Assembly: GCA_951406725.2 (NCBI GenBank) | Contig: OX597821.1 | Span: 32,674,001 to 32,738,000 of the forward strand | DNA: 64,000 bases | Source: Octopus vulgaris | Taxonomy: Eukaryota | Direction of reading: 5' to 3' | Notes under the pieces: model-generated | Seen by the model: only the letters and a program-made list of their open reading frames with translations | What the model was told of the DNA's origin: nothing | Database searches by the model: none | Program-made: the position numbers and the translations under genes | Part shown: piece after piece, positions 1 to 64,000 of the stretch | Numbering within the stretch: position 1 is the first letter of the stretch | Layout: each line of letters begins with the position of its first letter

Positions 1-99
1 AACAATATATAATGCCTTTATCTTTCGTCTTAAACAAAATTGTGATACTTGATAATGTATTCTGTGATAGACTATGTCTTAGGAAATTATATGCCTTCA

Positions 100-435
100 G
101 TCGAACAAATCAATCCCATTAGTTATTTTAAATCTGCTACTGGTGTTTTTTTTTTTACCGATTCGCAAATTTACTGGGATGTAAACAAAACAACACAGGT
201 TAATCAAGCCATGTGTGGACAGAAACAAAAACACAAACTCACACTCACGCACGGACGCACACGCGTGACACATGCGTGCATATAAAATGTACGATAGGCG
301 TCATCCACTCAGAACGTAATTGTTGGTTCGGGATTATAGTATAAGACATTTACCCAGGATTCTGCACAGTAAGACTGAACCCGAAACAGCGTGGTTTCAA
401 AGCGAGCTTCTTAGCCACACAGCCATTCCTGAGCC
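100..435 (-). mobile_element. tRNA-derived SINE (family B), degenerate
   Basis: The minus strand starts GGCTCAGGAATGGCTGTGTGGCTAAG (A-box-like), then CGGGTTCAGTCTTACTG (B-box-like), then a CA-rich body. A related decayed copy lies at 34205-34348. Confidence 0.7.
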
Positions 436-1133
436 GACAATATCTATAACGTTTATGAGCCTTCTTGATCAGGACTGACTTCGGGATGAAGAATAACAAC
501 AGATCGAGTAACAAAGAAATTTGATGTTCGAGGAAGTTGTATTATTTTCTACGGTTACTTACAGAAAGTGAATTGATTTCAGTAACAGAAAGAAACCAAG
601 CTGTGTCAGTCCGCACATCGACAGTATACCACGATGATTGGCGTCTTTCCCGATACAATAATATCCAGAAGCAACAAATTTCTATAAAAAATCTAATTTA
701 TGGTAAAATCAAGAACACTAATATTGATTTATTTTTTGCTACGGCACGAAGTCAAAACCATATAGGAAAATTTAAATGAACTTATCACTTCCTTCTTCAT
801 AGGTAAAATAAATTAAGTGGAATTCTAACAATTGAAGCAAAATTTAGTTCACCTTTCAAAGGCTGTTAAATAATACATCCAAAAGCTAATTTTATTAACA
901 CCTAGTTCGTTTCTCATGTAGAAAGTATTATTCATAGAAAGTATATTTTCTGAAAGAGAACCTTGTTATGTTAAAAAATAATGACTTTATGAGAAGAAAC
1001 GAAGCAATTTCCATAAATGCGTTTATATGTTCGCCTTACGAAAAAATCTACTTCAAAGTCAGAATTGCAGTATACAATTACAATGTAGATAATACAATTA
1101 TCAAAGGCACGTGTGTGACGTCATGGCATATAT

Positions 1134-1172
<39 letters not shown>

Positions 1173-2465
1173 AGGTGAAAAGGCACTTGGATTCGTTTAG
1201 TTTTTTTTTTTTCATTTTTAAAATTTTAGAGACTCAAGCGATTTCAGAGATTTCTCTGATTTTTAAAAGTAGAGAAAGAAAGACTTGGAGTTATGCTGCA
1301 ACTTTGTAGCTTATGACTGGAGTTCAAAAATTCTCTTATGTTTATAGAAAAATATGGCTGAAATTAGTGTTCATATTGGACACGATTTAATTAGCCGAGG
1401 GTGATCACGTGATTACGTTTATATACACACACATATATATATACACATATATACATACATACATTATTGTTAACAGTGAACGACTGGTGAATAAAACGAC
1501 ACACTTTTGATGTACCTGAAAATGGTGACAACGAAATCTAACAGTTATATAAACAAAATAATTAAAAAAAACAAGGGGCCTGATTTTTATAACTACTATT
1601 TAGAAAATATTAAAAACGAAAACCAACTCAGCCAGTCTGGAATCAATATTTATATTTGCGAGATTGTTCTACAAGATGTGTGAAATTATGTCAGTCAAAT
1701 ACGCGAGTTGCAATTTTAAATCTTTATTAAAACAATTTCGCTTACCTCACGTTGTCAATGACTGAATTTATCATTCTCCTACACGTCATTTTAGCAAAGA
1801 AATAACATATTTATTTGTCTGAAATAATATTATAAATTCTTGATCTTAGGTCAACGAATCTCCTCATAAACCTATTGATTTCAGCGAGACGAATGCATAG
1901 ACATTCATGACGTTCGTAGTGTCGTGCTAGAATCCTTGTAAAAGAAAAGATTCAAATCCCAGTAGTTGTTATCAGATACAGAAATCAAATTCAAGTCACA
2001 ATTCGTTAAGGGTTTGCTATTTACAGTACTGAGTTCGTCATTTTCAAGATAAAATAATCAAATTTGTCAAAATGTTTCGACGGAAAACCAAACGATAGAA
2101 AAATTAAAATTAAAGGAAAGCATTTTTACAAGTAGTTGAAAAATTTTAAACTATTGTTCGTATTTATTTCTTATTCGTTCGAACACAATCGAAGTTTATT
2201 GGAGTCTGAACACGCGCTTGTAAATTGGATATAACCTTTAAACCTAATTTTAATAATGAATACTTGTTACATTTTGCACATCTTATCTGAAAGACTTGAT
2301 AAATTATAAAACGTGAATGTCAATCAGTACACATTTTCAATAGTATATTCATCAAAACCGATCAGACGTGAATAAATCAACTTATATTTAAAACAATCTT
2401 CACGTTTAGATTCTTCAGTAAAACACAATTACACAATTCAATTCAAATACATATTATAATTCAAA

Positions 2466-2469
<4 letters not shown>

Positions 2470-2515
<46 letters not shown>

Positions 2516-2533
2516 AATATACACATATAATTC

Positions 2534-2564
<31 letters not shown>

Positions 2565-2672
2565 CATATACATACATATATACATACTTATATATATATG
2601 TCTATATATATACATAAATATATACATATATATATGTCTATATAAATATATATACATACATATATATATATG

Positions 2673-2712
<40 letters not shown>

Positions 2713-2714
2713 CA

Positions 2715-2746
<32 letters not shown>

Positions 2747-2830
2747 CATATGTATATATATATATGTATACAAACATACCTACGTACGTACAAATACATA
2801 TGTATATAATTGTATACTTACGTATATATA
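2470..2830. repeat. (TA)n/(TACA)n compound microsatellite
   Basis: Direct inspection. Confidence 0.95.
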
Positions 2831-2834
2831 ACCC

Positions 2835-3585
2835 GATTTAGAGCAATGTCTCAGACATAATAACAATCGTAAAGCCCTATGTGCGGACATTCTTGCACAA
2901 GTTCCCGCTACAGCTTTTCTTCTTGGTACTGATGAGGCTCACTTCCATATCGATGGTAATGTAGACAAGCAGAATTTTCGCTACTGGGTTGAACTCCATG
3001 AAAGACCGCTTCATTCTCCTCGTGTAACTGTTTGGTGCAGTTACCGAATTTTGATTCATCGGCCCGTACTTTTTTGAAGACGTTGATGAAACAGTAACGG
3101 CTGAGCTTACTCTGGCCGATATATTGAACTGTTGGAGAACATTTTGCACCCTAAACTGGACGTGTTGGATACCGAACATTTATGTTTTTAACAGGACGGA
3201 TCCACGTCTCACACGGTTCGACGTTCGCTTGGAATGTTTAAGGAAATGTTTCCTGGACATTTGATTTCTTTGATGGGAGACGTGGGGGATACCTAAAGGA
3301 AAACGTTTTCCGACATAGTCCTCGAACTCTTGAGGATTTAAAAGAAAGGATGAGTAAGGAAATCAACGCAATACCACCTGAGATAACACGTAGAGTCATG
3401 GAGAACATCCTGAAACGATTGCATCAATATATTGCCAACGGCCATCATTTGCGTTGTATAGTTTTTAAAACCAAGTAAAGTAAATTGTTTTTTTTATGTA
3501 CCTTTCGGAAACACTAAAATTTTTCCTGGATGGTTGTGTTCTTCTATATTCATTCACAATGTGGGAGATCCTTATATGCCACTAT
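2835..3585 (+). mobile_element. Tc1/mariner-superfamily transposase remnant (DEAHF...GPYFFE type), pseudogenised
   Basis: The plus strand translates TDEAHFHIDGNVDKQNFRYW, HERPLHSPRVTVWC, GPYFFED, F*QDGSTSHT, FPGHLISL and GYLKENVFRHSPRTLEDLKER...HHLRCIVFKTK*. It has frameshifts and lacks the WPPRSPDL block. Confidence 0.85.
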
Positions 3586-3640
<55 letters not shown>

Positions 3641-3643
<3 letters not shown>

Positions 3644-3791
3644 AGAGTTTAAGAAGAAAAAAACAAAAGACGAAGACAGGTGGTGTACAAAACAAACAGA
3701 TGTATTAGTATAACATCTAGCCTACGCTCTTCTACAGAAAGGGGCACAGAAAAAACAAGGAGAGAAAAAATGTGTGTAGTGGCTAACGATC

Positions 3792-3793
<2 letters not shown>
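3641..3793 (-). mobile_element. Short TA-embedded repeat (family H3), internally deleted copy
   Basis: Near-identical to 58410-58608 and to the reverse complement of 60278-60460. It lacks the GAAAC half of the hammerhead-like motif. Confidence 0.85.
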
Positions 3794-3870
<77 letters not shown>

Positions 3871-3924
3871 TGTATGTATGTATGTATGTATGTATGTATG
3901 TATGCATGTATGTATATTTATATA

Positions 3925-4465
3925 AAGGGTTATTCGAATAGATGAACTGATTTCATTACGCGATATTGTAATAAGGAAATGCAATAGAAAACACCAGTTA
4001 AGTCACAAGAATTTACTCACAATCAACTTTTATTTCCTGTCTTACGAGTGTTCAATGAGGCCACCACCTACAACACGGGCAACATGAATGAGATAAGAGA
4101 TTCCTCCCAGACGGGTATCAGCATATCCCGATCCACTGAGTTGATCGCTGTTGTGTAATTTTTTTCTTGCGGGAATACGCAAAAGATCGCTTTTATGTTC
4201 CACCGCTGCCCACTAACGTCGTTGATATAAACATCCAGTAACAACAGCGATTAAATCAGTGGATCCTGATATGCTGATGCGCGTCTGGGAGGAATTCTCT
4301 CATCGCATCGAAGTTGCCCGAGCTGTTGGTGGTGGCCACATTGAACACTTGTAAGATAAAAGTTGTTTGTGAGGAAATACTTGTGACTTAGATGGAGTTT
4401 CCTGTTGCTTTTCCCTATTAAAATATTGTGTAATGAAGTCGGTTCATTCTTTTTCAATAACCCTG
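3925..4465. mobile_element. Foldback/MITE-like element made of two inverted 3' ends of a Tc1/mariner-type transposon
   Basis: TIRs of about 40 bp (AAGGGTTATTCGAATAGATGAACTGATTTCATTAC versus reverse-complement CAGGGTTATTGAAAAAGAATGAACCGACTTCATTAC). Both strands encode the same transposase C-terminus (TTAIxSVDxDMLxxVWEE...ARxVGGGxIEHx*). Confidence 0.85.
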
Positions 4466-4471
4466 TGTATA

Positions 4472-4537
<66 letters not shown>

Positions 4538-4592
4538 AAGATTTAAAAAATCCAAGGCAGTAAATAGATTTCATAACATTTATCAAGAAAAG

Positions 4593-4640
4593 GTCTTACA
4601 GCTGTTTCCGGGATATTTTATATATCCCTTCATCAGAGAC
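4593..4640 (-). ncRNA. Minimal type I hammerhead ribozyme (family H1)
   Basis: Minus strand: GUCU-CUGAUGA-a-GGGAUAU[auaaa]AUAUCCC-g-GAAAC-AGCU-GUA-AGAC. The core is intact, stem I is GUCU/AGAC, and stem III is the palindrome ACAGCUGU. Confidence 0.85.
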
Positions 4641-4827
4641 GATGCAAGAAAATGTTTGAGTATTAATTATTGTAGAAAAGATATGAAATATAAAGAGAAG
4701 TAACAGAATGAATATAGAAGTGAGATACATAAGGATATTGTATTTGCAGTTCAATTATTCAAGAAGAATGGTGTATGCATATATTCAAGATTAAATAAAA
4801 GACAACAAACACAAAATATGTCATATA

Positions 4828-4863
<36 letters not shown>

Positions 4864-5131
4864 TGGATGGATGGATGGATGGATGTATTTATATATGTAT
4901 ATGCATAATAAAAAAAGGTGCAGTAAATAAACATATGAACATTTACTAAATACACAGACGAACGGAAAACACAGAAGGTCACTAACTCCTCTTAAGCTTT
5001 CGGCCACAGGGTCAAGCGCAATTTCGGCCATTATCGATAATATTGCTCCCACTCTGAAGGCACCGGCAAGATACCTGCCGGGAATGGGATCAAAACATAA
5101 CAAAACAATAAAGAGAATAAAGGCTTATATA

Positions 5132-6665
5132 TATTAGGTTCGAAAATAATAGCCGATTTTAAAAATAAGCCCAATATTCGTTAAAAACTGAATTTATACA
5201 AAGATGTAATTATTCTGAACATCAATTGACAAGGTCATTTATGACTCTTTGATAAAAATCTAAAAGTTTTGATGCCAAAAAGTTATTGAATTCAGTTTCG
5301 ACCTCGGTTTTGGAACGGAATGTTTTTTGCCTTAAAAAGTGTCTATATGCTGGGAAATGCGTTAGTAGGTGAAAGATAGGAGAATATGGATGATGTATTA
5401 ATGTTTCATATTCCAAGTCTGTGAGCTTCTGCAGTTTCACCCATCAAGAAGACGTGCGGTCGAGCGTTGTCATGGAGCAGAATAGTATCACGTCGATTCA
5501 TATAGGCAACTGCGGGGTTTTGTTTCGCTTTTTTGTAGCAGTTAAATAGAACGTTATTCAATTTATAACTTCAAGAAAAATGAGTTTTTTAGTTACGGTT
5601 TCTTCTATAACGACAGCTAAAAAGAACTTGTTTACCTGATGATCTGTTGTTATCGTTCTGTTCCTCGATGGTGTTGTTGCTTTTGTTGTGTCCAGCCATG
5701 TTGCTTGTAGTAACACTCTGCATGCTAAATTCAAGTTTCAATCGAAAAACACTACGATCGTGAATAAAAGGATCCCTTATTTAACAAGGCTGATAGTTGA
5801 GCAATATGCAGTTCTCATTTTGCTCAAGTGAGCACGCATTTCTTCCAGTTGCTTACAGTAAACCTATGATGGAATGCTCTAAGCTATAATGTACGTCACC
5901 AATAGTAGACCATCAGACAATCACCAGAATCCTCTGCTGATGCAACTTCGGTTTCATTAGATGTTTGGATGCTTCTTCACGATCAAGCCATCGACCCGAT
6001 CACTTACGGTTGTCATAAAGGATCTACTTTCCGTCACAAGTCACAACTTGATCAAGAAATGGGTCATTAGAATTTCGAAAACTCTTCAAAACACGGAAGT
6101 CTTTGATTTTCACTGAAATTATGAGGGACACATTTATCGAGGTTTTTCACTTTGCCGATTTTATTCAGGTGATCTGATACTGTTGAAAGACTGACACCAA
6201 GCATATGTAACATTTCTCTGACACATTGTGGGTTTTATTCAACTGTTGCTTTCAAATAGTGATTATCAAGAGTGAATGGACGCCCTCTAATTTTTTAATC
6301 TTCAAGGCTTTCAACCCCACTACGGAATCTCTCAAACCACCGTCGTTCCGTTCGATCACTACTGGACACTTCATCCCATGTTCTATTGATATTGGCGGCT
6401 GTTTAGGAAACATTATGTCCAAGCTTTAATACATGCAAAAATAATAAATAAATAAACGTATTTCTTCTTTTTTCTTGTTTGAATTTTAAGGTTTTCTACG
6501 CTTCAAAATACAGTGTGAAAGAAATCAATAAAAATTTCTTAAAGAATACGCATCAATTATTAAGCATGCAGAATTTCGTCTAAAACAGTATGAAAATATC
6601 ATCTTAAATCGAATTTTTAAAAATATTTTCGAAAAATCGGACAGTATTTCCGAACAACCTAATAT
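5132..6665 (-). mobile_element. mariner (DD34D-type) element, both TIRs present, pseudogenised, with an insertion of about 300 bp
   Basis: TIRs TATTAGGTTCGAAAATAATAGCCGATTT and reverse-complement TATTAGGTTGTTCGGAAATACTGTCCGATTT, in a TA context. The minus strand translates FLDQVVTCDGK*ILYDN, KPKLHQ, ILLHDNARPH and YETLIHHPYSP. Confidence 0.9.
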
Positions 6666-6674
6666 TATAGGCAG

Positions 6675-7257
<583 letters not shown>

Positions 7258-8006
7258 CATGCGTACGTACGAACGTTGGAACGTAGATTCATTCATATGT
7301 GTATAGTGTTGAGTACTCGAACAAACGTGTATTATATATGTGTGTGTATGTACGTACGTATGCATGTATGTAGTTAATCTGAAATCATGGCTAACAATTT
7401 GTTCCTGAACTTCTTAAATGTTAAGTATGGATTGTTTTGCATTCTCAATTACTGTGGTAGTGAATTGAAATGACAGTAGCCTTTGTCGACAGGAAATCGA
7501 ATGAAGAAACCTAAATAGATTCATCCGCTTTACTAGAATAGAATCTTTATGTTAATTATGGTCCTTGCCTTTCACCGAGCATAATTTTAATGCCGAAACA
7601 AAGAAAATCTTTTAGACTAACTGTTAGTATTTTCAACATAAATTATCATTGAATACTCAGTCCTAAGTGGTAGTTTTGTTGTTAAAATCCATTTCAATTC
7701 TGACTAAGCTGACATATATAGTCGAATGATAAATCCGTCTACTTTTAAACAGTTATCTTCTACTTTAAGAATCTGTACAATCGTATACTTTATGTGTGTT
7801 TCTTTGATTCAAATTCTCCGTATTAGAATAGCTAAAACAAGCACCATCTTAGAGACACAAGAAAATACCATTCTTTTCTGCCGTATCTGTACGGCAATTA
7901 AGTATATTCAACTTCATGAAATAAATAGATATGACACATACATATAGCATAATTTTCGCAGCATTGCACCGGTAGACATTCCATGATGCAATGGCTTACT
8001 ACATGT

Positions 8007-8612
8007 ACAGGATGTTCGGCCTAGAATTGAAGATTTTTATGTCTCCTTTTGTTCGTGGGCAGCATGTTGAGCCAGGGATGTTCTGGTTCTTCTTAGCGCC
8101 AGTTGCACAACACCCAGAACAACAGGTGGCTTGCCTACAATCCATGTGATGTCCCTCGTATCAAGGAAATCGAAGTACCCCAAACTGTGCTGGTTTTCAG
8201 GTATACCAACGGGTGTGACGTCTGCCTGCCCAACATCTCTGAATTGAGTCTTACGCTCAATTTAGATGGCTCTGTGAGGCCGCTAGAACCTGTAGTCAAA
8301 CCCTGGACGGAGAGCATTACTACTAGAAGGCCATATGTGGCAGCAGTATTTTTCTCCTCGCCATTACTCTGGAAAGTGTTAGAAGTGGCTGTCGGTGAAT
8401 TTCTCCAACTTCACTTTCTGAACTCGTTTGTAATCCCACGGGTTACTATGTGTGAGGCGCGGTTAAGAAAGACACAAGCCGTTCTACTTGCTATAGAAGG
8501 CCGACATGGTGGCCAAGATCATGACGGTGTTCGAAGACACTGCAAGGTACGCATGCGCCAGGTTCCAGAGCCGTCTTGATGCCGTGGCGGAATCTGAGTG
8601 CGAGAAGTAAGT
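8007..8612 (+). mobile_element. Tc1/mariner-superfamily (maT/DD37D-like) transposase remnant
   Basis: HNTQNNRWLAYNPCDVPR, VVKPW...RRPYV(W)QQ, CNPTGYYV and a C-terminal ACARFQSRLDAVAE block. Frameshifted. Confidence 0.8.
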
Positions 8613-8998
8613 AGTAACAGTACTACAGAGTAACATTCATTTGCCAACGTGAAGTATCACTCCTGATTAGGACGATGTCATGACCTTTTTTAGCCTCAGG
8701 GAATTATCTTTCCCAGTTGGTTACCGACGCGCAACTGCATTTTTATACCTCGAACTAGAGAGCTAATGTTCCCATTCACGCTTAAACGGTCCCTCAGAGA
8801 TTTAAAACTAATCATTTTCCTCTTTACGAGATCAGTAATTGTGTGCCACTTAAAAAGTGTATGACTCGAGCGATGCCTAGTGCTACCATCTCTAGCCAAC
8901 GGTTATCCTGTGCCTATGAAGCGAAGTAACCCAGAAACCATGCTCCGCAAGTACAGTTTCAGGCTGAATGGGGACAATAGCTCTCTCTCTCTCTCTCA

Positions 8999-9053
<55 letters not shown>

Positions 9054-9868
9054 AATAGACACACACGCGGGCGCACGCTCACACACTCACACTTGCGCGC
9101 ACACACACACACGTGTGTGTGACTGTGTAGCTATACAACATAAATAGATTTTTTTTCAAGAAATACCTTGAGAAACTCGCAGCAATTTATAGTTTAGCGT
9201 TCTTGGAAAGAATTGTATCAAACTTTGGAGATGTGCATACCCCGAACTGGTATCGCTGTATAAAATTAGATGTCTTTTTTCTCCTATCACTTCCACTTCC
9301 TCTCTCACACTTTCTCCTCCTCTCTCTGTCTGTTTCTGTGTGTTCCTCTCTCTCTCTCTCTCTCTCTTCTTCTACTCTGTCTCTTTCTTTCCCACAAACT
9401 AGAACTAGACAACAAATAGACCGCTGACACTACAATTAGATTGTTATTTAACAATTCGAAAATCTTCAATAGACTTCCGAGAAATATTAGTTACCTGCAT
9501 CAAGATGTGAACGTATTTTTAGTAACTTTGATCGTTATTGAACGGAATCCCGACTAGTTTTACATTTCAATAGTATTTTGTGTTCCTATGTGTTATTTGT
9601 ACATCTGGACTGATACGAAACGCCTCATCTGAGAAAGTATCAAACACAAACCATTTTGTAGAGCAGTATTGGTGACAGCACTCAGCACTGGTACCAGGTA
9701 TTGGTGCAATTTTTCATTCCTAATCGTCTGGCTTCCGCTTCCGCTTGCGGAAGTTGTACAGAAGCATATCAGATAAACTATACCTGTGTTTGGATGGTAG
9801 ATAAATTTTGAGGCCTGGTTTAATATCATTTCACGATTCTTGGGTACCTTCAATGCACTCTACTCACT

Positions 9869-9896
9869 TGCTAATATTCAATCCATTTCTCCCGTC
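9869..9896 (-). CDS. Candidate 28-nt micro-exon (xGRNGLNISx)
   Basis: Minus strand: ttactttcag|ACGGGAGAAATGGATTGAATATTAGCAA|gtgagta. Both splice consensuses are good and one frame is open. No homology recognised. Confidence 0.15.
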
Positions 9897-10300
9897 TGAA
9901 AGTAACTGAACATTTTGATACCTTGTTTCTATTGCGATTATATTTATCGTACTTCCCTCTTCGCTTCATACTACGCCATCAGTGTCAGAGGTCCACGAAG
10001 GTCATGGGTAATCTTCATCCTATTGTGCTGAAACCATTATTTTAAAACAACAAAAATGCTGCCCTGGTTTGAATCAGTATGAAACTAAAAGAGTATATGA
10101 ATCAAATAAGCTTTTCAAGTGAAATGTGTTCTTCAAAACAAAGTAAGGAAGGTGAACTCTTCAATGCAGAAGGAAGTCCTATAAGGATATATAACGTAGA
10201 AGGAAAACAAGCGGCAGAGAACAACACAAAAACAACACACACATACAGGCAAACACAAATTCACAATGAAAAAATACGCAAGTGTGTGTATATATGTGTG

Positions 10301-10438
<138 letters not shown>

Positions 10439-10899
10439 CACGTACCATAGGTACACACAGACGCACAGTGACTTAAATGGAATTTTACAAGACAAAATCT
10501 TTACACATCTTTCAAATCTAACTATTTCTACAATTTTGTGATAGGAAAAAGAAAGTTCTCGTGTGTGTGTGTATTTGCATCCCTGTTCCTGTTCGTATGA
10601 GTATGTATATCCGTGTGATTTTCGTTACTATGTTTTGTAGTTGTTCAGTCAAACGTAAAAGCTCTGAGCTAGCTAATTCACCGATAGTTCTCAATAACTT
10701 TACAAAACATAATTCAAAAATCGTAAGTTAAAATATATGGCTTTACCGCCTTTGGAAGCGTAAGAAAGATTTTTCTTTGAAATAAAAGCAAGCAGAAAAC
10801 ATAACAAATCACACACACACGAGTTATACAAACGAAAGTAAACAAAAATGATTTAAAGCAAATACTGTATGTATGTATATATATATATACACACATATA

Positions 10900-11330
10900 T
10901 ACACACCCGTAAATATATATATATTTACATACACATGAATAAGCACATATATATACTTGCGCCTGTTATGTAGCATGTGTATAAAAATGTATACAATACA
11001 TTCCACATTCAATAAACAGATACACAAGGACGTATGGTTATGCATATACTTGTATATATAGATATATGTGCGTGTGTATATAATTACATACATACATATA
11101 TACATATATATAAATATATATATATACATACAAACACATATACACACACGTATATATATATATATATATATATACATGAATACACATATATATATTTGCG
11201 CCTGTTATGTAGCATGTGTATAAAAATGTATACAATATATTCTACATCCAAGAAACACGTACACCAAGCACGTATGTTTATGCATATACTTGTATATATA
11301 TATATAGATATGTGTGTGTATATACGTACA
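10900..11330. repeat. Diverged tandem duplication (period about 240 bp) embedded in TA/CA microsatellite
   Basis: TTGCGCCTGTTATGTAGCATGTGTATAAAAATGTATACAATA occurs at about 10957 and about 11196 with shared flanks. Confidence 0.9.
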
Positions 11331-11337
11331 TATATAA

Positions 11338-11428
<91 letters not shown>

Positions 11429-12945
11429 CATTTATATACATATATGTATACATATATTTATAGGACCCTTTATTTGTATACCTGCATATGTATATACATA
11501 GGTATATTTCAATACCTTTGCATGTTTGCGCGTGTGTATGTGTGTGTGTGTGTCTGTCTGTGCACAAAAGAAACTTACCTCTATACTTGTGTGCTGTATC
11601 TTACGATACATATATAAAAGTACACATTTATATATGTGTATATGAGGGTGTAGATGCTTTGAAGAATGTGCTCTATCTATATTGTACGTGTGAGTATGCA
11701 TATATTTATCCCATAGTGTAAGTAATATGTGCGTTTGCTTTTGTGTGTGTATGCGTGTGTTTGTATTTTATTTTGGTATCTTGACAAATATCTTCTGAAT
11801 GGTAATAAAGAAGAATTATGATGCCATTATTTATTGTTGTAGAAATAACAATAACATTCTTGTGGTGGTATTGTTGGTGTTGGAATTGGTGTAGGCGTAG
11901 TGGGGGAAGGGGATGGTACTGTTGCTGACGACGGAGCAAATTACTGACGCGTGGAAAGATATTTATGAAAAAGCCTGTGAATATAAAATTCATACAATAA
12001 TACTATGAATAGAAATTTATATTAAAATAAGGAATATATATATAATGTATGCATATATATGAATATATATATATATATATATACATATGTGTGTATATAC
12101 ATATTTATATATACATATATATATATATGTTTATTTATGTATATGTATGCATACATTCATAATTTAACATATCTCTAAATAAATGTATATATGTCTCTCT
12201 GTATATATATATACATATATACAAGTATATATATAAATATACATATATATATATGTATATACTTATATACATACATATATATATATATATTTATATACAT
12301 ACATATATATACACTTATATACATAGATATATATGTGTATGTATATACACATATATTTACTTATATATATGTGTATTCTGTGTTTGTGTGTGTGTCTGTA
12401 CCTGTGTGTTGTGTTTGGTGCATAGGCATATGGATGATGACTACAATGTACAAGAACTATATAAAAAGAAACACGAATTAAAGCTGTAATGAAGTAGAAG
12501 ATATTAATAAATAACAATCATAATAATCGTTTCTTTATTCGCCACGGGAACGACGACGGATGTGAGACATTAAAAAGATGAGTTTTCAAACAGAACTGTA
12601 GCTGTGCAAAAATGGGTGTTGAGACACAAAATAAATATCTTCCAAAGGCAGAATAATTACAAAGACCTTATTTCATGCAGTCAAAAATCCCGAAATATAT
12701 TCAATAGAAGGGCAAGGCTCTTCCGTGTGGCAGAAAAATGCAAATGAAAAGCGAGATTAGAACCATCAGGGCAGCATTTTGAGGACTGCTCCCATTTTGA
12801 GGAGTGTTTAGTTGGACTACAAACTGAAACCGGTGCTATATCCAGAAGATACAGAATCAAAATTAAAACAAGAGTGACATTTTGACTCTATATCTTCTGG
12901 AGGAGTTACCTCAATCCTTTATATATTATTATTATTATTATTATT

Positions 12946-13657
<712 letters not shown>

Positions 13658-13779
13658 TTAGCCAAAACTCATATCGGATCAGAGGAAATATTAACAATGA
13701 CAAATAGTAAAAAAAAAATGGAAATAATAATATCAGTGATGACAATAATAATTATGAAAGGAAGAGGTTGGAATCTCCC

Positions 13780-16051
<2,272 letters not shown>

Positions 16052-16269
16052 TTAATAATAATCTTTTCCTAGTAATGACCAATGGCTCGAAAGGAACTTT
16101 CACTAGAAGTTACAGTGAATCGAGGTGTTAAAGAAGTCATATAATATAATATATGGATGGGTGTATTAAGGATTTTTTTAATTTACACACAGGCACACAT
16201 ATGCACTGAGCTCTCTGGTTGTAACCAATAAACTAATAAAACAATACAAACAGAAAATATATATTTATT

Positions 16270-16329
<60 letters not shown>

Positions 16330-16336
16330 TAGATAT

Positions 16337-16874
<538 letters not shown>

Positions 16875-17689
16875 TATATATATGTATTAACACATATTTG
16901 CACAGAAAAGCAAACGAATCAATGCATCTTTTCCGCCTGGTGTTCGTGGGAAGGTTGTAGGAGTAGAATTCTCAGGCACCTCCTTCATAGGGTTCTATCA
17001 GAAGACACTTTCATTAGCCCTTAGGGCTGGATCCTTAGTGCGAGCAACTGAGCGTGTGGATATTATCCAACCGTCTCGTTACTGATAAAGCCCCAAGTCT
17101 CCTGCCAGCGGACTCAACTTGCAATTCTTTCATGCGGCATTCTCTTTACATGTCCGTAGTGTCGGAGTTGTGACTACTCAGTGCTGCTCAACCTAAAGAG
17201 ATTACGTGACTACAAAGATATTTTGGTGTAATCCCATTTCAGTCACTTGTATTCGCGATCGTACTCTTTCTTTCATTACCATCAACATTCATGTTTTCTG
17301 CCGAGTACTACAATTTAGGGATGAGAGGTAGTGCTACGAAGACTGAGACATTGGTGCTCTCAAGCAGGTCTTTTCAGTACACACTGCATGTTAGTGGAAG
17401 ATGACTTAAGACACGCGGAGAAGAATCAAAATAACATATAATTAAGTAGATTTGCAACACAGTAGTGCACAACCCAGAAGCATTCGATAATCACGTTTTT
17501 TTTAAATAAAAAACTTCAAACTCACTATCTTCAATTGAGTGTTTGTACCTATCTTCACCTACGCTCACCAGAATCAAAATAACAAAATGAAATAAAACTT
17601 GAAAGGTTACTGGTTCGGGTGATTTAGGGTACTTCACGACTCTGTTATGTGTACCGAATGCAACTATACGTTTTTTTTTTCTTTTTTAG

Positions 17690-17926
17690 TCAAAGAGTCA
17701 CAATGGTTTTCCTGTGAAATTCCAGGCTCTTTGCTTGACACTGCCAGTTCTATATGAAAAGTATTTTATGCCTACCATTACGAGATGCAGCTCGATATCA
17801 AGAAATCCGCTACCGGAAGTACGACAACGACACGCTGTACGAAGGAAAATGAACAATAATGATAATAATAATAATAATAATAATAACAACAACAACAACA
17901 ATAATGATGATGATGATGATGACTGA
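17690..17926 (+). CDS. Candidate terminal exon, unknown product
   Basis: Strong poly-T acceptor (ttttttttttcttttttag|TCA) and an open frame SKSHNGFPVKFQALC... to a stop after a poly-N/D run. No homology recognised. Confidence 0.12.
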   Translation, partial: SKSHNGFPVKFQALCLTLPVLYEKYFMPTITRCSSISRNPLPEVRQRHAVRRKMNNNDNNNNNNNNNNNNNNDDDDDD

Positions 17927-18239
17927 TAATTTAAAAGGCAATATTAATAATCGTTAATATAACAGTGAGAGCAGCAATAATAATACCATTATAACTTGAA
18001 TAAACGTGGACAAAAGACATTAGGAAGTATGACAATTCTGGATGTGAATATTAAACACGAATATATAGACACGTGTGATCACACAGACAAATACAAGTAT
18101 TTGTACTCATGTATGCATATGTGTATTCATGTATGATTCTATGAATATGTATATGTATGCATATATACAGTAAGTACACGAATAACGTAAAAAGTGCGTT
18201 AAGAGGAAACTATGCTGATTTGTAAAATAAGAGAATATA

Positions 18240-18315
<76 letters not shown>

Positions 18316-18475
18316 GTATATATATGTATATGTATATATGTATGTATATGTATGTTTATTTGTATGTGTATGTGTGTATGTATGTGTGATGTATGTACGT
18401 ACATATGTATGTATGTGTGTATGTATATATGTATGTGTGTATATATATGTATTTGTATATATATGTGTGTATATG

Positions 18476-18520
<45 letters not shown>

Positions 18521-18579
18521 ATATATATATACAGAGAGAGAGAGAAAAGAGATAGATAGAATGGGTGCTAAGCTTGCAA

Positions 18580-18672
18580 AGAATGAGTCCTGAGGTCGAG
18601 TTGTTCGACTAAAGGCGGTGCTCCAGCATGGCCGCAGTCAAATGAATGAAACAAGTAAAAGAGTAAAAGAGC
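18580..18672 (+). mobile_element. SINE 3' fragment
   Basis: GACTAAAGGCGGTGCTCCAGCATGGCCGCAGTCAAATGA followed by an A-rich tail. The same motif occurs in reverse complement at about 61969-61990. Confidence 0.55.
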
Positions 18673-18827
18673 AATATAAGACAAACGTATATGCGAGGAT
18701 ATTATACAATAGAAGAAAAGAAACAAGCATAAAGAAGTAAAGAGAATGAAGCATTAAGTATTTGCAGAAAAAATAAAACAAGAATGAGACTATTATAAGG
18801 AAAACGCAAAAAGCATAATAGAATTCA

Positions 18828-18904
<77 letters not shown>

Positions 18905-18905
18905 C

Positions 18906-18988
<83 letters not shown>

Positions 18989-19010
18989 TGATGATAATAA
19001 TAATAATAAT
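18828..19010. repeat. (TAA)n microsatellite
   Basis: Direct inspection. Similar tracts at 12925-13010, 13537-13657 and 15951-16062. Confidence 0.95.
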
Positions 19011-19211
19011 CTTGACGTTAGAAGAGGAAAACTAATAATGATAATAATTACAATGTTGATGTAAATAAATGAGTTGAAAGAAAAAGGAAATTTCTGCGAA
19101 AAGGCAGAAATTCTTGTAGAAGTGGCAACTGGAGTCTATGACCATGTGACTAGAGTAAATAATGAGTAATTCCGATTAAAAAACTGCGTGATAGAATTGC
19201 CATATATGTAG

Positions 19212-19310
<99 letters not shown>

Positions 19311-19575
19311 GTGTGTAGTATATATATATATATATATACACAGATACATACATACATACATACATATATACATACATATATATGTATATATATATACACC
19401 TACATATAGGTAGATAGGTATATATGTATACAAGTACGAATATATGAAAGTATATATATATATATATACATGTATGTATATATATATGTATGTGTATATA
19501 TATATGTGTGTGTGATTATAGTGTGTATATGTATATATGTATGTTGTAAATATATACTAAGATGCACATGTATGC

Positions 19576-19614
<39 letters not shown>

Positions 19615-19695
19615 GTATACTTGGATATATACTTAATGTATATATATATATGCATGCATATAAATGTAAACACCCACACACACATATATATATAC

Positions 19696-19727
<32 letters not shown>

Positions 19728-21239
19728 GGTAGAGCGAGCGAGTGAGTGAGAAAGGGTCTATTATAAGGGAGTGAGGGAGAGAGAGAGAGAAAATGGGTTA
19801 GAGAAAGATAGAGAAAATATATTGGTAGAAAAAAATAATGAAGTCTTTTATACACACATTATGGGAAAGTGAAAGCTGACGAAAGATCTATAGAACAACA
19901 TTTTAAAGGAAAGAATGAATGTTATGTATAAAGGAAGAAAGATTATTTGTGATAAATAACGTAGCAATTGTAGAAGATACATAGATTATGACAAAAAGCA
20001 AGGGAACGTAATGATGGAAGCATAGTTATTGAGAAGCATGTGCATGTGATTGTGTGTGTGTATAATACAAATATACAAACGCGCGCAGATTTACACGCCA
20101 GGCGCACACACGAATGTACACTGAGAACCGATGAAAAGTCTCGGAATGCAAATATCATAGACAAACAACAATGAGAGACTGATAAGTTAATAAAGAAGAT
20201 GAAGCTATGCGAAAAACAGGGCGAAATAATTATAACTAGACAATACATGAAAGGAAAAACAAATAGATATAAACAACAAATAAATATAAACAACAAAGCA
20301 CCACGCATATTCATACTTTCACTTATACAAGCACATATGCATACATACCTACATACCTACATACATAAGTGTGCCCGTACGTACATATATACATGCAATC
20401 GTACAAACATACATGCCAACATATATATACATCCGATCAGTCGCACGTACGTACGTATATACAAAACCTGACGAAGATCGTTTGGATAACTATTTAATCA
20501 AATGGAAATAAGAAAACGTCCCAAAACACAGAAAGAAAATTCCCGATTCGAAATAACTAATCAGAAAGTTTGAAAATGCTTTGAATTTCTTTCGTTTCAT
20601 TAGGCACACTAGAATGTTAATTGGAAATGGTATAGCCAGAATTTTTGCAACAGATTCGTTAAAATTATATTTACATGTATGTATTTTTGTTTTTACCTGG
20701 ATTAAAATTCATAGAAATGGAAACGCATTTATAATGTTAGTGGTAATGAATAGAATACCTCAAAAAGAATTATTTACAAGCCGAAGCGGAAAGGGACAGC
20801 GCCCATGATATGTGCAGTCACTCACAGATTTTCCAGCCAGAATATCTTCCGGGTAATAATACATTCAGAGGAATATAAGAGCGTAACTCAGCTGCGTTCT
20901 TCAAAGTGAAAGCTGCTAAATATATGCAAAATATATGCAAAATATAGGTAGTTGTTTTAAACTGGCGGTACATTTGATGTACTACTCTGTCTCGAGAAAT
21001 GGAGCGCTTGACCTTCGGGAAATAGTAGTCAATTTTGTAGAGAATGTAGACAAAAAGATATAAGGAGAGAATGATGAAATGGTTATGTATGGGATGCATT
21101 TGTTCATAGAACTGCTCTATCAGAACTAACGACACAACCACAAGGTTATGTTGTTACAAGGTCACAATTTTTTTCTTCCCTATGTAAAAGAAAAAGGAGC
21201 AAAGCTCATGGTAGGAACATGTCCCCATATTATTCGTTC

Positions 21240-21441
21240 AAATGTTGACACAGGGCAGCAATTTCGCGTGAGACTGTAAGTCGATTACATCGACACCAGT
21301 ATTTAACTGATACTTAATTTATCGACGCCGAAAGGGATAAAAGGCAAAGTCGACCACGGCGGAATTTAATCTCAGAACTTAAAGACAGGCGAAATGCTGC
21401 TAAGCATTTAGCCCGACATACTAACGAATCTCCCAGCTTGC
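21240..21441 (-). mobile_element. tRNA-derived SINE family A
   Basis: Reverse complement matches the 21901-22122 copy, including the central box GCCTTTCATCCTTTCGGGGTCGATAAA. Confidence 0.8.
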
Positions 21442-21900
21442 AGTGTCACATCTCGATATTGCTAGTAGGTCCCCCGTATACATTCGTGAATTAGACTGTT
21501 AAAGTTGATGTTCGGTTTGAGACATTTCTACCGCTAGATACTCTGTGAGGAAAATAATGTATATGGGAAAGGAATTTGCAGGTGCACCGAGTTTCGGGAT
21601 TAAATACCGGTGGACTATTTATTTGATGCTGGTTGTGGCGTATTGTTGCAACAGTGGATGTAATATTGGCACAAGTGCAAGCCTTCCTAATTTTGCTCTC
21701 TGCTGTGAAGAGAATATCTTTTTGATGGCTGGTGACACTGCACATGTAGAACCAGAGGCTTTCACTGTCACAAAAAAAATCGAATGCATTTGGTAGCTTA
21801 ATTAGGGCGATCAGCGACTTTTCTCTTCACACGTGTTGGTCTCTCCACTCGTCGATATTTTATATCTCGGCACTTCTATGACACTTTGCATCTATTGATT

Positions 21901-22122
21901 GAGCTGGCAGAAACGTTAGCGCGACGGTCAAAATGCTTAGCGATATTTCGTCTGCCGCTACGTTCAGAGTTCAAATTTCGCCGAGGTCGACTTTGCCTTT
22001 CATCCTTTCGGGGTCGATAAATTAAGTACCAGTTACGCACTGGGGTCGATATAATCGGCTTAATCCGTTTGTCTTTGTTCGTCCCCTCTGTGTTTAGCCC
22101 CTTGTGGGCAATAAAGAAATAG
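21901..22122 (+). mobile_element. tRNA-derived SINE family A, near full length
   Basis: GAGCTGGCAGAAACGTTAGC (A-box-like), GAGTTCAAAT (B-box), central GTCGACTTTGCCTTTCATCCTTTCGGGGTCGATAAATTAAGTACCAG, and an AATAAAGAAATA end. More than 15 related copies occur in the window. Confidence 0.9.
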
Positions 22123-22775
22123 ATTATCTCACGGAAGATTCCCGTGGCTTGTCTCGGCTATTTCATTCTGTATCTCTTGTCGGTCGGTGACACTCTTTGC
22201 AGAAATTTTGCCATATCTATTTTTTATTACTGTTGTTGCTATTGGTGTTGCTCCCAGAAAGGATGGAGGTGTCAACTGACGTAGAAACAGTGGTGGTGGT
22301 CATGCTGGCAATAATGATAGCAATATCTATTGCAAGATTAGCAAAATGTTTAGTTGTTTTGCTGATCTCAGCTACGATAGATTTGTGTCCAATTTCTTGC
22401 AATGGCTGATGGTGAGGCAATGGGTGATGATAATGATGGTACTAGTGAAGTAAGCAGTTTGATGACGTGCTGTTCATGGGATAACAGCAAGGTTGTTGTT
22501 CATATTGTCGCGTGCCATTTTACTACTTTATTTTCTTGTTTTGAGGTTACTGTAGTTGTTGATCTTATTTCTGTTGACTATGTTATTGTTACTGTGGCAT
22601 TTCGACACGTTTTGCTCTTCTTATTATTATCACATTTCACCCTCGATATTTTTTGTTTATTGAGAAGCCTTCTTTGTTTCATTGCTATGTTGTACTAAAG
22701 CATTACCACCGTTTTCAGAGTCAACACATATATAGCCTGTTAAACAATTACTCCAGAATCAACATTTTGCTACAG

Positions 22776-22865
22776 CTAGCAAAGATGTCAAAGCAAGAAA
22801 CAACCCCACTGCTACGGCGGTTATGTCTGTCATCGCTGCCTCCTTACTGGTCTTCATGCTCGAAA
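22776..22865 (+). CDS. Candidate 90-nt internal exon (hydrophobic stretch TAVMSVIAASLLVFMLE, or alternative frame MSKQETTPLL...)
   Basis: ttttgctacag|CTAGC...CTCGAAA|gtaagta. Length is divisible by 3, two frames are open and GC is raised. No homology recognised. Confidence 0.3.
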
Positions 22866-23096
22866 GTAAGTATATAACACAGCAGATTTGAAGGGTGTGC
22901 GTATCGGGGAGTATACTTTACCGACACCAAGATATTGAAAGCTAAGGGTATCACAATTGGATATAACCCAAAAATCTGCGGGAAAACGAAACTAAATACA
23001 ATTTGCAAATGTCATAAATTCGGTTTACAGAGTAGAGAAATATTTGAAAAGTAGAAGGTTGTTGACTTGATCTCCATAAAAGAATGGCGCAAGGAA

Positions 23097-23175
23097 GCGA
23101 GCTGGCAGAATCGTTAGCACTCACATTCCGAGTTTCAGTTCCTCTGAGGTCGACTTTACCTTTCATCCCTTTTGG
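23097..23175 (+). mobile_element. SINE family A fragment
   Basis: GCGAGCTGGCAGAATCGTTAGCAC...GAGGTCGACTTTACCTTTCATCC. Confidence 0.7.
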
Positions 23176-25314
23176 CATCAATGTATGTGGTAATGGCATG
23201 GCTAACGAAGTATGCATGCCGGTTTGCGAATACATAGTTATCTAAAACAGTTGGAGAAAGCAGAGTACATATTTATTTTTGAGAGGTGGTTATGTCTTTT
23301 TTAAGTTGATTTCTAACATTAGAAACATACAAAAAAAATATACTTAATTTGAAAGAGGATATAGTCGCTGAAATAATATAACTGATATTTCATTGGCGTA
23401 ATTATTTCAACAACACATTAGAATGAAAGACAGTATCAACTTCAGCTGAGTTGGAAATCAGAATATAGAAATATGCAGGTAACTATCACAGCACTTAATC
23501 TGCTACTATTCCACTTCTACAATTCCGAAGTCACCTGTGTCGCAATAAAAATATGACGATAAATACACCCACCTAATTTATTTGCTCGTAAATCTACTTT
23601 TTAAAATATTCAAAGTAGTACAACAAATTTTATATTACAAAAAGAAAAACCGTAGTTCATTGCTAAACAAAACATGTTTTATTCATATTCTAGTATGAGA
23701 AGAGCCAAAACCAACAGCATCACAAGACTATATCAATTAAAGATATACGTTGGTCTCCTTCGACCAAGCACGATGACGAATATATTTTCAGAGAAAGAAT
23801 AATTAGAAATTTATCACGTCCGAAAATCTCGAAAACGTTAGCAGAATAATCTTTTGTTTTATTCATTTTTTCTTTGCTTTTATTGTTATTGTTGTTGCTA
23901 CTGCTGTTTTAGTGGGAATGAGGCATTGAGTCCCTAGTTAACTGAAAAGACCTATAAATGAAAGCATTCCATTGCAAAACCTCCATTTTATTTTTAGTTA
24001 TAGAATATAGAAGACTATATTATCAAATATATTCGTTTATAGTAACACCTGTAATCCTTGATTTGATTAATGGTACGAACTAGGATCTTGAATGTTCCAT
24101 ATCGGAAATGTGCTCCATCTAAAGCACCTATTCTGATATTACGTATCACGTGGTGAGTAATTATTATTGCATTAGAGTAGCAACTAGATCGTAATAGGTC
24201 TTTTTCTATTAATATGTAGGAGATAAAAAGAAATATCATATATAAATTATCATAGATGTGATCCCAATAAACATTTATTTTCGTGCGTATATTTCAGACA
24301 TATCATTGCAATGTATAAACAGATATTCAGAACACAAGAAGAGAAAAGTGAAAGAGAATCAAGAAAGAAACAGAAATAAGAAGGTAAGAGGACATTTCCG
24401 GATCCGGATATTTCTTCCAAAAGGGCTAAGTAGTAAACAATATCAACAGAAACCCAGTGGATTACTCGTTGGAGTGCGAGACACATTTTCCCCGAATAAA
24501 AATCGTAGCAGAAAAGACCAAATATACTAGAATGTTATAGTCTAACTGAAATTTTAGTTCTTAGTGAAATGAGGTTAGAATTCCTTGGTGTATCTTATGC
24601 GATTTTCTATATTGACAGTAATAACTCTTTGGAGGGTTTGAACTCCTGTTTCTTTGGATTATGTGCTTCAAACGCATTTCATGCAGTCAAAGCAAGTCAG
24701 GACAAAACATAAGGTTGCATGCACATTATTTGTTAGGTGAATTTAACCTGAATATAGTCTTGTTTTCAAACATATACTCTAAAATATCAAAGGTAAAATT
24801 TTATTCAATAAAACTTTATGCAACACCAGGTTATACACATGTATATCGAGCAACAGTTTTAATACGTTACCTTTAATATACAACTTGTGAGTTTAAAAAT
24901 TCAAAACACATTTCTCTCTTCCAACGACTTTTGCGAGAAAACGAGTTCTAAATCAGCAACACTTTAAAGGATAGAATCATTAAAATAGCATATTATAGGA
25001 TGTTCCAGCAGTCAAAAATAGGACAATGGTGCCAATACGTCAGAAATGTACAAGGAAATACCCTGTTACTGAAATACCTTTCACTATTAGCCGCTTTGTG
25101 GGGATCCTGTGCAATAAGTCGGAGATTCACAAGACTGAAGCAGTTACTATTTTCGGAACTACTGAATAAGTCTAAAATATCTTTGACTATAGATAGAAAA
25201 TTCTTCTGGAACGCACGGGCCTTTAATCATTGCGTCTTGTTTCAGCTGTCCTATCTCCATCTAAATCGATTGTTTAAAATAATTTTCTTGAAGCCTCAGT
25301 GGTGTGAAATAGGA

Positions 25315-25740
25315 TGCATGGGATGGAGTACACGAAGTCTTTGGTCATATTCTCTTCTATTGGTGGTTTTACTCTAAGGAGATATTTGCGAAGTGTTGTA
25401 TTACTTTTGAATACTACCCTGATGTCATATTGGCCGCATATATTTTATATCTTTTTAGAGAAGCCTTTCACATAGGATAGACAGACTGTGGACAGTATTG
25501 GTTTCATCCTCTCTTTTCTTCATAATTGGAGTGGATGGTATATTCTTGGGAAGTTGTTACTTAATAGATTGTTACTGGGCTTCACCATTTCTTCGTGGTG
25601 GGTATCATGATCGTTACTTATATTCTTTGCTCGATGTTTTAGGTACTGAGCAATCCCGCTCTTTACACTGTATTGATGGTAGGAATTGAATTTGAGGTCG
25701 CGACCAATGATTGTCGGCTTGCGGTATACGGATGTCCTGA
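25315..25740 (-). mobile_element. Penelope-like retroelement remnant (RT thumb/linker to start of GIY-YIG)
   Basis: Minus strand: FRTSVYRKPT.IGRDLKFNSYHQYSVKSGIAQYLKHRAKNIS and TVCLSYVKGFSKKI*NICGQYDIRVVFKSNTTLRKYLLRVKPPIEENMTKDFVYSIPC. Confidence 0.85.
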
Positions 25741-26502
25741 ATCAATACTGGAAAATGTCACCGCTGATCTACCATGTGCAATAATAAATAAAATTATCTG
25801 GTGTCGCTGTTTCGCCAACCAAGCCACGTGATGTGAATTGACCAAGAGATGTATTTAGATAAACTTACTTAGAAGGTATAATTATTTCTACTTTAGGACA
25901 CCGGATCAGTGACGGGTTATTTACAAGAGCGAAACTCTTTTATGTTAATAAACACTTCTTGTCAATAAACATTTTTGTCAACGTGTCTGCCAAATCTTCA
26001 GTATCAAAAACTACTGGTGCCTTTTCTCGGAACAGTAATGGCATTAAGATAAATAACGTGATGACATCTTGTAATCGAAATTGCCTAATCGTTTACCTTC
26101 AGATCACCATTAATTCAAGAGCCCCATGATGGGATTGACATCAACAAAGTATCCCCCATCTTAGTGCTTCAGATATTGTGCATCGTGAACATTATCCATC
26201 GTGTATCTTCTTTATTATGCACATGGTATAGTGTAATTCGTCATTTGGAAAACTTATCTGTAGCAAATCGAATGACCATAGTCGCTCCATCAGAGAATTT
26301 TCGAACCTGGGTAACCTCAGTTTGTACTTATCTTTCATTGATGAGGACAAAATGAAAGTATATACACCGCTATGACACGAACTCACAACAGGTAAAGTTA
26401 CTCTGTAATGTATGAAATATTCTACATGAATTTAGATTTGCAGCTGTCTGGATCAACCCTAGCACGAGCATACACACATACAAACTCCAACACGAACACA
26501 TA

Positions 26503-26901
26503 TTCTTTTCCACTCTAGGCACAAGGCTCGAAATTTTGGGTTAGAGGGCCAGTCGATTAGATCGATCCCAGTATGCAACTGGTACTTAATTTATCGACCC
26601 CGAAATGATGAAAGGCAAAGTCAACCTCGGCGGAATTTGAACTCAGAATGTAGAGACGGATGAAATACCTATTTCTTTACTACCCACAAGTGGCTAAACA
26701 CAGAGGGGACAAACAAGAACAGACAAACGGATTAAGTCGATTACATCGACCCCAGTGCGTAACTGGTACTTAATTTATCGACCCCGAAAGGATGACAGGC
26801 AAAGTCGACCTCGGCAGAATTTGAACTCAGAACGTAACGGCAGACGAAATACGGCAACGCATTTCGCCCGGCGTGCTAACGTTTCTGCCAGCTCGCCGCC
26901 T
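26503..26901 (-). mobile_element. Two tandem SINE family A copies
   Basis: Two reverse-complement copies of the central box (about 26570-26650 and about 26740-26830); head GGCGGCGAGCTGGCAG at about 26900. Confidence 0.9.
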
Positions 26902-27698
26902 TAACACGAACACATATTAACACACTCATGCACACCTCACATATATGCGAACATATATGAAGCACAGACGGACGCATACACACACACACATACATACACA
27001 TAGCCACACACACATAGACATACGCACACAAATACACGCATATACATTATGACAAAGAAAGAGAAATATAGAGATGTAGTGGAAGTAATGTGCGGAAGAT
27101 ACAGACAGAGGATGACATTGCTCTTCCCCCTCCGTCAGTCTTTCCCTACCTGCGACTGTATTTCTTTCCTCTCCTATCTCTATCTACCTATCTATCTATC
27201 TATCCATCTATCTACCTATCTATCTGTATGTGTGTGAAATAACGTAGAAGAACTGTTAGTGTCATTTTATCAGATTAATAACGAGAATTAGCAAAAAGCT
27301 AACTACACAAAAAGAAAGTGTTAGAGGAGAAGGGGAGAAGGTGGAGAAGGAGGAGGAAGAGGAGGAGAAAGTTGTTGAAGAATTCGGTGGAGGGAGCGAA
27401 AAACAAGAATATGAGAGAGTGGCTGCACAACCAGTTTACTCTCTGTCCATTCTTTATGCATGCACACGCACAAACATACATACAAACATCACACACATAT
27501 ACATATTTAACCCACACACGCACGCACAGTACCATGCACACAACATACAGTCAATACATTTATACATATTATATTATATTATATATATATATATTTATAT
27601 ATATATTTATATATATACATATGTATGTATGTATATGTGTGTATATATATATATATAATGTAATATGTATAAATGTATGTATGTATATAAATGTATAA

Positions 27699-27788
<90 letters not shown>

Positions 27789-28493
27789 TTGTGTGTATGT
27801 ATGTATGTACACAGAGAGAGGCAGAGGGAGATCAATTGAATGCAAGACCATTTGGTTGGATTGGAACCAGCGAATGGGGGATTGTAGAGACAACAAGCAG
27901 CAAGCAGAACAGTTACTCATGAACGAACTTAGAAATCTCTTGCTACTTACTTCTAAGATTCCGTTGTACGGACAATTGAACACGTCTTTCAGCTGATTAA
28001 TGGCTAACAACAAATGAAATTTTTACTCCAGACCCGTGAGGGAAAGATTTTTAATTGATGCAGTCTGAGAAAAAATGTTCACATATAATTTGCATTATTG
28101 TTTTTGTTACTGTTATTGTTGCGGTTTTATTTTAATTTTTTATGTTTATATATTTTTCGAATATGTTGGCATTGCTGGGGTTTTTTCCTATCGTAATTTC
28201 TCTCTTTCGTTATTTTTATTTCTCTATCCATTCAGTTCTTCATTCATTTCATTCACTTATTTGACCATTTATGTATTCAATCACTTATGCAGTTCTCATT
28301 TTTATCTTTCCTACCTTTCGTACTTCTCTGCAATCTATCTTCATTTCTTCCGCCATTTTCCGTATTTCTTTCTATCATATTTCTTCTTCTTTTCTGTCTC
28401 ATTCCATGTTATTTGTTCTTTCTCATTTTCTACTTTGTATTCTTCTTTGATACTATCTATTTTTCTTTCTGTTGCTCTTCGCTCAGTTAGGTG

Positions 28494-28662
28494 GGTGGAT
28501 TGGTAGAATCGTTAGTGCGTCAAAGACAAACGCCTTACGGAATTTGTTCCGTCTCTTTAAGTTCTGGGTAAAAATCCTGCCGCTGTCAACTTTGCTTTCC
28601 TCTTTTCAAGGTCGATAAAATAAAGTACCAAGCAAATACTAAAAAGATGTAATCGATTGACC
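28494..28662 (+). mobile_element. SINE family A, diverged
   Basis: TGGTAGAATCGTTAG...GTCAACTTTGCTTTCCTCTTTTCAAGGTCGATAAAATAAAGTACC. Confidence 0.7.
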
Positions 28663-29499
28663 CTTTTTGACAGCCTTCATTACTTCAACTGATCTTCTTC
28701 TCCCCATCGTTATCATAATCACATTTATCTTATACATCTATCTCAATTTTCTCAGCATACTCTTCCATACATACATTTTGCCTGCGTAGTTTGTTTTTTA
28801 AGTGCTTTGGTTTTACTGGGATCGCTCTTTTAAGTAGAAAGAATAGCCAAAACTTTTTGACTGCTATTTCTAAATTCGGTATGTGGTGAGGCAAATCGTT
28901 GCTGAACCCTTAATTAATTAGTATTACTTAAACCATCCTTGAATGGGTCTTTTACATGCCGAACTCTACTTGGTGAAATTAATGATTATTTCTAAATTAA
29001 TTAATTTCACCCTATATTATTGATAATTATTTCAAACACACGTAGATTTGAAATTTGTAAATGAAGATTTTCCAATCGTTTACCTAAATGCTCGTTCATG
29101 AACTTGTTTCGTAGTAATGGACATCGGGTAGCGTCGGTGACACAGTTTGACGTGTCCGGCATTTCATCGATTTGGCCAACTACAATCTATTGTCTCGCTA
29201 ACAGATATCAAGTTACAAGGGTCACAGGATTATGACGTAAATCATTCCTATTTCAATAAGTTAATAATAGAGAGAACAGTTAGAATGACACTGTCGTCTG
29301 TTTGTTATGTTTATAATTTTACTTTTGTACAGTTAATAAAACAAAATGGGGAAAAATTCGAAAATATATGGATACTCTGCGTTTAACAATTTTGCTGTTT
29401 TCCTTTCGGCTCAGATAACTAGAGAATTGATACAAGTTCGTCTGTAGATTTGACCTGTAGTAGTCTCGTGCACTATATGCCTCTCACTATATGCCTCAA

Positions 29500-29712
29500 A
29501 GGCGACGAATTGGCAGAAACGTTAGCACGCCGGGCGAAATGCGTAGCCGTATTTCGTCTGTCGTTACGTTCTGAGTTCAAATTCCGCTGAGGTCGATTTT
29601 GCATTTCATCCTTTCGGGGTCGATAAATTAAGTACCAGTTACGCACTGGGGTCGATGTAATCGACTTAATCCGTTTATCTGTCCTTGTTTGTCCCCTCTA
29701 TGTTTAGCCCCT
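29500..29712 (+). mobile_element. SINE family A
   Basis: Close match to 21901-22122. Confidence 0.9.
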
Positions 29713-30590
29713 TCTCTATATCACTTCATTGTATTCTATTGTCTAATTTTTCTCTTTTTGTACATTTATTTCTTCTCTGTTCTCATTCCCTCAATTTCCT
29801 TTGTATTTTATTTTTTGCTTGTTTCTTTCATTTTGTTTTTCCCTTTTCAATCTTAGTTTCGTTCATCTGCCAGATGTACAGTTTCTTCACCATCTCTTCT
29901 CTGTTTCTAATATAACGATATGTTTTCCAGACAAAACCTACTCTCGGTTGTTCTTTTTTCTGTCTCATCTTTCAGACCCCGCTCAAAAATATTTCACCCA
30001 AATTCCTACTCCATGAATGCAGTCTGCTAGAATTCTCTCTCCAGTCACGATTTGCCCGCAAACAATGACTTTCAAATATTCTAACTGAATATCAACCTTC
30101 GCATTCCGATATCTTCACCTCATACGATAACTTATTTAAATAAATACACATTCTACGACATACCTTTACGAGAAAAAATATCTAGCAGCTGCAAATTAGT
30201 ATATAAAACACTAGATCATATCCCTTGTGAAAAATAAAATTTATCAGTTGACTGCTTAGTGATATTGTCAACATCTTCGTTAAAAAACAGAAAGCTATAA
30301 ATAAAATCATCAAACAATGCCGAGATATTATTATATAATCCCAGATCGACCTTAATCGAGGGGTATTATAATCAAAAATGTTCTGACCAGAAACATCATG
30401 ACTTATTTGTATATTGGACTATAGTGGTTTCGTCTCTAACGTAGTAGGCTGAATTCCGAGGAAGATTCAAATCTGATGGCGAGCAAATAGTCTACACAAT
30501 TGTTGCTATAAGGCAGTGACCTGAGTAACAACAACAACAACAACAACATCGAAAAATACCTTAGGAAATTTCAGGTTCGAATTTCTCCAA

Positions 30591-30636
30591 GACACCTGAT
30601 GAAGGATGGAGGGTGTATCAGCCGAAACGTTGAGTT
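30591..30636 (+). ncRNA. Minimal type I hammerhead ribozyme (loopless stem III, family H2)
   Basis: GACAC-CUGAUGA-a-GGaUG[gaggguguau]CAgCC-GAAAC-GUU-GaGUU. The core is intact, stem III is the palindrome AACGUU, and stems I and II carry single mismatches. Confidence 0.7.
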
Positions 30637-30886
30637 AACAACAAAATAGATGAGGCCAAATATCCGTGAATTGTAAATAATATAAATAAAGAACTTTTCT
30701 TTTCTTTTCGAAAGAAAGAAAGAAAGAAAGAAATACGATCAAAAGCGTATAAGACGTGTAAACAGCAAAATAAGTGGCAGTAAAAATGTAAAACAGATTA
30801 GGTTTATCCGCAGAAAGAAAAGCCTACGAAAAAGACCCCGGTAAACTCAGGCAGAGAAAGAAAGACATGAGAGCAAAGCGCTCTCT

Positions 30887-30944
<58 letters not shown>

Positions 30945-30954
<10 letters not shown>

Positions 30955-33560
30955 GGGGTTACAGCATCATGCTGAAAGTGGTTTCGTCATGCACGCGTAC
31001 CATTTTTGCTACATTCACCCACCTTTTATTGAAACTTTCATGAGACAAAATTTCCATCTCTATTCTCACGTTCCTTTTCAAGAGGTATCTGAAAAAGTTG
31101 ATGAGCGATTGGCCAGAGAGGAAAGTGTGTGTCTCTAAACCTTTCGGACGAGTCCACCACACGCATTCTTTCACCATAGCCCCCAGTAGAATGAAAACTG
31201 CCTTGCCATCCCGGTTAAGGAAGGGGGTGGGGCAATATTCACGATAGACTCGGCCGATAACTGAATTTGTCCCATACGTGACAGCAGCCGTTCGACATAA
31301 GCCCACAGGTCCGAAATGGTTTGACACTGCACGAGTGCGTGCAGAACGGTTTCGTCGCTCTGACCGCATCTCGGGCAAGTCGGTCTGGTGTTTCTCGAAC
31401 CGTGCTTGTAGTGCTTATCCCGAACGGGCAATGCTTCCCGATAGCAGTGCCAGGCCAAGGATCTCTGGTGATTGTTCATAGGTCCCGGCCCGAACGTGGT
31501 CCTGAGGAGGCGGGTCAGGTGTTCGTTCCTCGTCGACGGCCAGATTCTCCCAAGAAACGTCGTCGCACCTCCCCTCCACTATTCCTCTATAGTATTCGTG
31601 GAATTGAAGTCGCACAAGTTCGGTCCCGGACGACAGATTTGCTAGAGGGCAAGACGGCACTTGCGGTACCATTCGCCTAGCCTTGCTCTCTCTCTGATCC
31701 ATAACTGCAGCTCGGCCAAAGAGACAAGCTACGGGAAAGCGCGTCTCACAAACAGCGAACATACCTGTTCACCGTCGTCTATGAAGCGCCGGAGATGTCA
31801 CAATCTCAGCACATGTCTGCGCATCATCAGACACGCTCCTCCCAGTTCTCGCGGGATGCCGCGCAGCGTCACCAGCTTCCGCAGCAGTGGCTCTACAATG
31901 AATACGTACAGAAGCGACGAGAGAGAGCATCCTTCACGAACTGAAAGCGTGATATTAAATAGATAGTCTAGATAGATGACCATTTACGCGAACTACCGAG
32001 CGGATGCCGATGTATAAGGCAGCGATCCAACCGCGGAAAACGGGACCGAAACCAGCCGCTCTAAAGACAGACTCCAAGTAACGATGGTTGACTCAACCGA
32101 AAGTTTTCGATTAATCCACATTGATCAGCGCTCCACCGAAGCCAGGTTCCTTGACTACCCTATCTATGATGTAGCGCATCAGATGGAGGTTGTTATGGAT
32201 ACTCCTTCCCGGCACGGCGCATGTTTACACTTTGTCGAATATTTTCTCGATGACAAGCGCTAACCTCTCGGCTAGCAACTTGGCCAAAATCTTCAATCTA
32301 CGTTGAGCAGATTGATGAGTCTGACGTTATCTATGACGTTTCCCTTGTTTAGATCTTTCTTTAGCAATGCTACCGCTCCTCGGCTCACAAAACTAAGGAT
32401 AGTCCAGTTTTGCTGCCAGTTACAATAGACTACTGCCAAGACGCCTCCAAACAAGTCTGGCATTTTACAATAAAGTTCTTAGGGTAGACAATCGAAGCCT
32501 GGCGACTTGTCTCATGCGCAGCATGCCATCGCATCCCGTACGTCCGCGGTTGTGATGGGCCTTTCACAACGCTCCGCCAGTCTTGCCGAGATTCGTTGCG
32601 GGCCATGCAGGTAGGCAATAAAGTCCACTCTTCGTTCTGACCCACCAGTTGTCCCGAACAGTTGGGCAAAATACTGTTGAAAGGCCTTACACATCCTTTC
32701 GGGCCCGCGCTTCTGTTCATCTGTCAGAGACCTACTGGTGGCTTTGCTGCCTCGTTGCGCTTCCGCCACTCGGGTCTCTCGGGCAGGTTCAATTCCTACG
32801 TTTCTCAGAGGACGCATCCTAGCTCTGACAACGCATCCTTCGTGTCTGGCGTAGAAGTGTTGGTTGAGAACCAATTTCGACGCCAGCACGTTGGACGCGA
32901 TACCACTTCTATGTGCCTCTTCTAATTTCTTAACTAGGTCTCCCTCTATTCTATTTCGATCTATCGATAGAACCTTACTACACCTAACTGATTCTGCTTT
33001 GATTGCTTTCTATAGGGCATATCACCATCTATTGTTGACGATGGCTCCCGTCAACGCCAATCAAATTTTTTTTATTTTAAGCATTTACTTTTCACTTATT
33101 CATCAAACGTACTGTTTGTAAGCCTGTCGCGCCGTGGACTATACGCTCAGTTTCCAGTAACCGGCGCCCTGCCTGTGACCTGTGTAGCTGACTATACGAA
33201 ATTGTGGACAACCTACACTATCCCTATCCACTGTTCTACAAAATACTCTATCTAAATACGATCTGGACGACACAATGCGGCTACTCCATGTCCACATTGG
33301 CATATGCGGGTGGCCCAGTCGCTACCTGTCAGACAGTTGGAAACATCTGAGCAGGTCTTTGAGGCATTTACATCTCCTCCTATTCCTATTGCTACCCAGT
33401 AGTCTAGCTGCGTGTCCAAAGTAGCGTTCCAATCCCTCACTAAAAGCAAAGGTCGAGACGTTCCCAGGAAAACCTCTAGACGTTGAAAGAAATCCGGCCG
33501 ACCTGCTGCTTAGACAATCAAAACCAAGAACTCGTATCAAATATTAGGGCGATTACTACC
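30945..33560 (-). mobile_element. Tx1/L1-clade LINE ORF2 remnant (APE-RT-CCHC), internally deleted
   Basis: Minus strand: APE motifs RDWNATLD, SYLDRVF and GYWKL; RT motifs KILAKLLAERL, TCAVPGRSIHNNLHLMRYII and VREGCSLSSLLYVFIVEPLLRKL; then a jump to the C-terminal CPRCGQSDETVLHALVQC. The YADD region is absent. Confidence 0.9.
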
Positions 33561-33827
33561 TTCTACCTGCTACCAAGACCTCACATGAATAAAAAAGAGA
33601 GACAGAGACAGATAGAAAATAGGAAAATGTCCCTTGCATTTGAAAACTATGGAAATATTTTTAAAAAGCATTTCATTTAATTTTTCCACAATTTAATGTT
33701 TTTTTATGTTTTATTCCAAGTTGAGAAAGTTGCGAAGACTGAAACTTTATGATAAAATTATTTCAGCATTTTGTACTTTGTCTTATTTTCCTTATAAATA
33801 TCAACACGTGTTCCTTTTCAACCACCC

Positions 33828-33916
<89 letters not shown>

Positions 33917-33921
<5 letters not shown>

Positions 33922-34130
33922 GTAAAATAATATGTGACAATTATTCAATAGCCAAGATAAAACTATGGTTTCGTATGCCGAGGTGGAAATCCACAACACC
34001 ATCTCTTCGGTTATCTGGCCATCTGAAAAAACAGATAACCGAAGAGATGGTGTGGATTTCCACCTCGGCATCCGAAACTCCGAGTTTTATCTTGGCTATT
34101 GAATAATTGTCACATATTATTTTACAGATA
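33917..34130. repeat. Near-perfect inverted repeat with arms of about 100 bp; each arm carries a hammerhead-like motif
   Basis: 33917-34017 is the reverse complement of 34032-34130 with few differences; the spacer is 14 nt. Confidence 0.95.
34034..34091 (+). ncRNA. Hammerhead-like motif with CCGAAGA core variant (family H4; mirror copy at 33956-34015, minus strand)
   Basis: GAUAA-CCGAAGA-GAUG...CAUC-c-GAAAC-UCcGA-GUU-UUAUC. Stems I, II and III can all form. The U4>C change is present in both arms. Confidence 0.55.
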
Positions 34131-34204
34131 AATTTCCTCTATTTACATAATATTGAGGTCTCTTCTTTTGTTATCTTACCGTTTTTACCAATATATATAT
34201 ATCT

Positions 34205-34348
34205 AAGACAGGTTTTGCACACGGGTTCTGTCAACTAGATTGATCGCTATAGTAAAAGACTTGTGCTGAAGGTGCTGCGCAGTATGAACGAACCCGAAAT
34301 ATCATGCTTAGAAAGCGACACTTTTAACCATAGTCATTCTTACGCCTG
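34205..34348 (-). mobile_element. SINE family B head, very degenerate
   Basis: CTATAGTAAAAGAC...GAACCCGAAA...TTAACCA aligns to about 335-430. Confidence 0.55.
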
Positions 34349-35042
34349 TTACATACTTTATATTCGCTTCTATTTGCCCCAAGTTCGAAAAGCACAAAGG
34401 TCGATTTGGCCCATTATTTTATCTAAGGATCTATAAAATAATTACCCGCAATATTAAATTCGATCGACTAAATACACCTCGGTTATCTACAAACACTGAC
34501 CTTATACCTTTCTACTGGAAATAAAAACCCTAAAGAATAAAAATAAAGACAACATTTAAAAATTAAAATGTAAAGAAAAATCATTATCTTTGACGCCAGA
34601 CAAATAAAAAAAGTAATTCTAACGACCATAATAAATTTAATGCTCTGAAAATTTATTGGTTTCGTTTGATGAATAAGTGAAAAGTAAATGCTTAAAATAT
34701 AAAAAAGCCTATCCCGCCATTCCCCCACAAAAAATAATAAATATTACAGAAATATAATTACAAAAGGAGCAAAGAATATTAAATACAAAAAATATAATAT
34801 AGTATTATATATACTTATATGTGTGTGTATGTGTGTGTGTGTGTGTGTGTAGCCCCACTTCCTTTCAAAATAATATATAAAAGAGTTGATCTATAAAAGA
34901 TATTAAGAACTGAAAAACGTTCTAATGAAGTGTCATTGATTTTGGTTTGGTTTTGTTTTGAAAATTGTTTCCAAAGATGGTGAATGTCGGAATGTGTGAC
35001 GTGATTCATTTATGTTTTCCTTCCTTCCTCTCTCTCCCTCTT

Positions 35043-35087
<45 letters not shown>

Positions 35088-35173
35088 ATTCGTCTCCTCT
35101 CTTTCTGTGCCTGACTTTCTGCCCACTTTTCTCAATCCCTCTGTCTTTTTTTCTCACTTTTCTTTCTCTCTCA

Positions 35174-35620
<447 letters not shown>

Positions 35621-35896
35621 TGTTTGACACTAAGCATGTGAAGACATCGTGTTCTATTTAACATCTTCCTTTGCAGTTAGATACTTTTGGTTCGATCCTA
35701 GAGCATTTTTTTTTAGAGTAATGTTTACTGCCCAGGTTCAGTCTGATGAATGTCATACGAATGAAAGTTACTATAGGGAACCTCCTTTCTATACATACAA
35801 GCATACATATATGCATTCATATATACAGAGGGACAGACTGCTATGCATGATTATATATATGCATTTTCATACTTATATGGACATACGTATGTATGT

Positions 35897-35940
<44 letters not shown>

Positions 35941-36087
35941 GAATAATATAGAGAAAGTCCTTGGTACTGTATTATATATATATATATATATATATATATT
36001 TGAAAGAATGGGTAGAGATGGCTTGTTCGAGGGGATGAATTTTTAAATTTTAATCTTAATGATAATGTTTACAGTGAGAATATATAT

Positions 36088-36537
36088 AGGATCTTATCAG
36101 TTTGAACGGCAGTTTTTAACATAATTTCTAGGTAACTAAAAAATTTTAAACTTCGTATACTTGTAGAATGTGTTTATAAAACATCTTTTTCTCTTGGCTT
36201 TATTGAGAACATTCTAGTTTGTAAGATAATTGTTGTTGTTTTTTCTTCAATTTCTGCAATTTTAAAGAATCACTGGCCTCTATTGAGGTAAAAAAAAAAC
36301 ATTCTGTGCCGTATGAATATGTCCCTCGTTTAAGAAACATATTGGATTTATTTACATTTGTGAAGAAAAAAAGATACCCTAACTCTAACCCCTAACCCTA
36401 ACCCTTACTCTAACCCTAACTAACCCTAACCCTAAAATAGATTGAAATGCAATAGATCGATACTAGGGTCATAATTATGGGTGACAATTTCATATGGCAC
36501 CGCTAGAAAAAACTGCCGTTCAAACCGAAAAGATCCC
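36088..36537. mobile_element. MITE with TIRs of about 28 bp carrying internal telomeric-type (CCCTAA)n
   Basis: Left GGATCTTATCAGTTTGAACGGCAGTTTTT; right (reverse complement) GGGATCTTTTCGGTTTGAACGGCAGTTTTT. Flanks are TA-rich. A degenerate CCCTAA array lies at 36377-36435. Confidence 0.85.
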
Positions 36538-36774
36538 AATATATATATACAAGAATGTTGTTGACTGTGACTTCGAAGTTTCGGCCAGCTAAGCCATCGT
36601 TGGAGTGTTGACGATGACTTAGCTAGCCGAATTTTCGAAGTCACTGTCAACAACATTCTTGTATAAGAATAAATATATTTGTACTCTGCAAAAGTAAAGA
36701 GTAACATATTAGATAAATGTAAAACCTTTCATTGTAACTGACCACAAAAACAAGCATCAACATGTGTGCGTGTT

Positions 36775-36805
<31 letters not shown>

Positions 36806-37148
36806 GTGTGTGTGCGCGCGCGCGCGCTTGCATTTTCGAGAAAAATCGTATTTTCCAAACAGAATTGAACTTACGGAGATGTACCTGCATACAAAGTGAT
36901 TTGATCTGAGATCGTGTGCTGAAACGAAAACAATTGCAGCGTGGAAGGTGTTTGTAAGCCACTTAAGAAACACACAAAAGCCGTTCGATTCACTTCAGCA
37001 TTTAAGTTTAATTTGTCAAAATATTTTCGTCACTTTAAGACCGCGACCTGTTCGCTCCTAGAGAATGGGGGAAGTTATGTCTGCAATATTTGCGTACGTG
37101 TTTGTTTCTCAACAGATGAGCTCATTAGTCAGCAGCAGATCCAAGTGA

Positions 37149-37537
37149 AAGCGCAATGGCCCAATGGTTAGGGCAGCGGACTCGCGGTCGGAGGATCGCG
37201 GTTTCGATTCCCAGACCGGGCGTTGTGTGTGTTTATTGAGCGAAAACAGCTAAATCTCCACGACGCTCCGGCAGGGTTGGGGTCGACCCAGTGTTGTACT
37301 CTTTCGCTCCAACTTTCTGTCACTCTTTCTTCCTGTTTCTTGTCCCCGACTTCCTATGCAACCGCTGAGCCTGGATGCGCATTCAGCCATCCGTCGATGC
37401 TCTCGGTGTCGGAGGGTTGACCTGCTTTCTCTTCTGCGGGTCTTACGAATAGCAAAGGACCACGTTTTGGACTTTAACCCATCTTCCGAGCTCTGGAACG
37501 AAGACCGTTCGCTCAACAGCAACAGCAACAGCAGCAG
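37149..37537 (+). mobile_element. tRNA-derived SINE (family C)
   Basis: A-box TGGCCCAATGG, B-box GGTTTCGATTCCC, a GC-rich body and a (CAA/CAG)n tail. Confidence 0.75.
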
Positions 37538-37809
37538 ATCCACGGGTGTAAAATACTAATTTGCTTGAGTGTGCAATGTTCTGAACGACCGACGATGGTC
37601 TTCCTCGGACACGAGAATGACAGGCGTGGGTTCGAGCCCCATGCCTATGGAAAACACTCTTTCTGTCGAGGGCTAATATGCCCTAATACTAGACTATTTT
37701 CTTTAATGAGTACACGGTGATCGCTAATTAGCTTTAAGCTTATATTCATTACTATTTACAGAATTGTGACTCGTCACTGCTTCTCAATTTATTGCAGACA
37801 CACATACAC

Positions 37810-37814
<5 letters not shown>

Positions 37815-37841
<27 letters not shown>

Positions 37842-38134
37842 TTATGTATGTATGTATATTTGTATGTTTATATGTATGTATGTTTGTATTTATGTATGTA
37901 TGTATGTATGTATACTTGTATGTTTGTATGTATGTATGTTTGTATTTATGTATGTATGTATGTTTCTTTGCACGTATGTATATTTGTATGTTTGTATGTA
38001 TGTATGTTTGTATTTATGTATGTATGTATGTATGTATGTATGTATGTATGTATGTATGTATGTATGCATGCACGTATGTACGTACGTATGTATGTACGTT
38101 CGTATGTATGTACGTACGTACGTATGTATGTATG

Positions 38135-38165
<31 letters not shown>
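37815..38165. repeat. (TATG)n degenerate array
   Basis: Direct inspection. Confidence 0.95.
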
Positions 38166-38850
38166 TATCAAAAGTTTGAATCCCTTTGTATGTTAGAAGA
38201 AGAAACGTGGTGCATTGTTAATGTGAAGGCTGGTTTTCAAAGCTTTAGATCCGTGAATAGGAAGGTGACATTTCTGTGTATTGTTACTTTAGCTTATAGA
38301 GATCGTATATAGTTTTCAGATTAAGGATTCAGCTGTGCGCTTAACGTGCAGTTCGTGTGTCGTAAAAATCTTATTCAATTCGTTCCTTTATTTCAAAACT
38401 ACCGGAGTGTGACTTAAGGGAAACTTAGCTGCTGTTTCGAGCACGTTTGAGAGACGACTTAGAAGCTCTTTCATGAAGATATTGGTAAGTATATTAACAG
38501 GTTATTTAGGTGTATTTGTGTTTTATCGGTTCCTATCGATTTTGAAATTCAGAAATACTCATTTGAATTTCCGGTGTCTGATGTGAGTAGAGTTCCATGA
38601 TCGCGGTCTATACGTACATATTCAGCAAATTATGTTCTCGTTTTCTATTGTGCTTTGTTTTTCGTAGGTGATCTTGAAAATAACTTTCATAAATGACTTC
38701 GATCGCTGTTTGAGAGAAAGAGTTCACACAGTAGCATTTAAGTGAACCGGCTTAGCTGGAAAATATAAACACATTGTAAACCGATTGTGAATTGATTGTG
38801 AATTCAGCTTGAAAAAGGACACATTGATACACCGCTATTATTATGAACAT

Positions 38851-39875
38851 AAAGGCAGGGACTGGCTGTATCGTTAGTGCGTCGGACAAAATGCTTAGCG
38901 GCATTTCGCCCGCCTTTGTGTTCTGGGTTCAAATTCCGCCCAGGTCGGCTTTGGCTTTCATCCTTTTCAATTCGATAAAATATGTGCAAGCTGAACATAT
39001 CGGATTGATATACGCGTAATCGAATAACCACATCCAACATCACTCTAAGATTGCTGACCTTGTGGCAAAATTTGAAAACATTACGAATATGTTTGAGAGT
39101 AGTCGATTATTAGGAACGTTAAGGTGTTATATTCGTTTCGGTTCTTCGTGTTCATATTCTGAGTTCGAATATCGAGATCAACTATGCCTGTCATTCTTTC
39201 AGAGTTGATGAAATAATGTAGCAGTCAAGACTTGATATTGAGGTTAGCGACTAATCTTCTCCGCTCAAACAGCGGATCTTGTACCTAGATTAGAACCAGT
39301 ATTACTAGTTTCAAATTTTGGAATAAGGCCCGCAATTTCGGGGAAAGGTTAAGTCGATTACATTGACCCAGTTTTCAACTGGCACCTATTTTTATCAACC
39401 CCGAAAGGGATGAAAGGCGAAGTCGACCTCGGCGGAATTTAAACTCTGAATGTGGAGACGGACAAAACGCCGCTAAGCATCGGCCCGGTATGCTACTGGT
39501 TCTGCCAGTTCGTCGCTTTAGAAAGCGTTATTATCAAAAATTCATATATGGTGGTGAGCTGGCAGAATCGTTACAGCGGAACGTAAAATGCTTAGCGGTA
39601 TTTCACCTATTCTTAAGTTCTGAGTCCAAATTCCACCGGAGTCGACTTTACCTTTCATCTTTTGGGGGTTGATAAAATAAAGTACCAGTTGAACATTTAG
39701 GTCAATGTAATAAACTTACCACCTCCCCGGAAATTGCTGGCCTTGTGCTAAAATTAGAAACCATTAAGAATGGTAGAAACGTTTGACGTTGGAATAAATG
39801 TTCCGAATCTTCGTGAGTTCAAATTCTGCCGAGGTTGACTTTACCTCTCATCCTTTCGGGATTGTTAAAACAAAC
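38851..39875. mobile_element. Cluster of about 5 SINE family A copies in mixed orientation
   Basis: Central boxes at about 38940 (+), about 39180 (+, decayed), about 39390-39440 (-), about 39640 (+) and about 39830 (+). Confidence 0.8.
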
Positions 39876-40611
39876 TACCCTTCAAGTATTAAACAATATT
39901 ATTTAGGAGCTGCAAATATCTCTAATTATTTCGAAGGGGGCGACACTAGAATGTGTCGAATTTTCTACTTTTGTCCTTGTGGATATCCCTGGCGTAATTG
40001 AACTAAAATTGATTTTAGTTACAATTGAAGCCAGATAGCGAACCCAGCTCCCTGAACAACTATAATAATTAGTGACAACAGTTAGAGCTGATAACTATCT
40101 AGTAATGTATTTAAAAGAATGTAATTCTCTGAAATCACCAGAGAAATACAACTTGTTATCGCGAAGTAAATTGCCTCCTTAATTTGCGATAGCTTAAAGA
40201 TGTCAGTAATTAATTTTTCACTAAGAAAACGAAAAATATAAGAGACAAAATTATTAAGAAATTTCCCGTAAAATGTCATGTATACCCAAATGCTTCAATT
40301 ATCCCTCTTCAGGCAAATAAATAAATGAATATTACAAATTAGCAAACAAAAATATAAATAAGATGCTAATAGCAAGGTTGAGCAGTTTTCTACTGTTGTG
40401 AAAAGGACGATAAATTGTTCTTTTTTCTCTTATGTAAACAACGGAAAACTCCAGGCTGACAAACAGCTAAAAGATTTTGTTGCCAAATGCTTCGCGTAGC
40501 TTGGAGACAATAGTATTTTAATAAAATTATTAGTTGGCTTGTTTCACTCACTTTCGTTTGATCTAGAGATAGAAAAGAAAACGAAATTGTTCCGCTATAA
40601 TAATGATGATT

Positions 40612-41139
40612 GTTTTTTGCATAGGCACTAGCCCTGAAATTTTTAGTGCTGTAATTAGCAAATTAAGTATGCCTCAGTGTTTGACTGGTACGCTATTTTT
40701 CAAACCCGAAAGCACAAGTTGACTTAAACGGGATTTGAACTCAGAATGCAAAAAAGCCGGAACAAGTATGCGAGGTATGGTCTAACGATTCTGGTAATCC
40801 ATCGTCCTTAATAGCTGTTTCTAATTTAGGTATAGTTAACTATTGAAAAGAAAGTTTAAATTGTTGCATTTGACCTCAGTACTCGATTGGTAATTTATTT
40901 TTTCGAACCCGGAGAAATGAAGAGCAAATTCGAAGTTGACATGATTAGGGTTGATCTCAGACGTGATCTCAGACCGTAGCGTATTACCGAGGTGGAATAC
41001 CATAATGTATTTTTCCGAACTCCTAATGATTTCGCAAATGCACCCTCCTAATAGCCCTTTCTACTATAGGCATAAGGACTTAAATATTAGGGGTCGCGCC
41101 TAGTCGATTACATCGACCCAAGAGCTCGACTGGTACTTA
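40612..41139 (-). mobile_element. Degenerate SINE family A copies; the last is truncated by a mariner insertion
   Basis: Reverse-complement motifs GACTGGTAC...CCCGAAAG...TTTGAACTCAGAA. The copy at 41055-41139 ends at the TA preceding the mariner TIR. Confidence 0.65.
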
Positions 41140-42525
41140 CGAGGGGGTATCACAAAGTCCCTGGAATAGTTTTGTTGCACGCCAATAGATATCAGCACAC
41201 TGTTGCCTGCGCAGTGACAGATAGCAGGAATCTTCATGAGACAGTGTGCCAAACAGACATCGCTGGCAAATTGTGAAATTTTGTTTTTGTGATCACGAGT
41301 ATACTGTAGCCTGCGATTTTTGTTATGGACAGGAAATTGGAACAAAGAAATTTTGCATTAAAATTGGGAAGTTTACTACAGAGACACTGAGCATACTTCG
41401 GCAAGGTTACGACAACGACGAGGCAATAGGACGTACGCAATCTTTCGAGCGGAAGAACGTTCAAGGAAAACGATGTTCGGTCTTATTTCTTTATTGCCCA
41501 CAAGGGGCTAAACATAGAAGGGACAGACAAAGGGATTAAGTCGATTACATCGACCCCAGTGCGTAACTGGTACTTAATTTATCGACCCCGAAAGGATGAA
41601 AGGCAAAGTCGACCCCGGCGGAATTTGAGCTCAGAACTAACGGCAGACGAAACACCACTAAGCATTTCGCCCGGTGTGCTAACGTTTCTGCCAGATGTCC
41701 GGTCTGGAAGACCTGTCACACCTGGAAATATGGTGAAAATTTACCAGCATGTGCATAAGGATAGTCGTAGGACAATCAGCAATGTTGCTGATTGTCCTAC
41801 GACATATTCGTAATGTTGGATTGTCGTATGGGTCTGTGCAGGCAATCCTTATATCTGAGTTGAATATGCGGCATGTCTCTGCCTCGAAGATTGTCAAGAT
41901 CTTTAGCGTACCACTGGTGACCTATACTTCAAGTCGAGGATCATCACCAGTGACGAGAGTTGGGTCTATGGCTACGACCTAGAGACGATGCAGCAGTCGT
42001 AACAGTAGAACAGCCCTTCATCTGCATGACCGAAGAAGGCACACTAGAGTCGAAGCTCATCCAGAGCATGATTATCGTTTCTTTTTTCGACACCTGCGGT
42101 ATTGTGCATCGAGAATTCTTCCCCCAGGGCCAGACCATCAATCGAGAGTTCTACGCCAACGTTTTGAAGTGTTTGAGGGAGGATATTGGGCGAAAGCGAC
42201 CTGGATTTGCGGAGCGCGAAGAGTTGATTCTTTACAACGATAATGCACCCTGGCACCGAGATCTCCCCACTCGTAAATTTCTCGCCAAAAACAACATATC
42301 ACTTCAGCACAACATGATATCGATTTAATACCAGCGGACTTCCATCTTTTCCCCAATATGAAAATGTAGCTCATAGGTCGCCGTTTTAACACGCAGAAGG
42401 TTCTCGACTCGCTTACGAAAAACAACTTCCAGGCCGCTGCGACGAGTGTACTGCTGCGCAAGGTGACTATTTCGAAGGCGATGCTGTTAAAACTTAGGTA
42501 ATTAAATTTCTAAGTTTCCAATGGA
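41140..42525 (+). mobile_element. mariner (DD34D-type) transposon remnant with a nested SINE
   Basis: TA|CGAGGGGGTATCACAAAGT TIR. Translates KFCIKIGKFTTETLSILRQGY, DVRSGRP, IITSDESWVYGYD, SMIIVSFFDTCGIVHREFFPQGQTIN, YNDNAPWH and DLIPADFHLFP. Confidence 0.9.
41484..41694 (-). mobile_element. SINE family A inserted in the mariner with a TSD of about 12 bp
   Basis: Flanked by GATGTTCGGTCT (41472-41483) and GATGTCCGGTCT (41695-41706). Confidence 0.9.
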
Positions 42526-43100
42526 TTTTTCAAATTGCTGATACTATCTGTCTATCACAACTCCTGACATATATGTCACTGCCTTCAGTTTCTGAGATGG
42601 AACAGATAGCACAATTCTGCCAACCCGTCGCCCTTGTCGGATATTTCTTTATCAACACCGAAGAAAATAAATATGGGTGATGGGCAAAAATACAACATAT
42701 TGAGACAGATAAAAACATACTACACCAACAAACACAAAAATGGGAAATACACTTATTTGTATCAACAAAAAATATTGTCCACCATGCTCTCTGAAATTCT
42801 TCTACACGCTGATTCTACTCTCGAATTGTGAATATTTTCGACTTTAACCGAATTGTGAAGGTCCGACGTTCTCTAGTTTGTAATCGTTCACTTGTTGAGA
42901 AACATCTAATGCTGTTTCTATCAACTATGTGTCGAGTGAGAGCCCTTGCTAAACAGAATGCTTGCCTTTGTTTTCAACACGAAAATATAAACTCTTTATT
43001 TTTTATTTGTCCAATTTTTGGATCAGCATTAAAATAACTATACTTTATGTGTCCTTTATATATATAAGAGTGGTTATATATATATATACATATATATATA

Positions 43101-43540
43101 AATGAAAGATGCATTAAATATTACAAAACGTACAGGTAAAACAGACACAAGGACCCAAATCATTCCTCAGTTATCGACCAAAAATACCCAGTTTTGAGCA
43201 TTTAACGATAATACTGAGAACTTCGTATATCGTCGGCACCCGCAAGATTTGCGTAGAATTAGGGCTCGAGCAAACAAAACAATACACGGTGGACGTACAA
43301 AAGTAAGCAAATGTAATTTGAAACGATAGACGAAGATAATAAATAAAGCCTTTCGGCCAAACACGAGAGCGATGGTTATCACCTGGAAGAAATCCTCAAA
43401 TGGATTTTAAGAAAAGAATTAGTATGAGAGGAGAAAAAGTTAACCAGCAAGCTAGGCGTACGGTGGCGAAAAGGCACAGAATAGGAAATCAGTCACGGGT
43501 TAGGTGTGGGCAGCAGATAGGAGGGAAAGGGGATGAGAGC

Positions 43541-43577
<37 letters not shown>

Positions 43578-44140
43578 TACAGGAGAAGGAAGTGTGAAAG
43601 TCTATAATTGTGAAAAGATGAGAGAGACAGAGAGAGAGAGGAAGTAGGGATTCTCGTGTTTGGCCAGTCTTATAATTAAAGACGTGACACTGGGTATTAG
43701 TATTTTTGGTCGATAACTGATTAGGTCCTTCTTTCTGTCCCACGTGTACGTTTTGTAGTATTTAATGCATTTTTCATTTATGAATTAACTGAACGCCACG
43801 CATCCCGACTTTTGTTAACAATAAGTTTGTACATTTTTTGGCAAATCTTCCTTTCTTTCTTTCTTCTTTACTTTCTTTCTTTCTCACACTTAATTGTAGA
43901 CTTTCTCATTTCCTTCCCTCTAGTCTCTCTCCTTCTCTCTCATCCTCCTTCCATTCTATCCGTTGCCCACACCTGACCCTTGACTGATTTTCTTTTCTCT
44001 GCCTTTTCGCCTAACGTGCTGGTCAACTTTTCTCCTCTCACTAATTATTTTCTTATATCCATTTGAAGATTTCTTCCAGGCGTTAATTATCACTCTGGTG
44101 TTTGGCCGAAAGGCTTTATCTAGTGCCTTCTATCGTTTCA
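43101..44140. repeat. TA-embedded composite of interleaved inverted repeats A-B-A'-B'
   Basis: A (43101-43193) matches the reverse complement of about 43686-43779. B (about 43320-43570) matches the reverse complement of about 43925-44140. Confidence 0.8.
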
Positions 44141-44164
44141 ATAGAAGACAAAAGATATATATCT

Positions 44165-44213
<49 letters not shown>

Positions 44214-44363
44214 CAAAAAGCAATAAAGATTCAAGTTAATTTAAATGAATTAACTTGAATATGGTACCTAACTTAGATGCACCAAAAGAAAACTATACTG
44301 ATTTAACAATACAGTAATGTGGGGTGATTATAAGCGAGAAAGAAGCAACAAGAATGGATAGGT

Positions 44364-44454
44364 TTTTAGTACAATCGTTTCATACAAGGACAGGCTTTAT
44401 TAAAAGTTGCAAAAATTACAGCATATAAACGTGTCCCGTACTCATCAGCTAAAA
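44364..44454 (-). ncRNA. Type I hammerhead ribozyme with long stem II
   Basis: Minus strand: UUUUAG-CUGAUGA-GUACGGGACA...UGUCCuUGUAU-GAAAC-GAUU-GUA-CUAAAA. Stem I is 6 bp, the core is intact and the triplet is GUA. Confidence 0.85.
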
Positions 44455-44639
44455 TACATGTGAGTTCTCTAGACATCCTAGTGGTTGAGGCTATACTCAT
44501 GAAGTAATGTAGATAATTAAGTAACATAAACAGATTTCCAAAGTTCATTAAAGTTCATTAAAGATGATGTACAGTCTTATCATAGAATTTTAAAAAGTTT
44601 TAATAGCATCACAGAGAAGGTGACCTAATCCATAGTGCA

Positions 44640-44897
44640 CATATGAATTTCCAGAGATATGATGAGGGATTACATACTCACAGAAGACAAATTTATCCAT
44701 TGTTAATTACAACGAGGTGGGTTTCAATTCCTGCTTATTAGCATTATAGAGAGGGTGAATTAATCCTTTGTATAGATGCACAATTTCCAATGGTGTAGAT
44801 GTAAATTTCCAGAGAAATGAAGAGGAATTTCAAATTCACAGGCGATAAGTTTATCAATGGTTGAACACAATGAGGTAGGTATCAATTCTTGTTATAT
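44640..44897. repeat. Diverged direct repeat (unit about 100 bp, period about 155 bp)
   Basis: AATTTCCAGAGA...TCACAG...TTTATC...GAGGT.GGT.TCAATTC occurs twice. Confidence 0.75.
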
Positions 44898-45151
44898 GAT
44901 TAGGTATTTGCCACATTAATCACATTACTGCTATTTACAAGAGGCTGTAGCTATTTAACTTCTAAAGGCTGAAGGGCTTTCTATAGCGGCAAAGAATAGA
45001 AAAGGGAAGGGAATAGAAGAAAAGAGAGAAAATAAAGGAGGAGGGAGCAAAAAGGGGGGAGGGGGACTAAAAGAGAAGAGAAAAGGAAAAAGAGAATAAG
45101 CAGAAGGAAAAGAAAAAAGAGAAAAGAGAAAGATATAGGGATATAGGGATA

Positions 45152-45215
<64 letters not shown>

Positions 45216-45260
45216 TAAGAAAAGAAATGGAGCAACAATATTTTAATTGTAGTTAAAATA

Positions 45261-45341
45261 ACGTTTACAGCTGTTTCAGATTGTAATTTTTTAGGTAAAC
45301 TTGCATCTATCTTGTTCCACGTAACAAACATCGTCAGAATG
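45261..45341 (-). ncRNA. Hammerhead-like motif, long or branched stem II, partly decayed
   Basis: Minus strand: CAUU-CUGACGA-(about 54 nt)-GAAAC-AGCU-GUA-AACG. The base of stem II pairs poorly. Confidence 0.5.
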
Positions 45342-45879
45342 ATTTAGACCTTATCAGAGAAATATCGACAGGAGAAAAAGGAGAAAGGAAAAGAAAAAGG
45401 AAAAAGGAAAAAAGTTCGTTAAGCTTTTAGGCTTACATTTTTGTATCCTTTAAAGGTTACACGTGTGTGCACATTTCTTCAATTAGATGAATAGACCAGT
45501 AAGTAGGGAAAATGACTAGTTGACCGGCGGTGTTAGCCGAAAGAGTTATATCTAGTAGTATTATCCGGTGTCATTAATTGTAATAAATAACGCTATTTGA
45601 GTTCGCTAGATAAGTCCCTATATATATATAAGAGTAAACTCAACAATACAATATATTAAATTTATATACATACAACAGAGCAAATCAACCGTTCACTAGA
45701 TTATACTGCATAATCTAAAACTTTAGCTTCTTGACATACTTTAGAATGAAGCAACTGCCTTTCGAATGCTAAAAGTGTAGTGCATCATCACAATTAGTTA
45801 CACAATTAATTACATGTAAGCCCACCCCGTCATCACAATGAGTTACATGTAGATCCACACCAATCAACGACCAGAATTC

Positions 45880-46650
45880 TCCCTACGACATTACATATTA
45901 CTCCTCGGAACTCGCAGCGACAAAAAGTTGGCAAACAACTCTCCAACTTTTCACTGATTATCTACATCTACTTGGGGAATGCATACTAGAACTAGCTCCA
46001 CGAAGAAACAGAATCTAAGTTTTCAGAATTCAGCAACAACCAGATCACCGCCAAAATTATTGCAATACATAAATTCAAAGTAATTATAGATGCATCTATA
46101 AAACGCATCCCAGAGAACAACATAAAAAAACGCTACCCCAATTACATACGAGATATTGCCAACCTCATAAAAAGAAAAACTAGAGACAACTTTAAACATA
46201 AAATAGCAAAACTGCATATTATAGAAATAAAACTTAGCATCAAACTACTAAATAAATAACAGGCGAAGAAGAGATATGCAAAAATCAGAAACTGACAAGC
46301 ATAAATCAAAGAACTGACAGGAAAGTTCTATACAGAATAATTAGCAGCAATAACAACAACGGCCACATCTTCCGTATACAACAACAATCTCAAATAAAAA
46401 TGCATAAATTGCAACACCAAACAAACGCCCTTATCAAACACTTCCCGTAAATCACCCATCTGGAATTCACAAAGATAGGGGATACAAAACGGAAACTATG
46501 CACCTTCCACCTAAATTACGGAGTTGACTACTTCTTTCTATCAGATACACAAAGAACAAAGGGAAATCTAAAAAAAAGCTCAAACATAAATTTACATCAT
46601 CTGCAACCTGAAAGTACCATTGTACCCATCAACGCTTAGTTATCCTTGTA
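45880..46650 (+). mobile_element. Highly decayed LINE remnant (APE-RT linker-like)
   Basis: ETESKFSEF...KFKVIIDASIKRIP...KKRYPNY.RDIANLIKR resembles a non-LTR linker region. A-rich strand bias; many stops. Confidence 0.35.
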
Positions 46651-47763
46651 CCAACTGTGACTATTCAAACGACTGTGTATAACAAAATGACGCAAGGGGC
46701 AAAAATTTATGCAGCCAGCTTATTATATGTATAGCTGATGCTATTGTAACTACACTTGGTGGCTGAAACACAACTTCAGTCCTGTAATATAATTTCTGTT
46801 TTCAATAGTTTCCTCTCAAATATTTCAGATTGTTCCCTAAAGTGGTGTTATATATAAAGATATATAAGAGCACTGTTATATAATATATGTTATATATTGC
46901 GTTCTAAAAGAAGACACACAATGGCGGTACACAATGCTGTGTCTTTCACTGAAGACTTATCCTCCTTCCTTCATTATAAATCTTTTTTTATTACTTCACA
47001 TCGATAAAAATGACACTAGGTTTTTTTATTTATTTATTCATTTATTTACGTACTTACTTGCTAGAGTCAATTTTATGCACTTCTACTGCTGCTACTACAG
47101 TTACAATAATAACAAACTAACCATGCGCTAAACATAAAAAAAAAAGCTTTCCATCTAATAGTTGAAATGAAAATTCTCTACCCTTAATACCAACCAGCCA
47201 ACCACCCAACCAACCGACCAGCTTTCCGGGAGAATTTAATCGCCCTTCCCTAATCTTCACTGTTTCATTCACTCCTCATGGGGAGGTTGGCCATCGCCGC
47301 TCCTGTTACTGCCGCCATTCTCCTATTAGTAGTCATTTAATGATGTTGTTTTGATCGTTTGTATGCTTCCAAATGAAGTCAGAATGTTTGGCCTCGCTAC
47401 CAGAAACGGTCGATCTTAATTGACAAAGTCATCTTTTGATTTACTAATGAACGTATTCAGTGATGCTTGCCAGAACCACCAAGACCCACAACCAGACCCA
47501 TAACCGGAAGCAAAAAGTCAGCAATCGATTCCAGTTATTTCGGTTTCCCCATCGCCTTTAGAATTTATCCATTTATCCATTGCCAAACAAAAAAAAAGAA
47601 CAAAATAGCCATTAAACGGAATATGGTGGACTGTCGCAGTGGCAATAGTGGAGAACGGTAAGTGGCAGTGGTGAAAGCAGTAAGGGACAATGCTTAACAT
47701 GCGGGCGGTCGAATGGTAAACGACAGTAGTAGTAATAGCAGTAGCAATGTAAATGACATTGAA

Positions 47764-48146
47764 GAATGGTGAGTAGAAGCAGTGAAAGAGGCAGCAATAC
47801 AAACAGCGGTTTGTTAAAAAATATATTTATTAGCGATAGAGGCAGGATTAAAATCGGTTTCAAACGTTGGCATAAGGCCAACAATTCTAGAGAAGGGTTC
47901 AAGTGGATTACATCGGCGCCAACGATCAACTGGTACTTATTCTATCGACCCCCGAAAGGGATGAAAGGCAAAAATCGACCTCGGCGGAATTTGAACTCAG
48001 AATATAAGGACGTACGAAATGTCGCAAAGCTTTTCGCCCGGCCTGTTAACAACACACATATGCACACACGCACACGTATACGCATGTATATATATATATG
48101 TGCATGTCAATGTGTGTGTATGTATATATTTATATATATGTGTGTG

Positions 48147-48185
<39 letters not shown>

Positions 48186-48550
48186 ATATATATGTGTGTG
48201 TGTGTGTGTGTGCGTGTGTGTGTATTTATATATATGTATATATATATATTCATATGTACAAACAACAATGGAGAATGGTGAGTAGAAGCAGTAAAAGCGA
48301 CAGCGATACACACAGCGGTTTGTTAAAAAATATTTATTAGCGATAGAGGCAGGATTAATATTGGTTTCAAATGTTGGCATAAGGCCAACAATTCTAGAGA
48401 AGGGTTCAAGTCGATTACATCGGCGCCAACGATCAACTGGTACTTATTCTATCGACCCCCGAAAGGGATGAAAGGCAAAATCGACCTCGGCGGAAATTGA
48501 ACTCAGAATGTAAGGACGGACGAAATGCCGCGCCCGGCCTTTTAACAACG
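47764..48550. repeat. Recent tandem duplication (period about 510 bp) of unique flank plus a SINE family A copy (-)
   Basis: GAATGGTGAGTAGAAGCAGT...GGCATAAGGCCAACAATTCTAGAGAAGGG...SINE occurs at 47764-48050 and 48273-48550. Confidence 0.9.
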
Positions 48551-49274
48551 CAGAATTAAAATCGTGAGGTAATATTTATCTCCAAATAAACGTGGATTTT
48601 CTGTTAAAATTGGCACTGTTATCATATATGTCGCTAGCGGAGATGATTCGCTGCTATCTCTAGTAGACGAGCGTCCGTCATTGACAAGACCAAGAGCCGC
48701 GTAAATCGAGTGAGCTGGTGGTCTGGGCGTTAGAGATGACAGGGATTTATCTCCCCGCTATCGATATAAACAAGAATGCATTTTGTACCAAAAGCGAATG
48801 GAAGGGTTTCTCTCACGATAACCACCGCAATATATTTTGTTATAATGAAACAGAAGTTTTATTGAGCACAACTTTAAACAAGCTAAGGGCATATTGTTTT
48901 TTTTGTTTTGTTTTGTTTTTGCCTTATGTAATGTAAAAGACTTCGTGTTGTAAGTTGATGAATATTTGACTGTATGTAAAGAGGAAGAAATGATCAGAGG
49001 TGGAATATACATATAAAGATATATACAGAATTGTGATGAAGAGAACCGAAGTCGCTTGAAGCCATAAAATAAACAATGTGAAGGAGATACTGTCATCATT
49101 TGACATCACGACATTCAGTATACGGCTATTATAAACATACGTAATCTCTCGCTCCCTCCCTCTCCCTCTCTCTCTCTCTATCTATCTATCTATCTCTTTC
49201 TCTCTTTATATATATATATATATATCTTTCTCTCTCTCTCTCTCTCTCTAACTCACTCTCTCTTTCTGTCTCTC

Positions 49275-49955
49275 AAGGCCGCCAGAATTACGTCCAAGAA
49301 TATCAGGCCCGGCAGTGACTGCAGTAACAACAATTACATCAGACCCGTAGCTAACGAAAGAAACATCAGCCGTTGTAGCGCATCCAATGCACAGACTTGA
49401 AAATATGTCGGTTCAACCACGCTCCCATACCTCTTGCCAGTTACTTATGGCGCTTGAAAGAGGAAGGAACCCCATACATAATTAAATGGGATCTTTTTGA
49501 AAAACCGGAGACGTATAAAAGGGAGCAAACGATGTAAGCTTTGCTTAGTAGAGAGGGCAAGAAGCCTAAAACTATCTCGTTCGACACGGGGACTTTTTTT
49601 AAACTCTAGGAAAGAAGTATTTAGTTAATGCCCTCACTTACAATCTTGCAATCCCCCATTCTTTGAACAGGCACACTGCAGCTCCTTCGAATATCACCAC
49701 GGCCGGAACCGAAGTAAGGGTAATATATCCGTCCCGGCTGCAGCGCCCTACGCACGGATAAATATTCTTTGTTTACAAAACTGACTGAATGCTACGTATT
49801 TCTTCCTTCGGCAATTTGAGCCTGACGAGTCACTTTATAGGTGCGAAACCAAAGGCCACTCTATGAACGGCCATAACATATAATTTCTTAAGTATATTAC
49901 TGGACTACTACTTTGCAAGTTACTTGTTTTTCGGATGTATGAACTATTGACGTTA
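49275..49955 (+). mobile_element. Penelope-like element 3' remnant; GIY-YIG C-terminus with CxxC (Naiad-like) followed by a hammerhead
   Basis: LASYLWRLKEEGTPYIIKWDLFEKPETYK/GSKRCKLCLVERARSL...LNSRKEVFS*CPH at about 49433-49637; one frameshift and one stop. Confidence 0.75.
49818..49861 (+). ncRNA. Decayed type I hammerhead in the PLE 3' region
   Basis: GAGc-CUGACGA-GUCAC[uuuauag]GUG-C-GAAAC-C[aaa]G-GcC-aCUC. The triplet is GCC instead of GUC. Confidence 0.6.
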
Positions 49956-49987
49956 TACACACACACACATACACAAATATGTATATG

Positions 49988-50066
<79 letters not shown>

Positions 50067-51161
50067 GTTATGAATGCATATATATATTATATGTGTTTGC
50101 ATGTATGTATATATATATGTATATATATATATGTCTATGTATAAGTATATATATACATACATATATATATATATATTACGTCAATAGTTTATACATCCGA
50201 ATTTAAAAGAGAGAGAGGGAGAGAGAGAGAGAAAGAGAGAAAGAGAGAGACAGAGAGAGATGAACGAGCAGATAAGGACAGTCTGGCAGAGAATTGAATG
50301 GGTGAAAATTAAAAGCTGTAAATAAGTGTAATATTATTGAACTATCGTGAATCAGGAGTGACTGAGGCTGTAGTAGGAACAATCAGAGAAATTAGGAAGA
50401 AGTAAAGGGCATTTGTGAGAGGTGACACGGAGGAGAGAAAGAAAAAGAAGCAGAGGGGGAAACGATTGAAATGAGGACAGAAAAGAGAAAGGACAAGAGA
50501 ATATTGGGGGAGAGGTTGTATCTTTGTGAGTGCGCATGTGTATAGAAGAGATTAAGGAATTAACGTATGAACACGTGAGTAAAATAGATAGTGAGAGAGA
50601 ATGGCATAAAGGGAAGAAGAAAATAATGAAGAATAAATAATCAGAAAGTGAGAATCTCACAAAGTGATGGAAGAAATTTTTAAAAAATGGAAGACGAAAC
50701 ACCATCATGAGGGAAACTGATAAAAGAGACAACGAAAGTTTGACAGAGAATGACTGAGTCATAAGGAGCTAGAAACAATTATATATAAATATATGTGTGT
50801 ATGTATGTGTGTGAATGTGAATGTGGTGTGCGTGTGTATGTGTGTGTGAGCGCGAGTGTTTGTGTACGTGAATGTTATAGAGAAAATGAGATAGCGAGGG
50901 AGTGAATTAGAAATTGAGGGAGAAATACAAAGAAGAGCGTAAGATGTAGATGTATGAGTGAGGAAAAAAGTGAAGGTGAGGTTGATAAAGCAGAAAGAAG
51001 ATAAGGAGGGTGGCGCAATGTGTCTCATGTACGAGGGGAGGAGTGAATGGATGAGCAAATTCAGAAGAAAATCAGTAAAGAACGAAAGTGACAAAAAATA
51101 TATGGATGGAAAAATGTCGACGGCAGAGAGAGAGAGAAAGAAAGAAAGAAAGAAAGAAAAA

Positions 51162-51217
<56 letters not shown>

Positions 51218-51428
51218 GAGAAAGAAAGAAAGAAAGGTATAGGGAGGTATAATAAAAAACTTACAAAGATATAGACAGAGAATAGATGAGTTAAAGAGAA
51301 AAAGAGAAGGTGAGGCAAAAATATGGCATGCAAATTAAAGAGACAGGGAGACAGAGAGAGACAGAGATAGAGACAGACAGACAGACAAATAGAATGGATT
51401 GAAAGCTGTGAAATCAGAGTGAGCACGA

Positions 51429-51515
51429 AACACTGACAAGGACAAACAGTCAGACAGACAGACACATAAACAAGTGTTTGTGTGTGTATGCACGCAACAT
51501 ACATATATATATATG

Positions 51516-51570
<55 letters not shown>

Positions 51571-51735
51571 ATATATATATATGTATGTTGCGTGCATACA
51601 CACTCAAACACTTGTTTATGTGTCTGTCTGTCTGACTGTTTGTCCTTGTCAGTGTTATTATATGTATATATACATTTATATATATATACATATGTGTGTA
51701 TGTGTGTATATATATATATGTGTGTGTGTGTGCAT

Positions 51736-51772
<37 letters not shown>

Positions 51773-51854
51773 GGTATGCACACACACACACATATATATA
51801 TATACACACATACACACATATGTATATATATATAAATGTATATATACATATAAT
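51429..51854. repeat. Double palindrome A-(TA)n-A'-B'-(TA)n-B
   Basis: 51429-51516 is the reverse complement of about 51569-51656, and 51657-51738 is the reverse complement of about 51775-51854. Confidence 0.9.
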
Positions 51855-51932
51855 ACAAACTGAGAATTCACAGAAAAAGCACAAGACGAAGACGGATGTG
51901 TATAAATATATAGATATAAATATAATGTATAT

Positions 51933-51963
<31 letters not shown>

Positions 51964-51992
51964 AATATAATCTATATAATCATATATCATTC

Positions 51993-52024
<32 letters not shown>

Positions 52025-52551
52025 GTACATAGATTTTTAAGAGAGAGAGAGATGTGGAATTGGCAGATGAAAGAGAGATACGATTAGCGCAACCATTTTC
52101 CATTGTTCCATACATTTTGTGTTAATGAAATCAAGTAACGGGTGTTAAAGGAAGTCACATACACACATATCATACACACACATAGACACACACACACACA
52201 TACGTATGTATATATATATATATATATGTCAGTGTGCGTGTGTATATATATATATATATATATTCATATATATATATATATATTCATATGTACAAACAGC
52301 GAGAGAGAGAGAGAGAGAGAGAGATGCGAAAGTCAGGAGAGAGTGATAATGAGATTGAGAGAGAAATGGAGAACGTGGTAATATGCCAATGAAACTCAGC
52401 AGCGAAGAGGCTACTGACAATAGACGTAACAATTATCACGAAATACTAAAAGTTTGCTGTTTCTCTTACTAAATTATGTTACAAAACGAACCGATATAAA
52501 ATTGCTAGGTAAACTAATTAACGCAAACATCTAATTGTCTTTTCCCCACAG

Positions 52552-52598
52552 GTGATGCACCCGCGTATTGCAATAACGGAGTTTGTAAAGTGAATTAG
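52552..52598 (+). CDS. Candidate terminal exon xDAPAYCNNGVCKVN*
   Basis: Branch-like CTAAT, then tgtcttttccccacag|GT GAT GCA...AAT TAG, with AATAAA at 52666-52671. No homology recognised. Confidence 0.3.
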
Positions 52599-53057
52599 TC
52601 GTTCTAAATTGAACTTACAATATTTTTGGCGTGAGCAGTGTTCTAAATGATGTATGTACGTACAAAATAAAGTACGTTGTTTCTCTATACTGAGATATAA
52701 CAAGCAAAAACATGTATAGATACATGCATATATGAACGTATACATAATAGATGCAGACACAAATGCTGATATACAAATGCACACAGATATAGGTAGAACC
52801 ATACACACAGGTAAATTATCTTTGTGAATCTATCCGAATATTCATGCGTGTGTACGTACAAATATAATGTATATGTGTGTATACAAACACACAGACACTC
52901 ACACAAATACACACACAGACACTCGCATACACTTATATATGAAAATATGCACCTATCTACTTGTAGAAACAGAAGTATTTCTTTCAAAACTGAAATGCGA
53001 GTACACACACACATCACCTACACACACACACACATTCACACACACACACGTACACAA

Positions 53058-53231
<174 letters not shown>

Positions 53232-53864
53232 TGATGGATCGGTTGATAGGAAAGAGGTTTGCATGAACGTGTTTACGAAAGTATGTACCGTCAAATAAAT
53301 CTACATAAGTTTTCTATTCGAAATATTGTACGCTGTAATTTTCTGTCAATTTGCCTCCTGCGGTCAAATCCCGTGCTGGCTAACATGAGTTTTTTATCCT
53401 TCCGGGACAGTGGTTTAATACAGCAAAGATCAACTAATGGGATTTCTTTCACTCCCTCACTCACTCTCTCTCTCTCTCTCCCTCTCTTTCTCCCCCCTCT
53501 CTCTCTATCTCAGTCTCTCTTTCGTTCAGTCTTTCTCGTTCGCTCGCTCGCTCGCTCTCTCAAACACACACTCACTCTCTCTTTCCTCCCCTGTTCTTGT
53601 CTGTGTCTACATCTCCTCGTCTCTTAGAATTGGGTCCACTGCATCAGTCATGAAAGAGTGATGAATTACCGTTTAGCAGCCTCCTCTCGCCTGGTATTCT
53701 GCAAAAACTGTCCAAAGAAACCAAATAAAATGGCGGTTGTAGGTACAAAGAAAGATGTCGTTACGACACAGGACGGTTAACAAAATTCACATAAGTCTCT
53801 GTGGTTGGTGTATATATATATGTATATATATATATCAAAAGAAAAACAGGATGCCAAGGGTTTT

Positions 53865-53951
53865 GTGGTACATATGTTTCTGGCTTTATTGAACAATTTA
53901 TATCAATGCATAATTGATATAACATGTAGGTCAACAGCCTTCTTCAGCCGC
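53865..53951 (-). ncRNA. Type I hammerhead ribozyme with long stem II
   Basis: Minus strand: GcGG-CUGAAGA-a-GGCU..UUGA..UUAUAUCAA[uuaugca]UUGAUAUAA..UCAA..AGCC-a-GAAAC-AUAU-GUA-CCaC. Stem III is the palindrome ACAUAUGU. Confidence 0.8.
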
Positions 53952-54220
53952 GTACAATTACCACACCAAAGACGTATATTACGTTATATCAGGTTTGAGA
54001 AAAAGTTTGGGAGAAAAACGAGTTTTATTGGGAAGGTAAATCCTCATAGTCGTATACGACATAGCGAGACACCAAAACAAAACGTCCATACCGTTTTTCA
54101 CTCGATAAAGAATGAGGGGTTTGGATGTTGAGAGAAAGAGGTGGAAGGGGATGAATCTTTAAAGAAGTTGGGATCATAAAGAGGAAAAAGTATATGTATA
54201 AATTTAAACATGATTTTATT

Positions 54221-54468
<248 letters not shown>

Positions 54469-54488
54469 AGGACATTTATAAGGAAATA

Positions 54489-54536
54489 GTCTTACAGCTG
54501 TATCTGGGATAATATGGATACCTCTTCATCAGAGAG
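54489..54536 (-). ncRNA. Decayed family H1 hammerhead
   Basis: CUGAUGA is intact but GAUAC replaces GAAAC; AGCU-GUA-AGAC is retained. Homologous to 4593-4640. Confidence 0.6.
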
Positions 54537-54727
54537 AGTGTGAGAAGGTTAAAGTGAGGAAATATTTGAGGAATTTAAACTTTTCACATCCATTTAAACT
54601 ACACACATATAATTATATATATATAATTCAGTTGAATTAGGTACTTAAGTTGAAACACCAAATCAGTCTGGTATTACATATATGTGTGTGTATGTACATA
54701 TACATATATATTGTTATGGTAGAAGTT

Positions 54728-54811
<84 letters not shown>

Positions 54812-54840
54812 ACAGCAGCCGTAGCAGCAGCAGCAGCACC

Positions 54841-54897
<57 letters not shown>

Positions 54898-54943
54898 TGT
54901 GGTGGTGGTGGTGGTGGTGGTGGTGGTGGTGGTGGTGGTGGTG

Positions 54944-55009
<66 letters not shown>
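54728..55009. repeat. (GTA)n/(GCA)n/(GTG)n trinucleotide array
   Basis: Direct inspection. Related (GTG)n/(GAT)n arrays at 55967-56220. Confidence 0.95.
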
Positions 55010-55314
55010 AGTTTGTATTTCACTTATACAGGATGGAAAAATACTGCTGTTTGAGAAAGAATCGGTGGTAGTCTAGTAATTGATGTAGAACTGATTAGAA
55101 ACGTTGTCCAGTAGCGTTAACCAACTATTTTTATGGACGATTTTGACGATACTCACCTGATCTGCAATTGAAATTATTTCCGGAGAAATTTTATCAAATA
55201 TTCATACAGGCGGGTAATAGTTAAGATTTTGCTGAACTTATACACTAGTTAAATCAATGTATGATATTTCTCTGCCAAACATAGTTTTCATTTTCCTGAA
55301 CGATTTTAGATATC

Positions 55315-55521
55315 AGTTTCAAATTTTTACACAAGGCCAGCAAGTTCGGGTTAAGTCGATTACACCGACTTCAGTGCTCAACTGATACATATTTCATCGA
55401 CACCCTAAGGATGGAAAGCAAGGATCGGTCTCGGTGGCATTTGAACTCTGAACGTAGGAACGGACGAAATGCTTCTAGGCATTTTTTCCGGCGTGCTAAC
55501 AATTCTGCCAGCTCGCCGCCT
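55315..55521 (-). mobile_element. SINE family A
   Basis: Reverse-complement head GGCGGCGAGCTGGCAGAATTGTTAGCACGCCGG and B-box GAGTTCAAAT. Confidence 0.85.
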
Positions 55522-56982
55522 TGAACAATTTTAATATCGAGATGAAATTTCGACGGCGTATAACTAATGAGAAATTTGGTAATTCTTCCATACTTTAGTC
55601 CTGTAGAGAAAAATGTCTTTAACATGGAAAGTACGACGATGGTTGACAACGTAGAGGAGAGTACTCAAGGACAGTACGGGAACTAGAATATACTATATTA
55701 TTAAGGCCAGTCGGACGAAGGGTGTTGAGGTCAATAGTAACAATAATAGAACGTTGATTGGTTGTGAGCAGTGTAGTTGGGGCAGCAGTAGTAAGGTGAT
55801 CCGTAGTAAGAAGGAGAAGAAACTTAATTTATCACTCGTGACTTTCAGCCAGTAAATCTCGCAGATGTGTTTGAGTGTGTATGTGTATGTGTGTGTGTGT
55901 GTGTGCGCGCGCACGTGCGTGTGTGTGTGTGTGTGAAATGATCATAATGAGGTGATGCTAATACAAGTGGTGGTGGTGTGGTGGTAGTGGTGGTGGTGGT
56001 GGTGGTGGTGGTGGTGGTGGTGGTGGTGGTGGTGGTGGTGGTGGTGGTGGGTGAGTTGCTGTGGCTGTGTTGATTGTCGCGGTGTTCATGATGATGATGA
56101 TCATGATCATGATCATGATCATGATGATGTTGATGATCATGATCATGATCATGATGATGATGTTGATGATGATCATGATGATGGTGATGATGATGATGAC
56201 GACGACGATGACGAAGACGAATGTAAGGATGACGTTCATGGTCATGCTGATCAGAATGATGGCGGTCATAAATAATACCAGAATCACTTATACATACAGA
56301 AGCACTGTCAAATAGATACACACACACATACATACACACACACGCACACGCACATACACACACACACGTATGCACAAACCCCCTAGAGACACATCCACAT
56401 ACCTTATATACTTACATATTTACACAATATTGTCGCAAAGATTTCAAGAATCAGTAACGCCTTCTGTCGTAGAAAGACTATAAACATGCCGACCTCTGGT
56501 TCGTTATAAAATGTTTATGGCGAAATACAAATGAGAAAAAAAGACGATAGTAGAAGAAGCGTCCAGTGCAGTAATGATGTACGCGAAGCTCGGAAAATTG
56601 GTCTATGTGCTACACACACAAACATACGCACACACACAAACATATGTGCACACAGGCACGCGCACATATATATACAAATATACACAGTTACGTATATATC
56701 TTCAATCAAACATATAAAAGTATTTTTCCACATAGACATGCGCACCATACATACACACGTGCCAATCACTCAACTTACGGATGAGTTTTAATCTAATCAA
56801 TAGATTCAAGCTACTGCATAAGTATACACCACTTCAATCTTAGACACCACACACATACACACACACACATACACACACACACAAACACAGACACACACAC
56901 ACATACACACACACGCATACACGAACTGACTTAAGTTTGATATCATACATACACATGGTATTCTAACATACTCATACACACA

Positions 56983-57031
<49 letters not shown>

Positions 57032-57073
57032 ACCTTGACAGAGAATTACGTCCGGAATCAGCCCAATCCAGCG

Positions 57074-57128
57074 TTCCCTACTGATGAGGCAAAGGAATTA
57101 GCCGAAACTGACCGATCAGTATAGGAAA
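57074..57128 (+). ncRNA. Canonical type I hammerhead ribozyme with a full stem III
   Basis: uuc-CCUA-CUGAUGA-GGC[aaaggaauua]GCC-GAA-ACUGA[ccga]UCAGU-A-UAGG-aaa. All core nucleotides are present; predicted cleavage is after GUA (57121). Confidence 0.92.
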
Positions 57129-57347
57129 TACTCAACCGGTGTTATCGGGCGATTACAGTTCTTGTCAGTACATATGCATACAATTATGTGTTTTAACTAC
57201 AGCATTAGAGGCTTTTAGCACTTTTTTCTAGCAATGTAGGTGGTCTAACACCATAATCATATTTAGTGACAATTATTATTTCCCTTTTTGGTAACACAAT
57301 GCATATGGCTGTCTTTATTTATTATATATATATATATATATATAACA

Positions 57348-57952
57348 TACAAAATGGGACAAGAACGCAAAACATCCAGACAACTAGGTGATATAAAAAG
57401 GGACAACAAAACATGCAGATAGACGACACAAAGAAAACAAGACGAGTCATTCGAAGTTTTCTATCTTCAGTCAAGAACTAGATTATCCTCGCAATTTCGG
57501 CTGATTATCTCTCTTTGATTCCTTTTCCTCTAGATTTTTTCTCTCTCTTCTTCCCTACTCTCACGTGACCTGATGGTCAACTAGCCTTTTCGCCGTTGAC
57601 CACTGCCGTGACAACACCGTTTTCTTCGTCTGCCGCAAAGGCATTTATTTCAAAATACGCCAGCTAAGATAAGTTAAATTGTCTAAAGTCGTAAGACACC
57701 CGCTGTTTTTGTCCTGTTATTACCATTCTTGTTTTAATTTTATTTCGTAAAAATTCGATCCTTTTTCCAAGAAATCTAATGCTCGCAGCTTAGTTTTTCC
57801 TTGGGGCTGGCCGGATCGGAGCGATATCAGGATTAACCAGCCGAAATTTGCTAGGATGATCCAGTTCCTGACTGAAGATTAGAGGCTTCGAATGACCTGT
57901 CCATTTTTTGTGTCGTCTCTTTGTGTATTTTGCGTTCTTGTCCCATTTTGTA
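57348..57952. mobile_element. TA-embedded element with diverged terminal inverted repeats of about 150 bp
   Basis: TACAAAATGGGACAAGAACGCAAAA and its exact reverse complement at 57928-57952. The inner GTCATTCGAAG...CTTCAGTCA...AATTTCGGCTG is mirrored at 57838-57897. Confidence 0.8.
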
Positions 57953-57965
57953 TTTTTACATATAA

Positions 57966-58014
<49 letters not shown>

Positions 58015-58237
58015 TCGGGACTCGAGAGATCGGTAACGGTGCCAACAACATTGTGCAGGATGCAGAATGTCTTCATCATAAGGGCGGTTGATGCCATTCT
58101 GAAGGTGTACACAAACGTGCAGAAGCTAAAAGCAACCTTCAAAATATCACTACACTTGCAGCCCGGCACCTGGAGAGGAAACTCTACGCTTGACGACATG
58201 TATGTAGATAGATAAATAGATAGATAGATAGATAGAT

Positions 58238-58398
<161 letters not shown>

Positions 58399-58409
58399 TA
58401 ACTATGTAT

Positions 58410-58608
58410 GGGGAGAGTTTACGAAAAAAACAAAAGACGAAGACAGGTGGTGTACAAAACAATCAGATGTATTAGTATAACGCTCAGGAATAAAAAAAAG
58501 TCTTTTACGTTTCGAGCCTACGCTCTTCTACAGAAAGGGACACAGAAAAAAACAAGGAGAGAAACAAGGAGAGAAAATAATGTGTGTGGTGGCTAACGAC
58601 CTATCATG
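58410..58608 (-). mobile_element. Family H3 cassette with a CUGUAGA hammerhead-like motif (58502-58537)
   Basis: Minus strand: CUUU-CUGUAGA-a-GAGC[guag]GCUC-GAAAC-GUA-AAAG. Confidence 0.75.
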
Positions 58609-59133
58609 GCGACTATATGAATGTACATACATATAACTATGTATGTACATTCATTTAAATACATATAAATTTATCACCTAAGTTCATGCAGAAATGTGTG
58701 CCTTTGCTTATTCAAATATTCAGACTCTCTCTCATGCTTTAATTTACCGGCTACCACATTCAGGTGCGCACGCACGCCCACATATACATACGCACAAATT
58801 TGTATATATGTCTACGTGTGTGTTGTGCGCGTATCTGTGGTAGTGAATGGACGTCGCCAGTAACTCACCCAGCCACGCGTCCAATCATATATGTATTCAC
58901 TACAACTATTCCGGCAATCGTGTAATTAACTACCAAACAGAACCACCTGCTGTTACTTGTCAAATGAACAAATATCATCGACAGCCCAGCCACTCGAGTT
59001 GCTAGTCTTTTACTTTGTCTCTCTATCTACCAATCTGTCTGACTGCCTGTCTGTCTGTCTGGTTGTCTGGTTGACTCTCTGTATGTATGCAGGAATACAT
59101 ATATATATATATGTAAAAATATATATATATATG

Positions 59134-59164
<31 letters not shown>

Positions 59165-59198
59165 GTATGTGTATATATATATATGTATATATATATAT

Positions 59199-59240
<42 letters not shown>

Positions 59241-59425
59241 TCACACATTTATATTACATACAGAGTGTGTGCACACACAAACACAAAGACGCGCGCGAGC
59301 GCGTATAGTCTCAGAATATTCGCATGTAGACAGATAGATATATCTATACGTAGATATATACACACTCACATATATATATATATATGTCCGTATGTGTATA
59401 TATATATATATATGTGTGTGTATGC

Positions 59426-59473
<48 letters not shown>

Positions 59474-60277
59474 GCACGTGTGTGTGTGTATATATGTACG
59501 TATATATATATATATATATACATACATAAATACATACACACACACATATATATATACACAAAAGGAACACACATGCTGACACGCTCACACAGACACACAC
59601 CCATACACACACAAACACAAACACACAATCACAGACACACGTCTGTCATATTTTGTTGACAGTTTATGTTGTGCAGTAACATTAATAGAAAAAAAATTAT
59701 CAAAAAAATATAGGACTGCTCTCCTCATACCTCTGACATTAAAAACAATGAAAAACTCTTCAAATAAGATAGAAATGAAATGTGACATTTTCTTACACTA
59801 TTTATTGTGGGTTAGAGAAAGCGGAAAACTAATCAAAACATAGACACTATGACGTCATTAACGATTTAATTTTATTTTATTCATGAAGGTCCGTGACTTA
59901 TATCCCAAATTAGATGATCTGTTGCCCTATTTGAAATCAATTTCTTTGATATAGTTTTCTTTAGAGAGCGTCATAATACTCCAATTTGGCAAGTATCCAC
60001 CGAATATTTCTCGTCTCTAATCTTCGTTTCCCCATTCTACAGAAATAATGATTTCTTTGCTCTGGACATTTGGCTAACGTTTGTAATGGGAAGTGTTTTG
60101 AGTATAATCAAGTGAAATTACTCTGACTCTAGTATTCTAACTGTGTTTAGTGTATGTTCTCTTGTTGCATGGAAGACAACTATCCTACAGTAGATACTGT
60201 AATCAAGAGAGATTATTCATGTGTGTATATTTCCACATAAACTTTTCGCTTTCTCTCACTTCCTTTCTCTAACTTGG

Positions 60278-60460
60278 CATGATAGATCGTTAGCCACTAC
60301 ATACATTTTTTTCTCTCCTTTTTTTTCTGTGTCCCTTTCTGTAGAAGAGCGTAGGCTCGAAACGTTAAACAATTTTTTCTATTACTGAGCGTTATACTAA
60401 TACATCTGTTTGTTTTGTACACCACCTGTCTTCGTCTTTTTTTTTTCGTAAACTCTCCCT
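60278..60460 (+). mobile_element. Family H3 cassette with a CUGUAGA hammerhead-like motif (60335-60370)
   Basis: CUUU-CUGUAGA-a-GAGC[guag]GCUC-GAAAC-GUU-AAAc; reverse complement of 58410-58608. Confidence 0.75.
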
Positions 60461-60464
60461 ATAC

Positions 60465-60540
<76 letters not shown>

Positions 60541-60605
60541 GATAAAATGGGACAACATAGCCAAGGCTATGTGGAATTTTCAGGACATTTATAACGAGAA
60601 AGTTA

Positions 60606-60653
60606 GTCTTACAGCTATTTCTGGGATATTAGGGATATCCCTTCAGCAGAGAC
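60606..60653 (-). ncRNA. Decayed family H1 hammerhead
   Basis: Minus strand: GUCU-CUGCUGA-a-GGGAUAU[cccua]AUAUCCC-a-GAAAU-AGCU-GUA-AGAC. A6>C in the core; stems intact. Confidence 0.65.
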
Positions 60654-60810
60654 GGTGCGAGATGGCAAACTGTGGGGAAATAGTAGAGTTTGATATAATA
60701 AGAAGTATAAAGGGAAATAAGAGAATAAAATTAAAAATAAAAATATATGTAGGGTGTTATCGTTGCTGTTTCATTATCCAAGGAATGTGGTGTGTAGGAG
60801 CAGAAATGCT

Positions 60811-61226
60811 TCTTATCTCTTTATTGCCCACAAGGAGCTAAACATAGAGGGGCTAAACAAGGACAGACAAAGGGATTCAGTCGATTATATCGACCTCAGT
60901 GCGTAACTGGTACTTAATTTATTGACCCCGGAAGGATGAAAAGTAAAGTCGACTTCGGCGGAATTTGAACTCAAAACGTAACGGCAGACGAAATACCCAT
61001 TTTTTTATTACCCACAAGGGGCTAAACATAGAGGGGACAAACAAGGACAGGCATAGGTATTAAGTCGATTACATCGACCCCAGTGCGGAACTGGTACTTA
61101 ATTTATTGACCCCGAAAGGATGAAAAGTAAAGCCGACCTCGGCAGAATTTGAACTCAGAACGTAACGGCAGACGAAATGCCACTAAGCATTTCGCCCGGC
61201 ATCCTAACGTTTCTGCCAGGTCGCCG
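60811..61226 (-). mobile_element. Two tandem SINE family A copies
   Basis: Same arrangement as 26503-26901. Confidence 0.9.
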
Positions 61227-61988
61227 CAGCATTGCTTCTTATATAGCTGTGTACACAGCCATATATAATTTAAAGAATATAACGTATGTACGAGTGAGTG
61301 GGCAATCGAAAGAAAACATGGGCTCTTAAACATCGATGTCTACGTAGGCTGCAAGCCGATGCCCCCCACCCCCCACTTATACATCCTTTTTAACCCCGTA
61401 CATGCGCTCCATAAATGTGAACGTGTGCACACATACACACACACACATAAATACATCCATGCACTCACACTTCTCGCTTTACAAACCCCACTCACCATCA
61501 AACCTCAGACCAACGTCAATTCTCACCTCACTGTAACGCTGTTGAGACTAAACTTGTGTATATCTCACGTGCTCGCATACATAAATACCAAACGTATGCA
61601 TGCGTGTGTGTGTGTGTGTATGCGTGTGTGTGTGTCTGTGTGGTGCGCGTGCTCGTTTATGTAAAATTTTCGTCGAAATAGGTAATTTAATAAGTATATA
61701 ATCTAAGTGCTCGATTTGATTTACTACTAAAAGTTCGATTTGAACTGCAACTGTCGAAGTTGCCTATCAAAGGTGGTTAGAAGTGGTAAACAGCCGAGCA
61801 GGTATGTATATGTGTATATATATATAGTTAATCCGAACATGAAAGCACAAAAAAAACACAACAACGCGAGGACGTGGAACAAATATAGTATTATTGGACG
61901 CTCAGGAAAGAAGGAAAGAAATATATATATATATATCCTTATATCCTTAAAAATGTTTTAGCCCGAATGCTGCGGCCATGCTGGGACA

Positions 61989-62029
<41 letters not shown>

Positions 62030-62033
<4 letters not shown>

Positions 62034-62900
62034 CAGATAATGAAAAACCGAAACATAGTAATACTTTATGAATTAAACATGATTTAACATAATGCAGAGT
62101 AGTTATAGTAAATACGTAAAGTTGCTTACAGCTGTTTCAAGAATAGCTAACCATGTAGATCATATGTTATTGAGTAAAGATTTCCACATAAGCTAACTCT
62201 GCCATCATTTGCGAGAGAGAATTAAAAGATGCCCTATTTCAAGGGTATAAGTAGTTACTAATACGTCGATGAAGTACAGAGTCTCCAAAATAAAAGATAA
62301 GAGTGGTTGGAGTTTCTGTGCTCAAAGCATTAACGAAATCCTCAATAAAAGATAATATCCGTTTGTAGGTCCATTTTTGAAATCTGAAGTAAAATCCATG
62401 GAAAAACATAATAGAAGTTACTAGTTCCATTTTCCCTCCCTATGTTACGAAATATAAAGAAAGTACTTGTCCTACAAAATAGTTTACTATTTATGCGGGG
62501 ATGAAAGACAGAGGTGGGAGGCGGTTGAATGTAAGCATATTGGATAAAATATATGAACTTATGAATAACACTTTACCTTTTCCTTTGCAATCAAAGCCAC
62601 AAATAGTTAAAGAACATATATTCCTGCCGCTGTCGATGTTAACGTTACATATGCAATTCATTCTTCGCCTGTTTTTCAATAATCTACGGGAAATATATTT
62701 GCTCAGCTGAAAATGCTTATCATTCTTTTGGCCTTCTCATTATTGCAGTTAGTTCTTCAAAGTGGATGTTATTTCTTCGCTTACTATTTTTCATGTGGTT
62801 ATTTAATGGTCAGCTAAGTATTGTAACTTTGATTTTGGCGAGTATATGTTGCATTAAATTTTTCTCAATAAACAAAGTACTTTGTCCTGAAAAACACAAA
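62030..62900 (-). mobile_element. Decayed Penelope-like 3' end (GIY-YIG remnant plus decayed hammerhead at 62121-62214)
   Basis: Minus strand: GQSTLFIEKNLMQH...PLNNH...IHFEE...AEQI at about 62890-62690. Downstream, a long hairpin AGAGUUAGCU/AGCUAUUCU precedes GAAAC-AGCU-GUA; the 5' core has decayed to AUGAUGG. Confidence 0.45.
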
Positions 62901-63094
62901 TATGTAACATATATATTTTAATGCACGAATAACATTTCTTACTTTCTACATGACAATCACTTTACGCTACTTTTACCTTTCTGCATATAATAAAAACACA
63001 TTTATTTTGTCATCAGGTCCTTAGCTAAATTGAATACACCGAGATATTCTCGTTGCATCTGCGAGAAATTTGTCGCTAGGACTAACATATATGC

Positions 63095-63131
<37 letters not shown>

Positions 63132-63135
<4 letters not shown>

Positions 63136-63520
63136 ATGTGTTCCAATATTAAGGCAACCAACTTATTTCAATTTTGCCAAAGCAAAATATTGTTATGTTT
63201 CGGGTCTCAGCGTTGCAACGCGATGGTAGACACAATTAGGACACAAACACATCTATTCGAAATGATCACGTCAGTTTCGTATCACAGCCTGAAGTCTACG
63301 TGCGAATGCTTCACACACGGCATGCAGCTGTTCTTGAGAAATCGATGTCCATTCCTGGTGCAGTTTTGCGTTTAGAGCGAATTATGAGGAGAGAATTATG
63401 AGTGCTCCAGGCCCTCGTCTCCAAAATAGACCGAACATAAAAATCCAACAGGTTGAAATCGGGACTTCTTGAGGGTCATACATCCTTGCCTATGAACGAC
63501 GGAATGTTTTTTTTTTCTGA
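63132..63520 (-). mobile_element. Tc1/mariner-superfamily transposase 3' remnant
   Basis: Minus strand: NIPSFIGKDV*PSRSPDFNLLDFYVRSILE...EWTSISQEQLHAVCEAFARRLQAVIRN*RDHFE*. Confidence 0.85.
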
Positions 63521-63646
63521 ATATAGTGTTGTGTCTGTTTGGAGCTGCGGGAATGCGTTTAATATGTAAATTGGTATATCCGATAACTTAACACCGCTGT
63601 ATGCGGTGGCTATATAAGCAATGTGTTCAGAGGCAAGAATGGATTT

Positions 63647-63699
63647 GATGGATGCTGATGAAGGGGAAAATGTCCCGAAATATGGCATATACACTCATT
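63647..63699 (+). ncRNA. Type I hammerhead ribozyme, near-palindromic stem III
   Basis: GAUGGaUG-CUGAUGA-a-GGGG[aaaaug]UCCC-GAA-AUAUG[g]CAUAU-A-CAcUCAUU. The core is intact and the triplet is AUA. Confidence 0.7.
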
Positions 63700-64000
63700 A
63701 CCCATTTTTCTTCGATGTCATTGTTTGTTTACGTCTGACGTTTCGATACGAAGCGTTGTAGTAAAAATCAGTGCTGGCTATAATTTCTATCGAATATCTT
63801 TAGAAATAACCTTAAAATAAGGAAAATGGAATATACGAGAAACTGTTTTTCTCACAACGGTTAACTACTAGGAACTTACCCAATACTTAAAACAGTAATC
63901 CTTTGATTATCACGGGTGTTACATTCCAAAACAACCCGCGATAGATGAAAATCCGCGAAGCCTTACACCAACTGCAGTGGAAAGTGCCGTCTTTGGGATA

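Follow-up and report, generated by a model that had tools for sequence, protein, structure and literature searches.

A complete type I hammerhead motif between two microsatellites

We analysed a 64-kb window (64,000 nucleotides) of the Octopus vulgaris genome (contig OX597821.1, positions 32,674,001 to 32,738,000 of the forward strand), to which all coordinates below refer unless a unit position is given. It contains a short element flanked by (CA)n and (TA)n arrays, as an earlier, sequence-only reading of this DNA had described:

56844..57033: (CA)n array, outside the element and marking where its 5′ end is cut off
57036..57320, plus strand: retrozyme-like copy with a single arm, 5′-truncated, covering unit positions ~57-347
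57306..57320, plus strand: fixed 3′ end of the family, unit position ~347, adjoining the TA array
57323..57344: (TA)11 array, the likely insertion target, judging from sister copies

The element carries a complete type I hammerhead spanning 57075-57127, whose core and three stems can be read from the sequence:

57067-57071 with 57131-57135 (span 57067-57135), plus strand: distal stem I, outside a 3x3 internal loop
57075-57080, plus strand: 5′ strand of stem I, partner 57122-57127, 5 of 6 pairs formed
57077-57080/57122-57125, plus strand: inner pairs of stem I
57081-57087, plus strand: core CUGAUGA
57088-57103, plus strand: stem II with its loop, containing an A57091-A57100 mismatch
57088-57090/57101-57103, plus strand: stem II pairs
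57104-57107, plus strand: GAAA core segment
57107-57111/57116-57120, plus strand: stem III, 5 bp, its letters matching the family majority
57112-57115, plus strand: CCGA loop of stem III
57119-57121, plus strand: GUA triplet with A17 at 57121, predicted cleavage 3′ of A57121

The complete core, the 5-bp stem III with its CCGA loop, the pairs of stem II and inner stem I and the GUA site ending at 57121 all lie where the sequence-only reading had placed them. The CUGANGA, GAAA and UH core elements of a type I hammerhead are present, together with three helices of which stem I is open-ended. The motif was also rightly singled out as the best ribozyme candidate of the window: a scan of both strands yielded this one complete type I motif, and the half-core pattern alone at 5 other places. 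Four half-core words lacking the full fold, at 14286, 30596, 35743 and 63655 on the plus strand, are probably decayed PLE termini.

Outside the core, the window copy departs from its family at several pairs. Proximal stem I has lost one pair (C57076-A57126, where the family has C-G), the distal stem two of its five, and stem II a single one. As for a loop 1-loop 2 tertiary contact, the GNRA-type loop 2 (GGAA, 57094-57097) is retained, with two A-U pairs closing it, and the stem I internal loop is changed. Neither the window hammerhead nor its best-preserved sisters gave a match at the Rfam gathering score, so that we identify the motif by its core letters and its helices. The cassette alone scored 20.4 bits against Hammerhead_3 (E 0.052) and the best sister copy 22.9 bits, for a cut-off of 48.5. 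An Rfam E-value scan of 48500-62000 gave only microsatellite noise among the 150 of 178 matches listed.

Dimer-type cleavage through a palindromic loop III was considered and set aside as unneeded for the 5-bp stem III of the window copy. In both arms of another locus (L116, 1586-1683 and 1242-1333), stem III is shorter and perfectly palindromic, as in dimeric cleavage.

The cassette is a truncated copy of an old, dispersed ~350-bp repeat

A DNA search of the 2.8-Gb genome with the cassette returned 1,432 candidates; among the best 40, which were scored, the highest non-self identity was 85%. A second query recovered mostly the same top copies, at 75-82% identity. Exact matches genome-wide numbered 294 for a 27-mer of the 3′ part, 23 for an 18-mer of the ribozyme and 3 for a 49-mer. 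The 27-mer is present in 7/30 and the 18-mer in 8/30 of the best copies; scaling by these fractions gives ~1,300 3′ fragments and ~90 ribozyme-bearing copies of the subfamily, both probably lower bounds. Since the copies are only 81% alike at the median (maximum 87.5%; 435 pairs from 30 copies), the family must be old. Neither two DNA queries nor three exact patterns revealed a young subfamily, and the family looks extinct in this assembly, as judged from the best 40 scored candidates.

The repeat unit is ~350 bp long, non-coding and arranged head to tail. Three loci that contain the same landmark twice have spacings of 353, 354 and 359 bp, and a profile built from 15 full copies has 349 positions. 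GC content is 34-41% and the longest ATG ORF 23 aa. Folded in silico as circles, 8 natural units gave z scores of -0.8 to -4.8 relative to shuffles, and their majority sequence -7.6. The element is retrozyme-sized (349-359 bp), as the sequence-only reading had it, and is multi-copy and non-coding, with a canonical type I hammerhead. That reading had taken the cassette of about 290 bp for the unit and 57042 for its start; the cassette is instead a 5′-truncated copy, and many sisters extend ~65 bp upstream of its start before entering the 3′ end of a preceding unit (30 loci). The window copy is ~90.5% identical to the 30-copy majority (median of copies 89.7%). It contains one ribozyme, and the locus could for that reason not release a unit-length RNA or circle alone. 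Elsewhere in the window, 40104-40214 on the minus strand matches the unit profile weakly (E 0.36-0.66) and is possibly a much older fragment without a ribozyme.

We found no long tandem array of the unit: an exact tandem pattern had 0 matches genome-wide, and the sole head-to-tail copy with two ribozymes that we saw, L077, has both cores broken.

To describe the family ribozyme we aligned 54 copies, a sample biased to query-like copies. Its stem I comprises 6 bp and, beyond a 3x3 internal loop, a distal stem of 5 bp; stems II and III have 5 bp each. The core is intact in 23/54 copies and every stem is perfect in 3/54. Compensatory changes were observed in stem II (U-A to A-U, 5 copies) and in stem I (C-G to U-A, 3 copies), which suggests selection on the source elements. 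The covariation is modest (score 0.147 vs. 0.130 shuffled, 2 of 500), pairs with a two-sided change numbering 7 vs. 8.1 in shuffles. Conservation at core positions was 0.92, vs. 0.88 at other non-CpG positions.

Insertions of the family have the structure of PLE insertions

Outward 3′ ends fell at unit positions 340-347 in 57/93 cases (78 unique loci), a count that takes in a few false arms from the internal hairpin of the unit. We then chose by hand 18 loci whose arms truly lie on opposite strands, of which L103, a compound case, was set aside. One arm ended at 332-349 in 16 of the remaining 17, counting L062 across a later insertion; this end was paired with an end at 285-307 in 11/17, and in 0/17 were both arms long. 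The two landmarks, 347 and 307, are 40 nt apart and each ends in TATA. By eye, family ends usually adjoin a microsatellite, most often (TA)n, and no target-site duplication was readable in these microsatellite flanks.

Sister insertions thus combine a fixed 3′ end with 5′ truncation, partial tandems, an inverted arm and a tail of ~40 bp that just one of the arms has. PLE insertions are described as 5′-truncated, with partial tandems, a 5′ copy in inverted orientation and, at one end, a tail of 30-40 bp (PMC8557442). Judged from the copies themselves, the unit insertions match this one-sided tail pattern, and the fixed 3′ ends, inverted arms and one-sided tails of the sisters support a PLE-type insertion structure. 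The predicted cleavage site corresponds to unit position 151. Insertions begin far from it and cross both the site and the unit junction, for which reason the template would have been a circle or an uncut multimer.

Two further repeats touch on these insertions. L062 and L103 both contain a ~225-bp insertion of the same repeat at unit position 307, with a short duplication. This repeat, also present at 60820-61178 of the window, we take to be SINE-like; the shared position may mean that insertions favour this site or that the source copy was chimeric. Immediately beyond the cassette, 57345-57965 is a different high-copy repeat (6,970 candidates, the 3′ part 94-96% identical in many copies) that shares the TA array with the cassette. 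It has ~120-bp inverted arms with a degenerate hammerhead-like word in each, and is probably another PLE-type two-armed insertion.

Search for an autonomous partner

No autonomous PLE carrying the unit was found in 49 endonuclease loci (20 Hydra-like, 29 Neptune-like, the latter by our reading of the linker motif). Translated searches with two endonucleases over 44 + 30 family loci gave clear matches at L004 and L009 only. We rejected these endonuclease remnants as partners, both being separate neighbours beyond a microsatellite. Pfam gave a GIY-YIG match on L137 only and missed two short endonuclease pieces.

The searches brought up an abundant PLE group (L054:675-1139 and L133-L162; 15,834 candidates) with a C-terminal GIY-YIG and a CxxxxC-xx-C linker. 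The half-core pattern occurs within 700 bp downstream in 1/30 loci of this group.

Origin of the cassette

The copies themselves show how long the unit is, that units join head to tail, that 3′ ends are fixed, arms inverted and ORFs absent, and that stems change in compensation between subfamilies. We hold a retrozyme reading with good confidence: the cassette would be a 5′-truncated, ~10%-diverged copy of an old ~350-bp retrozyme, likely written by a PLE RT into a TA microsatellite and likely inert. Multimeric transcripts of the source elements would be cut at the hammerhead into monomers, which would probably then be ligated into circles. A PLE endonuclease would nick (TA)n and the RT prime internally at AT-rich points, 347 on one strand and ~307 on the other, before copying backwards over the cleavage site and unit junction of a circle or uncut multimer. 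At the window locus, reverse transcription would have halted after ~290 nt, leaving one ribozyme. Counting against the retrozyme reading are the absence of a long tandem array (exact tandem 0, both L077 cores broken) and of an autonomous PLE with the unit in the 49 loci examined, the modest covariation and, for decay of the window copy, its relatively low folding penalty and a stem II mismatch that it may have inherited.

Alternatively, an autonomous PLE, now extinct, could have had the unit as its pseudo-LTR (3′ UTR), which later became detached; the copies would then be 5′-truncated insertions of this PLE, and an independent retrozyme RNA would never have existed. Every insertion footprint is of PLE type, as such an origin would have it, and in Xenopus 21 PLE matches, at PLE termini, are reported for 24/57 retrozyme families (10.64898/2026.07.22.740005). 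However, copies that run past the unit start enter the 3′ end of a previous unit and not coding sequence, the translated searches of 44 + 30 loci met only the separate elements at L004 and L009, and the ribozyme, with its long stems and internal loop, is unlike the minimal PLE type. We consider a pseudo-LTR origin unlikely, while giving it more weight than the other alternatives treated below.

Predicted folding and competence of the window copy

The hammerhead had been called intact and probably monomer-competent. This stands for the core and stem III; stems I and II contain mismatches, and a competing fold that blocks the core is predicted. The A-A mismatch of stem II is found in 5/54 copies (the window copy and 4 others) and may be inherited rather than a product of decay. 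With ViennaRNA, the hammerhead fold of the window copy lies 4.3-6.2 kcal/mol above the minimum (four constructs), compared to 1.6 kcal/mol in the sisters L012 and L051 and 7.9 kcal/mol in L095, and the predicted probability of the active fold is <0.001. The folding penalty is the fifth-lowest of the 23 core-intact copies, making this copy better preserved than most. It should be noted that the folding models ignore Mg2+ and tertiary contacts, so that cleavage may still occur. On these predictions the window copy is likely to be inert now; it may cleave in vitro at high Mg2+, more slowly than the best sisters, a prospect that we regard as close to a toss-up.

The intact core positions, stem III and GNRA-type loop 2 could also be explained if this copy were a working ribozyme, retained by the host to cut a transcript at 57121. 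Loop 2 agrees with the purine-rich RNnA motif (PMC2632901) and GUA is a natural hammerhead cleavage site (PMC1636495); we found no account of this particular GNRA contact in the literature. Such retention seems improbable to us, given that the copy has diverged like its sisters (90.5% vs. a median of 89.7%), that copies this old often keep their core by chance (23/54), and that stem I has 3 broken pairs and stem II has 1, with an active-fold probability as low as that given above.

The competing fold consists of the following helix in the minimum-energy structure:

57079-57085 with 57115-57121, plus strand: predicted 7-bp competing helix

It ties the core CUGA to the 3′ strand of stem III and the cleavage site. 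We could parse 26 of 62 copies examined for their register: the blocked register had a probability of at least 0.5 in 16/26, and the active register in 0/26 (maximum 0.42). The competing helix is kept in 87.7% of cells, and its covariation is no higher than in shuffles. Stem III itself is constant, whereas subfamilies differ in its loop and in stems I and II.

These predictions raise a tentative idea, which we consider improbable, that the family ribozyme has a built-in off switch by register slip. The core letters CUGA recur in the 5′ strand of stem III, so that the 3′ strand of that stem, with the cleavage site, could slip onto the core, in a register that would lengthen stem I. While the RNA is being made, the local stem III hairpin would allow cleavage; once ligated, the circle would settle into the blocked register. 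Against the switch, there is no covariation for the alternative helix, whose match could be due to chance, and folding software takes no account of tertiary contacts, by which hammerheads are stabilised. We found nothing on such core-blocking folds in the literature. Metastable inactive folds during transcription are described for viroid hammerheads (PMC1636495). The circles of animal retrozymes are mostly predicted to have a free ribozyme, some mussel ones excepted, with the blocking mechanism given as unknown (PMC7229834). A switch of this kind, if true, would offer an explanation of how animal retrozyme circles avoid re-cutting, an open point of that study.

The 49284 element and the proposed Naiad link

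The sequence-only reading had linked the cassette to a second element of the window:

49284..49935, plus strand: 3′ remnant of a Hydra-like PLE, unrelated to the cassette, with a broken C-terminal endonuclease followed by the 3′ UTR

The remnant runs in the order endonuclease, stop, 3′ UTR, hammerhead and microsatellite. CxxC and CxH flank the conserved E and N of its endonuclease, and the CxCX5C linker and the RWK and DKT regions are absent. Its hammerhead, at 49822, is damaged, part of stem II and the cleavage triplet being gone compared to its sisters. Hydra elements are described as having a C-terminal endonuclease, CxxC and CxH around E and N, a hammerhead and a (TA)n target, and Naiad elements an N-terminal endonuclease and no canonical hammerheads (PMC8557442). 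By this description of motifs and layout, the 49284 element fits Hydra and not, as had been proposed, Naiad.

The link rested on a 12-mer at 57042-57053, which does recur, at 49284-49295. Two matches were seen vs. 0.04 expected from Markov shuffles, one of them, at 50740, unrelated. The word is carried by 1/30 cassette-family copies, namely the window copy, and by 2/20 remnant-family loci. Base 57049, which the 12-mer requires, deviates from the family majority and is common to 1 of the 53 other rows; the two family majorities agree at ~10 of the 12 letters. The word had been taken to mark the start of the 49284 element. Among the sister copies listed, it lies inside an A/C-rich linker that runs on upstream, and we rejected it as a sign of kinship, being internal in both families and found in so few copies of either. 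Profiles of the unit and of the 49284 family, compared in both directions, gave no match within the units (best E 2.9-3.2), and the reciprocal best matches (E 0.04-0.06) lie beyond the bounds of the unit.

Descent from a Naiad-like PLE, as a non-autonomous element with a terminus in common with the 49284 element, would account for the exact 12-mer, its rarity under shuffles, the similar majorities and the (TA)n flank, (TA)n being a Naiad target (PMC8557442), but the few, internal occurrences of the word, the unmatched profiles and a remnant that is Hydra-like in its C-terminal endonuclease and hammerhead, Hydra too targeting (TA)n, largely refute this derivation and leave it very improbable.

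Comparison with known systems

Seen at the level of its DNA copies, the family has the testable features of an animal non-LTR retrozyme, an already known kind of element: unit size and GC content, multiple head-to-tail copies and a predicted self-paired circle. The closest system is that of the metazoan non-LTR retrozymes (Cervera and de la Pena 2020, PMC7229834), especially the 350-390-bp units of Mytilus galloprovincialis. Like these, the octopus family has a type I hammerhead in a GC-poor, non-coding head-to-tail unit within the 150-450-bp range, a predicted highly self-paired circle, and coexists with hammerhead-bearing PLEs. Unlike them, it consists of old copies (median 81%) that are dispersed and mostly span 0.3-1.5 units instead of forming long arrays, and its RNA circles are predicted ones. 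A local block of the ribozyme is predicted here, which among animals PMC7229834 gives only for some mussel circles.

With the vertebrate retrozymes (Li, Clavereau and Pollet 2026, 10.64898/2026.07.22.740005) the family has in common scattered solo 'monomer' copies and PLE-linked mobilisation. In contrast to them, no homology to PLE termini was found in 49 loci. The two consecutive complete hammerheads by which these authors call a locus 'active' are absent from the window locus, which has one ribozyme; the exact tandem pattern had 0 matches and the L077 cores are broken. Of the dimers predicted in that study, 1/9 cleaved. With the PLEs, in particular Naiad and Hydra (Craig et al. 2021, PMC8557442), the family shares truncation, partial tandems, an inverted 5′ arm, a one-sided tail and (TA)n; it differs from them in having no ORF in its unit, and from Naiads, described there as lacking canonical hammerheads, in its ribozyme.

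We found no report of an octopus hammerhead ribozyme or a cephalopod retrozyme in the literature; the supplements of these papers may list cephalopod elements. The single locus matters little: there are about a thousand copies, and this one is worn. The family is a further cephalopod example of animal retrozymes, and its two fixed 3′ ends support mobilisation by PLEs, as proposed in PMC7229834 and argued by Li et al. 2026.
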